From IMG/VR virus record IMGVR_UViG_3300027759_003944: a stretch of DNA of 58,609 bases, one strand, 5' to 3'. This DNA is from a virus (lineage: Duplodnaviria > Heunggongvirae > Uroviricota > Caudoviricetes). This document shows positions 1 through 58,609 of this stretch, in pieces (position 1 is the first letter of the stretch; each line of letters begins with the position of its first letter). The notes below the pieces were generated by a model. The model was not told where the DNA came from. It searched no databases and saw nothing but the letters and a program-made list of their open reading frames with translations. Both the position numbers and the translations under genes were made by a program.

Positions 1-1
1 T

Positions 2-295
2 TTCTTGCGTGGACGCCTAGAAGAGATTGGCAAACTGTACTTGTTTGAACCCAATGACCAGATCACACGCAATGAGATCACCAACACCGTGAACAGTTTG
101 ATGATTGACCTGGTGGCCAAACGTGCTCTTTATGACTATTTGGTAGTGTGCGACTTGAGCAACAACACTCCTGCACGTATTGACCGCAATGAGTTGTGGG
201 TGGACATTGCTATTGAACCAGTCAAAGCAGTTGAATTTATTTACATTCCCCTGCGTATCAAGAACACTGGAGAGATTTCAGGACTTAATGCTTGA
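2..295 (+). CDS. gp18: Tail sheath protein, C-terminal part (5'-truncated by window)
   Basis: FEPND...VVCDLSNNTPARIDRNELWVDIAIEPVKAVEFIYI is the typical myovirus sheath C-terminus; directly followed by a tube gene. Confidence 0.93.
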   Translation, partial: FLRGRLEEIGKLYLFEPNDQITRNEITNTVNSLMIDLVAKRALYDYLVVCDLSNNTPARIDRNELWVDIAIEPVKAVEFIYIPLRIKNTGEISGLNA

Positions 296-299
296 TGAA

Positions 300-322
300 A
301 ATGACCGGTCTGACCGGTCATT
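300..322 (+). other. Perfect 10-bp hairpin between sheath and tube genes
   Basis: AATGACCGGT-CTG-ACCGGTCATT; no long U-tract; followed by TAAATA at 330-335. Confidence 0.6.
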
Positions 323-358
323 AAATTAGGTAAATAAAAACAACAGGAGATATAACAA

Positions 359-994
359 ATGGCAGTTTCATCATTACAGAGAATGACAGTACCGTTAGCC
401 AGCGATCAAAGTTCGCCAACACAAGGTCTGTTGATGCCCAAGCTCAAATATCGCTTTAGAGTGATGTTTGAGAATTTTGGTGTAAGCACACCAAGAACAG
501 AATTGACCAAACAGGTGATAAGTTTTGCTAGACCTAACGTGACGTTTGAAGAGATTGCAATACCAATCTACAACTCAACATTGAAACTGGCTGGCAAGCA
601 CTCATGGGCACCTACTTCATGCGAAATTCGTGATGATGCATCAGGTGCTGTGAGCAAGTTAGTCGGTGAGCAACTACAGAAACAAATGGACTTTTTAGAA
701 ATGAGTTCTGCTGCTTCTGGTATTGACTACAAGTTCACAACCAAGGTTGAAATCCTTGACGGTGGCAACGGTGCCAATACTCCTGTGGTACTTGAAACTT
801 GGGAACTGTATGGCTGCTATCTTGCTGGTGCTGACTACGGCGCATTGAACTACAGTGAAAATGCTCCAGTATCAATTACCATGAGCATTGTGTACGACAA
901 CGCCAACCAAACACCAGAAGGCACTGGAGTTGGTACTGCACTTGGAGCATCTTTACGTGATGCATTTGGATCGGTAACCGGCGCAGGTGTCTAA
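359..994 (+). CDS. gp19: Tail tube protein
   Basis: Follows sheath; PKLKYRFRV...WELYGCY...YSENAPVSITMSIVYDNA tube-type motifs; AGGAG RBS and TAAATA upstream. Confidence 0.88.
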   Translation: MAVSSLQRMTVPLASDQSSPTQGLLMPKLKYRFRVMFENFGVSTPRTELTKQVISFARPNVTFEEIAIPIYNSTLKLAGKHSWAPTSCEIRDDASGAVSKLVGEQLQKQMDFLEMSSAASGIDYKFTTKVEILDGGNGANTPVVLETWELYGCYLAGADYGALNYSENAPVSITMSIVYDNANQTPEGTGVGTALGASLRDAFGSVTGAGV

Positions 995-996
995 AC

Positions 997-2235
997 ATGT
1001 CATTTTTTGGACAAAACTTTCTTAAAGGTATAGATCCAAATTTTGGCGCCAACTTAAAAAGTGGTTTCTTAGGCAACAACATCTTGCGTGATTACCAACA
1101 CGCAAGCCGTACATTTACCACCAACGCTTACGAACTCAAGCCTCGGTACAAGTTTCTCTTCCATGTTAGTTTTACACTGAACACAGATCAGATACCTTTC
1201 CTGCGAGGTGCGTTTGGCAACGATGACCAGGCCAATCTAAGCCTAGCAGTAAAGACCATTGACTTGCCAAAGTACAACATTGAAACAGAAACACTGAATC
1301 AATACAATCGCAAAAGAATCATTCAGAAAAAACTCAACTACGATCCAATCAATGTGACCTTGCATGATACCAGTGGCGATTTGGTTCGCAAAATGTGGTA
1401 CTACTACATGAACTATTACTACAAAGATTCTTCGCAACGTTACTTAGACCCCAACAATACCAATGGCAGTAACGGTGCTGATGCACAGCGTCAGGCAGGC
1501 TTTGGCTACAATGCCAGAGACATCTATGCCAAAGAACGTGTGGGCAATGTCAATGACTGGGGATTCATTGGCGAAGCATTCAACGACGGATCAACCAATG
1601 GTGTTGCCGGCGGCAAGCCTGCGTTTTTTAGAGACATCAGAATCTATGGCATGGACCAACGCAAATTTGCCGAGTATGTGTTGATCAATCCGCTGATTAC
1701 CAGTTGGAGTCATGATCAGTACAACTATGCTGAAGGTGGCGGCACCATGCAAAATTCAATGACCATTGCTTACGAAACTGTGAAATACTATTCAGGTGCA
1801 GTGGGCCGAGCACAAGCAGGCGGCGATCCCAATGTTCAAGGTTTTGCCACAGATGCACACTATGACAAAACTCTCAGCCCCATTGCTAGACCGGGCTCCA
1901 ACGCCACAGTATTTGGCCAAGGTGGGTTGCTGGAAACAGGTGCTGGTATCATTGGCGACTTACAAAGTGGAAGTGTATTGGGACTGATCGGAGCTGCACA
2001 AAAAGCCGCAAGACTCGACAAAACATTCAAAGGCAAAAATCTTGCTGCCATTGCCAAGAGTGAGGCTGTGGCACTAGGCACACAAACGTTGCAACAAGGC
2101 TTGCCTGCTGCCACCAAGGCAGTGGCTAATAAGGCCGACGGTTGGATTTTCCCCACACAGACATTCAACAGAAACAACGCTGGGCCCAATCAAACGCAGG
2201 CAGAGACCAATAGGTTATTAAATACAAGACGATGA
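997..2235 (+). CDS. Tail-tube-fold protein (baseplate/tube junction, gp48/gp54-like)
   Basis: KPRYKFLFHVSF, VKTIDLPKYNI, NPLITSWSHDQYNY...MTIAYETVKY parallel the adjacent tube protein; tail module context. Confidence 0.6.
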   Translation: MSFFGQNFLKGIDPNFGANLKSGFLGNNILRDYQHASRTFTTNAYELKPRYKFLFHVSFTLNTDQIPFLRGAFGNDDQANLSLAVKTIDLPKYNIETETLNQYNRKRIIQKKLNYDPINVTLHDTSGDLVRKMWYYYMNYYYKDSSQRYLDPNNTNGSNGADAQRQAGFGYNARDIYAKERVGNVNDWGFIGEAFNDGSTNGVAGGKPAFFRDIRIYGMDQRKFAEYVLINPLITSWSHDQYNYAEGGGTMQNSMTIAYETVKYYSGAVGRAQAGGDPNVQGFATDAHYDKTLSPIARPGSNATVFGQGGLLETGAGIIGDLQSGSVLGLIGAAQKAARLDKTFKGKNLAAIAKSEAVALGTQTLQQGLPAATKAVANKADGWIFPTQTFNRNNAGPNQTQAETNRLLNTRR

Positions 2236-2591
2236 GCACTGTAAATTATACCAACCCCAATGTAGATTTGACTGTGAGAGTGTTTGACAACTTCTACGCC
2301 TATGACACCAATGTGCCCGCAGCGGAGTACGACATAGTTTACAGTTATTTTTTAAGCACAATGAGCACCCGACAGGCTGCTGGCAACTTCACTGTGAGTT
2401 TGTTCAGAGTGGCAGAAACCACTGGTATATCGCCCTTGACCTTGCTGGACGAGTTCAAAGGTCAGAACGGCATCAATCTCAGTGCCAGCCTAGCCTACTA
2501 CCTCAATGCCATTCGCAGTGCTGCCACACTGTTGGGTGTGGGGGTTGCGGTGGTACCCAACGTCTATCAGGCCAGAAACGTGTTGTTATGA
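2232..2591 (+). CDS. Hypothetical protein (virion module)
   Basis: 119 aa ORF with ATGA overlaps on both sides. Confidence 0.7.
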   Translation: MSTVNYTNPNVDLTVRVFDNFYAYDTNVPAAEYDIVYSYFLSTMSTRQAAGNFTVSLFRVAETTGISPLTLLDEFKGQNGINLSASLAYYLNAIRSAATLLGVGVAVVPNVYQARNVLL

Positions 2592-3019
2592 GTCGCTGGG
2601 CGCAAGGCAACTATGTCATAATCAATCGTGAAAAGTATGCGGGCAATGGCACACCGCGTTACAGATCAGGATGGGAATTGAGTTTTATGAAGTTCTGCGA
2701 TACCAATGATCATGTGTTGCAGTGGGCAAGTGAGAGTATTGCTATCCCTTATCGCCATCCCATAACAGGCAAGGTCACACAGTATATTCCAGACTTTCTA
2801 ATCACTTATCGCAACAGGGACAATACCATGCGAGCAGAGTTAATTGAAATAAAACCCAAAAGTCAAAGCGTGATCGAGTCAAAAATGAACAGCAGAGATC
2901 GTGCTGTGGTAGCCATCAATTATGCCAAATGGGACGCTGCTACCAAATGGGCCAGAAAAAACGGCCTAACTTTTAGAGTTATCACTGAGAACGATATGTT
3001 TCACAACGGTCGTGCTTGA
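2588..3019 (+). CDS. gp4: Head completion nuclease (T4 gp4-like, TnsA-type PD-(D/E)xK)
   Basis: YRSGWELSFMKFCD...WASE...YIPDF...IEIKP...NYAKWDAA...FRVITE. Confidence 0.88.
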   Translation: MSRWAQGNYVIINREKYAGNGTPRYRSGWELSFMKFCDTNDHVLQWASESIAIPYRHPITGKVTQYIPDFLITYRNRDNTMRAELIEIKPKSQSVIESKMNSRDRAVVAINYAKWDAATKWARKNGLTFRVITENDMFHNGRA

Positions 3020-3033
3020 CCACTAAATAGGGC

Positions 3034-3555
3034 ATGACCCGCAAACTCGAAGAACTTTTTGAATTACCCCCATCCGAAGACGCCCCTGTGGCCGATGCTG
3101 GCACACCCCCTGCAGAAGACCTGCGCAGTCAACTGCAAACCCTAGACGACACCATAGACAAAATTGATGCTGCCTTGCCCGGAGTGCGTGGACTGGAAGC
3201 CAATGACGAAGAAATGGACAGCCTGGCCGAATCAGCCAAAAGCAGTTACAATGATCTCATGGATCTTGGCATGCAAGTGGACTCAAGATTTGCCAGCGAA
3301 ATCTTCTCAGTAGCCAGCAACATGTTGGGACATGCCATCACAGCAAAAACTGCCAAGATGGACAAAAAGCTCAAAATGATTGATCTACAGTTGAAGAAAA
3401 TGCGACTGAACCAACAACAAGCCATGATAGATGCCAAGGCCGCAGAAGCCGGCGACGGCGAAGCCATGCCGACAGCACAGGGCATGGTGCTGAGTCGCAA
3501 TGACTTGCTGGATCGGTTGTTGGCCAGCAAAGATCAAAAAGATAAAAAAGAATAA
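3034..3555 (+). CDS. Hypothetical helical protein, possible terminase small subunit
   Basis: Coiled-coil-like 173 aa; TAAATA 4 nt upstream; function guessed from size and late context only. Confidence 0.5.
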   Translation: MTRKLEELFELPPSEDAPVADAGTPPAEDLRSQLQTLDDTIDKIDAALPGVRGLEANDEEMDSLAESAKSSYNDLMDLGMQVDSRFASEIFSVASNMLGHAITAKTAKMDKKLKMIDLQLKKMRLNQQQAMIDAKAAEAGDGEAMPTAQGMVLSRNDLLDRLLASKDQKDKKE

Positions 3556-3575
3556 ATATGTTACAGGAACCTGAT

Positions 3576-4184
3576 ATGAAAAATTTTGCCCATTACCTCG
3601 CCGAAAGCGAACGTACCTACAACTATCGTATCAAAATGCTGGGCAAACCGCCCGGTGATTTGGTATCGCAGTTGAAGAAAAAGTTGGATCAATTTGATCC
3701 TGTAAAGATGAGTGATCCTCGGACCACTCCTATACAGATTGTGCCCACTGACTTCCCCAACAACAAAAATGACTCAGTAACAATGTTTGACGTGAGTTTC
3801 CGGTATCCAGCCATTGAGCCACAGATCAAACAATTGGCACAGTTGCTGGGACTTGACCCCAATCATGTGATCATGCAGACCACACCACACGTGGATGGCT
3901 TGGTAGATGAGTATGAAAAAATTGATGCTGAAAACAAAGACCTGTTGGGTGACACAGACTATCCTGCTCCTGACGCAGAACAAAAGGCATTGAAGAAAGA
4001 CTACTCAACTGGTCCTTATGATCATGCTGTGTTGAAAAATGCCTACCGCAGTGACTTCACTATTGCTGGTGGTAAAACACCGCCAGCCAAGACCACAAAT
4101 GATATTCCAACGGGCAATAAGAGCCCAATGAGCAAGATCAATCGCCCACCCAAGCCAGCCACTGGCGCCAACCCAAGAGGATAA
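3576..4184 (+). CDS. Putative virion/internal head protein
   Basis: Preferred start MKNFAHYLAE resembles T4 capsid-targeting sequence; TAAATA at 3553 and AGGA RBS. Confidence 0.6.
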   Translation: MKNFAHYLAESERTYNYRIKMLGKPPGDLVSQLKKKLDQFDPVKMSDPRTTPIQIVPTDFPNNKNDSVTMFDVSFRYPAIEPQIKQLAQLLGLDPNHVIMQTTPHVDGLVDEYEKIDAENKDLLGDTDYPAPDAEQKALKKDYSTGPYDHAVLKNAYRSDFTIAGGKTPPAKTTNDIPTGNKSPMSKINRPPKPATGANPRG

Positions 4185-4188
4185 TACA

Positions 4189-7038
4189 ATGAGTTTCTTT
4201 TACGATTTAAACAAAAAACTAGACGCCATCCGCCAAACACCAAGCAAGACACATGGTCAATTGAACGAGCGTGACATGGGCAAGCACAACAATGCTACCA
4301 CTGGCTTCAAAGCCGTAGCCGACAAAGCGGCCAAAGAATACGGCAGCAAAGCCGCTGGTGAGCGTGTGGCTGGTGCACAATTTCAAAAGATGAAAAAAGC
4401 CGGACAGTTGGAAGAAGAAGGCTTTCCAGCGATTCAAGCGGCCCGTAAAAAGTATGGTGATGACGGCCTGGAGGCTTTGCGAAACAAAAAGGCAGCAGGT
4501 GCCAGCAAAAAAACAATGCAGGCCACCCGCAAAGAATATGACAAGTATGATAATGAAGAAGTAAATGAAGAGTCTGGCGAGTGGAGCAAGATTCCTGTTG
4601 GAGTAATTGACGGACCTGGCGGCTACGAAGGGGCACAGCAACGTATACAAGATTACGAATCTGGTAACATCAATCGAGATGGTAAAAAACTTCCTCCAGT
4701 GGTTGACAGATCTCGACCAGCCGACAGCCCAACAGTGTATGACTACAGAGGTAAACCAGAAGAATATGCCAGTCCTCCTGGGTGGAAAGGAAAATATATT
4801 CCCCCAGTTGTTGACAGATCTCGTTCGGCCACAGATGAAAGCGGAGGCCCATCTGCTGCTGCAAAACCAACCAAACCAGCCACCCAAGCGCCTGCCAAGC
4901 CCAGCAAGCCAGCCCCCAAAGGCGAATTCATGGGCACTATCAAAGGTGGCGTATGGACTGCTGATCCACCCAAGCCAGGCGAAAGAGGAGTTCCAGCACC
5001 CAGTGGAGATCCTGAAGGCGTGCCAGAGTCTGGTGCTCCAATGACCGCCAAACAAAAGTCATTTGCCAAACTGGCACCTCCTGCAAACAAAATCACTTTT
5101 GCTGACAAGATTGCTGGAGCCAAAAAAGAAGTTGATGAAATGCTGGGCGATGTGGCTGCTGAAGCCATGCGTAATGCATTGAGTCCAAAGCAAAAGAAAA
5201 TGGCTGCATTGGGCGGCGACCCAAAAAGAATTGATGGTCCTGATTTAGCCGCACTACGCAAAGGTGCCAAGATGGGCGAAGACAATGCATTTGACTACAA
5301 GTCACCAAGAAAAGATGCACCACGAGTTGGCAGCGTTGAACGTGGACATAAACACGATATCAAACACACCGCCACTGGCCGTATGGTCACACGCCGTACA
5401 GATGACCAAGGCAATTCAGTTGGCGCAGATGATGACACAGATGCACAACAAGCACCACGTGGACGTGGCAGACCAAAAGGTACCAAAGGGGCTATTGGTG
5501 CCAAGGGACCAAGTGGCAAGTCAAAGTTGATGACTCGAGAAGGTGATTTGAGTATCACTGACCAAGGCGAGTACGATCAAGAAGGCGACATGGCCAAAGA
5601 CGACATCAAGACCATTGTGCGTCATGCACAGGCCTTGAGTAGAGTTCTAGGCGACAACGACAACTTGCCAGAATGGGTACAATCAAAACTGGCCAAGATT
5701 GAAGGCATGATGATCAGCATCGACGAGTACATGCAAAATCAAGCCAGCGACGATGGCGAAGAAGAACCCATTGCTGAAAAAGCAGTGAGCAAGAAACAAC
5801 AACGTTTCATGGGCATGGTGCATGCAGCACAAAAGGGCGAAAAGCCTGCCAGCAAAGAAGTTGGCAAAGTGGCCAAGACCATGAAAAAGTCTGACGCTGA
5901 AGATTTTGCCAAGACCAAGCACAAAGGCTTGCCAGAAAAAGCCAAAAAGAAAGAAGTTGATGAGAACTCTGACCAAGGCAGATTGACCACTACACAAACT
6001 AGCCCTGGGCAAAGTTATACAACCAGTAGCACCGGAAGAGTCAGTGCAACCATTGGCAATGGTAAAATGACTGTCAAACCAGGCAAACCAGACAAACCGA
6101 TGGACGATGACGTGGATACAGCATCCTCATCTACCAAGGATACCTCCTCAACCAAGTCCAACAGCATGGTTGGCAAAGGCATTTATGATTCAATGAATCG
6201 TGAACTGGAACTGATGATTGCCGAATCAATGAGTATCAACATGAGTGACTCAACAGAAGGCAATCAAAGCCTTACTGTCACAGCCACAGATGAAGATGCC
6301 ATGCGACTGGCCATGATGCTGAAGTCAGCAGGATTAGGCGGCCAAGGTCGTGAATTACAAGGCGATGAATCATGCTCAACCTGCGGTATGCAAGATTGTG
6401 GTTGTGGAGATGTACACGAAGCAGTGGACGAAAATGCTCCTGATTGGCCTACTAACACTGAACAAGCCGACAACAACTTTGGTTATGCAGGTGGCTTGAA
6501 CAAGCCCAAGACTGACGTGGCTGGTGATGGACAAACTACCACTCCCAACCAAGCGGTTCATACACAAGAAGAAGACGCACTACGTAGAATGATGGAGCAG
6601 GCTGGCATCAAAATTAAAAATAATCTAGGGCCAACATCTCCTGAAATTGCTCGTATGTCAAAAGACGAAGTAGATGCTGCATTGAAATCAGGCATAAGTC
6701 CCAATACTGCTCGTATGTCAAAAGACGAAGTAGATGCTGCATTGAAATCAGGCATGCGTCCAGATACTTCTGACATGAATCCTGATGGAGTGTATGGTGG
6801 AAGTGGCAGCAGCAACGATCCTCCACAGTACGAGGACAGTATTCGTCGTATGAGAGAAATGGCTGGTATCAAAGAAGCCAAAAAACAAGTTGATCAAAAC
6901 GGCGATGGCAAGAACGATTTTGAAGATATAAAAATTGCTCGAATGAAAGCCAGCGGAGCCATTGACGACAAAGAAGAAAAGAAAGTTGATGAAAGCATTT
7001 TTGCTCTCACCAACCAATGGCGAGCATACAAGGGGTAA
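4189..7038 (+). CDS. Large modular low-complexity protein, putative internal head polyprotein (DUF3008-like module, AT-hook, EF-hand-like motif)
   Basis: 949 aa; modules separated by hydrophobic-x-E motifs; KAVSKKQQRFMGMV...FAKTKHKGLPEK; PRGRGRPKG; DQNGDGKNDFED. Confidence 0.65.
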   Translation: MSFFYDLNKKLDAIRQTPSKTHGQLNERDMGKHNNATTGFKAVADKAAKEYGSKAAGERVAGAQFQKMKKAGQLEEEGFPAIQAARKKYGDDGLEALRNKKAAGASKKTMQATRKEYDKYDNEEVNEESGEWSKIPVGVIDGPGGYEGAQQRIQDYESGNINRDGKKLPPVVDRSRPADSPTVYDYRGKPEEYASPPGWKGKYIPPVVDRSRSATDESGGPSAAAKPTKPATQAPAKPSKPAPKGEFMGTIKGGVWTADPPKPGERGVPAPSGDPEGVPESGAPMTAKQKSFAKLAPPANKITFADKIAGAKKEVDEMLGDVAAEAMRNALSPKQKKMAALGGDPKRIDGPDLAALRKGAKMGEDNAFDYKSPRKDAPRVGSVERGHKHDIKHTATGRMVTRRTDDQGNSVGADDDTDAQQAPRGRGRPKGTKGAIGAKGPSGKSKLMTREGDLSITDQGEYDQEGDMAKDDIKTIVRHAQALSRVLGDNDNLPEWVQSKLAKIEGMMISIDEYMQNQASDDGEEEPIAEKAVSKKQQRFMGMVHAAQKGEKPASKEVGKVAKTMKKSDAEDFAKTKHKGLPEKAKKKEVDENSDQGRLTTTQTSPGQSYTTSSTGRVSATIGNGKMTVKPGKPDKPMDDDVDTASSSTKDTSSTKSNSMVGKGIYDSMNRELELMIAESMSINMSDSTEGNQSLTVTATDEDAMRLAMMLKSAGLGGQGRELQGDESCSTCGMQDCGCGDVHEAVDENAPDWPTNTEQADNNFGYAGGLNKPKTDVAGDGQTTTPNQAVHTQEEDALRRMMEQAGIKIKNNLGPTSPEIARMSKDEVDAALKSGISPNTARMSKDEVDAALKSGMRPDTSDMNPDGVYGGSGSSNDPPQYEDSIRRMREMAGIKEAKKQVDQNGDGKNDFEDIKIARMKASGAIDDKEEKKVDESIFALTNQWRAYKG
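6648..6755 (+). repeat. Identical 48-nt direct repeat with 60-nt period (ARMSKDEVDAALKSG x2)
   Basis: tgctcgtatgtcaaaagacgaagtagatgctgcattgaaatcaggcat at 6648-6695 and 6708-6755. Confidence 0.95.
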
Positions 7039-7041
7039 ATC

Positions 7042-7215
7042 ATGATGAGACCATACAGTGAAGTGGCAGCAGAAATTGCACAGCGTAATGCCAACAATTA
7101 CGTGCCGCCTGCCGTTCCCGCAGTAAAACAAACACCTGTGGAGATTCCGGGTGTGATGTATCAAGCACGAGAACTATTTCAACCCATAGTCTCCAAACCT
7201 GAAGGTAGCAAATAA
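7042..7215 (+). CDS. Small hypothetical protein (57 aa, below ORF-track cutoff)
   Basis: MMRPYSEVAAEIAQRN...SKPEGSK*; AGGGG RBS; fills the gap exactly and its TAA overlaps the next ATG. Confidence 0.7.
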   Translation: MMRPYSEVAAEIAQRNANNYVPPAVPAVKQTPVEIPGVMYQARELFQPIVSKPEGSK

Positions 7216-7562
7216 TGGCAACCACGACACAAGTTGTAAACGCTGTAGGCAACGTAGCATGGACCACAGATAAAGTGGAATTCGCTACATCACTCAGCAA
7301 CGTGACATTTCAAGTCAGTGCAGTGCAGTTGACCTATAAAGAAGCCAATGGCAACACGGCCAACGCCACAATGACCACTCCAGTGGGCAATTTGTATGCC
7401 AATGCCATCAGTGTTCCTGGCAATGCTGTGGCACAATACTATGTGGGTGCTGGCAACTACTTGAATATTCTCACAGGTACCGGCGGTTTTACTGCCACTG
7501 CCCTGGGCACAGCAACCTCGGCCACAGCAGCCAGCAATGGTATAGCAACTCCAGCCACATAA
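7215..7562 (+). CDS. Thr/Ala/Asn-rich putative virion protein
   Basis: 115 aa beta-rich composition, late module. Confidence 0.6.
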   Translation: MATTTQVVNAVGNVAWTTDKVEFATSLSNVTFQVSAVQLTYKEANGNTANATMTTPVGNLYANAISVPGNAVAQYYVGAGNYLNILTGTGGFTATALGTATSATAASNGIATPAT

Positions 7563-7563
7563 C

Positions 7564-7935
7564 ATGAGAGCACAAGAGTTTGTTGCTGAAGACCGTGTTG
7601 GCAAAATTAGCAAAAGACTTGACATAGGCACAGTGGGCCTGCACAAGTTTCGTGATGCGCAATTTGCTGACCGTACCTACGAACTCAATCGTATCATGAT
7701 GGCCGTAGCTTCAACTGACGGCACTTTTGTGCCCGAACTAGATGGCGAGTCATGGGCAGGCCGCAACAACATTGCCGCACCGTACACTCCTGAAGAACAA
7801 GACATGCTGAAAATGGCCTACAAGGCCATTGGCAGCCACCATGAAGATTTGAATCACGGTGACTTGCGCAGTCAAGAACATCCTGCGGTGAACACCACTA
7901 GTCCTGTGTCAGCGTTCAAAGGCTACCCACGATGA
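7564..7935 (+). CDS. Putative internal head protein (paralog A)
   Basis: Starts MRAQEFVAE, ends PVSAFKGYPR; paralogous to 8429..8815. Confidence 0.65.
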   Translation: MRAQEFVAEDRVGKISKRLDIGTVGLHKFRDAQFADRTYELNRIMMAVASTDGTFVPELDGESWAGRNNIAAPYTPEEQDMLKMAYKAIGSHHEDLNHGDLRSQEHPAVNTTSPVSAFKGYPR

Positions 7936-8432
7936 GCATGCATTCTGCAGCCGAAGTTGATGCTCATATCAAATCTTGGATAGAGCATGTCAGCCAACCT
8001 CAAGAACAGTTGGGCAATATGCCTGTTTGTCCATTTGCTAAAAAAGCAGTGTATCAAATCATCAACACAGAATTAAATATGATGGCAGTTCCTGCCGTAG
8101 ATTTTAAACTGGTAATTTATATTTTGCCTGATGAAGTAACAAATCAACAGATGACCGAACGTTGTTTACAGTTAAATTCTCAAAATCCTGAATATGTGTT
8201 TCTACCCGATCACAAAAACAATCGCGCCTATGTTAAAGGTGTGTTGACCAACAACTGCAAATACAATTTGGTAATGTGCCAGCCCAAAGTAGAAATAGAA
8301 AAAAGCAGAGAAAGTTTGTTGAAAACCAAGTACCATACATTCTTTGATGATGATTACTGGAATCAACAATCTGATTATAAATCCATTATTCCTGATAATC
8401 ACTGGGATAAAACAGTGGAGACAGCAGCATGA
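7932..8432 (+). CDS. Hypothetical protein with PVCPFA motif
   Basis: 166 aa, AT-richer, ATGA overlaps with both flanking paralogs. Confidence 0.65.
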   Translation: MSMHSAAEVDAHIKSWIEHVSQPQEQLGNMPVCPFAKKAVYQIINTELNMMAVPAVDFKLVIYILPDEVTNQQMTERCLQLNSQNPEYVFLPDHKNNRAYVKGVLTNNCKYNLVMCQPKVEIEKSRESLLKTKYHTFFDDDYWNQQSDYKSIIPDNHWDKTVETAA

Positions 8433-8815
8433 GAGCACGAGAGTTTATCACTGAACAAACAACGCTGCCTCCTGAGCAAGCTGATCCCATGAATCATGTG
8501 TTCACATTGCCTGGGGTACAATCCAGCGATCCATATCAGATTTATCGACTGGGCGTGGCCATGGCCCGTGCCAGAAGTGATGCTGGCACAGATGGCATTG
8601 CTGACAACTTTCCAGACTGGTCGCCCAAAGCTGCATTTGGAGAAGAAGCAGTGATTGGTGGTTTTAATGCTACTATTGAACCCATAATTGATCAGGCATT
8701 GAAAATGGCTGGCTTGCCTGCTAAAAAAGTACAAATCAGCACACCAAACAGTTTAGAACCTGCGTCTGTACTGAAACAAAGCCCTGTAAAACCATTTGCC
8801 GGCTATCCTCGTTAA
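8429..8815 (+). CDS. Putative internal head protein (paralog B)
   Basis: Starts MRAREFITE, ends PVKPFAGYPR. Confidence 0.65.
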   Translation: MRAREFITEQTTLPPEQADPMNHVFTLPGVQSSDPYQIYRLGVAMARARSDAGTDGIADNFPDWSPKAAFGEEAVIGGFNATIEPIIDQALKMAGLPAKKVQISTPNSLEPASVLKQSPVKPFAGYPR

Positions 8816-8834
8816 CCAATCAATAAATATCAAT

Positions 8835-9641
8835 ATGACAAAACTTTTATTTGTGCTGTTGCTCACAGCCTTAAACTCAGCACACGCTTGGGACCAAACT
8901 GCCCCACTAGCAGTAGACCACTGCAAGACCCACAATCCTTATGGTTGGGCACAGACCAGCAAACAAGTCACAGCCATCTGCCGCAGAGCATACTTTGTGG
9001 CTTATGATGCAGCCGCAAAGATTCCCAACTATGTGACATATACACTGACCCCGCCCAATGCACTAGGATGCTGGCCAAGAACCAATGCATTTGTTGCTGA
9101 TGCGTCAGTGCCCAACGGACCAAGACCAGATGACTATGCTGGCACAGGCTACGACAAAGGTCATGCTGCTCCAGATGGTGATTTGAGTTGGGATCAACAA
9201 GTAGAATATGAAAGTTTCCTAATGACCAACATGTACCCACAACTGGGTGGACTCAATCGTGGCATTTGGAAACTACTAGAAACTTCAGTACGTGGTTGGA
9301 CAGTGCAACAAAATCAAACCTACACAATCTATGTGGGTGCTGTGTATGACACAGCCACTGACAAAAAGATTGGCAACGGTGTTGTAGTACCCACAGGTTT
9401 CTACAAGATTGTGATCAATCAAGCCACAGGTGCCATGGCTGGCTGGTATTTCCGACACGAAGGTGGACAGGGCAATGACTTGACCCGGGCTCGTGCTGCC
9501 GTCTCTGCTATTGAAAACAAAGCAGGTGTGAAGTTTGCTTATCCTGCCAATGCACGAGAACTGCCCATTGGACAAGAATGGCCTGTGGACTTTGGCGCAC
9601 TCACAAATGCCAAACGCCAAAAATGCAAGAGCAGCGAATAA
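8835..9641 (+). CDS. DNA/RNA non-specific endonuclease (Serratia NucA/EndoG family) with signal peptide
   Basis: GYDKGHAAP, FLMTNMYPQ...LNRGIWKLLE, VPTGFYKIV; N-terminal MTKLLFVLLLTALNSAHA-W signal-like peptide. Confidence 0.9.
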   Translation: MTKLLFVLLLTALNSAHAWDQTAPLAVDHCKTHNPYGWAQTSKQVTAICRRAYFVAYDAAAKIPNYVTYTLTPPNALGCWPRTNAFVADASVPNGPRPDDYAGTGYDKGHAAPDGDLSWDQQVEYESFLMTNMYPQLGGLNRGIWKLLETSVRGWTVQQNQTYTIYVGAVYDTATDKKIGNGVVVPTGFYKIVINQATGAMAGWYFRHEGGQGNDLTRARAAVSAIENKAGVKFAYPANARELPIGQEWPVDFGALTNAKRQKCKSSE

Positions 9642-9656
9642 CACTGTAAATACGGT

Positions 9657-10781
9657 ATGAGCAATTTCTACTGTGCAGCCCCTTGGCGCGGCCTGCACAT
9701 CAATCCTCGTGGTGATGTCAAAACTTGCTGTGCTGGTGACCCCAACATGCTGGGCAATCTCAACTCACAGTCAATAGAACAAATCTTGCACGGTCCTGCC
9801 ATGCAAGAAATACGTCAGAGCATACGCCAAGGGCAACCGCATGCCTACTGTTACAACTGTGTGCAGGCCGAACGTTACGGGCGCAGTGAACGAGATTGGC
9901 ACAACAATGTCAGTCCGGAGTTTGACTGTGAAACTGCCAACGACACTGAACATCGTCCCACCCTGATTGATGTGCGTTGGAATACTACTTGTAACTTGAG
10001 TTGCAACTATTGTGCCGAAGCATGCAGTAGCAAATGGGCCGCGTTGAAACACATGTCTGTGGCATCAGGAGCAAGACCCTACTACAAAGCAGTGTGCGAC
10101 TATCTTGCACAACACCAAGACCACATACGTGAAGTGGCATTAGTAGGCGGCGAACCGTTGTTGTTGCCTGAAAATGATCAATTGTTGGATGTGATCCCTG
10201 CGGAATGTGTGGTTACCCTGATAACCAATGTCAGTGTTGAACTAGACAACAACCGTGTGTTTAAAAAACTAGCCCAACGACAAAATGTAGGTTGGAGTTT
10301 GAGCTTTGACAATGTTGGCGATCAATTTGAATATGTACGCTACGGCAGCAACTGGCCGCTGTTGTTGAAAAATTTAGATATCATACAACAACTCATGAGA
10401 GAGCAAGGCCACTGGGGAGGCATACATGCAGTGTACAACATATACAACGCTACTAATCTGGTAGAATTAACTGACTTTGCTAGAACTTGCGGGCTGTCCA
10501 TACACTGGCAGAGTTTGTATCAACCTGATTGTTTGGATCCCAGCAACTTGGGTGTAGATATAGTAGACCTGGCTCAGAATGAAATACATCAGTTGTTGCA
10601 AAAACAAATCTGCTTGCCAGCAGAGCAACAATTTTTTGAAACAGTGTTACAAAATTTACAATCAAAACAAGATTTGAGATCACAACTGCGTGAGCACAAT
10701 ACATTGATAGAACAAAAATATCATCCCAACAGTCAGGACGAGTTTGCACGACTATGGCCAGAGGTTGCACAATGCTTGTGA
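9657..10781 (+). CDS. Radical SAM protein with N-terminal twitch/SPASM-like domain (#1)
   Basis: CAAPW...TCC...CYNC then CNLSCNYC and GGEPLL. Confidence 0.9.
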   Translation: MSNFYCAAPWRGLHINPRGDVKTCCAGDPNMLGNLNSQSIEQILHGPAMQEIRQSIRQGQPHAYCYNCVQAERYGRSERDWHNNVSPEFDCETANDTEHRPTLIDVRWNTTCNLSCNYCAEACSSKWAALKHMSVASGARPYYKAVCDYLAQHQDHIREVALVGGEPLLLPENDQLLDVIPAECVVTLITNVSVELDNNRVFKKLAQRQNVGWSLSFDNVGDQFEYVRYGSNWPLLLKNLDIIQQLMREQGHWGGIHAVYNIYNATNLVELTDFARTCGLSIHWQSLYQPDCLDPSNLGVDIVDLAQNEIHQLLQKQICLPAEQQFFETVLQNLQSKQDLRSQLREHNTLIEQKYHPNSQDEFARLWPEVAQCL

Positions 10782-11311
10782 TGCCTATAGACAGTGAAAA
10801 CAATTTGTTCCGTGTAGAACATGCTGTGAGTGCAGAACTGGCCGCACAAGTTATGGCCACAGACTGGATGAACTTGCCTTGGCAACGTCAGGAAGGTCAA
10901 GAGAACTGGGCACGTAGACGTATTGTAGACACAGCCATACCTTGGATTGAGCAATGGCATGAAGAAATCAACAGTCAATGGCCTGTGATAGAACAACAAG
11001 TGGGAAAACAATTACATGCTTACTCGGGCACTGCCTGGTGGCTGGATGAACCGGGATTTACTTGTAGCATGCACACCGATGGAGAAATGCCAGGCAGCAT
11101 GCATCTAACTTGGAAGGGCCCTGGCACAGCATTTTACTGGCACAAAGATCCGTCAACCTTGCGTTATCAAACACCAGAACAGCCCAATGCAGGCTACATT
11201 ATGATCAATCAAGCAGATAGCACAGGATATAGACCGCTGTTGTGGCATGCCATGCTCTCACCATCAGACTCTTATAGAGTAACATCATACACATGGATTG
11301 CACCCCAATGA
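10772..11311 (+). CDS. 2OG-Fe(II) oxygenase-like protein
   Basis: WWLDEPGFTCSMHTD (HxD), PNAGYIM, WHAM...RVTSY. Confidence 0.7.
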   Translation: MLVMPIDSENNLFRVEHAVSAELAAQVMATDWMNLPWQRQEGQENWARRRIVDTAIPWIEQWHEEINSQWPVIEQQVGKQLHAYSGTAWWLDEPGFTCSMHTDGEMPGSMHLTWKGPGTAFYWHKDPSTLRYQTPEQPNAGYIMINQADSTGYRPLLWHAMLSPSDSYRVTSYTWIAPQ

Positions 11312-11429
11312 TTACTGAGAGTCCTACATTTTAACATGGCACAAGAATATGGAAACAACATTAAAAAAATCTACAACGTTTGTGGACTTGTGGCCTAGCA
11401 TAGCAAAGGAATACAATGAAGAAAAATAA
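11308..11429 (+). pseudogene. Deletion remnant of a further radical SAM gene (N- and C-termini only)
   Basis: ATGA-coupled MITESPTF* followed in another frame by LTWHKNMETTLKKSTTFVDLWPSIAKEYNEEK*, matching termini of the intact paralogs. Confidence 0.65.
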
Positions 11430-12168
11430 AACACTATGGCATTTTGGTACAAAACGTGCTGGAGAAACATTAAAATGGATGCCCACGGATACCGAAGAAA
11501 GTTTTCAGCGGTTGATTCAAAATGAAGAATATCGTGAATATTTTTGCAGCAAAGGATGGCTTGACCCCGATGCTATAACATATCGTATAAACAGCTCAGG
11601 ATTTAGGTCAGAAGAATTTGATCCTCGAGCAGACAGTTTGGTTTCATTGGGTTGCAGTTATACCATTGGTATTGGTCTTCCAGAACAAGCCACATGGCCT
11701 TGCTTGGTATCGCAGGCACTGGGCTTGAAAAATTATAATCTAGCCTGGGGCGGCACCAGCGCAGACACTTGTTTTATGATAGCAGATCATTGGTTACCCA
11801 TACTACGACCAAAGTTGGTAGTAATGGCAGCACCTCCCAAACATCGCTTTGATTTGATAACAGAAAAAGTTGATCACTATCATGATACCTACTTGCCCGG
11901 CAGTGAAATTGGGCAAGCCGATCAAGATGGGTTTGTTAAAACTTGGTTTTTGAATGACCGCAATGCAGACTTAAATAATGCACGTAATCGACTGGCTGTT
12001 GAAGGATTGTGTAACAAACTAGGCATACATTGTTTGACTTACAATGCACATGATTGGTTTGCCAAAAGTCGCGACGAAGTAGAGTATGCAAGAGATCGTA
12101 TGCATGCTGGCCCATTGGGACATAAAAAGTTTGCAGAAAGAATCATAAATGATTTCGCCACCAAGTAA
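11416..12168 (+). CDS. SGNH/GDSL-hydrolase-like protein
   Basis: SLGCSYTIGIG (block I), NLAWGGTS (block II), ARDRMHAG (DxxH). Confidence 0.65.
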   Translation: MKKNKTLWHFGTKRAGETLKWMPTDTEESFQRLIQNEEYREYFCSKGWLDPDAITYRINSSGFRSEEFDPRADSLVSLGCSYTIGIGLPEQATWPCLVSQALGLKNYNLAWGGTSADTCFMIADHWLPILRPKLVVMAAPPKHRFDLITEKVDHYHDTYLPGSEIGQADQDGFVKTWFLNDRNADLNNARNRLAVEGLCNKLGIHCLTYNAHDWFAKSRDEVEYARDRMHAGPLGHKKFAERIINDFATK

Positions 12169-13735
12169 AAATTTAGAAACGGTCCTGGTCAAAGCACCGC
12201 ACCGTAAGGAAGTGTACACTGAAGATGAACTTGTAGAGTTTGCAAAGTGCGCTGATCCTGTTACTGGCCCGTTGTATTTCATGGATAACTTTTTCTTTAT
12301 TCAGCATCCCACACGCGGCAAAATGTTGTACCATCCGTTTGAGTACCAGACCAGACTGATTGAAACTTATCACAACTACCGATATTCAATATCCTTGATG
12401 CCTCGACAAACAGGCAAGTCAACTTCAGCAGCTGGTTACTTGTTGTGGTATGCAATGTTTGTGCCAGACAGTACCATCCTTGTGGCTGCACACAAATACA
12501 CAGGTGCACAGGAGATCATGCAACGTATTAGATACGCATACGAACTGTGCCCTAATCATATCCGAGCAGGTGCTACCAGTTACAACAAGAATTCATTGGA
12601 ATTTGAAAACGGATCACGTATTGTAGCGCAGACCACAACAGAAACAACAGGACGGGGTATGAGTATTTCACTCTTGTACGCTGATGAGTTTGCATTTGTG
12701 CGACCCACTATTGCTAGAGAGTTTTGGACTTCTATCAGCCCCACGTTGGCCACTGGTGGTAAAGCTATTATTACATCAACCCCTAACTCTGATGAAGATC
12801 AATTTGCGTTCTTGTGGAAAGGTGCCAACAAGACTGAAGACGAACATGGCAACACCACTGAACTAGGTATCAACGGATTCCGCGCATTTAGAAGCAATTG
12901 GCGTGAACATCCCGACCGTGATGAGAAGTGGGGTGCAGAACAGTTGTCACAACTGGGAGAAGATCGATTCCGCAGAGAAATGGAATGCGAATTTGTTATA
13001 AATGATGAGACATTGATTGCTCCTACCCGATTGCTGGACTTGGAAGGCGTGGAGCCTAACCGACGTACCGGACAAGTGCGTTGGTACAAAACTCCAGTTA
13101 AAGATAAAATATACATTGTGGCCCTAGACCCTAGCCTGGGCACAGGTGGAGATCCTGCAGCCATACAGGTGTTTGAAGCAGATACAACAGAGCAAGTGGC
13201 TGAATGGCGACACAACCGAACAGACATTCCCACTCAGGTCAAACTGTTGGCGGACATTGTACAAGAACTGTACGATGTTACAAAAGACGATAAAAAAATC
13301 TACTACTCGGTGGAAAACAACACCATAGGTGAAGCTGCCTTGATCAGCATAAACGAGTACGGAGAAGAAAATATAAAAGGATATTTTTTAAGTGACAACT
13401 CAGTGACAGGCACAACAGGACGCAGATTTCGCAAAGGATTCAACACCACAAACAAAGCCAAACTCACTGCATGCAACAAGTTCAAAATCCTTGTGGAATC
13501 TGGGCGCATGCGACTGCACAGCAGACCCCTGATTTCTGAACTGAAAACTTTTGTTGCGTCAGGCGGCAGTTATGCTGCCAAACCTGGGGAAACAGACGAT
13601 CTTGTGATGAGTTCGTTGCTGGCTGTGCGTATGTTAATGATGTTGCAAACATATCACGCAGAATTAGACACACAAATGAAAGACCACGGCGACAACGTGA
13701 TTGAGCCAATGCCGTTCATATCAATGCTGCGCTAA
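12149..13735 (+). CDS. gp17: Terminase large subunit
   Basis: PRQTGKST Walker A, YADEFAFV Walker B, ITSTPN, ALDPSLG and DDLVMS nuclease motifs. Confidence 0.95.
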   Translation: MISPPSKNLETVLVKAPHRKEVYTEDELVEFAKCADPVTGPLYFMDNFFFIQHPTRGKMLYHPFEYQTRLIETYHNYRYSISLMPRQTGKSTSAAGYLLWYAMFVPDSTILVAAHKYTGAQEIMQRIRYAYELCPNHIRAGATSYNKNSLEFENGSRIVAQTTTETTGRGMSISLLYADEFAFVRPTIAREFWTSISPTLATGGKAIITSTPNSDEDQFAFLWKGANKTEDEHGNTTELGINGFRAFRSNWREHPDRDEKWGAEQLSQLGEDRFRREMECEFVINDETLIAPTRLLDLEGVEPNRRTGQVRWYKTPVKDKIYIVALDPSLGTGGDPAAIQVFEADTTEQVAEWRHNRTDIPTQVKLLADIVQELYDVTKDDKKIYYSVENNTIGEAALISINEYGEENIKGYFLSDNSVTGTTGRRFRKGFNTTNKAKLTACNKFKILVESGRMRLHSRPLISELKTFVASGGSYAAKPGETDDLVMSSLLAVRMLMMLQTYHAELDTQMKDHGDNVIEPMPFISMLR

Positions 13736-13745
13736 ATACACAACT

Positions 13746-16679
13746 ATGACAATGGAAGCATTACCTCAAGATCTAGCAGACTTTCTGGTTACAAAGAATT
13801 TTGACCCAGAATATTTCAACAAAAAAGGCGACCCTTCAGAAGCCGGCGAAGCCACCACCATAAAATTTGATTATGTGGCAGATTCAGGCAAAAACTATGG
13901 CACAGCGGTGTGTGTGATATCCAATGATGAGCTGAGTTTGTACTACGGAGACAACTTGGGCAGAGGTATGGAACCCCAAGACAAACAAGGATGGTTTGAC
14001 TTCTTGGAACAACTTAGCAATCAGGCTGCCAGCCATTCAGCAACCTGGACGCCTACAGAAATCAACAAACTCAAACATAACTTGGCTGGCATTGCTGCCA
14101 TCAAAGAAGGATTGTTTGAAGGCTATTATGGCAACCGCAAGGTCAGCTACATGGGCGAGCAAACTCAAGCACGCCTGGTAATCAATCACAATCGTGTGCT
14201 AGGCGAAGAAGACAAGCGTTATCGCTATGTGGAAAGTTTGTTTATTGAAACAGCAGACCAAGAACGCTTTAGATTACCATTTAAAAGTTTGGCAGGCGGC
14301 AGAGCCATGCTGGAACATGTGCGCCAAGGTGGACGTCCGTACGATGTACGTGGCAATCACATTACTGAAGTTGTGAGTGAAATGGCTGTGCTCAGTCGTT
14401 TTAATCGTGCTCAACACAATCGTGTGTTTGAAGGCGTCACACAAGAACTGGTAGAAAGCGCAAGACAATACTATCAAAACTTACAAGAAACAATGAAGCA
14501 TCTTGGCAGCCCACGTGGCTATCAAGCATACTTCGAATCCTGGGCTCCTGACCAAACAGGCGAGGCCGAAGCCCTGGTAGAAAATCTACGCGACCTGTTT
14601 GTGGAACAAACACTGGATGCTAGAATTGAAGCTGCCTTGCCCACACTGGCCAAGATACAACAACAAGGAAACAACATGAAAGAAGCACAAATATTTGAAA
14701 ACTGGATCCAAAACCTCAGTGAAGGCACTTGGGCATTACCAGAAACTCCTGAGCAAATGGAAAAACTCAACCAGTTGATGAGTGGCGAACTCATAGTTGG
14801 TCCTGACGCCACCAATGCCACAGAACAGTTGTATGACCTTGTGGGTGATGATGAGTTGTTTGACATACTAAACGACCTAGCCGACCGAAGTGAAGGCCGT
14901 GCCAATGTTTGGGACGACTCAGATGTACAACGCAGACTGGCTGAACTGGGCATTCAAACCCCTCAGAGTACTGAAGCAGAACCTGCCGACGTTGATCAAG
15001 ACACAGCACCTGAGGTAAAAGAAGATGATGCACCTGCGCCATCAGACATGTCTGATTTTTGGAAACAAGCAAGAAGAAACCACTACGGTGCTCCACGTCC
15101 TGTAAAAGAAGGTGAAGAAGCGGACTACAGTATGTCCAATCCAGGAAAACTCAGCAATCAAGAATACAAAGATCAAATGAACCGTCGTTACGGACAACCT
15201 GACATGGACACATCTCGCATGAACAAAGCACATCAGGATTTCTACGACAAGAACCCCAGTTTCAAACAAGGTGGAAGAGAAATTGTTTCTCCTGGTGATG
15301 GTCGATTGGCTTCAAAAGTTGTGCCAGCGGTCTCTGACACAAAAGTAGGCCGCATTCCAATGAACACACCTGGTGGCAGTGCAATGCGGGGTGGTGGCGG
15401 AATGGGTGGTGCAATGGGTGGTAGAAAACCAGGTGAGCCGCCTTCTTATTTGATGAACCCACTGAAGTTAGAGAATGCCGAACTGGCTCGTATGCTGAAA
15501 CACGCTGGTGTACCACTGCAAGAAGGTGTGTTGACTGATTCAACAGGCAGCAAAATGGAACACATCAAAGACACATTCCAGCGTGACATTAAAGACTTTG
15601 AACAAACTGGTGACATGAGCAAGCACTTGTACCATGCATTGCATGACTATTATTTTGATGACATGCCATATGGTGCCCGAACTGGTGATGACATTGATCC
15701 CCATGAATGGATCAGCAATCGCTTTGCTGAAGATCTTGGATTAGACGAAAATCTCATCAGCCCAATGATCATGCCTGTGAGTGAAGGCTCCTGCAACATG
15801 ACCATGGAAGGTTCTTACTGTCCCGAACACGGCCTGGCCGAATGTGGCAGCATGTATGAAGGCGTGAATGATCCAGACTATAGAGGTGGACACAACAACG
15901 AATTTGACGAACTGGAAGACTTACTAAGTAGGTCAGGGATGAGTCAAGATGATTTGTTGCGTCAGCGATTTTTAGCCAACAAGTATGGACTCAATACTCC
16001 GGCAGACATGGCCAAATTGCCCGCGTTGAAAAAAGACGCCGAAGCAGGATACCGAACACGCAAGGCCGAAATTGATGTTGATTTAGAAAAACGCAATCAA
16101 CAATACATGCAAGACAAACTTGCGGACCTGGAATATCAACAAGATCCAATTGCTTTTTTGAAAAGACGCACACAACAACTTGTACCAACTGCGCCAACAG
16201 CGCCAACAGCGCCAACCGCACCTACTGAACCAACCGCACCTACTGAACCAACAGCACCAACAGGTGTAACAGATGAACCTGGTACAGATTATTCCACAGG
16301 CCAAGCAAAATTAGGGTCAAGCCCAAGTGTAAAATTACCTAATTTTAGACCAGAACCCGCTGCAGAAGTGCCGGCAACCGAACCAGGTGTAGATTATTCA
16401 TTGCCACGAGCAAAGTTGGGATCAACCCCCGGTGTGAAAATGCCTAACTTTAGACCAGATGCAGACACATCAGGTCCTGCTCCTGAAAAGTCATCTATAT
16501 TTCAACAACTAGCACAGTTGAGAAACCGAACCCGTGGCACAATGGCAGAAACCAGCAATGATGATCCAATCAATTACAATGCTGCTATGACTGGTGCATA
16601 CTACGAAGGCAAAGAAACCGATATCCAAGAAGGCGATGCACTTTTAGCAAGAATAAAATCATTGGCTTTGCTCAGATAA
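13746..16679 (+). CDS. Large virion-associated protein with conserved N-terminal domain and repetitive C-terminal modules
   Basis: About 977 aa after terminase; TAAATA 7 nt upstream; many hydrophobic-x-E motifs, CNMTMEGSYCPEHGLAEC module, PTA/PTE repeats. Confidence 0.65.
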   Translation: MTMEALPQDLADFLVTKNFDPEYFNKKGDPSEAGEATTIKFDYVADSGKNYGTAVCVISNDELSLYYGDNLGRGMEPQDKQGWFDFLEQLSNQAASHSATWTPTEINKLKHNLAGIAAIKEGLFEGYYGNRKVSYMGEQTQARLVINHNRVLGEEDKRYRYVESLFIETADQERFRLPFKSLAGGRAMLEHVRQGGRPYDVRGNHITEVVSEMAVLSRFNRAQHNRVFEGVTQELVESARQYYQNLQETMKHLGSPRGYQAYFESWAPDQTGEAEALVENLRDLFVEQTLDARIEAALPTLAKIQQQGNNMKEAQIFENWIQNLSEGTWALPETPEQMEKLNQLMSGELIVGPDATNATEQLYDLVGDDELFDILNDLADRSEGRANVWDDSDVQRRLAELGIQTPQSTEAEPADVDQDTAPEVKEDDAPAPSDMSDFWKQARRNHYGAPRPVKEGEEADYSMSNPGKLSNQEYKDQMNRRYGQPDMDTSRMNKAHQDFYDKNPSFKQGGREIVSPGDGRLASKVVPAVSDTKVGRIPMNTPGGSAMRGGGGMGGAMGGRKPGEPPSYLMNPLKLENAELARMLKHAGVPLQEGVLTDSTGSKMEHIKDTFQRDIKDFEQTGDMSKHLYHALHDYYFDDMPYGARTGDDIDPHEWISNRFAEDLGLDENLISPMIMPVSEGSCNMTMEGSYCPEHGLAECGSMYEGVNDPDYRGGHNNEFDELEDLLSRSGMSQDDLLRQRFLANKYGLNTPADMAKLPALKKDAEAGYRTRKAEIDVDLEKRNQQYMQDKLADLEYQQDPIAFLKRRTQQLVPTAPTAPTAPTAPTEPTAPTEPTAPTGVTDEPGTDYSTGQAKLGSSPSVKLPNFRPEPAAEVPATEPGVDYSLPRAKLGSTPGVKMPNFRPDADTSGPAPEKSSIFQQLAQLRNRTRGTMAETSNDDPINYNAAMTGAYYEGKETDIQEGDALLARIKSLALLR
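16185..16265 (+). repeat. 9-nt tandem repeat x9 encoding PTA/PTE tripeptides
   Basis: PTAPTAPTAPTAPTEPTAPTEPTAPTG. Confidence 0.9.
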
Positions 16680-16682
16680 CAC

Positions 16683-17720
16683 ATGCGTGAGGTAGCATTG
16701 ATGCCAAGTAGCATACCAAGTATCTTTGGTATGCCACAGTGGTTGCCTATTGTGCAAAATCAATCATCACGCGAGTTGTGGGCAGATTATTGGGCATACA
16801 AAGTCCAACCCGATACCCGACGAGACGGATACACAAAAAAAACACTCAAACAGTACATAAAAACTCACTCAATTCAAAAATTGGTGTTTTATGATTTGTT
16901 TCATTATGAATCAATCTTTGAAATAGAACGTACTGCACTGATAAAATATTTTCAAAAAATATTGCCGACCACTCTGATAACTTTTCGTAAAAATCCCATA
17001 CCTGAAATCGATCATGTTGTACACTTTGATTTTTATTGGAATCGATGCAAACAAGCCTACTACGACAAAATCTCAGGGTGGAAGCAACTTGGTAAAGAAA
17101 ACTTTAATCAATGGCCAGTACATCTAGACAAACGCCCATTGTTTATATTGTCATTGTACGGCTTGAATAATCAACACATCAAAAGACATTTATACAATGC
17201 AATTAATCATGTTCCGGGTTATCACAGTGGACTAACAAAAGAAACAGTATTGCCATCTGAAACAGGCGAAACTCATGTCAGCAGTTTGGCAGCCACACCG
17301 CCAGCAAGAAAATTTTTTGATGATACCTATATATCGGCACAGATAGAATCAATGATAAAAGGCAACAATGTAATATTTTGCGAAAAAACGTATGATCATT
17401 TAATACAAGGAAGATTTGTGTTGAACTTTGGTCCCAGACATTATTATCGCACTCTGGTCAACGACGGGTGGAAGATTCCCGGTGGAATTGATTTTAGTTG
17501 GGACGACATTGAAGATCAAAACACAGACAATGATGACTTGCAAGATGAGCCAAGATTTACCAAGTATATTGAATGCTTGACCAAACTAACATCCAATATA
17601 GATACCTTGCATGATTTGTTTATAGCCAATATTGATGTGTTTGAACACAATCATCAGCAACTACAACAACGACCCTACAATATTTTTAATTTAGAACATC
17701 TTGATCATAAATACTCTTGA
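16683..17720 (+). CDS. Putative glycosyltransferase (GT10 fucosyltransferase-like motif)
   Basis: QIES...IFCEKTYDHLIQGRFVLNFG...IDFSWDDIED; paralog of 49422..50480. Confidence 0.5.
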   Translation: MREVALMPSSIPSIFGMPQWLPIVQNQSSRELWADYWAYKVQPDTRRDGYTKKTLKQYIKTHSIQKLVFYDLFHYESIFEIERTALIKYFQKILPTTLITFRKNPIPEIDHVVHFDFYWNRCKQAYYDKISGWKQLGKENFNQWPVHLDKRPLFILSLYGLNNQHIKRHLYNAINHVPGYHSGLTKETVLPSETGETHVSSLAATPPARKFFDDTYISAQIESMIKGNNVIFCEKTYDHLIQGRFVLNFGPRHYYRTLVNDGWKIPGGIDFSWDDIEDQNTDNDDLQDEPRFTKYIECLTKLTSNIDTLHDLFIANIDVFEHNHQQLQQRPYNIFNLEHLDHKYS

Positions 17721-17745
17721 CACGTAGACAAAGAGCGCATATACT
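17717..17745 (+). promoter_or_regulatory. Sigma70-type promoter of the SSB gene (TAAATA at 17708 just upstream)
   Basis: TTGACA-17 nt-TATACT. Confidence 0.8.
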
Positions 17746-17845
17746 ACTACAGTGTTTGCGCTTTTTTGTTTGTGTCACAGGCAACAGAGATCTAAACATT
17801 TAGATAGGCAACATAACATAGGCAACTTACTAAGGAGAAAAAACT

Positions 17846-18844
17846 ATGGCATCATTAGCAGAAATCAGAGCAAGACTACAGGCAGCAGAGGGCAACAAAG
17901 GTGGGCAATCCACCGGTGGAGACAATTCAATTTATGCCCATTGGAACATGGAAGAAGGACAAAGTGCAACACTGCGATTCCTTCCCGATGCAAATACAAA
18001 AAACACATTTTTCTGGCAAGAACGAGCAATGATTCGTTTGCCTTTCGCTGGCATCAAAGGCGAAGGGGATTCCAAACAAGTGTACGTGCAAGTACCTTGT
18101 GTGGAAATGTGGGGCGAAGCATGTCCTATCTTGGCAGAAGTACGCACCTGGTTCAAGGACAAGAGCCTTGAAGAAATGGGTCGCAAATACTGGAAGAAAC
18201 GCAGTTACATATTCCAAGGCTTTGTGCGTGAAAACCCACTAAGTGAAGACAAGACTCCAGAAAATCCCATCCGACGTTTCATCATCGGCCCACAAATCTT
18301 TGCTACTATCAAAGGCGCATTAATGGATCCTGAGCTGGAAGAAATGCCCACAGACACCCTGCGTGGCTTGGACTTCCGTATTACTAAAACATCCAAAGGT
18401 GGCTATGCTGACTACAGCACAAGCAAGTGGGCACGTAAAGAATCAGCATTGACCGAAGCCGAACAAGCCGCTGTTGCCACACATGGTGCGTTTGACTTGA
18501 GCACGTTCCTGCCCAAGAAGCCAGGCGACGTCGAACTCAAGGTCATCAAAGAAATGTTTGAGGCCTCAGTAGATGGACAACCTTACGACACAGAGCGTTG
18601 GGGTCAATACTTCCGTCCTGCTGGTGTTCAAGCACCAGGTGGTGCCGGAGCCGCACATGTGGATGAGGACACACCTGCACCAGCAGCCAAGCCAGCACTC
18701 AAAGTGGCAGCACCTGCTCCAGCAGACAATGGGTTTGATGATGACGACACTCCTACAGCAGCCGCACCTGTGGCCAAGCCTGCAGCCTCAGGTCAAAATG
18801 CCCAGGACATCCTGGCCATGATCCGTAGCCGTCAAGCCAAGTAA
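17846..18844 (+). CDS. gp32: Single-stranded DNA-binding protein (T4 gp32-like)
   Basis: LRFLPD, VPCVEMWGEACPI, YWKKRSY, GYADYSTSKW; acidic/Ala-rich tail; AAGGAG RBS. Confidence 0.9.
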   Translation: MASLAEIRARLQAAEGNKGGQSTGGDNSIYAHWNMEEGQSATLRFLPDANTKNTFFWQERAMIRLPFAGIKGEGDSKQVYVQVPCVEMWGEACPILAEVRTWFKDKSLEEMGRKYWKKRSYIFQGFVRENPLSEDKTPENPIRRFIIGPQIFATIKGALMDPELEEMPTDTLRGLDFRITKTSKGGYADYSTSKWARKESALTEAEQAAVATHGAFDLSTFLPKKPGDVELKVIKEMFEASVDGQPYDTERWGQYFRPAGVQAPGGAGAAHVDEDTPAPAAKPALKVAAPAPADNGFDDDDTPTAAAPVAKPAASGQNAQDILAMIRSRQAK

Positions 18845-19473
18845 TGCGAACAGCTCTGGACACAGAGCTGTTTCCTGAACTGTGTGAGGTGGTAGAGATA
18901 CCACCTCACAATCAATGGGTTTATCTAATTCAAAAAAACGGAAGCAGCAGTTTGAGGGTTCAGCAAAAAAGAGATAATCTTGCTGTGTTCGCCAATGAAA
19001 AAATACATGGCCTTGATTACATAGATGTGTATATTCGTAATCCTAGGTCCAGATATGTCAGTGGAATCAACACTTACATACAACTTTTGTTAACTGATCA
19101 TCCTGAACTGGATTACAACACTGCATTTTGGTTTGCTCGACGCTATAAATTTTTAAACACACATTATTTGCCGCAATTCCATTGGCTGGCAAACCTCAGT
19201 CAGTACTTGCATTCAAATGCAAAAATACGTTTTAGAAATTTTCAAGACTTACGTCAGATCACTGACCTCAATCTTGGACCCACAGGAGTAACCAGTGCCA
19301 CAGCTGAATTTGTCAAAACATTATTTAAAAATGATGCTAACATTGAGCTGTGGTTATTTTTAGATCAAATATTACTGGATCTTGCAGGCCAGGAACTGAC
19401 CTGGTCCCAATTGCTAGAGCATTATCATCATAACCATCCTGAAATTATAAAACATGTATTGCCCAAGACTTGA
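18844..19473 (+). CDS. Sulfotransferase-like protein
   Basis: IQKNGSSS (5'-PSB-like) and IRNPRSRYVSG (3'-PB-like), HYLPQ. Confidence 0.6.
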   Translation: MRTALDTELFPELCEVVEIPPHNQWVYLIQKNGSSSLRVQQKRDNLAVFANEKIHGLDYIDVYIRNPRSRYVSGINTYIQLLLTDHPELDYNTAFWFARRYKFLNTHYLPQFHWLANLSQYLHSNAKIRFRNFQDLRQITDLNLGPTGVTSATAEFVKTLFKNDANIELWLFLDQILLDLAGQELTWSQLLEHYHHNHPEIIKHVLPKT

Positions 19474-20431
19474 TCATTTTGTAAGATTTAACCCTGATGG
19501 CTCGATTGGTCGTTGTGGTCATATGAACAACACACCAAAATTTGATTCACTAGAACAAATGGATTCTAGTGAATGGCTTGCAAATGTTCGAATATCGATG
19601 AGCAAAGACATTTGGCCAACAGAATGTATTCGTTGCAAAGAAACAGAAGATGTTGCAAGCAAAAGTGTTAGGCAACATTCATTGGATCAACATGCGCAAC
19701 TGCTGGATGCAAGATCAGATTATCTTGTGCTAGGTGGTGTGCTAGACAATGTGTGCAATAGTGCATGCCAAACATGCAATGAAACATTAAGCACTAAAAT
19801 AGGTAGTTTGCATTCAAAAGACTACATCAAGATCAACAACAAAACATTGATTGATACATTGCCTGCAGAACGTATTGTACAAATGGATATCAATGGCGGC
19901 GAACCCAGTACCAGCCCTGATTATTTGAAGTTGTTGGAAAACTTGCCACCCAATGTCAAACATGTGCGAGTCAATACCAACGGCAGCAGATTGATCACAG
20001 TGTTGCCTGATTTGATTGAGCGCGGCATCAAAGTCACTGTGACTGTGAGTTTGGATGGCATCGGTCGCCGACATGATTATGTGCGTTGGCCTATTAAATG
20101 GCAGGATGTTGAACAAAATATTCAGACATATCAGGCCATGGGACTGCATGAATTAAACACCTGGACCACAGTAAGTGCATTGAACATCGGCGACTTGAAG
20201 AATATTTTTTCTTACGTACAACAACACAATTTAAAAAATTCTTGGGCACTGTTGGAAAATCCTTCGATACTGAATGTAAAATATAGCAATCATTTGACAA
20301 GACAAGCCAAAGTCCCAGACGAATTGAAGTCTGTCGTGGCTTCGGGTGAGGACAACACAGTTGAGTTGCAACTGTGGACTTTGGCGCAAGATCAGTTGCG
20401 CGGCATCAAACTCTGGGACTATTTTCAATGA
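19454..20431 (+). CDS. Radical SAM protein with N-terminal twitch-like domain (#2)
   Basis: MYCP...RCG...CIRC; CNSACQTC; INGGEP; VNTNG; SLDG; YVRWP. Confidence 0.88.
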   Translation: MYCPRLDHFVRFNPDGSIGRCGHMNNTPKFDSLEQMDSSEWLANVRISMSKDIWPTECIRCKETEDVASKSVRQHSLDQHAQLLDARSDYLVLGGVLDNVCNSACQTCNETLSTKIGSLHSKDYIKINNKTLIDTLPAERIVQMDINGGEPSTSPDYLKLLENLPPNVKHVRVNTNGSRLITVLPDLIERGIKVTVTVSLDGIGRRHDYVRWPIKWQDVEQNIQTYQAMGLHELNTWTTVSALNIGDLKNIFSYVQQHNLKNSWALLENPSILNVKYSNHLTRQAKVPDELKSVVASGEDNTVELQLWTLAQDQLRGIKLWDYFQ

Positions 20432-21003
20432 AAGTAGCCATTACTGGACACACTGCAGGCATAGGCCAGGCATTTGCAAAGACCTTGCAGAAACGTGGTC
20501 ATGAGATTGTGGGGTTGAGCAAACGTGATGGTAACAACATTAGAAATTGTTCTAAGATTGTAGAAAAAATAATTCCATGCGATTTGTTCATAAACAATGC
20601 ACAAGATGGTTATGCTCAAACAGAATTACTATTTGCTGTGTGGCAGGCATGGCAAGATTGCCCAGGCAAGCACATTTGGTGTGTTGGTACCATGATGACC
20701 TTGGTCCCGGTGGCACCCCCAATTGTGAATCAAAGTGAAATGGCCATGGACGCCTACAGAAATCAAAAAATTGCACTGGATGATGCAGTATCTCAGCTTC
20801 GTCATAGAAAACATCTACCAGTTATTACTATGATTAGACCAGGTAGTGTGGCCACTCAAGCAGGACAAACAGCTGAGTGGCCCAATTGCGATGTTGATAC
20901 ATGGGCAGACACAATAGTATCAACGGTGGTATTGGCCAACGAACAAGGCATGAGATTTGTTGAATTGTCGTTGGCATCTGCTAAAAATAGGATCCCTTTG
21001 TAA
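20428..21003 (+). CDS. Short-chain dehydrogenase/reductase-like protein
   Basis: MKVAITGHTAGIG, FINNA, YRNQK (YxxxK), IRPG. Confidence 0.8.
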   Translation: MKVAITGHTAGIGQAFAKTLQKRGHEIVGLSKRDGNNIRNCSKIVEKIIPCDLFINNAQDGYAQTELLFAVWQAWQDCPGKHIWCVGTMMTLVPVAPPIVNQSEMAMDAYRNQKIALDDAVSQLRHRKHLPVITMIRPGSVATQAGQTAEWPNCDVDTWADTIVSTVVLANEQGMRFVELSLASAKNRIPL

Positions 21004-22160
21004 TGCATGCTCGAGAAATACTAACCAATCGTGCATTTTGCCCAATGCCATGGACTGGTATTATGTACAACTTTGATGGCACAATAAAAAATTGTATTCG
21101 CAGTTCAGCATCTATTGGCAATATCAGCAATGTTCCCATCGAGGAAATACTCAGCCAAGATCATATGATCAAAACTGACATGAGAGCCGGTCAAAAACCC
21201 AATCGCTGTGATCCTTGTTATGAATTAGAGCAAGAAAAAAACAAATTTGATATAATCAGCGATCGAGTATTTTATCTCAAAGAACTGCGCAATGTAGATA
21301 ACACACTGTATGATACCACAAACTTTGACTTGCAAACTGTGGACATTCGTTGGAGCAACTTATGCAATTTTGCTTGTGTATATTGTAATCCAGAATTTAG
21401 CAGTAAGTGGGCCAGCGAACGTGAAGTTACAATGCTAACTCCTTCTGCTCAGCAAGTTGAAAAATTTAAAAGTTACATATTTGATCGAGCCTCACAACTC
21501 AAGCATGTGTATTTGGCAGGCGGAGAGCCATTGCTGATGAAAGAAAATTTGGAGTTTCTCGAATTACTCAAACAAGTCAATCCAGATGTTAATTTAAGAA
21601 TCAATACCAATCTCAGTAAAGTTGATACACGTATATTTGACACAATTTGCACATTTAAAAATGTACATTGGATTGTGAGCATAGAGACTATAGAATCAGA
21701 ATACGAGTACATACGATATGGTGGAGTTTGGCAGGACTTTGTGGATAATTTACAAATTATCAAACAACTCAATCACAAAATATCTTTTAACATGCTTCAT
21801 TTTTTGTTGAACCATTTTAGTATTTTTGATTGTGTGGATTATTTGTCTGCTCAAGGATTTCACAACAACAGTTTTATAATTGGTGCATTAACAGGGCCAG
21901 CATACCTAAATATTAGACATCTGCCAGAAAATGTGTTAAACTCAGTAAAGAAGATTTTAGCAGATCGAATCTCTGATCGTCCAGGATATCTATTGGAAAA
22001 TGGATATCAAAATATGTTAAGGCATTTAGATCAATCATTTGAAAAAGATCTAGCAGGATCATTTGAAAAAATAGCCAAGCTGGATCAACGGCGTAAATTA
22101 GACAGTAGAGCAATTTTTAAAGATTTATACAAGGAAGAAAATCATGGGAAAACCATTTGA
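21003..22160 (+). CDS. Radical SAM protein with N-terminal twitch-like domain (#3)
   Basis: FCPMPW...NC...CDPC; CNFACVYC; AGGEPLL; INTNLS. Confidence 0.9.
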   Translation: MHAREILTNRAFCPMPWTGIMYNFDGTIKNCIRSSASIGNISNVPIEEILSQDHMIKTDMRAGQKPNRCDPCYELEQEKNKFDIISDRVFYLKELRNVDNTLYDTTNFDLQTVDIRWSNLCNFACVYCNPEFSSKWASEREVTMLTPSAQQVEKFKSYIFDRASQLKHVYLAGGEPLLMKENLEFLELLKQVNPDVNLRINTNLSKVDTRIFDTICTFKNVHWIVSIETIESEYEYIRYGGVWQDFVDNLQIIKQLNHKISFNMLHFLLNHFSIFDCVDYLSAQGFHNNSFIIGALTGPAYLNIRHLPENVLNSVKKILADRISDRPGYLLENGYQNMLRHLDQSFEKDLAGSFEKIAKLDQRRKLDSRAIFKDLYKEENHGKTI

Positions 22161-23199
22161 CGTAAGCAAGTTCCGCAAGGACATTACCAAAAGCATCGAA
22201 GGCCTGAGCATTGGATTCAATGATCCAACAGACTGGATTAGCACAGGCAACTTTGCCTTGAACTATCTCATCAGCGGAGATTTCAATCGAGGCATTCCCT
22301 TGGGCAAGATCACAGTGTTTGCCGGAGAATCTGGCGCAGGCAAGAGTTATATCTGTTCAGGCAACATTGTGAAGAATGCACAAGAGCAAGGTATTTTTGT
22401 TATCTTGGTTGATACAGAAAACGCATTGGATGAGACATGGCTACATGCACTGGGTGTAGACACCGGCCCAGATAAGTTGCTCAAGCTGAACATGAGCATG
22501 ATTGATGATGTGGCCAAGGCCATTTCAACATTCATGATTGACTACAAAGCCCTGCCAGACGGTGAACGGATGAAGGTGCTATGGGTGATTGACTCATTGG
22601 GCATGTTGTTGACACCAACTGATGTCAACCAGTTTGAAGCAGGCGACATGAAAGGTGACATGGGTCGCAAGCCCAAGGCACTTACAGCACTGGTTCGTAA
22701 TTCAGTCAACATGTTTGGTGGGTTTAATGTTGGCATGGTATGTACCAATCATACATACGCCAGTCAAGACATGTTTGATCCAGATGACAAGATCTCAGGC
22801 GGTCAAGGCTTTATCTATGCGTCAAGTATTGTTGTGGCCATGAAGAAAATGAAACTGAAAGAAGACGAGGATGGCAACAAGATCTCTGAAGTCATGGGCA
22901 TACGTGCCGGTTGTAAAGTAATGAAAACTCGTTATGCAAAACCATTCGAAGGCATGCAGGTTAAAATTCCCTACGAAACAGGTATGAATCCCTACAGTGG
23001 GCTGACTGATCTTGCAGAGAAAAAGGGCATGCTCAAGAAAGAAGGCAATCGTTTGGTGTTTGTTACCAGCGAAGGCGAGATAATTAAACAATTCCGCAAG
23101 GCCTGGGAAGCTAACGAAGATGGGTGCCTGGACAAAGTCATGACGGACTTCAAGAACATCAAAACTGAGGTAAGTACAGCCGACACAACGGAGGAATAA
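22144..23199 (+). CDS. uvsX: RecA-like recombinase
   Basis: GESGAGKS, DTENALD, IDSLGML, TNHTY, SGGQGFIYASS, KTRYAKPF. Confidence 0.93.
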   Translation: MGKPFDVSKFRKDITKSIEGLSIGFNDPTDWISTGNFALNYLISGDFNRGIPLGKITVFAGESGAGKSYICSGNIVKNAQEQGIFVILVDTENALDETWLHALGVDTGPDKLLKLNMSMIDDVAKAISTFMIDYKALPDGERMKVLWVIDSLGMLLTPTDVNQFEAGDMKGDMGRKPKALTALVRNSVNMFGGFNVGMVCTNHTYASQDMFDPDDKISGGQGFIYASSIVVAMKKMKLKEDEDGNKISEVMGIRAGCKVMKTRYAKPFEGMQVKIPYETGMNPYSGLTDLAEKKGMLKKEGNRLVFVTSEGEIIKQFRKAWEANEDGCLDKVMTDFKNIKTEVSTADTTEE

Positions 23200-23201
23200 A
23201 A

Positions 23202-23465
23202 ATGTCAGCAGAAGTAGCAAGCGAAATTTGGGGCGAATTAAAAAGATACGTCAATGTGGTAGATCGTATAGATGCTGCCGAAAGCATTGTGTCTATCCTG
23301 ATTGATCACGATCATGACGTTGAAGAAATTCGAAATGCCTTCAAAGGTGATTCAGACATCAAAAAAGCCCTCACTGCATACCTAGACAACGACAAGGACT
23401 ATGCAGAAGAGGATGAAGAAGAACCGGATGAAGAAGACAACTACAATCAAGAAGATGACTACTGA
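23202..23465 (+). CDS. Small acidic hypothetical protein
   Basis: 87 aa, GGAGG RBS, D/E-rich tail. Confidence 0.75.
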   Translation: MSAEVASEIWGELKRYVNVVDRIDAAESIVSILIDHDHDVEEIRNAFKGDSDIKKALTAYLDNDKDYAEEDEEEPDEEDNYNQEDDY

Positions 23466-24646
23466 TGTCTGCAGACAGAGACTACTATTGCTCTTATAAA
23501 TTTAAATATTTAAAGATTGATCTAGTATCTAATGCCACATACAATTGTCATGCGGCCAAACAACATGCCATTGACTTTGAATGGTTGGCCAACAATCAAG
23601 GAAATGTATTCAATACCGACATCAATATTGCTGAACGGCAAATGATGTTGGTCAATCAACGCAATGCCAGTTGCGAAGAAAATTGCTGGCCCTTAGAAGA
23701 TAAAGGTGCAGTTAGTCCAAGATTATGGCAGAACGGCAAAATAAAAACTCATGCGGATGTTTACACACAGCCAGAAATATTAGAAATAAAACTAAACGAC
23801 AACTGCAATTTATCTTGCTCATATTGCTGTAAGGAATTTAGTAGTGCATGGCGTAGAGATTTAGATATCAATGGAAATTATGCCATTGACACTGGCGATT
23901 CGAGATATAAGTTGACAACTCGTGACAAGACGATGATCAAAGTCAGCCAGAATGAAGTTAAAAATACAAAACAATTTCAAATTCTAATGGATGAAATAAA
24001 AAGTTTTGCACCAGGATTAACAGAAATAGTAATAACCGGTGGAGAACCTTTGTTGGACAATCAACTGTTTGATGTTTTAGATGCAGTATCAAACAGTTCA
24101 GCAGTGATTAACATTTATACTGGACTGGGAGTAGAGGTCAAAAGATTTCAACGCATGCTGGATAAAATAAAACAAATACCCACAGCAATGGTATCTATCA
24201 GTGCAGAGTGTACAGACGAGTTTTATGAGTTTAACCGCTATGGAAATTGCTATACTGATTTTCTTTCCAAGATTGAGTTGTTGAAAAAATCTGGGATTGA
24301 ATTTAGATTTAGTACAGCCATATCTAATCTCACAGTATTTGGATTAACAAGTTTTATTAAGTATTTCGTTGATCAACGCATAGGATTGGTGTTTGTCAAT
24401 CAACCCAGCATGATGGCTCCGTATGTGTTGGATGCCGACAGCAAGCAACAGATCATATATGACATTCAATCCCTGCCTGACCATTATCAAACTCAAATTG
24501 CACAGTCTATACAGGCTGACCCTAGTGAATCTCAGCGGCAACAAATGTCAGAATTTTTAAAAGAATATGTTGTTCGTAGAAATCTCAACGTGAACATTTA
24601 TCCTCAAAGTTTTTTAGATTGGCTAGGTATACATGTGGTACAGTAA
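23465..24646 (+). CDS. Radical SAM protein with N-terminal Cys domain (#4)
   Basis: YYCS...NCH...CEENCW; CNLSCSYC; ITGGEPLL. Confidence 0.88.
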   Translation: MSADRDYYCSYKFKYLKIDLVSNATYNCHAAKQHAIDFEWLANNQGNVFNTDINIAERQMMLVNQRNASCEENCWPLEDKGAVSPRLWQNGKIKTHADVYTQPEILEIKLNDNCNLSCSYCCKEFSSAWRRDLDINGNYAIDTGDSRYKLTTRDKTMIKVSQNEVKNTKQFQILMDEIKSFAPGLTEIVITGGEPLLDNQLFDVLDAVSNSSAVINIYTGLGVEVKRFQRMLDKIKQIPTAMVSISAECTDEFYEFNRYGNCYTDFLSKIELLKKSGIEFRFSTAISNLTVFGLTSFIKYFVDQRIGLVFVNQPSMMAPYVLDADSKQQIIYDIQSLPDHYQTQIAQSIQADPSESQRQQMSEFLKEYVVRRNLNVNIYPQSFLDWLGIHVVQ

Positions 24647-25085
24647 AGTAGTAGCGGATCTTGGCAACATACCCGACTTCATTGCACACTTTGAATCAGA
24701 GTTGACAGAAGCCAAGCGTGACTGCAAGATTGGCGGCTTGGTAGAGAAGAACATCACAGCCTTGCCAGGCATCACTGAGCACAGATTCAACCAGTTACAA
24801 GAGATTGAGGCTGTGCTAAACTTTCTCAACATCCAACTACGCAAGATACGTACTCGGCACTTTAAGAAATATTTAGAAGGCTATGCTCGTGCGCTCACAG
24901 CACGTGACGCTGAAAAATATGTGGATGGTGAAGAAGAAGTTGTGGACTTTGAAACCATCATAAATGAAGTGGCCTTGTTGCGCAATCGTTGGCTGGGCAT
25001 AATGAAGGGCTTGGATACCAAACAGTGGCAAATGGGTCACGTGGTAAGACTGCGCACTGCCGGCATGGAAGACATCACAGTATAA
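24633..25085 (+). CDS. uvsY: Recombination mediator protein
   Basis: 150 aa helical; KYVDGEEEV...MKGLDTKQWQMGHVVRLRTAG; near uvsX. Confidence 0.8.
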   Translation: MWYSKVVADLGNIPDFIAHFESELTEAKRDCKIGGLVEKNITALPGITEHRFNQLQEIEAVLNFLNIQLRKIRTRHFKKYLEGYARALTARDAEKYVDGEEEVVDFETIINEVALLRNRWLGIMKGLDTKQWQMGHVVRLRTAGMEDITV

Positions 25086-25086
25086 C

Positions 25087-25197
25087 ATGACTGACCAAGA
25101 ACGCTGGCGCCGAGATCTTGAAGAGATGGAATTCTTTTTACTAATATTCTTCATTGCTGCTTGGACGGGATTTTGGTGGTGCATGAGTCATACATAA
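25087..25197 (+). CDS. Small single-pass membrane protein (36 aa)
   Basis: MTDQERWRRDLEEMEFFLLIFFIAAWTGFWWCMSHT*; fills the gap exactly; not in ORF track. Confidence 0.55.
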   Translation: MTDQERWRRDLEEMEFFLLIFFIAAWTGFWWCMSHT

Positions 25198-25201
25198 CAC
25201 T

Positions 25202-25720
25202 ATGACAGGTATATACAAAGAACTTTTGCCCAAGTATGACTTGGTATATGATTTTATTGCCAAGTATCAACCGTGTAGTCTAATAGATTGGGGGTGTGCA
25301 AATGGCAATCTTCTCAACCGTGTGGGACAAGATTTCCCTGATATTCAAGAACTGGGAGGCTACGACCCTGGCAACCCTGATTATATGGTTGTGCCTGCTG
25401 GCACTTATGATTGTTTGGTCAGTTGTGATGTGATAGAACACTTTGAACCTGAACTGCTGGACCAATCATTGAAACTCATGCAAAGCAAGTTCCAACGTGC
25501 AGCCTTTCTAATCATTGCTTGTTATCCTGCAAAGAAACGCCTGCCCGACGGGCGCAATGCACACTTGATCATTGAAAATGCAGACTGGTGGATGCGACGA
25601 GTTAAACAACAGTTTGATCAATGCAATATTACGTGGTCCGAGTCTGTGAACTTTACCGCCAACCCAGTAAAAAATCCCAATGGCAATCCTGAACTGCGAT
25701 TGATATTAGAGAAACTTTAA
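25202..25720 (+). CDS. Class I SAM-dependent methyltransferase
   Basis: LIDWGCANG, GYDPG, CDVIEHF. Confidence 0.8.
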   Translation: MTGIYKELLPKYDLVYDFIAKYQPCSLIDWGCANGNLLNRVGQDFPDIQELGGYDPGNPDYMVVPAGTYDCLVSCDVIEHFEPELLDQSLKLMQSKFQRAAFLIIACYPAKKRLPDGRNAHLIIENADWWMRRVKQQFDQCNITWSESVNFTANPVKNPNGNPELRLILEKL

Positions 25721-25723
25721 AAC

Positions 25724-26236
25724 ATGAATACTCAATTAGATTTAGTAAAACAATTTCATGCTGGCAATAAAAATTGGGCAGGCAAAGGTACTTTGCAATA
25801 TCTTCCAACAATTGAATCGGCATTTAAAAAACACGGTTGCCAAACTTTATTGGATTATGGTTGCGGCAAAGGACATCAGTATAGTGTGTATCAGATACAA
25901 AATAATCTATGCATACCACTGAGTGCAGTGTATCAATTTGATCCAGGATATGAGCCAGTTAGTCAAGAGCCAGACTGGAACTCTTCTTTTGATTGTAGTA
26001 TGTGTCTTGATGTGTTGCAATTTTGTACAGATCAGCAAATTGATGACATAAAACAAAAATTACAAAAAGTCACTGCAAAAGTGTGCATAGTTGGCATAGG
26101 AATGGCACCCCCAAAGAACTTAAAAAAACCCTATGCCAGTTTGCACCCAGAAGATTGGTGGCGACAAAAGTTCTCAAACTGGGCCGGAACGTCAGAATTG
26201 ATATTGGATTTACAGCACAACACTTTGTCCTCATAA
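25724..26236 (+). CDS. Class I SAM-dependent methyltransferase (paralog)
   Basis: LLDYGCGKG, FDPG, CLDVLQF, PEDWW. Confidence 0.8.
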   Translation: MNTQLDLVKQFHAGNKNWAGKGTLQYLPTIESAFKKHGCQTLLDYGCGKGHQYSVYQIQNNLCIPLSAVYQFDPGYEPVSQEPDWNSSFDCSMCLDVLQFCTDQQIDDIKQKLQKVTAKVCIVGIGMAPPKNLKKPYASLHPEDWWRQKFSNWAGTSELILDLQHNTLSS

Positions 26237-26257
26237 TCTACGTAGATAAATATCTGC

Positions 26258-27022
26258 ATGAAAATTGTAATTGTCACAGGCGGTTTTGACCCGCTACATT
26301 CTGGGCACATTGCCTATTTCCAAGCAGCCAAGGCTTTGGGACACAGACTGGTTGTTGGACTCAATTCAGACGACTGGTTAGTACGCAAAAAAGGCAGACC
26401 ATTCATGCCCATGACTGAGCGTAGAGCCATTGTGGAAAATCTCTCCATGGTAGATCGAGTAATCGAGTTTGATGACTCTGATGACAGTGCTCGAGACGCC
26501 ATACGCCTGGCCAAACTGTACTATCCCATGCCTAAGGCCAAATTTATCTTTGCCAATGGCGGCGACAGGACTCAGGACAACATTCCTGAAATGTCAGAAA
26601 CTAACGTGGAGTTTGTGTTTGGTGTAGGTGGTGAGAACAAAAAGAATTCCAGTTCGTGGATACTTGAAGATTGGAAGAAACCCAAGACTGAACGCACCTG
26701 GGGATATTATCGTGTGTTACACGAAGTACCGCCAAGAACCAAACTTAAAGAACTCACAGTCATGCCCAAAACATGCTTGAGCATGCAACGCCATAACAGT
26801 CGTGCAGAGTTTTGGTTTGTGGCCGAAGGTGAAGCCACTGTGTACACCTTGGATGAAGCCAGCACTGATCAAGAAATCAAATGCCACTTGACTGTGCATG
26901 AGAATACTTTTATTGCTGTGAATGAATGGCATCAACTTTGCAACGAAAGTGATCAACCCTTGAAGTTGATTGAAATCCAATACGGGGAACACTGTGTTGA
27001 GGAAGATATTGAACGTCGATGA
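26258..27022 (+). CDS. Cytidylyltransferase-like (HIGH) domain fused to mannose-6-phosphate-isomerase type cupin
   Basis: VTGGFDPLHSGH, GLNSD, FANGGDR; then RTWGYY, LSMQRH, EFW, WHQL, IEIQYG. Confidence 0.88.
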   Translation: MKIVIVTGGFDPLHSGHIAYFQAAKALGHRLVVGLNSDDWLVRKKGRPFMPMTERRAIVENLSMVDRVIEFDDSDDSARDAIRLAKLYYPMPKAKFIFANGGDRTQDNIPEMSETNVEFVFGVGGENKKNSSSWILEDWKKPKTERTWGYYRVLHEVPPRTKLKELTVMPKTCLSMQRHNSRAEFWFVAEGEATVYTLDEASTDQEIKCHLTVHENTFIAVNEWHQLCNESDQPLKLIEIQYGEHCVEEDIERR

Positions 27023-27711
27023 AACCCATTCCTGTATTTGTAGGATACGATCCACGAGAAGCCATTGCATATCATACATGCGTGAATTCAATTATTAGAC
27101 ATGCCAGTCAGCCTGTGGCAATTATTCCTGTGGCGCTTAACTTGTTCCGAGACTACGATGAAACACACACTGATGGCAGCAATCAATTTATCTACAGCCG
27201 CTTCCTTGTGCCGCATTTGATGGACTATCAAGGTTGGGCCATATTCATTGATGGCGACATGATCCTGCGTGGAGACATTGTGGAACTATGGAATTTGCAA
27301 AGCCCTTTCAACGACGTTATGGTCGTAAAACACAACTACAAAACACGCATGACTGAAAAGTATCTTGGCAGCAAAAACGAAGACTATCCACGCAAGAACT
27401 GGTCAAGTGTGATATTATGGAACTGCAACAGTTTTCCCAATCGCAAACTGACACCCGAGTTTGTGCAAAAATCAACAGGTGCTGAATTGCACAGATTCAC
27501 ATGGTTAGATGATGACCGCATTGGAGAACTGCCCCCAGAGTGGAACTGGTTGGACGTTGAGTATGAGTACAACCCTAACGCCAAACTTGTACACTACACA
27601 CTGGGCACACCTTGCTTTCATGAGTTTGCTGATGCAGGTGATTTTGCAGAAGACTGGCATCAAGAAAGATTGCTAACTAACTATTGCGAACAGAGAACAC
27701 AACATGGATGA
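27019..27711 (+). CDS. Glycosyltransferase (GT-A, GT8-like)
   Basis: FVGYDPRE, FIYSRFLVP, FIDGDM (DxD), RKNWSSV, LPPEWNWL, HYTLGTP. Confidence 0.8.
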   Translation: MKPIPVFVGYDPREAIAYHTCVNSIIRHASQPVAIIPVALNLFRDYDETHTDGSNQFIYSRFLVPHLMDYQGWAIFIDGDMILRGDIVELWNLQSPFNDVMVVKHNYKTRMTEKYLGSKNEDYPRKNWSSVILWNCNSFPNRKLTPEFVQKSTGAELHRFTWLDDDRIGELPPEWNWLDVEYEYNPNAKLVHYTLGTPCFHEFADAGDFAEDWHQERLLTNYCEQRTQHG

Positions 27712-28663
27712 ACAAGAACTAGCACCGTTGTTACAACACGAACTTGACCTAGCACCACCTGAAGTCAAAGAATTATTTTATGACTTATTAAAATACCGTG
27801 TGGATCCAGCAGGAGACTATTATGGCCTGGACTTGGAAACATTGACTAAAAAAATTCAAACCTTAGACAATAATACCATACATGCCATTGACAGTGAATT
27901 TAGATATGCAGAAAAGGGAAAAATGTTTGATCCTATATTACAAAGTTTTACCATGGGATGTGGTGGCCAAATAACCAATTGGAGCAAGAGTGAGCAGAGC
28001 ATGGTGCCAGTGGTGTTGCGTGGTATTACCAAACGCAAACAAATGGATGCTTGCCGTGCTGTCGGCAGAGATTTTTATTACATAGATACTGGATACTTTG
28101 GAAACGCCAAAAAAAAATCCTTTCATCGAGTGACTCGTAACGATGTACAAAACTTTGGTCCTATTATAGATCGTCCCAGAGACAGACTGGGTGTAACAGG
28201 ATTTCAACCACGCAAGTTCTATCGTGGTAGCAAAATACTCTTGGCTCCTCCCAGTCAAAAGTTGTTGAATCTTTATGACATAGATCTAGAACAATGGTTG
28301 GACAATGTTCTCAAAGATCTTGCTGGCAGAACAGATCGCGAAGTTGTTGTGCGCCGCAAGCCTGGCCGTACAGCCAGAACCAGTGATGATTCAATGGCAC
28401 ATGCCCTGGAACAAGACATACATTGTTTGATAACATTCTCAAGCATTGCTGCTGGTGAAGCCTTGCTCAATGGCAAACCTGCTATCACACTTGGACCTAA
28501 CGCAGCCGCAGCATTGTGCAGCCAAACATTGGATGCTGTAAATGATCCTTATGTGCCCACACTAGACGAAGTAGAGCGTTGGGCAGCACACATTGCTTAT
28601 TGTCAATTTACCGAAGCAGAAATGCGCAACGGTACAGCATGGAGAATTTTGCAGGGTGGTTGA
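27704..28663 (+). CDS. Putative GT-B glycosyltransferase, capsule-synthesis (KpsC/S)-like paralog 1
   Basis: YIDTGYFG, ILLAPP, VVVRRKP, ITFSSIAAGEALLNGKP, YCQFT. Confidence 0.55.
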   Translation: MDEQELAPLLQHELDLAPPEVKELFYDLLKYRVDPAGDYYGLDLETLTKKIQTLDNNTIHAIDSEFRYAEKGKMFDPILQSFTMGCGGQITNWSKSEQSMVPVVLRGITKRKQMDACRAVGRDFYYIDTGYFGNAKKKSFHRVTRNDVQNFGPIIDRPRDRLGVTGFQPRKFYRGSKILLAPPSQKLLNLYDIDLEQWLDNVLKDLAGRTDREVVVRRKPGRTARTSDDSMAHALEQDIHCLITFSSIAAGEALLNGKPAITLGPNAAAALCSQTLDAVNDPYVPTLDEVERWAAHIAYCQFTEAEMRNGTAWRILQGG

Positions 28664-29579
28664 TGTTGTAGTGTACATTAGCAGTGTGGCTAATCCGCAG
28701 AAACATTCCAGAAAAATACAATGCCTGGAAAGTTTTGCTGATGGTGTGAGAGCGGTTGGCCACACAGTCAACATAGAATGGGAACACAAATATACCCCCA
28801 GTAAACTAGCAGTGATGTTGGGCTGGGCTACCACAAACACTGGTGGCCGCAATATTGCACTAAGAAAACAAATCATTCCTGAACAGCGCAGACTGGGATT
28901 TCAAACCATGTGTATAGATGCGTCATGTTGGAAGTATCTTGACGATCACGGCAACTACTTGCGATACAGTCTAAATGGTCCATTCTATGACCGTGCTGAA
29001 TATGCCAACCGCAACAGTGATGCTACCAAATGGTTAGAAATAAGTCGTACACTAGGGGTACAGTTGAACCCAGTCAAGGTCAACTCAGCAGGGCATATCT
29101 TGATCTGCATGCAACGAGATGGCGGGTTTGCGATGAAAACTCTGGACCCAATGACTTGGTTGCATGAAAAAATACATCAAATCAGAGCAGTGAGCAGTAG
29201 ACAGATTTATGTGCGTCCACATCCTGGTCAATACAGCATGGCAGACTTTGCTATGTACAACAGCAAAATGGGCAAGAGACAAAACGTGGTCATACTAGAG
29301 CCTACTCAAAGTCGTTTGATTGACAATTTGCAAGGCGCACATTCAGCAGTGTTCTTTAACAGCAGTGCCAGCGTGGCAGCGGCATGCGAAGGTATCCCTG
29401 TATTTGCAGATGATTCAAGTTGTGTGGCCTGGGCAGTGGCCAACAAGGATGTCTCTAAAATTGAAACACCAGAAACATTCTCCAGAGAACAATGGATGTA
29501 CGATCTAGCAGCCGCACACTGGAGCGACGCGGATGCCCGTGCAGGGCGTGTCTATCAAAAGTTTTTGCCTTACTTGTAA
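28656..29579 (+). CDS. Putative GT-B glycosyltransferase paralog 2
   Basis: ILICMQ, IYVRPHP, FFNSSASVAAACEGIPVF; GTG start overlapping the previous stop. Confidence 0.55.
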   Translation: MVDVVVYISSVANPQKHSRKIQCLESFADGVRAVGHTVNIEWEHKYTPSKLAVMLGWATTNTGGRNIALRKQIIPEQRRLGFQTMCIDASCWKYLDDHGNYLRYSLNGPFYDRAEYANRNSDATKWLEISRTLGVQLNPVKVNSAGHILICMQRDGGFAMKTLDPMTWLHEKIHQIRAVSSRQIYVRPHPGQYSMADFAMYNSKMGKRQNVVILEPTQSRLIDNLQGAHSAVFFNSSASVAAACEGIPVFADDSSCVAWAVANKDVSKIETPETFSREQWMYDLAAAHWSDADARAGRVYQKFLPYL

Positions 29580-30364
29580 ATCTGATAAGCTTCAACCAAG
29601 TCGGCCACAGATTCTGTACAATCAGTAAATTCCCAGATATGAAACTGACTCCAACAAACATGATCCCACCAGTCTGTTCTATCCGGGTATTGTCTGTCAA
29701 ACAAATTTTCCAACCCTCCCATGAGCAAGGTAGTAATTGACAAGTCTACGGTGTATGCGGGCACACCCGACAACACTGCCTCTGCACAGGCCATAGTGCG
29801 TTCTCCAACCACGGCATGTGCTCGAGTCATTTGATTTTGAAAATTTTGAAATCTTAACGATTTGTCCCCAGCCTTTTTACGCCACATGATAGGACCGTCC
29901 CAGTATTTTTTAATTTCTTGTGCAATTTCATCACACCATTGCACCAATGTGATACCTCGACGCTGAATCAATATTTCGTTGACAGGCATGGGTACTAGCA
30001 CATATTCTCCAGGTGTGTGTTTCCACTCTTGCTGCTCAGGTTTTTGAAACAACTGTGTTCTTGGCCAAGGACGTATGCGCATGTTCATATTATGATGCCC
30101 ACAATAGGTAACTCTACGAGTATTACGCCTGGGAATGTCTTCTCCCCAGTAACCAAAATCAATTTCAATCCAAGGACGACCAGCCTCAATCCACTCTTTG
30201 AGTGGACTCCACCAAGGTGCAAAATGGCTCACTACCAATATATGATCTTCAGGAATGTCTTCGATCAAATCAAATATTTTTAGTCCTTTAAGCCGCCAAG
30301 GTTCCAAGGTCCATCTTTCATGGTCACCTTTGACTGCTGGTGACCATGCGTATTTTATTTCCAC
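29570..30364 (-). CDS. Putative GT-B glycosyltransferase paralog 3
   Basis: IDFGYWG, VLVPMP, IMWRKK, EAVLSGVPAY, WSQF; GTG start chosen. Confidence 0.55.
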   Translation of the reverse strand: MEIKYAWSPAVKGDHERWTLEPWRLKGLKIFDLIEDIPEDHILVVSHFAPWWSPLKEWIEAGRPWIEIDFGYWGEDIPRRNTRRVTYCGHHNMNMRIRPWPRTQLFQKPEQQEWKHTPGEYVLVPMPVNEILIQRRGITLVQWCDEIAQEIKKYWDGPIMWRKKAGDKSLRFQNFQNQMTRAHAVVGERTMACAEAVLSGVPAYTVDLSITTLLMGGLENLFDRQYPDRTDWWDHVCWSQFHIWEFTDCTESVADLVEAYQIYK

Positions 30365-31005
30365 CCCATGATCCAGTCGTCTTTGACTTGATCCAGACGT
30401 ATCATACCCCATGACCGCATGAGTTCGATGGCAGCATGTTGAGCATACTGATCACTGTAGGCATCGTGAGGCTTTTGCTCTACCACCACAACAGGACGAC
30501 ATCTTTTGATAGTTGCTTCGGCACCTTGCAAGATACGATACTCGTAGCCTTCGCAGTCCATTTTGATATAGTCTACTGTGTCTAAGTCTAGATCATCCAG
30601 TCGGTATACTTCGGTATCTCCTTGCCCTAGTGTAGCAGGATCGATGTGGGTGTGGCCGGTATTGCCTTCTGTAATGATCATGGTGGCAGTTGTGCGCTGG
30701 TCCCCTAATGCAAAGTCTTTGACCTGCAGGTTGTCAGCAGCAACATTTCGAATCAAGCACTCGCGGAACATGGCCACAGGTTCAAATGCCAGTACTGTGC
30801 GGAAGTTCTTGCAAAGGCTACGACTCCACAAGCCCACGTTGGCGCCAATGTCCAAGGCAACACCACGTTGTTTGACATAGGTCATACTACGGTCCCTTAC
30901 TTGATATTGATATTCAGCAGGTCCACCTTTGTCTATGCTTTTTTTCAGCATCTTTGGAAAATGTGATTCGGCATCTGGAAACCACCACCCTTGGTATTCA
31001 TACAT
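30355..31005 (-). CDS. FkbM-family methyltransferase
   Basis: ALDIGANVG, AFEP, ALG, RLDD, IKMDCEGYE, ILQGA. Confidence 0.9.
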   Translation of the reverse strand: MYEYQGWWFPDAESHFPKMLKKSIDKGGPAEYQYQVRDRSMTYVKQRGVALDIGANVGLWSRSLCKNFRTVLAFEPVAMFRECLIRNVAADNLQVKDFALGDQRTTATMIITEGNTGHTHIDPATLGQGDTEVYRLDDLDLDTVDYIKMDCEGYEYRILQGAEATIKRCRPVVVVEQKPHDAYSDQYAQHAAIELMRSWGMIRLDQVKDDWIMGWK

Positions 31006-31020
31006 TTGATATCTCCTTGT

Positions 31021-31716
31021 TTATTGTTGATTTGACAAAAATTTTGTATTTCTAGTCAGTGACATTGCGTGAATGTTATCGTCTACAGCATAGAATGGAT
31101 GCAATCTTGCCATGGTTGGCCAGCAAGTTTCTATACATGCTACCCGTGTGCCCAATTGATGATCTGATGGCAAAAATCCACGGTCAGCAATCCAGTCAAT
31201 TATGTTTTTTGCGGCATGGGGCTTGATGATGTATGCATAAGATCCCCAGGAATAAAAGCCAGCGTCATTGTGTAATTTTTCATTGTGGTTGATTTCAGTT
31301 ATCTCTAGGCCACAATCATCATGGAATGAATCTTCTATGATTTTTGAGTACTCTAGATCGTAAGGATTCAATGAATCTAATTTCAAAATGTCTTGAAATC
31401 TATCTAAAATATCATCGGGCAATGGCCTAATAAAGTAACCATCATGTTCCAGTATTATTATGGGTTCATTTAGTTCTACGCATTTTGACCAAAGATAGTA
31501 ATGGCTCAACAAACAGCCATACACTCCTGGCAGGCCTTTTTTAAAAAATTTCAACGGCCGTATGTTTAACTTTTCGCAATGTGTTTGATGTTCAAGGCCA
31601 TTCACAGCATCAAAATATTCAACATCTATGTTGAATGTTCGGGCTTGTTCCACACAGTCCTGGGCCTGTTGTTCAGAAATTTTATTGTGTTTCAATCTAA
31701 TTATAAACGATTTCAT
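31021..31716 (-). CDS. Glycosyltransferase family 25
   Basis: FDAVNG, GCLLSHYYLW, ILEHD, GSYAYII. Confidence 0.85.
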   Translation of the reverse strand: MKSFIIRLKHNKISEQQAQDCVEQARTFNIDVEYFDAVNGLEHQTHCEKLNIRPLKFFKKGLPGVYGCLLSHYYLWSKCVELNEPIIILEHDGYFIRPLPDDILDRFQDILKLDSLNPYDLEYSKIIEDSFHDDCGLEITEINHNEKLHNDAGFYSWGSYAYIIKPHAAKNIIDWIADRGFLPSDHQLGTRVACIETCWPTMARLHPFYAVDDNIHAMSLTRNTKFLSNQQ

Positions 31717-31723
31717 AGTATGT

Positions 31724-32284
31724 TCAAACACAAATGGCTGCAATGCTGGAGTTATCTAACCAATACAAACTGGAAACTTTTTTGTTGCTAAATTTATTGA
31801 TGGTATTCTTCAAGGTATATGGGCTGTACCAACAGTTGTGATCAGCATGCACCAGTTCACTAAATCCATCAGCAGTTTCTTCAAAATTCTTTTGCAACAA
31901 GTATGCATCCGGTGCAGTAACAATCAAAGTACCAGTGTAGTTATTTAATGTGGCAAAAAAATCAGCCACATTGCTCACATGTTCAATCACTTCTGGTACC
32001 AAAATCACATCATAGTCATTGGGAACCTGATCCCAATCCGAAAAAATATCACCATTGGGCACACGTAATTTTTCTGCTGGTTCAATATTGGCATCTATAC
32101 CATCCAATCTAGCACACCAAGGCGCTATCACAAGATGCAGAGTTTTATCTGCTGAAATCTTTTTTGGCCAATCCACAAATCCCACATGCAAAACTTTTTT
32201 ACCCATCAGTAGTGGCTGAAAAAAACCTAATCTACTGCTGTGGCGATGTGTTTGATCTACTGACAACAGTGGTCTACTGCCCAT
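31724..32284 (-). CDS. Methyltransferase-like protein
   Basis: KVLHVG, DGID, YDVILVPEVIEHV, IVTAP. Confidence 0.7.
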   Translation of the reverse strand: MGSRPLLSVDQTHRHSSRLGFFQPLLMGKKVLHVGFVDWPKKISADKTLHLVIAPWCARLDGIDANIEPAEKLRVPNGDIFSDWDQVPNDYDVILVPEVIEHVSNVADFFATLNNYTGTLIVTAPDAYLLQKNFEETADGFSELVHADHNCWYSPYTLKNTINKFSNKKVSSLYWLDNSSIAAICV

Positions 32285-33080
32285 ACAGCATTTCCTCTGT
32301 TGCTCTAAGTATCTTTTCTGCTCGACCGTTCTTGAATTCATCTATATGAAACTGACCATAAGCCAAATGATATGCCCAGGCCAACACCTGATCTCGATCT
32401 GGAAACCAAGGTTTGTCTATGCAAGCCAAGTCTGTGTTGCTTACTGGTCTGGCAGCATTTGATGGTGCCATGGCAAACACGGGCACACCTGCTAGGATGG
32501 CTTCTGTGCCTGCTATTGAGTTGAACGTTACAACAGCATGCACATCATCCAAGGCTCGCTCCACACGATTTGTTTTTCTATCAGTGCGACTCCGATTGCG
32601 TTCACGTACGACAATGGGACGATCAGTGTGTTGTTGGATAGTGGCCACAGTCTCCGCCAACCAAGTGTCTAGTTCTATGTCGTAAAACTTGCAAGGCTTT
32701 TCATCAGGTGCCACAATTAATATTTGACTGCCACCACGGCGATTGGCTGCCTCTAATCCCAGTTGATTCCAACGATCACTGGGTCGTGGAATAACTTGAT
32801 CATGTTGTAGATTGTTGGGCACAATCCTGTGCCAATGTTTCCAACCGTGAGGATTTTTAAAACCAGGACGATTGCCCAAGTATCCCGAATCCATGTATCT
32901 AAATGGTCTTTTATCTGCCCAGCACTGTTTGATGATCTTGTGCTTCATTATGCCACGTAGCATGAGTGGCTCGTCGCTGTCCTCATAACGCCAAGATTCC
33001 AGGGGCGTACTCTCAAGCCCAAGCCCATGTGCATACATGTCAATGTATTCGTCATCGCCATTCTTGCTTAAAAATATCAT
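32274..33080 (-). CDS. Putative GT-B glycosyltransferase paralog 4
   Basis: YMDSGYLG, ILIVAP, IVVRER, VTFNSIAGTEAILAGVPVF, YGQF. Confidence 0.55.
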   Translation of the reverse strand: MIFLSKNGDDEYIDMYAHGLGLESTPLESWRYEDSDEPLMLRGIMKHKIIKQCWADKRPFRYMDSGYLGNRPGFKNPHGWKHWHRIVPNNLQHDQVIPRPSDRWNQLGLEAANRRGGSQILIVAPDEKPCKFYDIELDTWLAETVATIQQHTDRPIVVRERNRSRTDRKTNRVERALDDVHAVVTFNSIAGTEAILAGVPVFAMAPSNAARPVSNTDLACIDKPWFPDRDQVLAWAYHLAYGQFHIDEFKNGRAEKILRATEEMLYGQ

Positions 33081-33859
33081 TGCCAGTATTTTTCAGTGCG
33101 TCGGACCACAAGGTCTTTGAGTTTGCTACGGCCATCGCCCTTGCGTTTGCCTTTGAGATGGTCAATGTATGCACCCCATTCACAGTTGATCAGCGGATGA
33201 CCTTCGCCGTTGATCAGGCCGGCTGACCAGTTTAGTTCTGCTAGTCCGCTACGATTCTTAACATCATCGAACACATAACTGTCATGCCATTCTGACAGTC
33301 GGAATATACCGTTTTCGGCATCGTCATACATACGTTGGAACTCTGCCAAGAACTTTTGTATGGGGTCACGCCGCAAGTTCATGCCGTACAAGCCACATTC
33401 AGAGAACTTGTTGCTACGACCTGCATAACACAGTTCTCGATCATCTGGAAAGAATTGTGCAATACGCGGTACAGTGATTGGGCTGTGGCACACCATGTCG
33501 GCATCCATCCAAATTAGCCAATCTGTAGTGGCATGCCGGGCAGCATGAAATATGGCATACACTTTGTGAGCAAAACGCACTGCTTGCCATTTGAATGCTT
33601 TGCGTTCACTGCCTGGACCAATGTCCCCATTGGCCTTGGGCACGTTGCGCCATTTGTTCTTAAATGTCACAAGGTCTGCACTAACCCCTTCCAGATCCAG
33701 CACTTGCAAGTTGGGCGCAGTTTCAGTTACTACACAGCCCTCGGCGTACACTCGGAGCAGGATATCTTTGGGCCATGTGGCCAAAAATGTTTGAATCATT
33801 CGCCGACCATAAGTCTTATAACCTTCGGCGTTAAAAGTGGTAACTACAGTGTATTTCAT
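33077..33859 (-). CDS. GT-A-like glycosyltransferase
   Basis: RFAHKVYA, LIWMDADM (DxD), ECG, WHDSYVF, DHLKG; TAAATA 5 nt upstream on the minus strand. Confidence 0.65.
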   Translation of the reverse strand: MKYTVVTTFNAEGYKTYGRRMIQTFLATWPKDILLRVYAEGCVVTETAPNLQVLDLEGVSADLVTFKNKWRNVPKANGDIGPGSERKAFKWQAVRFAHKVYAIFHAARHATTDWLIWMDADMVCHSPITVPRIAQFFPDDRELCYAGRSNKFSECGLYGMNLRRDPIQKFLAEFQRMYDDAENGIFRLSEWHDSYVFDDVKNRSGLAELNWSAGLINGEGHPLINCEWGAYIDHLKGKRKGDGRSKLKDLVVRRTEKYWQ

Positions 33860-33872
33860 AGACGTATTTACA

Positions 33873-34724
33873 GTGATCAAAACCATAGCCTATTTTCCTG
33901 CCCAATGTGCGCTAAACAGCAAGCCTGTAATGAGTGCATTTTTGGATTGTTGTCAGGCCTCGGGCATACAAACACAAGAGAACTCCATGACTGCAGATGC
34001 GGCAGTGATTTGGTCAGTGCTGTGGCATGGTAGAATGCGCCCCAATCAAGGAGTGTATGAACACTACCGCAGTCAAAACAAGCCGGTGATTGTGATAGAC
34101 ATTGGTGCGCTGTATCGTGGGCAAACTTGGAAATTGGCAGTGAACCACATCACTCGGGATGGCTATTACGGTCATGAACACGATTTGGATCTGGGTCGTC
34201 CTAGACAATTGCAAATAAGTCTAGCCACCCAGCTAAACCCAGGTCCTGAAATCATTATTGCTGCACAACATCGAAACAGTCTGCAAGTGGACGGGCTTGG
34301 CAGCATGGAAGACTGGGTATTGATGCAAATTCAACAACTACGCAACTCAACTGATCGTCCCATACGTATACGTGCGCACCCTCGCTCACCATTACGCATG
34401 CCATACCTGCCCAAAAACGTCACAATGGAAGTTGCACGTCCTGTGGTCAACACTTACGACAGTTTTGACATGCACTTTAACTGTCATGCTGTAGTCAATC
34501 ACAATTCGGGACCGGGTATACAAGCAGGCATTGCAGGGTGCAGACCCATTGTGGCACACAGCAGCCTGGCATATCCTGTGGCAGTGGGTATGCCTGACAT
34601 TGAACAACCCTATGAAGTAGACAGAGAACTGTGGTTAGCAAAGATATGCCACACTGAATACACTGTGCAAGAACTACGAGAAGGACTATGGCTAAAAAGA
34701 ATCGAGCCCGCACTGACAGCATGA
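33873..34724 (+). CDS. Putative GT-B glycosyltransferase paralog 5
   Basis: VIDIG, IIIAAQ, IRIRAHPR, VNHNSGPGIQAGIAG, HTEY; GTG start. Confidence 0.55.
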   Translation: MIKTIAYFPAQCALNSKPVMSAFLDCCQASGIQTQENSMTADAAVIWSVLWHGRMRPNQGVYEHYRSQNKPVIVIDIGALYRGQTWKLAVNHITRDGYYGHEHDLDLGRPRQLQISLATQLNPGPEIIIAAQHRNSLQVDGLGSMEDWVLMQIQQLRNSTDRPIRIRAHPRSPLRMPYLPKNVTMEVARPVVNTYDSFDMHFNCHAVVNHNSGPGIQAGIAGCRPIVAHSSLAYPVAVGMPDIEQPYEVDRELWLAKICHTEYTVQELREGLWLKRIEPALTA

Positions 34725-35437
34725 CTGATTGTGCATGTGTGATCCATGGCACTGGTTACGACTGGGTGTACGTGGAAAAACTATACAACATGTTGTCACG
34801 TCATTTACCTGATGGTATACGTTTTCATGTTTATACTGAAGCAGATAGGCCAGTGCCACCACACATGATCAAGCATGTGGTGAAAGAATGGCCGGGTATT
34901 TCGGGACCCAAGCGTGAATGGTGGTACAAGATGCAGTTGTTCAATCCTGAGCATCACTCAGGCAACTTGTTGTACTTTGATCTTGATTGTGTGATCATAA
35001 ATGATTTGAGTTGGATTCCAGCATTGAGTACAGAATGCTTTTGGACCATTAGAGACTTTAGATATCTTCAACGCAAAACATATTCAGGAATGAATAGCAG
35101 TGTGATGTGGTGGAATGTTGCCCGGTATGCACATGTGTGGCACGACTTTGATCAATTGGATATCAACAGAACAGTTGTAAAATACCCCGGCGACCAAGAT
35201 TACTTGGGAGTGGTAATTGATCCCAATCAACGCAGACACTTTGATCAGCACCATTTACAAAGTTGGCGCTGGCAAGTGAGTGATGGCGGATATAATTTTG
35301 CCACAAGAAAACCCAATGCACCAGGTGCTGGGGCAAATGCCTACATTGGTGGCGAAACAAGTATATTGGTATTTCATGGCCGTCCCAAGCCGCATGAATG
35401 TACCAGCGATCCTGTAATTGCAAACAACTGGTGCTAG
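34721..35437 (+). CDS. GT-A-like glycosyltransferase
   Basis: WWYKMQLF, YFDLDCVI (DxD), NSSVM, GDQDY, VFHGRPKP. Confidence 0.7.
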   Translation: MTDCACVIHGTGYDWVYVEKLYNMLSRHLPDGIRFHVYTEADRPVPPHMIKHVVKEWPGISGPKREWWYKMQLFNPEHHSGNLLYFDLDCVIINDLSWIPALSTECFWTIRDFRYLQRKTYSGMNSSVMWWNVARYAHVWHDFDQLDINRTVVKYPGDQDYLGVVIDPNQRRHFDQHHLQSWRWQVSDGGYNFATRKPNAPGAGANAYIGGETSILVFHGRPKPHECTSDPVIANNWC

Positions 35438-35484
35438 GTAATACTTAGGTAGTACTTGACCAGAAATTCCCTTTTTGTTATACT
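35438..35484 (+). promoter_or_regulatory. Sigma70-type early promoter with upstream GTAATACTTAGGTAGTAC element (copy 1)
   Basis: TTGACC(35456)-17 nt-TATACT(35479). Confidence 0.8.
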
Positions 35485-35514
35485 AGTGGCATACAAAGCA
35501 AAAAGGAGCCAGCA

Positions 35515-35724
35515 ATGGGATATCGTGTAGTTGACACTGTGGACATGATGCGTGACAAATACGGCCCTCGCAAGGGACTGGAAGGCCCGTTCAACTTCTC
35601 AGGTCGTGTGTTGTATTATGACAACAAACAGGGCCAGTACTACGATCCTGCCACTGATTTCTATGTGGAGCAGGCGGAAATGGACGAAATAAATACCCGT
35701 TTCTTTGAACAATTCAAAAAGTAA
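35515..35724 (+). CDS. Small hypothetical early protein
   Basis: 69 aa; AAGGAGCCAGCA RBS; GLEGPF...VLYYD...GQYYDP. Confidence 0.8.
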   Translation: MGYRVVDTVDMMRDKYGPRKGLEGPFNFSGRVLYYDNKQGQYYDPATDFYVEQAEMDEINTRFFEQFKK

Positions 35725-35767
35725 TACTTTGGTAGTACTTGACCATTAATTCAATATTTGCTATAAT
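35721..35767 (+). promoter_or_regulatory. Sigma70-type early promoter with upstream GTAATACTTTGGTAGTAC element (copy 2)
   Basis: TTGACC(35739)-17 nt-TATAAT(35762); 24/25 nt identical to copy 1 over the upstream element. Confidence 0.85.
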
Positions 35768-35810
35768 AGAGACATAAACAGTAAACAACCGCATTTCAAA
35801 GGAGCCAACA

Positions 35811-36839
35811 ATGAGTGCAATTCGTGTAATTAAAGGTGTGTATCGTAACAAACCCGTGCGCAACATCGCTTTCAATCTTGTGTCAGGCTTTCAGTCTGGT
35901 GCCAAAGGTAACTTCGTGACAGTAGAAAACAACGGTGCATTTCCCAACTGCCCCGACACCATCCGTATCAAAGTCAACAACATTAGCGACATCGAGTATG
36001 TCAATGGAGATGCAGTGAGCAAAGAAAATACAGTGGCGTTTGCCAAGCCCCCAGTAGAGGCAGAGACAGAAGAACAAATTATGACACGTATTCGTGAGCG
36101 TTTTGACATCTTGCATGAGATGACAAAGGCCTGTGTCAATGGTGACATTCGTGCTATGATTGTCAGCGGCCCTCCTGGCGTTGGTAAATCTTTTGGTGTT
36201 GAACAAGAGATTGAAAAAGCCACACTGTTTGACAAATTGGCAGGCAAGCGTCTCCGTGCCGAAGTTGTCAAAGGTTCAGCAACACCCATTGGCTTGTATC
36301 AAGCCCTGTACAAATATTCCGATGACAATTGTGTGTTGGTGTTTGATGACTGTGACAGCATTCTGCTTGATGACGTGGCATTGAACTTGCTGAAGGGCGC
36401 ATTGGACTCCGGCAAGAAGCGTACCATTTCATGGTTGTCAGAATCCTCAACTCTTCGTCGTGAAGGCATCCCAGATCGTTTCGAGTTCAAAGGCTCGGTG
36501 ATCTTTATTACCAACTTGAAGTTCGATCAAATGAAATCGCAAAAATTGCGTGATCACTTGGATGCATTGCAATCACGCTGTCACTACTTGGACTTGACAC
36601 TTGACACCATGCGTGACAAAGTGTTGCGTATCAAGCAGATTGCCAAAGACGGCGTGTTGTTTGCAGACTATGATTTTGAAGAGTGTGCTCAAGACGAGAT
36701 CATTGAGTTCATGGAAGCAAATCAGAACCGTTTGCGTGAGATGAGTTTGCGTATGGCATTGAAGATTGCAGACTTGCGCAAGAGTTTCGCAGGCAACTGG
36801 AAGCGTCTTGCAGAGACTACATGTATGAAGAGTGCCTAA
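35811..36839 (+). CDS. AAA+/P-loop ATPase
   Basis: GPPGVGKS Walker A, VFDDCD Walker B, FITN sensor 1, ALQSRC arginine finger. Confidence 0.85.
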   Translation: MSAIRVIKGVYRNKPVRNIAFNLVSGFQSGAKGNFVTVENNGAFPNCPDTIRIKVNNISDIEYVNGDAVSKENTVAFAKPPVEAETEEQIMTRIRERFDILHEMTKACVNGDIRAMIVSGPPGVGKSFGVEQEIEKATLFDKLAGKRLRAEVVKGSATPIGLYQALYKYSDDNCVLVFDDCDSILLDDVALNLLKGALDSGKKRTISWLSESSTLRREGIPDRFEFKGSVIFITNLKFDQMKSQKLRDHLDALQSRCHYLDLTLDTMRDKVLRIKQIAKDGVLFADYDFEECAQDEIIEFMEANQNRLREMSLRMALKIADLRKSFAGNWKRLAETTCMKSA

Positions 36840-36840
36840 C

Positions 36841-36930
36841 ATGGCCTGGCTTGCTGTGCTACTGTTAGTGTTTGTAGGCCATCCTGTGTTGGCATTGATA
36901 TTGGCATTTTTGATTTTGATGTCTGAATAA
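36841..36930 (+). CDS. Very small hydrophobic protein (29 aa)
   Basis: MAWLAVLLLVFVGHPVLALILAFLILMSE*; starts 1 nt after the ATPase stop; not in ORF track. Confidence 0.5.
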   Translation: MAWLAVLLLVFVGHPVLALILAFLILMSE

Positions 36931-36937
36931 TAATTTT

Positions 36938-36968
36938 ACCCCGGGGATTGGTTGGCTCCGCCCCGGGT
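36938..36968 (+). ncRNA. Candidate regulatory RNA hairpin with anti-RBS loop
   Basis: CCCGGGG/CCCCGGG stem; loop ATTGGTTGGCTCCG is complementary to GGAGCCAAC(A)AT at 35801. Confidence 0.45.
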
Positions 36969-36974
36969 TTTTAC

Positions 36975-37000
36975 ACAGGGACTTCGGTCCCTGTTTTTTT
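36975..37000 (+). terminator. Rho-independent terminator with cUUCGg tetraloop
   Basis: ACAGGGAC-TTCG-GTCCCTGT followed by T-run. Confidence 0.92.
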
Positions 37001-37027
37001 GACTTGCGTTTGCAGATGTGTTACTAT
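36999..37027 (+). promoter_or_regulatory. Sigma70-type promoter (probably leaderless)
   Basis: TTGACT-17 nt-TACTAT; ATG 7 nt downstream. Confidence 0.6.
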
Positions 37028-37034
37028 ATACAAT

Positions 37035-37589
37035 ATGCACTTCGCACCTCCGAAAAAGCAAATTGTAGTTCAGCCGTCTCAAGCACTGTATAAATGGTCC
37101 AGCATCTTTAACCGATTGCAAAGAAACTTTTTTACAGAGCCAGTTGAACTACGGCGCGAACGTCAAATACGTGACTTCATAACACTCAATGGCTACCGAC
37201 AAATACGTTTCAAAACAGACACAGATGTGTTTGGAGATTTGCCTAGAGTAGAGCACAGTGCCATAGCTGACCTTGTGGTGATAACAGATCAAAAGTTCAG
37301 CAGATATCCTTGTACCGCTATCATTGAAAAGATACAATGGCATTTAGAGCAGTGCCCGGCATTGTACTTGTGCTTGAACAGACACTACATCAACATAGAC
37401 AACAGTTATCATGACACTGCATTGGACAGCGAGTTTACCTTGGCCATAACACAGTGGTTGAAAAACAGTTTGCCCGGCGTGGATGTTGTTGATTTGAGTT
37501 TGAACTATTTAGACACTGGCCAGCAGTTCTCTTGGGCAGTGCCAGATCGACACTATTTTATCAGGAAACTCAATGACCAAACTAGTTGA
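37035..37589 (+). CDS. Hypothetical protein
   Basis: Start MHFAPPKKQ chosen downstream of the terminator and promoter. Confidence 0.7.
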   Translation: MHFAPPKKQIVVQPSQALYKWSSIFNRLQRNFFTEPVELRRERQIRDFITLNGYRQIRFKTDTDVFGDLPRVEHSAIADLVVITDQKFSRYPCTAIIEKIQWHLEQCPALYLCLNRHYINIDNSYHDTALDSEFTLAITQWLKNSLPGVDVVDLSLNYLDTGQQFSWAVPDRHYFIRKLNDQTS

Positions 37590-38259
37590 GTTCTTTGATC
37601 AGCAGCCTATCAAAACAGATTGGAAAACGCAGTACATTAGATACAGACTGGGTAGACTCAAACATCAATACTGGTTGTGGAACAGAAAGAATCCTGACCA
37701 GGCTTTGATTGATCAGTATGATTATGCTATACTACGCAACTGCCAGCCTGGCCGCACAGTGTTCTTTGCCAGTGCCGGATACTACTTGAAAGACATTTGG
37801 CCTGAAATAGAGTCGGTAGAAATGCATCCTGTGGTCAAAACATTTTATTCCTCAGTGCATGTATGCACTCGTGAGCAGTTAAAGGATTTGCCTTGGCGAG
37901 CAGATAACTTTGCAGTGGTAAACAATCGTGCAGACCATTGGGTCACAGTAGATGGATTGACTGCGCATCTTGAACATTACTGTGGTGTTATGAATCCAGG
38001 GTGCAGAGTGTTTTACAGTTTTAGAGACACACAAATACACATCAATCGATTGACCACAGATATGGAATCAGTGTTCTTGACCTGGGCACAAGGTCTTGAA
38101 AGTATAGGTTTAAAGTTGGTGTGGCACAGCATTGGCTTTGATCGCAAAGTGCCAGATCAGCATGGCTATTATGATCAATTTGAGAACCCAGATACCACAA
38201 ACGGCAACTTGAAGTTCTGGTTCGTGTACAAAGGAGTCCCTTGGAGAGTGGAACCATGA
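37573..38259 (+). CDS. Hypothetical protein (possibly degenerate methyltransferase fold)
   Basis: 228 aa; TVFFASAGYY...SVE...MNPGCRVF. Confidence 0.6.
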   Translation: MTKLVEFFDQQPIKTDWKTQYIRYRLGRLKHQYWLWNRKNPDQALIDQYDYAILRNCQPGRTVFFASAGYYLKDIWPEIESVEMHPVVKTFYSSVHVCTREQLKDLPWRADNFAVVNNRADHWVTVDGLTAHLEHYCGVMNPGCRVFYSFRDTQIHINRLTTDMESVFLTWAQGLESIGLKLVWHSIGFDRKVPDQHGYYDQFENPDTTNGNLKFWFVYKGVPWRVEP

Positions 38260-38780
38260 ACATAATCTGTTATACGGGAGGCACCTGTGGTGATGTGATT
38301 ACAGCATTGTTTGACAACACAGGCGCATATTATCGAGGCAATACTGTGATGATTGACGCTGATCGTTCACGGCTTAAAAAACCGCATGAGTTTGCTAACA
38401 ATATCGACAAGGATCAATACCTTGTGGAAATGGCCACTAAATATCAATCCATCCCAAGCCATGATTTGGCATATCATGCGCTTAGACAGCACGAGTTCAT
38501 AGGCGTTACTGTGCATGATTGGGCAGTGGCATTATGGGCAGCCCAACGTTTTAAAGATTTACATCGACCGCATGTGTGGACAGAAATGTTTGTGGCCTGT
38601 GGTGCTGACACAGTAGAAGACTATGCACAAATGATGTTGGATTTTTCCGATCTTATTGTGCAACATACCAACAAGATTGTAACATTGGAATCCATACGTG
38701 CAGGTACTGCACTACAGAATCCCATATTAGAAAACGCCAACACAAACTTTTACAACACCTGGCTACAATTACAACTATGA
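38256..38780 (+). CDS. Hypothetical protein (P-loop/sulfotransferase-like start)
   Basis: MNIICYTGGTCGD; ATGA overlaps. Confidence 0.6.
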   Translation: MNIICYTGGTCGDVITALFDNTGAYYRGNTVMIDADRSRLKKPHEFANNIDKDQYLVEMATKYQSIPSHDLAYHALRQHEFIGVTVHDWAVALWAAQRFKDLHRPHVWTEMFVACGADTVEDYAQMMLDFSDLIVQHTNKIVTLESIRAGTALQNPILENANTNFYNTWLQLQL

Positions 38781-39904
38781 CATTTTGTCACGCACCCTGG
38801 ACCAATTTAGAGATACTCCCCACTGGAGAGATATTGCCGTGTTGTAAATTTGAAAGTCGTGAGTATCCTCAGACCTTTAATATACAGCACCATAACATAG
38901 ATGACTACAGGCAAAGTGCAATGTTGTCCACAGTCAAACAGCAATTTCAAACAGGTGTGTGGCCCACAGGCTGCGAACGTTGTCAAATTGAAGAACAAAG
39001 TGGCATTGAAAGCAAACGTCAACTGGATTACACTAGATGGCAACACCACTACAACAACTATGACCTTGGCAGCGATGATTTATTGACTGTGAGTTTGGCG
39101 TTGGGCAATACTTGCAATTTAAAGTGTATCATTTGCGGTCCGGCTGCATCCAGTAAATGGATCAAAGAATACAAAGATGTGTATGGCATACAAGTTCAAA
39201 ACATTGAAAGTGTTCGGAAAGATTTAATCAACAATATCACCAGCATTGCTCCTAACTTGATACACATAGACATGCATGGCGGCGAACCTATGTTGTCCAA
39301 TATAGAACAACATCAAGCATTGTTAGATCATTATATACAAACAGGGCAAGCAAAGAATATTTCTATTCATTATACCACCAATGCTACAATTTTTCCTGAT
39401 GCTGATTGGTTAGATAGATGGAAGAATTTTGCTGAAATTGATTTGCAGTTGAGTATTGATGGCATAGGCAATCGATACGAATATCTAAGATATCCAGCAG
39501 ACTGGAATACGTTAAACAACCATGCAGATCAATATCTCCAATTACAACAACAAGAATCAAACATCAAACTCAGTGTTGCGCATGCTGTGAGTGCATTCAA
39601 TGTATTTTATATAGAAGAATTTGTAGTATGGTGTCAGCAAAAAGGACTGCCTAGACCTTGGATGGGCAAAGTACATACTCCTGCTTTGCTAAGACCTTCA
39701 GTTTGGTATGAACCGGCCAAGTTGGTTATTGTAAATAAATTGCAATCAAGTATAATTGAAGATGTGCGCACCTGGGCAAATCTAATGCAGAACACAGATG
39801 ACAGCAATTTGTTTGAACAATTCAAACAGTTTGTACAACGGCACGACCAATATAGAAATTTAGATTTTAAAAACACTTTCCCCGACCTGGCCCAATACAC
39901 ATGA
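38777..39904 (+). CDS. Radical SAM protein with N-terminal twitch-like domain (#5)
   Basis: FCHAPW...PCC...CERC; CNLKCIIC; HGGEP; YTTNAT; SIDG; YLRYP. Confidence 0.9.
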   Translation: MTFCHAPWTNLEILPTGEILPCCKFESREYPQTFNIQHHNIDDYRQSAMLSTVKQQFQTGVWPTGCERCQIEEQSGIESKRQLDYTRWQHHYNNYDLGSDDLLTVSLALGNTCNLKCIICGPAASSKWIKEYKDVYGIQVQNIESVRKDLINNITSIAPNLIHIDMHGGEPMLSNIEQHQALLDHYIQTGQAKNISIHYTTNATIFPDADWLDRWKNFAEIDLQLSIDGIGNRYEYLRYPADWNTLNNHADQYLQLQQQESNIKLSVAHAVSAFNVFYIEEFVVWCQQKGLPRPWMGKVHTPALLRPSVWYEPAKLVIVNKLQSSIIEDVRTWANLMQNTDDSNLFEQFKQFVQRHDQYRNLDFKNTFPDLAQYT

Positions 39905-41370
39905 AACAATGCACCATACAAATACGTGATGAAGTAAACATCAAGATTGAAGGCCTGGACTTGGATGCCCGCAAGGCTTTAGTCAATGCTTTCAAATATG
40001 AAAACCCTGCCGCACGTTATTTGCCAGCAGTACGACTGGGACGGTGGGACGGCAAGGTAGCATACTTCCAACTAGGCGGATCAACTTATGTAAACTTGTT
40101 GCCAGAGATCATGCCCATACTTGAACGGCTTGACTATGACGTTGAATTGGATGATCAGCGCGACTATTCAAACACATTCAACTTTGAGCAGGTGTCAGAA
40201 ACAAGTTTTGCACACGTGAAGTGGCCCAAAACACATCCGGCCGCAGGCGAGCCCATTATGTTGCGTGACTATCAAGTGGAGATCATCAACAACTTCCTGG
40301 CCAATCCACAATGCATACAGGAAGTGGCCACAGGTGCAGGTAAGACCATAATGACAGCGGCACTAAGCAATGCTGTCACACCATATGGCCGTAGCATTGT
40401 TATTGTACCCAACAAAAGCCTTGTGACGCAGACCGAAGCTGACTATATCAACATGCAACAAGATGTTGGTGTGTACTTTGGTGATCGTAAAGAATACGGC
40501 CGTCAACATACCATATGCACATGGCAGAGCCTAAACAACTTGTTGAAGAACACCAAAGCCGGAGTAGGCGACTGCACCATTGGTGAGTTTTTGGAAGATG
40601 TGGTGTGCGTGATTGTAGACGAAGTACACATGGCCAAGGCAGATGCACTGAAAACCTTGTTGACAGGTGTCATGGCCAGGGTGCCAATTCGCTGGGGATT
40701 GACAGGAACTGTGCCCAAAGAGAAGTTTGAAAGTCAAGCATTACTTGTGAGTCTTGGTCCTGTAATTGGTCGACTCAGTGCTAGTGAACTACAACAACAA
40801 GGTGTGTTAGCCAACTGTCATGTGAACATTGTGCAGTTGATTGATCATGTGGAATACAAAGACTATCAAAGTGAGCTCAAATATTTGCTAGAAGAGTCTG
40901 GCCGACTGGACACCATGGCGGACCTTGTGCGGCAAGTGAATGAAACAGGCAACACCTTGGTGCTGGTGGACCGTACCGAGTGCGGTAGGCAACTGGTTGC
41001 AAGGCTAGGGGACAAAGCAGTATTTGTTTCAGGTGCCACAAAAGGAACAAAGAGACAAGCAGAATATGATGAAGTGGCAGATGCAGTTGATAAAATCATT
41101 GTAGCAACTTATGGCGTTGCTGCCGTGGGTATTAATATTCCTAGGATTTTTAATCTGGTGCTTGTCGAGCCTGGTAAGAGTTTTGTGCGGGTGATTCAGT
41201 CGATTGGTCGTGGCATACGCAAAGCAGAAGACAAAGACCATGTTCAAATCTGGGACGTGACAAGCACTTGTAAGTTTGCCAAACGTCACTTGACCAAGCG
41301 CAAACAGTTCTACCGAGAAGCCAACTATCCTTTCACACAAGAGAAACTGGATTGGATGAAGTTAGGTTGA
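39901..41370 (+). CDS. uvsW: SF2 DNA helicase
   Basis: LRDYQ, ATGAGKT, VDEVH, GLTGT, QSIGRGIR. Confidence 0.9.
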   Translation: MKQCTIQIRDEVNIKIEGLDLDARKALVNAFKYENPAARYLPAVRLGRWDGKVAYFQLGGSTYVNLLPEIMPILERLDYDVELDDQRDYSNTFNFEQVSETSFAHVKWPKTHPAAGEPIMLRDYQVEIINNFLANPQCIQEVATGAGKTIMTAALSNAVTPYGRSIVIVPNKSLVTQTEADYINMQQDVGVYFGDRKEYGRQHTICTWQSLNNLLKNTKAGVGDCTIGEFLEDVVCVIVDEVHMAKADALKTLLTGVMARVPIRWGLTGTVPKEKFESQALLVSLGPVIGRLSASELQQQGVLANCHVNIVQLIDHVEYKDYQSELKYLLEESGRLDTMADLVRQVNETGNTLVLVDRTECGRQLVARLGDKAVFVSGATKGTKRQAEYDEVADAVDKIIVATYGVAAVGINIPRIFNLVLVEPGKSFVRVIQSIGRGIRKAEDKDHVQIWDVTSTCKFAKRHLTKRKQFYREANYPFTQEKLDWMKLG

Positions 41371-41395
41371 CTTTTGTCACACAACAGTATATTAT
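41367..41395 (+). promoter_or_regulatory. Sigma70-type promoter (probably leaderless)
   Basis: TTGACT-17 nt-TATTAT; ATG 6 nt downstream. Confidence 0.6.
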
Positions 41396-41401
41396 AACAA
41401 C

Positions 41402-41902
41402 ATGCGAATTTTAACCTTAGACAATATTCATTACGACCTAGATCATTTGCCCGAAGAAGTAGATGACATGCGGTTTGCCATATTAGACAACAGCAACCCA
41501 CAAGAGCCAGACTATCTTTTTATTCCCTTGATCTTTTTGGAAAGTTTTAATGCCCCTGCACTGGTACTACGCATTGGTGAGAACACCATCAAGATGCCCA
41601 TGGACTGGCAAATACTCATTGGTGAACCCGAAGTAGGTGACTTGGAAGTATTGCCCCTTACATCAATCAACGATCGTGGATTCCGAGTGTTTCAGTTCAA
41701 CCCACTCACAAGTTTCCGTCCGTCATTCCCGGATATTGAAATTTTAGACGTGTATCATGAAGTATCGTGGTATGCACCCAAACTAAAGAATGGCCAGTTG
41801 TTGTCCGTACCATTGAATGATGATCCAGATCCAGACTGTGTGTACTTTGTGAAAGACATCAGTCGCAACTGTGAAATAGTAGACTACAACAAGGCTTGGT
41901 AA
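41402..41902 (+). CDS. Hypothetical protein
   Basis: 166 aa beta-rich ORF following uvsW. Confidence 0.75.
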   Translation: MRILTLDNIHYDLDHLPEEVDDMRFAILDNSNPQEPDYLFIPLIFLESFNAPALVLRIGENTIKMPMDWQILIGEPEVGDLEVLPLTSINDRGFRVFQFNPLTSFRPSFPDIEILDVYHEVSWYAPKLKNGQLLSVPLNDDPDPDCVYFVKDISRNCEIVDYNKAW

Positions 41903-41903
41903 C

Positions 41904-42050
41904 ATGGCATATACCGAACCTCAAATTTTTGAAATAATCAATCGTTTGGCCAAGATCTATTTGGAAAGTTATCCAGAAGATCAGGCGGGCTTAGAAAGAT
42001 TCCTTCGCTGGGCACACAATCAATATGGCTACAAGTATGGGAACTCTTAA
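41904..42050 (+). CDS. Small hypothetical protein (48 aa)
   Basis: MAYTEPQIFEIINRLAKIY...YKYGNS*; fills the gap; not in ORF track. Confidence 0.6.
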   Translation: MAYTEPQIFEIINRLAKIYLESYPEDQAGLERFLRWAHNQYGYKYGNS

Positions 42051-42336
42051 GCCCGGCGCCACCTACATTTACGAACGTGTGGGCAACGAAGTGTACGCAC
42101 GTGAATGGGGCGCTGATCCCAGTACCAGACAACTCATGGGTTACGGATACGATCCTGTGACTGGACACCAAATTGATTATACCAAACAAACATCAGATGG
42201 AGATAGATTGTTTGACCGTCTGCAGGAAGATAAAATGTGGGGCGACATACGGCGACTGGCTAAAACCACGCCTGCTTTACAAGACGCCCTAGAACGTGCT
42301 ATAGTAATATACAAACTAATCAAAGTAGACAAGTGA
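42037..42336 (+). CDS. Hypothetical protein
   Basis: MGTLKPGATYIYER...; operon packing. Confidence 0.7.
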   Translation: MGTLKPGATYIYERVGNEVYAREWGADPSTRQLMGYGYDPVTGHQIDYTKQTSDGDRLFDRLQEDKMWGDIRRLAKTTPALQDALERAIVIYKLIKVDK

Positions 42337-42785
42337 GCGATAAACTAAACATTGTGAATGAGATGCGACAACTGGATCGCAAAAACAGACATTTCTATCG
42401 TGATCTCACAGATGAGGAAAAGAAAAAATTCAGTAACTATCTCATGATTCGCTGGGCAAGCTGTGTGGAAGGTTCCAAAGAGATGCAAGAGTTTTATTTG
42501 ATCTCCACCAACGAACGACTGAACAAACACTTTTTCAACATCAATCGACATCCTGAACTGCAATGGTTGTGTGCCACTGCTATAAGTCCTGACATGGGTA
42601 CACCCAGACACAACTGGATCTCGCCCAAGAAGAAAGAAACAGGCGCAGGAGCAAGTGCCATCAAAAAGCAACTGGCAGAATTGTTTCCCACATACAAAGA
42701 AGATGAAATAGCCATGCTGGCCGCAATGACCACAAAGAAAGAACTTGATCAATACATCCGAGACCATGGCCGAGACACTAAGTGA
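42333..42785 (+). CDS. Clamp loader small subunit (gp62-like)
   Basis: FSNYLMIRWAS...LNKHFF...HPELQW...WISPKKK...ELFP; replication context. Confidence 0.6.
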   Translation: MSDKLNIVNEMRQLDRKNRHFYRDLTDEEKKKFSNYLMIRWASCVEGSKEMQEFYLISTNERLNKHFFNINRHPELQWLCATAISPDMGTPRHNWISPKKKETGAGASAIKKQLAELFPTYKEDEIAMLAAMTTKKELDQYIRDHGRDTK

Positions 42786-43455
42786 ACTCACTTGCGGCTA
42801 CTGCAAGAAAACATTCAGACGTGCAGAAAGTCTTGTGGTGCATTTGTGTGAGCCCAAGCGTCGCAGATCGGAAAGATCCGAGCGTGGTGTTGAGCTGGGA
42901 TTTCAATCTTACTTGAGATTCTATGAGATTGCACAAGGATCCGCCCGACTCAAAACATTTGATGACTTTGCAGACAGCCCTTACTACCGGGCCTTTGTAA
43001 AGTTTGGTAGATACTGTGTGGCCACTCGGGCAATCAATCCCAGACAGTTCACAGAGTGGTTGCTCAAGCACAACAAAAAAATTGACAACTGGGGATCGGA
43101 TAAAATCTACACTGAGTATTTGTTGGACTATTTGAAGGTGGAAGCTGTGGCAGATGCCTTGGCACGAGCAGTGGAGTTTGGCATAGACTGGAGTGAAAAA
43201 CACACAGCACCGCCCAATGATTGTTTGCGGTATGGCAGCAGTCACGCCATGTGCCATGCTATCACAACAGGACGCATCAGTCCCTGGGTTATATACAACT
43301 CAGAGTCGGGGCAGAAGTTCTTGGGTGAACTCACAGCAGATCAAGTGGCCATGATATGGCCTTACATAGATTCAGACATATGGCAAAAGAAGTTTGCAGA
43401 CTATGCCGCAGATGCTGAATACGCAAAACTAATATTGAAACAAGCAGGATGGTAA
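42766..43455 (+). CDS. Hypothetical protein with N-terminal C2HC zinc finger
   Basis: CGYCKKTF...HLC. Confidence 0.7.
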   Translation: MAETLSELTCGYCKKTFRRAESLVVHLCEPKRRRSERSERGVELGFQSYLRFYEIAQGSARLKTFDDFADSPYYRAFVKFGRYCVATRAINPRQFTEWLLKHNKKIDNWGSDKIYTEYLLDYLKVEAVADALARAVEFGIDWSEKHTAPPNDCLRYGSSHAMCHAITTGRISPWVIYNSESGQKFLGELTADQVAMIWPYIDSDIWQKKFADYAADAEYAKLILKQAGW

Positions 43456-43456
43456 T

Positions 43457-43816
43457 ATGATCAAATCAATAATGAGCATGGGCAAGCACATCATGGTGGG
43501 TGGTGGCAACAGTGCCAGCAACTACATCAACACTGGTGCTGGCATGATGGGTGTGGGTGACCTACGATTCAACACCAGCACTCAGCAGATTGAATTTTAT
43601 AACGGGCAGAATTGGCAAACATTTATTATGGCACAGGCCACTGTGGGGCTCGCTGGCACAGCCGAAACAGCTATTGACTGGGCACTGGACAAAATGGAAC
43701 AAGAAAAGGAAGCACGTGCCATGGCTGAACAGTATCCTGCTGTGGCAGATGCCATGGGTGCTGTTCATGAAGCCGAACAGCAATTGAAAATGGTTGTGGC
43801 GCTGTGTAGAACATGA
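43457..43816 (+). CDS. Hypothetical protein
   Basis: GDLRFNTSTQQIEFYNGQNW motif plus coiled coil. Confidence 0.7.
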   Translation: MIKSIMSMGKHIMVGGGNSASNYINTGAGMMGVGDLRFNTSTQQIEFYNGQNWQTFIMAQATVGLAGTAETAIDWALDKMEQEKEARAMAEQYPAVADAMGAVHEAEQQLKMVVALCRT

Positions 43817-44391
43817 GCGCAGATATTGACATCGACGTTCCGGATCGATCTAAGATATTAGAACTGATCCGTCATACGCCTGCTAGACAGGTTGTGGATG
43901 GTCGGCCGCGGCGACATAATTCTGGTATCTACATCACAGACATTCCCCAAGATCCAGAACATGGTTGTGCAGCCATAGACTATGAAACTGCGGAACAGCG
44001 TGGTTATTTTAAAATTGACTTGTTGAACATGAGTGTGTATCAGTTGATCCAGGATCCTGCACACTACGAAGCCATGTTGTCAGCAACACCTCCATGGTCA
44101 AGACTATGGACCGACAGACCCTGGGCCTCTCAGTTGGTTCACGTGGGCAACTACGTGGATTTGATGGTGGCAATGCAACCTGACTCGATACCCAGGATGG
44201 CTGCTTTTATATCAATCATTAGACCAGGCAAAGCACATTTACAGCGGAAGCCTTGGTCGGAAGTGTTTGAATCAGTGTGGGATGGGGATGAATCGCGTGG
44301 GTATACATTTAAAAAGTCACACGCTGTGAGCTATGCAGCCTTGGTGGCCCTGCACATGAACTTGCTCAATCAAGCCGGCGCACAAGTGTAA
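43813..44391 (+). CDS. Miniature DNA polymerase III alpha (DnaE)-like catalytic fragment
   Basis: ADIDIDV, HNSGIY, GYFKIDLL, IRPG, YTFKKSHAVSYA in only 192 aa. Confidence 0.8.
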   Translation: MSADIDIDVPDRSKILELIRHTPARQVVDGRPRRHNSGIYITDIPQDPEHGCAAIDYETAEQRGYFKIDLLNMSVYQLIQDPAHYEAMLSATPPWSRLWTDRPWASQLVHVGNYVDLMVAMQPDSIPRMAAFISIIRPGKAHLQRKPWSEVFESVWDGDESRGYTFKKSHAVSYAALVALHMNLLNQAGAQV

Positions 44392-44743
44392 TTGACTTGC
44401 GCTTGCTCTTTTTGCGGCTAATATCTATTAGACTGCAAACTGGCCCGTGCAGTATTTCAAGATCTTTGTTGCTGAATGTGCGTAAAGTGAACTTGAACTT
44501 TTCCCAGTCTCTGCGTAAGAATATGTTGATGGGGATACTTCTATTGCTTTCCCACCACCAGGTGTTGGCCAATTCTAAGAATTCCAGCTTGTCATCTTGC
44601 ACAAGCACAGCACCAAAGTCATAGATGGTTGTGACAGCATCGTCTCTGTTTTGAACTACTCCGATATACTCATTGCTGGCGTAAACGCAAAGAGTTATAA
44701 AGGGGTATTTTTCCGCCAGTTTTTCAAAGATGTTATTACCCAT
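44366..44743 (-). CDS. Hypothetical protein
   Basis: 125 aa; WWWESNRSIPINIFL; basic C-terminus. Confidence 0.75.
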   Translation of the reverse strand: MGNNIFEKLAEKYPFITLCVYASNEYIGVVQNRDDAVTTIYDFGAVLVQDDKLEFLELANTWWWESNRSIPINIFLRRDWEKFKFTLRTFSNKDLEILHGPVCSLIDISRKKSKRKSITLVRRLD

Positions 44744-44763
44744 AAATACGTTTTGAGGATCCT

Positions 44764-45843
44764 ATGTATTCAACCACCATTTACTTATATCAACAAATCA
44801 TTCGGGTATTATTGATTGACACCAGTGGTGAATACTTTACTGCGAGGTACGACCCAGTGTACGCAAAAACTTTAACTGTCAACAAAGGTGTAGACAACGT
44901 TCTGCTCTTTGAATTTATCAACCAAGACCAAAAACCTGTGGACATCACAGGCAGCACATTCCGCTTTAGATTGCTGAACCAAACTGGTGATAAATTATTA
45001 CTTGAAAAAGACATGACTGTACTTAGCGCCAGTTTGGGACGAGTCAAAGTTGTGTTGGACACAGCAGATACCATTGAAATAGTGGCACAACCCGGCAGTT
45101 ACAGCATTGAGCGCACACAAGGCAATTATGTGCAGGCAGCATTCACGGATGATAATGCTGGTGCCAGAGCCGACTGCAACATTGTGGACTCAGTGTTGCC
45201 TGAGTTCATGCCCAGTCAACCTGTCACAATTCCTACTATAAATGGCAAAAACTCCTGGCCGCAGGCAGGCCCAAGTTCGTGGCCAGACTGGGCACTGAAC
45301 CCACAGCCGTTGAGCAACAATTATCTAACCGAATACTATTCAAGTCATATCAATACCACTGGCGCCAGTTTGACCACAATCAAGTATGATCTAGTGCATT
45401 TTACAGGCACTATCAAAGCACAGGCCGCACAAGATTATGAAGCTGTTTGGGTTGACGTCACATCCAGCACAGAATACTTTGACGAAACTGGTACATTTTA
45501 TTTGAATGTTGTGGGATTCCATCCACTACTGCGTTTAGGTATCAACAACAGCCAAGGTTATGGGGCAAGTGCAACTGCCACAGTGGTCAATGGTGTAGTA
45601 ACTGGTATTGCAGTAAACAACGCTGGCACAGGATACATGGCCGCACCTTGTGTTCAAATTCTGGGCAATGGTGCTGGTGCAACTGCTATTGGTGCGCCGT
45701 TTACAGGCCCAAGCGGCATTGGTGCAATTACTGTGACCAATGGCGGATCGGGATACCTTCCTTTGAACTTTGGCGGCACTGAAGCACAGGCTGTAACTGT
45801 GTTGATTACCACTGGCTACGTTACCAATATCTTTTATCGTTAA
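44764..45843 (+). CDS. Virion structural protein (baseplate-associated)
   Basis: NQDQKPVDITG N-terminal domain; C-terminal VTGIAVNNAGTGY..AP repeats; TAAATA at 44743. Confidence 0.6.
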   Translation: MYSTTIYLYQQIIRVLLIDTSGEYFTARYDPVYAKTLTVNKGVDNVLLFEFINQDQKPVDITGSTFRFRLLNQTGDKLLLEKDMTVLSASLGRVKVVLDTADTIEIVAQPGSYSIERTQGNYVQAAFTDDNAGARADCNIVDSVLPEFMPSQPVTIPTINGKNSWPQAGPSSWPDWALNPQPLSNNYLTEYYSSHINTTGASLTTIKYDLVHFTGTIKAQAAQDYEAVWVDVTSSTEYFDETGTFYLNVVGFHPLLRLGINNSQGYGASATATVVNGVVTGIAVNNAGTGYMAAPCVQILGNGAGATAIGAPFTGPSGIGAITVTNGGSGYLPLNFGGTEAQAVTVLITTGYVTNIFYR

Positions 45844-45846
45844 TCG

Positions 45847-45875
45847 TTGCTTTATAGCGCCAACCCTGCTATACT
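45847..45875 (+). promoter_or_regulatory. Sigma70-type promoter of primase (probably leaderless)
   Basis: TTGCTT-17 nt-TATACT; ATG 6 nt downstream. Confidence 0.6.
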
Positions 45876-45881
45876 GTACAG

Positions 45882-46868
45882 ATGCTTGACATCCTGAGTT
45901 ATCTGCCTGCAAAAAAGAAACCCACACCTAGCGGTTGGTTGAGTTTCAATGCGGTATGCTGTCAACACAATGGATCAACACAGGATCGACGTGGACGAGG
46001 TGGACTCAAAGCCACTGAGGCAGGATGGAGTTATCACTGTTTCAATTGCTCATACACAGCCAGTTTTATACTGGGACGCAGTGTAAGTTATAAGGCTCGA
46101 AAACTCTTAGGCTGGATGGGTGTACCAGAAGTAGAAATAGAGATGCTGAATCTGGAAAGCCTACGGCATCGAAGCATACACGGAATCATACAAGATCGAC
46201 AACAAACATGGAATACCCTAGCAGGTATCACATTTGAAGAACGAGACTTACCACCATATGCTGAATTGTTAATGCCCGAGCATGAATCATATTGGGAATA
46301 CGTGCGTGGTAGGCATGTACCCGAAGACTTTCCTGCCATGGTACAGATAGAGAATGATGGCGTTCATTGGGTTCGACCGCACGTGGTCATACCATTCACA
46401 CACAATGACAAAATTGTAGGATACACCTGTAGATTCTTAGACAACCGGCAGCCTAAATTTATCAGTGACAGTCAGCCAGGCTATGTGTTTGGCGTAGACT
46501 TACAGCCAGCAGATTGGCAACATGTGATTGTGACAGAAGGCATATTTGATGCACTCAGCATAGGTGGTGTGGCAGTGATGCACAACACCATAAGTGATGC
46601 ACAAGTCAGACTGATTCGCAGTCTAGGACGTAACATAATTGTGGTACCAGATCAAGACACAGCAGGTATCGCACTAATTGATCGTGCGTTGGAACTGGGT
46701 TGGGCTGTGAGCATACCTGATTGGCCTGCGGGCTGCAAAGATGTCAACGATGCAGTGATAAAGTTGGGCAGACTAGGAGCCTTACTAACTATAATGCAAT
46801 CAAGAGAGACCAGTAGAATCAAAATTGAGTTAAGGAAGAAAGCACTTGTTAAAAGATTACAGCACTGA
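45882..46868 (+). CDS. gp61: DNA primase
   Basis: Zn-finger CC...HCFNC, TOPRIM VTEGIFDA, PDQD, KDVND. Confidence 0.88.
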   Translation: MLDILSYLPAKKKPTPSGWLSFNAVCCQHNGSTQDRRGRGGLKATEAGWSYHCFNCSYTASFILGRSVSYKARKLLGWMGVPEVEIEMLNLESLRHRSIHGIIQDRQQTWNTLAGITFEERDLPPYAELLMPEHESYWEYVRGRHVPEDFPAMVQIENDGVHWVRPHVVIPFTHNDKIVGYTCRFLDNRQPKFISDSQPGYVFGVDLQPADWQHVIVTEGIFDALSIGGVAVMHNTISDAQVRLIRSLGRNIIVVPDQDTAGIALIDRALELGWAVSIPDWPAGCKDVNDAVIKLGRLGALLTIMQSRETSRIKIELRKKALVKRLQH

Positions 46869-48267
46869 CGTTCAGAGATTATTTTTAGAAATGATGTTGG
46901 AAGATGCACAGAGTTATGTGCGTGTTCAGAACATCTACAACCCCCAGAACTTTGACAAGAGTTTGCGAGCCGCGGCCGAGTTCATAAAAGAACATTCAGA
47001 CAAACACAAGACCTTGCCAGACCGTACACAGATTGCTGCCACCACAGGCATAAAATTACAAGCGGTACCTGATCTAAACGAAGGCCACTTTGATTGGTTC
47101 ATGGGCGAGTTTGAACAGTTTACCAAGCGCCAAGAACTGGAACGTGCTATCTTAAAAGCCGCAGACATGCTAGAAAAAGGCGACTTTGAACCAGTTGAAA
47201 AGCTGATCAAAGATGCTGTGCAAATATCATTGACCAAGGATATGGGCACAGACTATTTTGCTGATCCAAAAAGTCGTATTGAAAAGTATTTCAATTCAGG
47301 TGGACAAGTAAGCACAGGCTGGCCACAACTGGACCGATTGCTGTATGGTGGGTTTAGTCGCGGTGAACTCAACATTTTTGCCGGTGGTTCAGGATCAGGC
47401 AAGAGTCTTGTGATGATGAACATTGCGCTGAACTGGTTGCAACAGGGTTTGAGTGGTGTGTATATCACACTGGAACTGAGTGAAGAACTCACAAGTTTGC
47501 GAACAGATGCTATGTTGACCAATATGAGCACCAAGGACATTCGCAAAGACATTGATACTACAGAACTCAAAGTCAAACTGGTAGCCAAGAAGTCCGGCAA
47601 CTATCAAGTCAAAGGCTTGCCAGCACAAAGCAACATCAACGACATACGTGCTTATTTGAAAGAATATCAAATCCAAACAGGCAAAAAAGTAGACTTTGTG
47701 ATGATTGATTACCTGGACTTGTTGATGCCTGTGAGTGCAAAAGTTTCGCCCAACGACTTGTTTGTCAAAGACAAGTATGTAAGTGAAGAACTGCGCAACT
47801 TGGCCAAAGAACTGGGATTCTTAATGGTAACTGCTTCACAGTTGAATCGATCGGCTGTGGAAGAAATTGAATTTGATCACAGCCATATTTCAGGTGGTAT
47901 TTCAAAGATCAACACAGCAGATAATGTGTTTGGTATCTTTACAAGTCGTGCTATGAAAGAGCGTGGCAAGTATCAGATACAGTGTATGAAGTCTCGAAGC
48001 TCGACCGGCGTTGGTCAAAAAATTGATTTGGAGTATAACATTGAAACAATGCGCATTACTGACGAAGGCGGAGAAGATGGAGACAATTATTCAAAGAAAC
48101 CATCCGCGTCAATCATGGACTCGATCAAAGCCCGCAGTCAAGTTAGCCAGCCTACTGAAAGTGCAGACACTCTACCATGGGACAGCGGTGATTCAGGACC
48201 AAAAATCACAGCAGATGTACAAAGTGCAAAACTAAAACAACTGTTGGGTAAAATTAAAACAACATGA
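46846..48267 (+). CDS. gp41: Replicative DnaB-like helicase
   Basis: GGSGSGKS, ITLELSE, IDYLDL, TASQLNR, TADNV, KSR. Confidence 0.9.
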   Translation: MLKDYSTDVQRLFLEMMLEDAQSYVRVQNIYNPQNFDKSLRAAAEFIKEHSDKHKTLPDRTQIAATTGIKLQAVPDLNEGHFDWFMGEFEQFTKRQELERAILKAADMLEKGDFEPVEKLIKDAVQISLTKDMGTDYFADPKSRIEKYFNSGGQVSTGWPQLDRLLYGGFSRGELNIFAGGSGSGKSLVMMNIALNWLQQGLSGVYITLELSEELTSLRTDAMLTNMSTKDIRKDIDTTELKVKLVAKKSGNYQVKGLPAQSNINDIRAYLKEYQIQTGKKVDFVMIDYLDLLMPVSAKVSPNDLFVKDKYVSEELRNLAKELGFLMVTASQLNRSAVEEIEFDHSHISGGISKINTADNVFGIFTSRAMKERGKYQIQCMKSRSSTGVGQKIDLEYNIETMRITDEGGEDGDNYSKKPSASIMDSIKARSQVSQPTESADTLPWDSGDSGPKITADVQSAKLKQLLGKIKTT

Positions 48268-49415
48268 CCGATATTTTTTGTCCAATGATACATGGCGGGC
48301 TTAATATTAATTTAAAATCTGCCGACAATAATCTAATTTATAATCAGTGTTGTTTGAGTACAAATCAATTGCTGGTTCCAGATGATGCGCTAATAGACTG
48401 GAACAACTCCCAATTAGAAAACATACGCAAACAAAACAACAACAATACATGGCATTCGGGCTGCTGGGAATGTGAGCGCCTTGAAAAAGTCGGAGTAAAA
48501 AGTTTTAGACATTCAATGATTGAAAAATTTGGTATTAAAAAAAATCTTTCTGGACCTCAAAGAATAGATTTGTTATTTGACCGTAGTTGCAATTTAGCAT
48601 GTGCTACTTGTGGACCAGACAGTAGTACATTTTGGCAAAAGCATCTTAAAGATAATAATTTAATAATCAGAGATATCAATAATGTAATAATCCCAAGCGA
48701 GTATGCCAATGATGAAAACAATTTCAAAAAAATACACCAGACCTTGAAATTGTTGGATTTAAGCAATGTAGAAATGATACAATTTTGCGGGGGCGAAACA
48801 TTACTGGGAAATACCTATTGGAAGACTGCTGAACTACTTGCAGAGCTAATACCAGACGCAAAAAACAGACTTGAATTGGGGTTTCAAACCAATGGCACAC
48901 AACCCATAGATGAAAAATATTATGAATTGATAGAAAAATTTAAATTAGTCAAGCTCATGATCAGCATTGATGGTATTGGGGATAAGTTTGAATATCTAAG
49001 ATGGCCAGCCAGTTGGAATCAAGTTACAGACAACATTTTAAATTTAAAAGAAAAACTGCCCAGCAATGTAATGTTTTTTGTTCAAGAATGCACCAGTTGT
49101 TTGAATTTGTATTACTTCGACGAAGTTGGAAATTGGGTTAAAAATAATTTTAGTACCAATAGGGCAGGAGATCCTGTGGATCATACTACCCAACTGGCCA
49201 TACATGATTATCTTGATGTAAACAATATTACTCAAGAATACGTGGATGCATTGTCAGGCACCAAAATGATTCATACACTTAGCCCAGACTGGAAAGAAAA
49301 TCCTGATGTGATCAAAACAATTATTGCAGAAATAGAAAGATTTGATCAAATTAGAAAATTAGATTGGAAAAAAACTTTCCCTGAAGTCGCTGAGTTTTAT
49401 CATAGATACCTTTGA
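48264..49415 (+). CDS. Radical SAM protein with N-terminal twitch-like domain (#6)
   Basis: FCPM...QCC...CWEC; CNLACATC; CGGE; QTNGT; SIDG; YLRWP. Confidence 0.9.
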   Translation: MTDIFCPMIHGGLNINLKSADNNLIYNQCCLSTNQLLVPDDALIDWNNSQLENIRKQNNNNTWHSGCWECERLEKVGVKSFRHSMIEKFGIKKNLSGPQRIDLLFDRSCNLACATCGPDSSTFWQKHLKDNNLIIRDINNVIIPSEYANDENNFKKIHQTLKLLDLSNVEMIQFCGGETLLGNTYWKTAELLAELIPDAKNRLELGFQTNGTQPIDEKYYELIEKFKLVKLMISIDGIGDKFEYLRWPASWNQVTDNILNLKEKLPSNVMFFVQECTSCLNLYYFDEVGNWVKNNFSTNRAGDPVDHTTQLAIHDYLDVNNITQEYVDALSGTKMIHTLSPDWKENPDVIKTIIAEIERFDQIRKLDWKKTFPEVAEFYHRYL

Positions 49416-49421
49416 TCCAAC

Positions 49422-50480
49422 ATGACCAGAATTGTTTCAACCTGGAGAGTCAATTTAAACACCACTAAACTGGAACAAATTGATAAGTTTTTATCTGATG
49501 ATGTGTTTTATGTCCCAGGAATGATTGAACCAAAAATATTGTGTCATTGGTTAGAAAAATACGGTCAGCCTGCTTACATTGTAATGGATCAGGCTGGGGA
49601 CATAAAAATAGATAATTTAAAAATTTATTCTGTGCCCTTACGAGGACTGGCATTCTCATTTGAAAAATTTGAAAAACTCAATAAATCAACACTGCTAAGA
49701 ACACCAAATACAAAATTTTGTTTCAATTTTTTTGTGAATGAAAATTTAAATGTAAACAAGTACATACTGATCAAGTTGGTGGAGTATTTTGAATTTGATT
49801 GTTTTGATTATGTTTTAAACACTGATGAAAAATTATGTAATATTCGGCCTTTGCTTGATCAATTATCGCACTTGTCTGACACTGACTTGTTGAAAGAATT
49901 TCGTCACAAAATATTAAAACCCATTGCCTTAGGTATTAAACACAATAAAAATTATAGTCCAACTGAGGTGCCTTGTATTGTTAACCAATGGACAGATAAT
50001 CTTGAGTTGTTGTTTGATCAAAGTGCAGTTTCTTTGATAAGCGAACCTCAAGGTGATTTAACAGCATCAATCTTTACAGAAAAAACTATGTTTGCAATTA
50101 TGGGGTTGACTTTTCCTATCTTTGTTGGCGGGTATGGCAATGCTGATTATCTCAAGCAAGTGGGATTAGACACGTTTGACGACATAATAGATCACAGTTA
50201 TCAGTTCTTGCCAACATTGTCAGAACGGTGCTTTTATGCATTGAAAAATAACATGCATATCCTGGCAGATTTATCTTTGGCCAAACAATTAAGACAAGAT
50301 CATTTGTCTCGACTATTAAAAAATCGAGATCTTTTATATGATCAAATTCTAACTAGGCATGTGTATTCAGTGGTAGACACTTGGCCCGAATCATTGAAAT
50401 CAACTATAAAACCTTATTTTGAATTTACACAAAAAATACAAGTTGGCAAAAGCATGCGGCTTTATGACTACGTGGATTAA
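49422..50480 (+). CDS. Putative glycosyltransferase (GT10-like motif)
   Basis: SLISE...IFTEKTMFAI...PIFVG...FDDIIDHSY; AT-rich. Confidence 0.5.
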   Translation: MTRIVSTWRVNLNTTKLEQIDKFLSDDVFYVPGMIEPKILCHWLEKYGQPAYIVMDQAGDIKIDNLKIYSVPLRGLAFSFEKFEKLNKSTLLRTPNTKFCFNFFVNENLNVNKYILIKLVEYFEFDCFDYVLNTDEKLCNIRPLLDQLSHLSDTDLLKEFRHKILKPIALGIKHNKNYSPTEVPCIVNQWTDNLELLFDQSAVSLISEPQGDLTASIFTEKTMFAIMGLTFPIFVGGYGNADYLKQVGLDTFDDIIDHSYQFLPTLSERCFYALKNNMHILADLSLAKQLRQDHLSRLLKNRDLLYDQILTRHVYSVVDTWPESLKSTIKPYFEFTQKIQVGKSMRLYDYVD

Positions 50481-52150
50481 GACGCTGTAGTCACGGAAGT
50501 CCAGCCGTTGGTGCCGTTGGTGTTGACATACAGTCTAGTAGAAGTTGTGCTGCCGTCTGTGCGCATGTACAATGATCCTTGTGCCGCATTTAATGTAGGC
50601 GCACCTGAACCAAAGAATATGCCAAGATTAGCGGTGCTAGACATTTTGTAACCTGCACCTGCTGTGCCGCCGACTGGAATAGCGGTTCCAGAAAGTATGG
50701 TGGCTGCACCCACAGCAGATACCACAGCACCGCTCAATATATTACCACCAGTGATATTGGCGGTGACTGATATAGTAGTACCAGTATGTAGAACGGCATT
50801 TACATTGGCACCTCCCAACACATTGCCACCGGTAATGTTGCCAGTGACACTTAGCAATCCTCCGGTCAGTATGTTACCACCGGTGATGTTGCCAGTTGCT
50901 ACTACTTGAGCACCAGAGTTGATGTTGCCACCGGTGACGTTACCTGTGGCACTATAAGTAGCGGCTGTACTAGCACTGGTGACAATTATATTTCCAGAAG
51001 TTATGTTGCCTGTTACTATGACGTTAGCCGTGGCTAGTAAATTGCCGCCTGTGACATTGCCTGTGGCAGTTATCAACCCACCAGTGCTTACATTGCCACC
51101 AGTTACGTTGCCAGAAGCTGACATCTGTCCAGTGGTGCGCAAGTTACCACCAGTAACATTGCCTGTTGTGGCAGTGATGCCGTTTATCAATGCATTACCC
51201 ACAGAAATGTTGGCTGTGGTTGTTACGTTGGCTGTGGTGTTGATGGCACTGAGTACGTTGCCACTCAAACTCAAAGTGGTAGAAAGCAAATTGCCGCTGG
51301 TGATGTTTCCAGTTGCACTAACTATACCACCTGTACGTATGTTACCTCCAGTGACATTGCCCGTGGCACTAACCAACCCGCCAGTTAGCAAGTTGCCTGC
51401 AGTGACATTGCCTGTAAATGTAGAACCGGAGACCACAATGTTGCCCACAATGTCACCAGTCACATACAGATTGCCACTAACTCCCACACCACCCGCCACA
51501 ATCAGCGCACCTGTGCCTGCATTGGTACTCACAGCAGTGTTGGCAATGGTCACTGTGTCAGTGTAATAGTCCAAGGGTCTGGTAAAATCATACATGACGA
51601 TTGTGGTACCGGCATCAATGGTGCTAAACCCAAATTCAAATGTGCCAGCAGTAGCAAAGGTCAACACATTGGATAACAGTCCTTGTATGGTATTTGTGCC
51701 CTGCGACACACTGGCAGGCAACGTCATGGTGCGTCCAGCCGCATCCACTGTGACTCGCAATCGTATCATGCCAAATGTGCCCGAAGGCGGCCAAGTTGCA
51801 GCGCCGAATGCCAGAGTAATATTGCCAGTTATTGAAACAGTTTGATAAGGGCCAGCATTGCAGTCTATGTTTACTGTGCCTGACGTGGCTGCAATGGTAA
51901 CCACAGTGCCTGACATGCCACGCACCTGTGCATTGTAGATCACATTGTTGGCCATGTTGTTGTCCAAGGTAGTGCCAGTCAGTGCAGCTTTGAACACACC
52001 TTTTGACTGCAGATCGTTGAGTTCGTCCTCTGCATATTGAAAATTTGTCTTGATGTTGGTAAAATTGTCACGCATGCCCTGCGTGTTATTACTGACACCT
52101 GCCACGGGGTATTCGCCGTTTATGTCATTGGGATTGATTTGACTAGTCAT
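50477..52150 (-). CDS. Tail-fibre/fibril-like protein with G-N-V/I-T repeats
   Basis: About 17-aa repeats GGLVSATGNVTGGNLLT; C-terminal GSGAPT...GSLYMRTDG...LYVNT. Confidence 0.75.
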   Translation of the reverse strand: MTSQINPNDINGEYPVAGVSNNTQGMRDNFTNIKTNFQYAEDELNDLQSKGVFKAALTGTTLDNNMANNVIYNAQVRGMSGTVVTIAATSGTVNIDCNAGPYQTVSITGNITLAFGAATWPPSGTFGMIRLRVTVDAAGRTMTLPASVSQGTNTIQGLLSNVLTFATAGTFEFGFSTIDAGTTIVMYDFTRPLDYYTDTVTIANTAVSTNAGTGALIVAGGVGVSGNLYVTGDIVGNIVVSGSTFTGNVTAGNLLTGGLVSATGNVTGGNIRTGGIVSATGNITSGNLLSTTLSLSGNVLSAINTTANVTTTANISVGNALINGITATTGNVTGGNLRTTGQMSASGNVTGGNVSTGGLITATGNVTGGNLLATANVIVTGNITSGNIIVTSASTAATYSATGNVTGGNINSGAQVVATGNITGGNILTGGLLSVTGNITGGNVLGGANVNAVLHTGTTISVTANITGGNILSGAVVSAVGAATILSGTAIPVGGTAGAGYKMSSTANLGIFFGSGAPTLNAAQGSLYMRTDGSTTSTRLYVNTNGTNGWTSVTTAS

Positions 52151-52169
52151 ACTGGTTCCTTGTATTAGA

Positions 52170-52199
52170 TATTTATTGCAATGACGTTTCCACTAAATA
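52170..52199. promoter_or_regulatory. Divergent pair of TAAATA late promoters
   Basis: TATTTA at 52170 (minus-strand TAAATA) and TAAATA at 52194, between divergent genes. Confidence 0.6.
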
Positions 52200-52219
52200 A
52201 TCCAAAGGCCCTTGAGTAA

Positions 52220-52468
52220 ATGCAAAAGAAAACTAAAAGCATATTAGAAGAACTGGACAGTTTGTACATTGAACGTGATCGCAGAGCCATCATCGAAACT
52301 CGCGCCAGCAACCTAATAGAAACAGCCATTCGTTTGCTGGAACAAATTGACGCTGAATTCTCGCCTGACCAGGCAGAGAATCTTCAGCGTAAACTGCTGA
52401 ATGCAATACGTCAACGAGACACCAGCAAGTTCTCACGGTCCGTGAGGAGAACCAATGCAGATCTTTGA
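52220..52468 (+). CDS. Hypothetical protein
   Basis: 82 aa helical. Confidence 0.7.
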   Translation: MQKKTKSILEELDSLYIERDRRAIIETRASNLIETAIRLLEQIDAEFSPDQAENLQRKLLNAIRQRDTSKFSRSVRRTNADL

Positions 52469-53306
52469 AATCACTGCCAAAAAATCCATACAAGAAGCTA
52501 TCAATCCTGGTGCTGTGATCGGTGCACTGGGCGACAGATTAGATGCTTACAATTTTGCCCAGGCTGGGTTAACCAGACCGGGCAATTCGTCTAGTGCTTA
52601 CGGAGATATGAGAGCCAAAGCCGCGGCAGCCGCTGATCCACTTATTGATCAAATGGCTGCCGACGAGTTAGCCAACTGGAATCGGAGTCTGAGTAATGCC
52701 ATGCAGTCCACAGGTGCAAAATCACCAGGCGCATTACCTCCAAGAGTTAAGCAAGGACTATCAAACAGTTTTATGAATCGTGTTTATGGGTACTTTTTAG
52801 ACAATCAGCTAGGTAATGATTTTTCTCAGTTTCCTCGTTATGTAGATAACAAATCTCAATCTGAAGCCAGTATTTTATTATCTGAATTGCGAAGCAGCAT
52901 TCAGTCTATTCTGAATTATAACTCACCCCCATCTACTCCGCAAGGACAGTTCCAGCAATGGCGAAATCTTTCCAAAGCCACATATGACATGCGGTCATTG
53001 ATGCAGTTTAACTCTGCTAAAAATCGTGCGCCAGTTGCCGCAAATAAAATGCCAATTATCATGTTGGATCCTACTGGAAAATTCAAAATTGGCAACACTA
53101 AATTAAACTACCGAAGTCCGGTGATCGCTAACGTACACTCATTGATCATGAGCATGATGCCAACTCCAGCCAGTTCAGAACCAACAATTACTAGGTCTCC
53201 GTCGGGAGATGTACTATTAGATGGACATCTATTAGATCCTCGAGACCCAGTCGAAGGCGAATTAGTAAAAATTATTAATGCAGAAATTAAAAAATTAAAT
53301 CCATGA
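52455..53306 (+). CDS. Putative internal virion protein
   Basis: MQIFEITAKKSIQE N-terminus; GAGGAG RBS. Confidence 0.55.
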   Translation: MQIFEITAKKSIQEAINPGAVIGALGDRLDAYNFAQAGLTRPGNSSSAYGDMRAKAAAAADPLIDQMAADELANWNRSLSNAMQSTGAKSPGALPPRVKQGLSNSFMNRVYGYFLDNQLGNDFSQFPRYVDNKSQSEASILLSELRSSIQSILNYNSPPSTPQGQFQQWRNLSKATYDMRSLMQFNSAKNRAPVAANKMPIIMLDPTGKFKIGNTKLNYRSPVIANVHSLIMSMMPTPASSEPTITRSPSGDVLLDGHLLDPRDPVEGELVKIINAEIKKLNP

Positions 53307-55306
53307 AAACCCTACGCACACTATTAGAAGGCGGCAATGTGTTCAAAGATGCAGAAGGCAAGCCACTTACAGGTCGCATCAATCAAAGCGATGTACCTGC
53401 CACTGTGGCCTGGCTTGAACAACTTACCGGTATAGAATTTCCACGTGAGCGTTGGTTAGGATCAACAGGCAAGGCGCCTACATCGGGCGACATGGATCTT
53501 GCTGTGGATGCCAATCAAGTGTCAAAAGAACAATTGGCTGCCAAACTGACACAGTGGATTGTGGGTCACAAACTGCCGCCTGCTGAATGGATCAAAAAGG
53601 GCGGTGAAGTTCACTTGCGCACCCCCATACAAGGACGACCTGATCTGGGCTATGTGCAAACAGACTTCATGTTCTTTCCCAATTTAGACTGGGGCACATT
53701 CTACTACAATCAAGGCGCAGGCTCGGCCTACAAAGGCATGAACCGTGCTGTGTTGATGTCAAGCATTGCCAAGCACTATGGGCTCAAACTGGGACCCAAT
53801 GGTGTGTTCAGTAGAACCAGCAATGAATTGTTGACCATGGATCCTGATGAAGCAGCACGTATGATTTTAGGACCCCGAGCCACCAGAGACAACCTCAGCA
53901 CAGTGGAAACCATATTTGCCGCCTTGTCCCGGGACAAAGATAAGGAAGCCAAGATCAAAGACTTCCGTGACTACCTCAACAAAGAAGGCCTGCCGCAACC
54001 TGACGCTGTGACAGAAGATACTGACACTTATTTCCTGGCACGCCTGCGTGATAGAATTGTGAATCAAGGCATGCAACCATTGGTAGAACGTGGCAATGCC
54101 AACCCTTACACCATTTACGAAGCAGCCGCAGTGGGTGTGGGCGGCAGAGCCAAGGGCATTGAACACTTGGAAGATTATGTGTTTAGAGAAGGCACAGCAG
54201 GTGTAAACAAAGCCCTGGCCATTGTGGCTGCTTTCAACAAAGATTCAAAAACAGCAAGTGTAAAATGGGACGGCAAGCCTGCTGTGGTATTTGGCCGCAA
54301 GCCCGAGACTGGTGAGTTTGTGCTGACAGATGATTCAGGATTTGGTGCTGTGGGCTACGATGGATTGTTTACCAGTACCAGAGCCATTGCCAACAATCTC
54401 TCACAGCGTGATGCCAATGCTGCCGCCAAGGGCAACAAAGCCGACCGTGTAGCAACATTGTTGCCCACTTATCAAACAGTATGGCCGCTGTTGGAAGCAG
54501 CCACTCCTCAAAATTTCAGAGGCTATGTCAAAGGCGACTTGATGTACTGGGGCAAAACCAACAAACCTTTGCCGGCAACAGAACAAGAGATTGTGCCTGG
54601 TGTTGTTTATCAGTCTGCTGGGTTGCTGGTGTTTAGACCCAACACTGTGACTTATAGAATTCCTGCAGACAGCACACTGGGTAAATCAATTCTCAACAGT
54701 GAAGTTGGCGTAGCAGTACACACCATGTACGAAGATGCGGGGGCAGAAAAACAACCGTTGAGCGGTGTGAAGTTCAATGATGTGCCTGGACTGTTTTTGA
54801 TCCTGCCCATATATGCCAAGCCTGTGGCAAAAGAAAACACTTATGTTGCCATGATCAAACAAGTATTGCAACAAGCCGGTCCGGCCATCAATGTGCTGTT
54901 TAATCCAGCTGAATTACGTGCAATGAAAATAACTGATTTTGCCAAACTAGCAGTGGACTACATCAACCGACGTGTTGATCCCAACGACCAAGCCTACACT
55001 GGCAATTTCAGCGACTTGGTTCCGGGATTTGAAGCATGGCTACAGAGCACCCAAACTGCGCAAAAATACAGCAATATACAACAGTATCTTGACAGCCCTA
55101 CTTCCAACAGGGCTGCATTGCAAGCGGCATTTGTGCTGTTTGAATTGTTGCACGATCTCAAGTTGGATTTACTGGGCAAGTTGGATCAACAGGTGCCTGG
55201 CAACGAAGGTTGGGTGTTTGCTACTCCTGCAGGCTACGGAAAAGCAGTAAATAGATTTGACTTTTCAGCTAGAAACAAAGCCAAAAACAATCCGCAACAG
55301 GGCTAA
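53303..55306 (+). CDS. Two-domain protein: pol-beta-type nucleotidyltransferase plus ligase-like KxDG domain (DUF6267-like)
   Basis: LGSTGK..SGDMDLAVD...VQTDFM; IEHLED...VKWDGKPA...KGDLM; N-terminal MKTLRTLLE. Confidence 0.6.
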   Translation: MKTLRTLLEGGNVFKDAEGKPLTGRINQSDVPATVAWLEQLTGIEFPRERWLGSTGKAPTSGDMDLAVDANQVSKEQLAAKLTQWIVGHKLPPAEWIKKGGEVHLRTPIQGRPDLGYVQTDFMFFPNLDWGTFYYNQGAGSAYKGMNRAVLMSSIAKHYGLKLGPNGVFSRTSNELLTMDPDEAARMILGPRATRDNLSTVETIFAALSRDKDKEAKIKDFRDYLNKEGLPQPDAVTEDTDTYFLARLRDRIVNQGMQPLVERGNANPYTIYEAAAVGVGGRAKGIEHLEDYVFREGTAGVNKALAIVAAFNKDSKTASVKWDGKPAVVFGRKPETGEFVLTDDSGFGAVGYDGLFTSTRAIANNLSQRDANAAAKGNKADRVATLLPTYQTVWPLLEAATPQNFRGYVKGDLMYWGKTNKPLPATEQEIVPGVVYQSAGLLVFRPNTVTYRIPADSTLGKSILNSEVGVAVHTMYEDAGAEKQPLSGVKFNDVPGLFLILPIYAKPVAKENTYVAMIKQVLQQAGPAINVLFNPAELRAMKITDFAKLAVDYINRRVDPNDQAYTGNFSDLVPGFEAWLQSTQTAQKYSNIQQYLDSPTSNRAALQAAFVLFELLHDLKLDLLGKLDQQVPGNEGWVFATPAGYGKAVNRFDFSARNKAKNNPQQG

Positions 55307-55371
55307 TTTTTACCGTTTGTATAAATAAAAGCAGGTCCATAGTGACCACTTAACTTTAAAGGAAATTTATC

Positions 55372-55779
55372 ATGGCACAATTTACAAAAGTATCTGGAAC
55401 TACACAACCAGTATTTGCACTGGACGTTGCTAACGGCTCAATCTCTGGAACAGCCAACGTTGCGGCCCAAGGCCCAGTACAAGTTGCAGGTCCAAAACTG
55501 GACTTCTTCTCATTGACAGCCAACACTGCTCTTACCAATGCTGGTAACGTCAACGGTTACTTGAACAGTGTGTTGACAGCAATTCAACAAAATGGTACTA
55601 TTGCTATCTATCAAGCCGGCGCAACAGCTGGTACAATCAACTTGGCTATCTACCCAACAGGCGCTTACACCACAGCTACCCTGGTTACCGCTGCTCAAAC
55701 AGCCAACGCCACAGGTGGCTTGAACATTGGTATCCCAACTGCCAACGTTAGCGCAACTGCAAGCTTCACAACAACTTAA
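55372..55779 (+). CDS. Putative abundant virion structural protein
   Basis: Ala/Thr/Asn-rich 135 aa; TAAATA at 55322, AAGGA RBS, own terminator. Confidence 0.65.
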   Translation: MAQFTKVSGTTQPVFALDVANGSISGTANVAAQGPVQVAGPKLDFFSLTANTALTNAGNVNGYLNSVLTAIQQNGTIAIYQAGATAGTINLAIYPTGAYTTATLVTAAQTANATGGLNIGIPTANVSATASFTTT

Positions 55780-55798
55780 TCTAGTTTAGATTAACGCT

Positions 55799-55832
55799 AA
55801 CCCTGGACGTAAAAAATCCAGGGTTTCTTTTT
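55799..55832 (+). terminator. Rho-independent terminator
   Basis: AACCCTGGA...TCCAGGGTT followed by TCTTTTT. Confidence 0.75.
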
Positions 55833-55851
55833 GGCGTTAAATATGCACATA

Positions 55852-56295
55852 ATGAAAGTCTTGTGCCGCACCCTTTTTGACTGTACCTTCACTGGTGTCA
55901 CAGGACATCTCCGACCACAACAGTTGCCTTTTACCACCAAAACAGGCCTGGTGATTGACACGCCTGACCAATGGAATCGCAGTCGCAATCAACAGCGCAA
56001 CTGGGAAAGCCTATTGCAAATTGTCAGTCTAAGAACACAGCCCATGAATGTTGTACCACCCACCAAGCACAAAGATGGTTGGTATTTTGAATTTGAAGTA
56101 GAAGCAGAGGGCGTTCTCAGCAGTGACATTGCCAGTGATGATCTAGCAGGACTTGTGGCAGACTGTGAAGCTGTGCCCATGGTCACAGGACTGGATGAAT
56201 CTGAAGCGATCACTGCCACACTGCATGCTCAAGGCACCAATCAGAACATTTGGTTCACAGCCATAAATACGCCATTGGAGCCTGAACATGGTTGA
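55852..56295 (+). CDS. Hypothetical protein
   Basis: MKVLCRTLFDCT...RNQQRNWESLLQ; TAAATA 8 nt upstream. Confidence 0.7.
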   Translation: MKVLCRTLFDCTFTGVTGHLRPQQLPFTTKTGLVIDTPDQWNRSRNQQRNWESLLQIVSLRTQPMNVVPPTKHKDGWYFEFEVEAEGVLSSDIASDDLAGLVADCEAVPMVTGLDESEAITATLHAQGTNQNIWFTAINTPLEPEHG

Positions 56296-56554
56296 TACTA
56301 CTGACATTGAAAAGAAAAGTCTCGAAGCTCACGTTGAGTTGTGTGCAGAGCGTTACCGCATGCTGGAACTCAAAATAGAAACAGTGGAACAAGAAGTTGG
56401 CGAAGTCAAACACATGGTCACTGAAGTGCATGGCATTGTGCGAAAAATGGGCGAAAAACGCAACGATCAAATCATTGCCTGGGGCATAGGCATCATTGGT
56501 GTGTTGCTGGGCGTTGTGGGGTGGCTGGCTACTCATTACATCAAGACACTATGA
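56288..56554 (+). CDS. Coiled-coil protein with C-terminal transmembrane helix (holin/XhlA-like architecture)
   Basis: HVELCAERY coiled coil plus IIAWGIGIIGVLLGVVGWLA. Confidence 0.55.
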   Translation: MVDTTDIEKKSLEAHVELCAERYRMLELKIETVEQEVGEVKHMVTEVHGIVRKMGEKRNDQIIAWGIGIIGVLLGVVGWLATHYIKTL

Positions 56555-57006
56555 CCCGTGATCAAAAATTAGAACGCTTTGCCGAGCGTGAACTCAAACG
56601 TGTGTACACTGAACTGATCATAGACGATGAACATGGTGGATATGTAGCGTTTGGACGTTATCATGTAAAGCCCCAGTCAACAGGGTTTGCGGTGTATTAT
56701 CACAGTGATGATCTTGTGAGCACATTCAGCAGTAAAAAAACTGCCATGTCATGGTGTGTGGCAGATCACTTGCAACAATACAAATTAGCACAAAACATCC
56801 GCATATTAGACAACAGAAAACAAACACTCACTGCTGATATCTATTGCCGCCGCGGGCAAGCAGATCGTAGCACAAAACCTGAATTCCGAGAAATGGTGCG
56901 CACCAAACTTGCACCTAAAATTGAAAACTTAACACTGCTGGATCAAGAACTTGAAAAATGTTTAAATTCGGCTAAATATCTACAACTAAGAGGATTTGCC
57001 AAATGA
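56551..57006 (+). CDS. Hypothetical protein
   Basis: 151 aa with ATGA overlaps. Confidence 0.7.
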   Translation: MTRDQKLERFAERELKRVYTELIIDDEHGGYVAFGRYHVKPQSTGFAVYYHSDDLVSTFSSKKTAMSWCVADHLQQYKLAQNIRILDNRKQTLTADIYCRRGQADRSTKPEFREMVRTKLAPKIENLTLLDQELEKCLNSAKYLQLRGFAK

Positions 57007-57932
57007 AATTAACCGAACTGGCCACACCAAAAAAGAGCCGCCAAGTAACCCAAGTATTTGAAAGTTACTTTGGAACCAAGATGCCTGTGAACAAACTCAC
57101 AGTGCGCGAAGCACAGGCCATGCTGAAACGGGTGCGTGGTGTGATTGCTGAACATCAGCGTAGTCCCAGCCGCCACACCAGTGAGCGCAACCCTGCATAT
57201 TTGAAACTTGTGATGATGGAACAAGCATTGACCAGTCGCATCCGAGAAGAACAAGTTCCAATTCCATCCACTTCATCCAGCACTAATCCTAGCACCAGCA
57301 CTGCCACCACACCTCCACCAGCAGGAAGTCAAAACACTGTGGATGTCAAAGATCCCAAGATGGCGCAGGCATTGAAGAAAAGTGCAGCAGGACAAACTCT
57401 TACTCCAGACGAACAAAAAATGGTAGCCGGTCAAGCAATGATGGCTGCTGAAAGTCGTTTGCGCAGAGCATACCGTTACTTGAAAGAATCAGAAGTTCAA
57501 CAAGCACAAGTGGTGTTGGCCGCACAAGACATGGTAGACAAGATGCAATCAATGTTGGAAGACACCACAGAGATGCAATTCAAAGAACTGCCTGCTCTAG
57601 TAGATAGTATCCGCAATCAAATTGGCATGGAACAAGCCACACAGTTCAACAGTGATGTCACTGGTGCATTGCAAGGTCTTGTGCAAAACTTACAAGGAGC
57701 CAAACAACAACTGGAAACAGCACTGGGTGTGGTCACAGGACAACCTGCTGCACTAGACACCAGCATGGCTGCTAGTGGCATGCCAGGTGCTGCTCCGGCT
57801 CCTATGCCAGGTGCAGAAATGGGTGCAGAAATGGGTGCCGATGTTGGTGCCGATGTTGGTGCAGAAATGGGTGCTGATCTTGAAACAGGTGCACCTGCTC
57901 CTAAAGCAGCCCTGGGCCGAGCACGTAGATAA
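57003..57932 (+). CDS. Putative prohead core/internal protein
   Basis: MKLTEL start; LKESEVQQAQVVLAAQDMVD coiled coil; C-terminal ALGRARR. Confidence 0.6.
   Translation: MKLTELATPKKSRQVTQVFESYFGTKMPVNKLTVREAQAMLKRVRGVIAEHQRSPSRHTSERNPAYLKLVMMEQALTSRIREEQVPIPSTSSSTNPSTSTATTPPPAGSQNTVDVKDPKMAQALKKSAAGQTLTPDEQKMVAGQAMMAAESRLRRAYRYLKESEVQQAQVVLAAQDMVDKMQSMLEDTTEMQFKELPALVDSIRNQIGMEQATQFNSDVTGALQGLVQNLQGAKQQLETALGVVTGQPAALDTSMAASGMPGAAPAPMPGAEMGAEMGADVGADVGAEMGADLETGAPAPKAALGRARR
57810..57881 (+). repeat. 12-nt tandem repeat x6 (GAEM/GADV)
   Basis: ggtgcagaaatg and ggtgccgatgtt units. Confidence 0.9.
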
Positions 57933-58288
57933 TGAGAATCGACGAAGTCGAAAACACCAAGCCACTAGATCCAGCCAAACTGCAAGGTCTAGTGGATTTT
58001 CTTTCAGGTCGTGCAGATGATGAAAATGCACAAAAACAAATCAGCACCGATGCATTTATTTCTGCTGCTCGTAGTTTGGGATTTCCTGTTAGTGAAAAAA
58101 ACATTGTGAGCATTGTGAGTCAGCCTCCTTTGGACAGTGTGCTAGAGCCAATGGATTCACAAAATCCCACAGTAATCAAATACAAAGGTGCGGCTCCTAA
58201 CGTGGCGCCTAAAATGCCTGTAAACAAAGCACAAGACATCGTGGCCGCCTCAGCCAAATCCGCTATGCAACGCGGAATGAACAAATAA
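57932..58288 (+). CDS. Hypothetical (putative internal head) protein
   Basis: MRIDEVE N-terminus; coupled to the previous stop. Confidence 0.65.
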   Translation: MRIDEVENTKPLDPAKLQGLVDFLSGRADDENAQKQISTDAFISAARSLGFPVSEKNIVSIVSQPPLDSVLEPMDSQNPTVIKYKGAAPNVAPKMPVNKAQDIVAASAKSAMQRGMNK

Positions 58289-58297
58289 CCATTCCGG

Positions 58298-58326
58298 TTG
58301 ACCGCAGTCAGTAAATACGCTATAAT
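58298..58326 (+). promoter_or_regulatory. Sigma70-type promoter for iscU with embedded TAAATA
   Basis: TTGACC-17 nt-TATAAT; TAAATA at 58312. Confidence 0.8.
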
Positions 58327-58343
58327 CAGCGAAGGAATATCAC

Positions 58344-58609
58344 ATGGCCTATTCAGAAAAAGTAATTGATCACTATGAAAATCCACGCAATGTGGGCAAG
58401 TTTGAAATTGACGATACTATTGGCACAGGCATGGTGGGAGCACCGGCTTGTGGCGACGTGATGAAATTGCAAATCAAAGTTGAAGATGGAATTATAACAG
58501 ATGCCAGGTTCAAAACATACGGATGCGGAAGTGCGATTGCCTCATCCTCTCTTGTTACCGAGTGGGTTAAAGGACGAACGCTTGACCAAGCCGCAGCTCT
58601 TAAAAATTC
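58344..58609 (+). CDS. iscU: Fe-S cluster assembly scaffold IscU (3'-truncated by window)
   Basis: Manual translation MAYSEKVIDHYENPRNVGKF...GTGMVGAPACGDVMKLQIKVEDGIITDARFKTYGCGSAIASSSLVTEWVKGRTLDQA; absent from ORF track. Confidence 0.95.
   Translation, partial: MAYSEKVIDHYENPRNVGKFEIDDTIGTGMVGAPACGDVMKLQIKVEDGIITDARFKTYGCGSAIASSSLVTEWVKGRTLDQAAALKN

Follow-up and report, generated by a model that had tools for sequence, protein, structure and literature searches.

The question raised by this locus is whether a hairpin lying just 5′ of the terminator of an early operon recognises, as RNA, the ribosome-binding site (RBS) of a gene of the same operon, and what such recognition would bring about. 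The source phage is an uncultured freshwater T4-like giant and the window, the whole stretch of DNA that was analysed, comprises 58,609 nucleotides. All sequence features named in a preliminary description of the region were found at their positions.

Architecture of the early operon and its 3′-end hairpin

The features of the locus, all on the + strand and numbered according to the window, are the following.

35438-35484, +, promoter of the 69-aa gene (upstream repeat GTAATACT..GTAGTAC at 35438-35455, −35 TTGACC, −10 TATACT)
35505-35513, +, extended RBS GGAGCCAGC of the 69-aa early gene, before ATG 35515
35515-35724, +, 69-aa early gene (phrog_13298)
35721-35767, +, promoter of the AAA ATPase gene (same upstream repeat, −35 TTGACC, extended −10 TGCTATAAT)
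35801-35809, +, extended RBS GGAGCCAAC before ATG 35811 of the AAA ATPase gene, the putative target site
35811-36839, +, AAA ATPase gene, 342 aa (phrog_1250)
36841-36930, +, short ORF encoding a hydrophobic peptide of 29 aa, located past the ATPase gene (start overlapping the ATPase stop) and before the hairpin
36940-36967, +, anti-RBS hairpin (stem 36940-36946/36961-36967, 14-nt loop 36947-36960)
36951-36959, +, anti-RBS GTTGGCTCC within the hairpin loop, exact reverse complement of the ATPase RBS motif
36968-37000, +, U-rich spacer and intrinsic terminator (hairpin 36975-36994, cUUCGg loop, seven-T run)
36999-37037, +, promoter of the next gene (TTGACT, 17 nt, TACTAT), with ATG 37035 about 7 nt past the −10 box

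Each of the two early genes is preceded by its own sigma70-like promoter, both of them strong in the promoter scan of the window (35456-35484 and 35739-35767). As had been described, the two promoters display the same upstream element, which is confined to these two places in the window, and the two genes share an extended RBS. The GGAGCCAAC site spans the Shine-Dalgarno (SD) GGAG and the spacer, its last base lying 1 nt 5′ of the ATPase ATG. The hairpin loop is complementary to this site at all nine positions and, as read from the sequence, the pairing can be extended to 12 bp with one bulged G; with the RBS of the 69-aa gene the loop also pairs 9/9, one G-U pair included. Within the 58.6 kb the motif GGAGCCARC is present at three places only, namely the two RBSs and the loop complement. 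The AAA ATPase is a member of phrog_1250, which has no assigned function, and a homologue of the T4 gene adjoining nrdC.9 (nrdC.10 going by T4 gene order). A peptide resembling the 29-aa one is also located 3′ of the ATPase gene in many relatives.

No terminator is found between 35774 and 36975, so that in the window the RBS and the element are predicted to reside on one molecule. The anti-RBS hairpin is flanked by an A/U-rich stretch on its 5′ side and by the U-rich spacer on its 3′ side, and is positioned 8 nt 5′ of the terminator hairpin and its T-run. The terminator (36975-37000) overlaps the −35 box of the following promoter (36999-37027), which marks the end of the unit and probably gives rise to a leaderless mRNA of the next gene; this terminator-promoter-ATG arrangement recurs in relatives, there 5′ of a different gene. 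The promoter scan of the window revealed no antisense promoter or RNA on the opposite strand.

The computed stability of the RBS/anti-RBS duplex is −18.4 kcal/mol, against −7.9 for SD/anti-SD. A fold burying the anti-RBS, which had been named as a point against the pairing, is predicted for a part of the site: the last CC(G) pairs inside the loop with UGG of the loop's 5′ part, while the 6 nt UUGGCU are fully exposed, and the mean unpaired probability over the 9-nt anti-RBS is 0.67. In Rfam no family, those of c4 RNA and known Hfq-binding sRNAs included, comes up to its gathering threshold at any point of the window, nor did a search relaxed to E ≤ 10 identify one; over the element STnc290 scored best (21 bits versus a threshold of 60, E = 0.93).

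Covariation of the RBS and the anti-RBS in related phages

A 9-nt complement within the window is by itself not beyond chance, since in 164 cases an RBS region of the window is complementary, over 9 nt or more and on the same strand, to some other place in it. The significance of the match comes from the comparative data from relatives and not from the window alone. The comparison set comprised 191 IMG/VR loci with the same AAA ATPase (T4 NrdC.10-like), 179 of which were analysable, and the ATPase RBS (positions −16 to −1) was matched with the 70 nt before the downstream intrinsic terminator, perfect Watson-Crick pairs only being counted. A complement of at least 9 nt is found in 160/179 loci and one of at least 7 nt in 171/179, while the same test with the reversed RBS as a control returned 0 loci with at least 9 complementary bases. 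A perfect match of at least 7 nt is missing from 8/185 loci, of which L090 and L130-L135 display one C/A mismatch and L087 has no clear element. The element is located downstream of the ATPase gene, on the same strand and before the first or second terminator, and this 3′-end layout is the same in 177/185 related loci, while the intervening genes differ among loci and the distance from the ATPase gene to the element ranges from 6 to 2084 nt.

Related AAA ATPase loci clearly bear out the expectation that loop and RBS change in concert. At least 8 RBS variants are each accompanied by their exact downstream complement, among them GGAGCCAAC(CA), GGGCTAGTAA, GGGCTAGAAA, GGAGTTGGC, GGAGCTAAC, GGAGCGAAA, AAGGAGCTAG and AGGAGCTA, and the matched pairs include one single-base double change. 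Through these covarying pairs a complementarity of 9-11 nt across SD and spacer is maintained. Own pairs reach a mean of 8.76 nt versus 6.58 nt for permuted pairs (p ≤ 2e-4, 25 distinct RBS 12-mers), and for 13 representatives the permutation p is about 1e-5. The RBS type has changed at least 16 times on the ATPase tree and the phylogenetic control gave a contingency of 112/26/2/0. In all five phylogenetically independent contrasts the loop follows the RBS, the reverse being observed in none; the sign test on these contrasts gives p = 0.06 only, because there are only five of them. The near-consensus ATPase promoter GGTTGACC..TGCTATAAT is conserved among relatives. The GTAATACT..GTAGTAC repeat, for which a tie to the RBS class had been suggested, is limited to close relatives, is not conserved before the ATPase gene in most relatives and follows no RBS class.

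The structure that presents the anti-RBS is conserved as well. In the commonest type a 10-nt loop core is invariant in 47 diverse sequences, compensatory changes occur at 11/18 stem pairs, and both the hairpin and the terminator stems are kept. Fold prediction of relatives leaves the anti-RBS mostly unpaired in the loop types (0.6-0.93), and in some relatives the element is a single-stranded stretch immediately 5′ of a hairpin instead of a hairpin loop. The idea of a chance complementarity, conserved merely through close relatedness, could appeal to the abundance of such complements within the window. It is already refuted by the covariation and retains practically no probability, given the at least 8 matched pairs with their permutation values, the invariant loop beside variable stems and the concordance of all independent contrasts. 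The matched changes of both sites across some 190 related phages lead to the conclusion that the RBS and the downstream element almost certainly base-pair as RNA, presumably to control translation.

A reading at the level of DNA is very improbable; here a dimeric protein or a recombination system would recognise the two sites as short inverted repeats in duplex DNA, for instance within a promoter-stem-loop (PeSL) cassette of the kind that shuffles genes in T4-type phages. It draws on the surroundings: a hairpin followed by a terminator and a strong sigma70 early promoter, among small variable genes of a T4-like genome, is the composition of PeSLs, whose stem-loops are often G-run/C-run and for which a DNA-binding protein has been speculated on by their authors (PMC2839356, PMC4122927). 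Cassette insertions occur at this very locus, and the genes lying between that for the ATPase and the element differ widely from one relative to another. PeSLs are described in the same papers as terminator-promoter modules and recombination sites, without complementarity between a loop and an upstream RBS, and the loop-RBS pairing proposed here is no part of their composition. One copy of the repeat always coincides with the SD and spacer of a gene, whereas the other is placed in or beside a compensatorily kept hairpin, always on the transcribed strand and before a terminator. Furthermore, a G-U pair is tolerated at the second RBS, and homologous recombination requires repeats longer than the 7-11 bp found here.

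Beyond the IMG/VR relatives, no match was obtained when 3 kb of DNA around the locus were compared with 50,697 records of cultured phages. The homologous locus of T4 contains 7-mers only, and an 8-mer in a hairpin arm 20 nt past the stop at the homologous locus of PA5oct was set aside as within chance; the system is not claimed for cultured phages. A more distant genome (G029, 37% ATPase identity) is without such an element. No paper describing this anti-RBS element was found in the literature.

Putative targets of the element and its possible action in cis or in trans

The preliminary description proposed that a class of early genes is addressed. The ATPase gene is the constant target throughout, whereas the 69-aa gene bears the tag in the commonest type alone. 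It was rejected as a general target, since in three genomes of other types the RBSs of its homologues proved to be unrelated, and its RBS would at best be a lineage-specific secondary target. In the non-A types the tag is on the ATPase RBS only, within the contigs examined. Extra copies of the motif (19 in G001, others in G010-G012 and in contigs of other types) were considered as further RBSs and rejected, since almost all are coding sequence, either Gly-Ala-Asn codons in fibre-like repeats or other coding stretches.

Two additional genes carry the tag at a distance. A holin-like gene located 118-221 kb away has an RBS matching the loop of its own genome in G001 (9 nt), G025 (10 nt) and G006, where the match is 11/11 and of a different, non-A type; in G006 the matching 9-mer is present at only two places in 342 kb, the holin-like RBS being one. 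Among the genomes containing both genes this match is seen in 3/6; G010, the nearest large relative of the window, has a partial one, and G004 and G034 have none. An 89-aa gene (MSDLVT) with its own promoter, 38-40 kb upstream, is tagged in G011 and G012, whereas a look at five other large contigs did not reveal it.

The preliminary description offered two forms for the regulator, a 3′-derived small RNA and a cis fold-back element. Both keep a place, and the hints point to trans. In a purely cis fold-back the hairpin would pair only with the RBS of its own mRNA molecule and no free small RNA would exist; the nascent transcript would be translatable and the complete one silenced or marked for RNase III, following the logic of icaR and hok-fbi. 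The position given above, always on the same strand, 3′ of the ATPase gene and no further than the second terminator, agrees with this arrangement, as do the restriction of the tag to the ATPase RBS in the non-A types and the 1:1 stoichiometry that one element per RBS provides. In L051, L070, L105 and L121, however, a cassette with a good intrinsic terminator and a new promoter separates the gene from the element and the match is kept, and in the genomes described above matching RBSs belong to genes tens to hundreds of kilobases away, one of them 11/11 in a non-A type and others under a promoter of their own. In many relatives, moreover, the order of seed, hairpin and terminator is that typical of trans-acting sRNAs. 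A purely cis mechanism is considered unlikely, and action in trans is likely, because of the terminator-promoter cassettes in four loci and the distant matching holin-like RBSs.

Metatranscriptome assemblies of four studies contain relatives of the region, which is weak evidence of its expression. Assembled contigs would not reveal a processed small RNA; the depth in one run over the bin with the hairpin, and a single contig that stops shortly past the terminator, were accordingly rejected as evidence for an sRNA.

Proposed mode of action and relation to known systems

The mechanism that we consider probable, given the observed complementarity, covariation, conserved structure and position before the terminator, is that a 3′-end anti-RBS RNA prevents ribosomes from starting translation of the ATPase mRNA, and does so in trans at least in part. 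Within this scheme the repression, the processing of the RNA and its trans activity are inferred. The exposed loop would pair with the RBS of the ATPase mRNA, covering the 3′ half of the SD and the entire spacer, and the predicted duplex, about twice as stable as SD/anti-SD, would keep 30S subunits off; the pairing may also expose the ATPase mRNA to decay. From the position of the pairing over SD and spacer alone we infer a translational shut-off. The element would be transcribed only once the early unit is completed, and would thereby exert a delayed negative feedback on the gene of a near-consensus early promoter. Element, U-rich spacer, terminator hairpin and U tail together have the build of a 3′UTR-derived small RNA, and the trans form would be a 3′ fragment generated by termination or by processing. 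Besides the ATPase mRNA, this fragment would address a few tagged mRNAs (small early genes and, in some lineages, the holin-like gene).

The pairing could also be real and its effect positive, either by shielding GGAG from a RegB-like endonuclease or by stabilising the mRNA through the joining of its ends. RegB of T4-type phages cleaves early mRNAs at GGAG in Shine-Dalgarno sequences (PMC3014915), and the G-rich SD core always lies inside the paired stretch. A duplex across SD and spacer also blocks the ribosome, however, so that protection would bring silencing, and known pairings of 3′ ends or sRNAs over the SD are repressive (PMC7398697, PMC3868564). A positive or protective role is quite improbable.

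A joint and more speculative reading, to which we give only a modest chance, extends the shut-off of the ATPase gene to a trans-acting, address-coded sRNA of giant T4-like phages with lineage-private tags and anti-tags, a lysis clock made of RNA and a diversity driven by co-infection. The RNA made early would time the ATPase shut-off, while translation of the late holin-like gene would be held back until early transcription ends. The orthogonal pairs would be selected to escape, or to impose, silencing between co-infecting relatives, in a manner comparable to the heteroimmunity of P1/P7 c4.

RNA-based control in lytic phages is poorly charted and these uncultured freshwater T4-like giants are unstudied. 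From the comparisons above there is a strong case in silico for an RNA-RNA interaction, long-range or in trans, that would govern an early gene, and its target, the NrdC.10-like ATPase, is conserved from T4 to jumbo phages. Natural variation offers a ready set of at least 8 matched RBS/anti-RBS pairs, which as orthogonal pairs represent natural parts for synthetic translational control. If the mechanism is true, T4-type phages would possess a third route of early-gene shut-off, beside transcriptional take-over and RegB cleavage, 3′UTR-derived autoregulatory RNAs would exist in viruses, and early transcription might be tied to the timing of lysis via the holin-like target.

The comparison made in the preliminary description was with the fbi/tac elements of hok, which share a 3′-terminal element with a distant 5′ partner. 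In hok mRNA of plasmid R1 this element and its 5′ partner, which are separated by more than 300 nt, base-pair, and the full-length mRNA is thereby translationally inert. The hok 3′ end pairs with a 5′-terminal activator element and not with the SD, and 3′ trimming for activation, a toxin and the antisense Sok RNA belong to hok only, none of them being present here. The element is thus distinct from type I toxin-antitoxin systems of the hok/sok kind, its target being the SD and spacer of the 342-aa ATPase gene.

In the immunity operon of a temperate phage, c4 RNA precedes its targets; it controls an antirepressor and is excised by RNase P, and in related phages matched changes of loop and target have led to different specificities. 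The c4 antisense RNA of phages P1/P7 (Citron and Schuster 1990, via PMC8198154; Rfam RF01695) is, similarly to the present element, a phage RNA co-transcribed with its target operon, whose loops pair with the target RBS region. In contrast, the element described here has no match to RF01695, occupies the 3′ terminus of an early operon in a T4-like phage of the lytic type and has an ATPase gene as its putative target.

In the icaR mRNA of Staphylococcus aureus a 5′UTR-3′UTR interaction takes place (Ruiz de los Mozos et al. 2013, PMC3868564), and as in our locus the 3′UTR carries an anti-SD motif complementary to the Shine-Dalgarno region of its own mRNA; translation of icaR is hindered by the pairing. 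The icaR pairing is described chiefly as an intramolecular one that generates a site for RNase III, whereas here the terminators between the partners in four loci and the matching RBSs 38-221 kb away suggest that trans pairing takes place too.

OppZ and CarZ of Vibrio cholerae are autoregulatory 3′UTR-derived sRNAs (Hoyos et al. 2020, PMC7398697). Similarly to the present element, they form the 3′ part of an operon and share its terminator. They pair with the translation initiation region of a gene of the same operon, which here is deduced from covariation. In this way they establish a post-transcriptional negative feedback, and they are able to act on separate molecules, as the present element would. 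OppZ and CarZ are bacterial, released by RNase E, Hfq-dependent and experimentally demonstrated, while the element described here belongs to a lytic T4-like phage, is known from sequence and has no sequence or Rfam relation to them. In contrast to both, most lineages display its seed within the loop of a hairpin, and RBS and anti-RBS have diversified together into many specificities.

Layout of the ATPase locus

Reading of positions 35300–37200 bears out the locus as the preliminary description had it, with a ribosome-binding site (RBS) common to two early genes and a 3' hairpin whose loop could pair with it. The features are as follows.

35456–35484: strong sigma70-type promoter of the 69-aa gene
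35505–35513, + strand: RBS of the 69-aa gene, form GGAGCCARC, 1 nt short of the ATG
35515–35724, + strand: 69-aa gene (phrog_13298)
35739–35767: strong sigma70-type promoter of the ATPase gene
35801–35809, + strand: RBS of the ATPase gene, same form and spacing
35811–36839, + strand: AAA ATPase gene, 342 aa (phrog_1250)
36841–36930: hydrophobic ORF of 29 aa, 3' of the ATPase gene
36940–36967: G+C-clamped hairpin with a 14-nt loop carrying the anti-RBS (36951–36959)
36975–37000: after a U-rich spacer, cUUCGg terminator hairpin and seven T, with the next gene's promoter immediately following

The anti-RBS is the exact reverse complement of the ATPase RBS, and the GGAGCCARC motif occupies three sites only in the 58.6 kb, the two RBSs and, as complement, the hairpin loop. 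The ATPase promoter is near-consensus and conserved in all relatives, with an extended -10 box. A GTARTACTT direct repeat with 11-nt spacing abuts the -35 boxes (35438–35455, 35721–35738) and is possibly a binding site tuning both promoters; it is limited to the window and its close relatives, most relatives carrying other sequence there, with a similar stretch in the relative locus L154. The ATG of the 29-aa ORF overlaps the stop codon of the ATPase gene. The ORF is strongly hydrophobic and possibly encodes a small membrane protein, and many relatives have a peptide like it (MAW...GHP...) after their ATPase gene. The gene 3' of the terminator (36999–37037) starts ~5–7 nt past its -10 box with no Shine-Dalgarno (SD) sequence, and the same layout recurs in relatives (L001, L003 and others) with a different downstream gene. 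These genes probably give leaderless early mRNAs.

Covariation of the RBS and its downstream complement

Comparing the RBS regions of 78 crude gene calls with the whole window gave 164 cases of same-strand complementarity over 9 nt or more. The complement in the window by itself is thus not beyond chance, and the case stands on the relatives. Three protein-seeded IMG/VR scans provided 191 loci with an ATPase 75–100% identical to that of the window, all on uncultured viral contigs, some of them 340–350 kb and 95–97% complete. When the ATPase RBS (-16 to -1) was compared with the 70 nt 5' of a downstream intrinsic terminator, at least 9 perfect complementary bases were found in 160 of the 179 loci with enough sequence and at least 7 in 171, and no locus reached 9 with a reversed-RBS control. 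In a second count, a match including the SD G residues and followed by a T-run was present in 177/185 loci. The element lies downstream of the ATPase stop codon by 6 to 2084 nt (median 293 nt); a clear one is absent from L087.

Most loci carry the window's pair, often lengthened to 10–11 nt. Where the RBS diverges, the downstream element diverges to match.

Divergent ATPase RBSs and the extent of their downstream complement
GGGCTAGTAA: 10/10, five loci
GGGCTAGAAA: 10/10, five loci; one base per side away from the GGGCTAGTAA pair
GGAGTTGGC: 9/9
GGAGCTAAC and GGAGCTAA: 8–11 nt
GGAGCGAAA: 9/9
AAGGAGCTAG: 10/10
AGGAGCTA and GGAGCTA: 7–8 nt

In a matrix of 13 representatives the best match falls on the diagonal (mean 8.8 nt vs 6.1 nt off-diagonal; permutation p ~1e-5). 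Similarly, all 25 distinct RBS 12-mers match their own element over a mean of 8.76 nt, against a permuted mean of 6.58 and maximum of 7.76 nt (p <= 2e-4). A maximum-likelihood tree built from 147 distinct ATPase proteins requires a minimum of 16 changes of RBS type. Window-type RBS and loop occur together in 112 cases, neither in 26, the loop only in 2 and the RBS only in none, and the loop follows the RBS in 5/5 phylogenetically independent contrasts (seven on all branches), five pairs setting a sign-test floor of p = 0.06. The covariation anticipated across relatives of the ATPase locus is therefore present, and it excludes chance complementarity. Among the few exceptions, L090 and L130–L135 display a single C/A mismatch between the ATPase RBS GGAGCCAG and a TAGCTCC-type element. 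This mismatch-type loop perfectly matches the RBS of a holin-like gene in the 342-kb relative G006, and the state may represent a recombinant or retargeted element.

The element adopts two builds. In the A–D and G types of RBS/anti-RBS pair the anti-RBS sits within a 14–20-nt loop; the remaining types carry it single-stranded, immediately 5' of a small hairpin. Downstream of either build come a U-rich spacer and then the terminator hairpin with its U tail, an arrangement shared with many base-pairing sRNAs. When 47 diverse window-type elements are aligned, a 10-nt loop core is invariant, the remaining loop varying in length and sequence, and across the two hairpins 11/18 predicted pairs carry pair-keeping changes on both sides. 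In the predicted window fold the loop stretch UUGGCU is fully exposed while the flanking GG/CC pair together, so contact between loop and strand would involve 6 nt at first and extend from there. Predicted energies are -18.4 kcal/mol for the complete duplex and -7.9 for SD/anti-SD pairing. An alternative reading as a DNA-level inverted repeat, or as a recombination site of the promoter-stem-loop (PeSL) cassettes of T4-type phages, would leave several features unexplained: an RBS invariably forms one copy, the second is invariably presented by a hairpin that covaries and that precedes a terminator on the transcribed strand, the second RBS tolerates a G-U pair, and loop-RBS complementarity is absent from the descriptions in the PeSL papers.

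Carrier phages and possible action in cis or in trans

The window derives from a T4-like phage. Over 1,300 cultured phages have a homologue of its ATPase; those of PA5oct-like jumbo phages are 41–46% identical, and that of T4 adjoins nrdC.9. Cultured phages gave no DNA-level match to the locus, and the homologue loci of T4 and PA5oct did not show the element. In PA5oct (L229, 3160–3185) a small hairpin lies 20 nt past the stop of the ATPase homologue, a suggestive position; 8 nt of that gene's own RBS spacer have their complement in the 3' arm of the hairpin, no more than chance allows in 1.9 kb. Contigs 88–100% like the ATPase region are present in the metatranscriptome assemblies of four studies, two runs also covering sequence like the hairpin-terminator stretch; these contigs belong to relatives, are unsuited to locating RNA ends and may derive partly from DNA, and indicate at most that such phages were active in those waters.

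Lying always downstream and on the same strand, the element is placed as a fold-back inside a single mRNA would have it. Action between molecules is suggested in addition by three observations. At L051, L070, L105 and L121, which represent two different types, a good intrinsic terminator, a new promoter and an extra gene separate the ATPase gene from the element, and complementarity remains perfect. G001 (349 kb) has only one further tagged (loop-matching) RBS, whose gene is holin-like (Pfam GTA_holin_3TM) and lies 118 kb away; in G006, with another loop type, the RBS of the homologous gene matches the loop 11/11, the matching 9-mer occurring genome-wide at those two sites only, 221 kb apart, and in G025 it matches that genome's loop over 10 nt. 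With GGAGCC only in G010 and no match in G004 and G034, the tally is 3/6 genomes, far above the ~0.1% expected per gene and not universal. Among 80 holin-like homologues the RBS spacer takes a few recurrent forms, several identical to ATPase RBS types. Finally, the close window relatives G011 and G012 carry a tagged 89-aa gene with its own consensus promoter 38–40 kb upstream.

The insert in the four interrupted loci begins right after the ATPase stop with a terminator hairpin (loop CTAGC), followed by a sigma70 promoter and the extra gene, in PeSL style, and looks mobile. A few nt 5' of the holin-like RBS (L206:1252–1806 in G001, L209 in G006, L230–L309) the sequence is A/T-rich and similar to the T4 late promoter TATAAATA.

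The class of early genes proposed as target holds for the ATPase gene and not generally for the 69-aa gene, whose homologues in other-type genomes are without the tag, which counts against a broad regulon. Further motif copies elsewhere were ruled out as RBSs, being coding sequence: the 9-mer GGAGCCAAC occurs 19 times in the 349 kb of G001 (contig of L044) vs 0 for the reversed control, and at its 17 extra places there, as in G010–G012, the excess arises because Gly-Ala-Asn codons recur in repeated fibre-like proteins.

Proposed function and known parallels

The paired stretch always covers the G-rich SD core and runs through the spacer to the start codon, and a duplex there should keep the 30S subunit out. 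From this we infer repression of ATPase translation; much less probably, the pairing might be protective instead. Such a brake, made from the end of the ATPase's own unit, would be post-transcriptional and delayed, a sensible partner for a near-consensus promoter. The element is classed as a 3'-end anti-RBS RNA. No Rfam family was found for it, and the literature search turned up no account of one in lytic phages. Parallels are provided by OppZ and CarZ, autoregulatory 3'UTR sRNAs (PMC7398697), by the 5'-3' UTR pairing of icaR (PMC3868564) and by the c4 RNA of P1/P7, as cited in PMC8198154.
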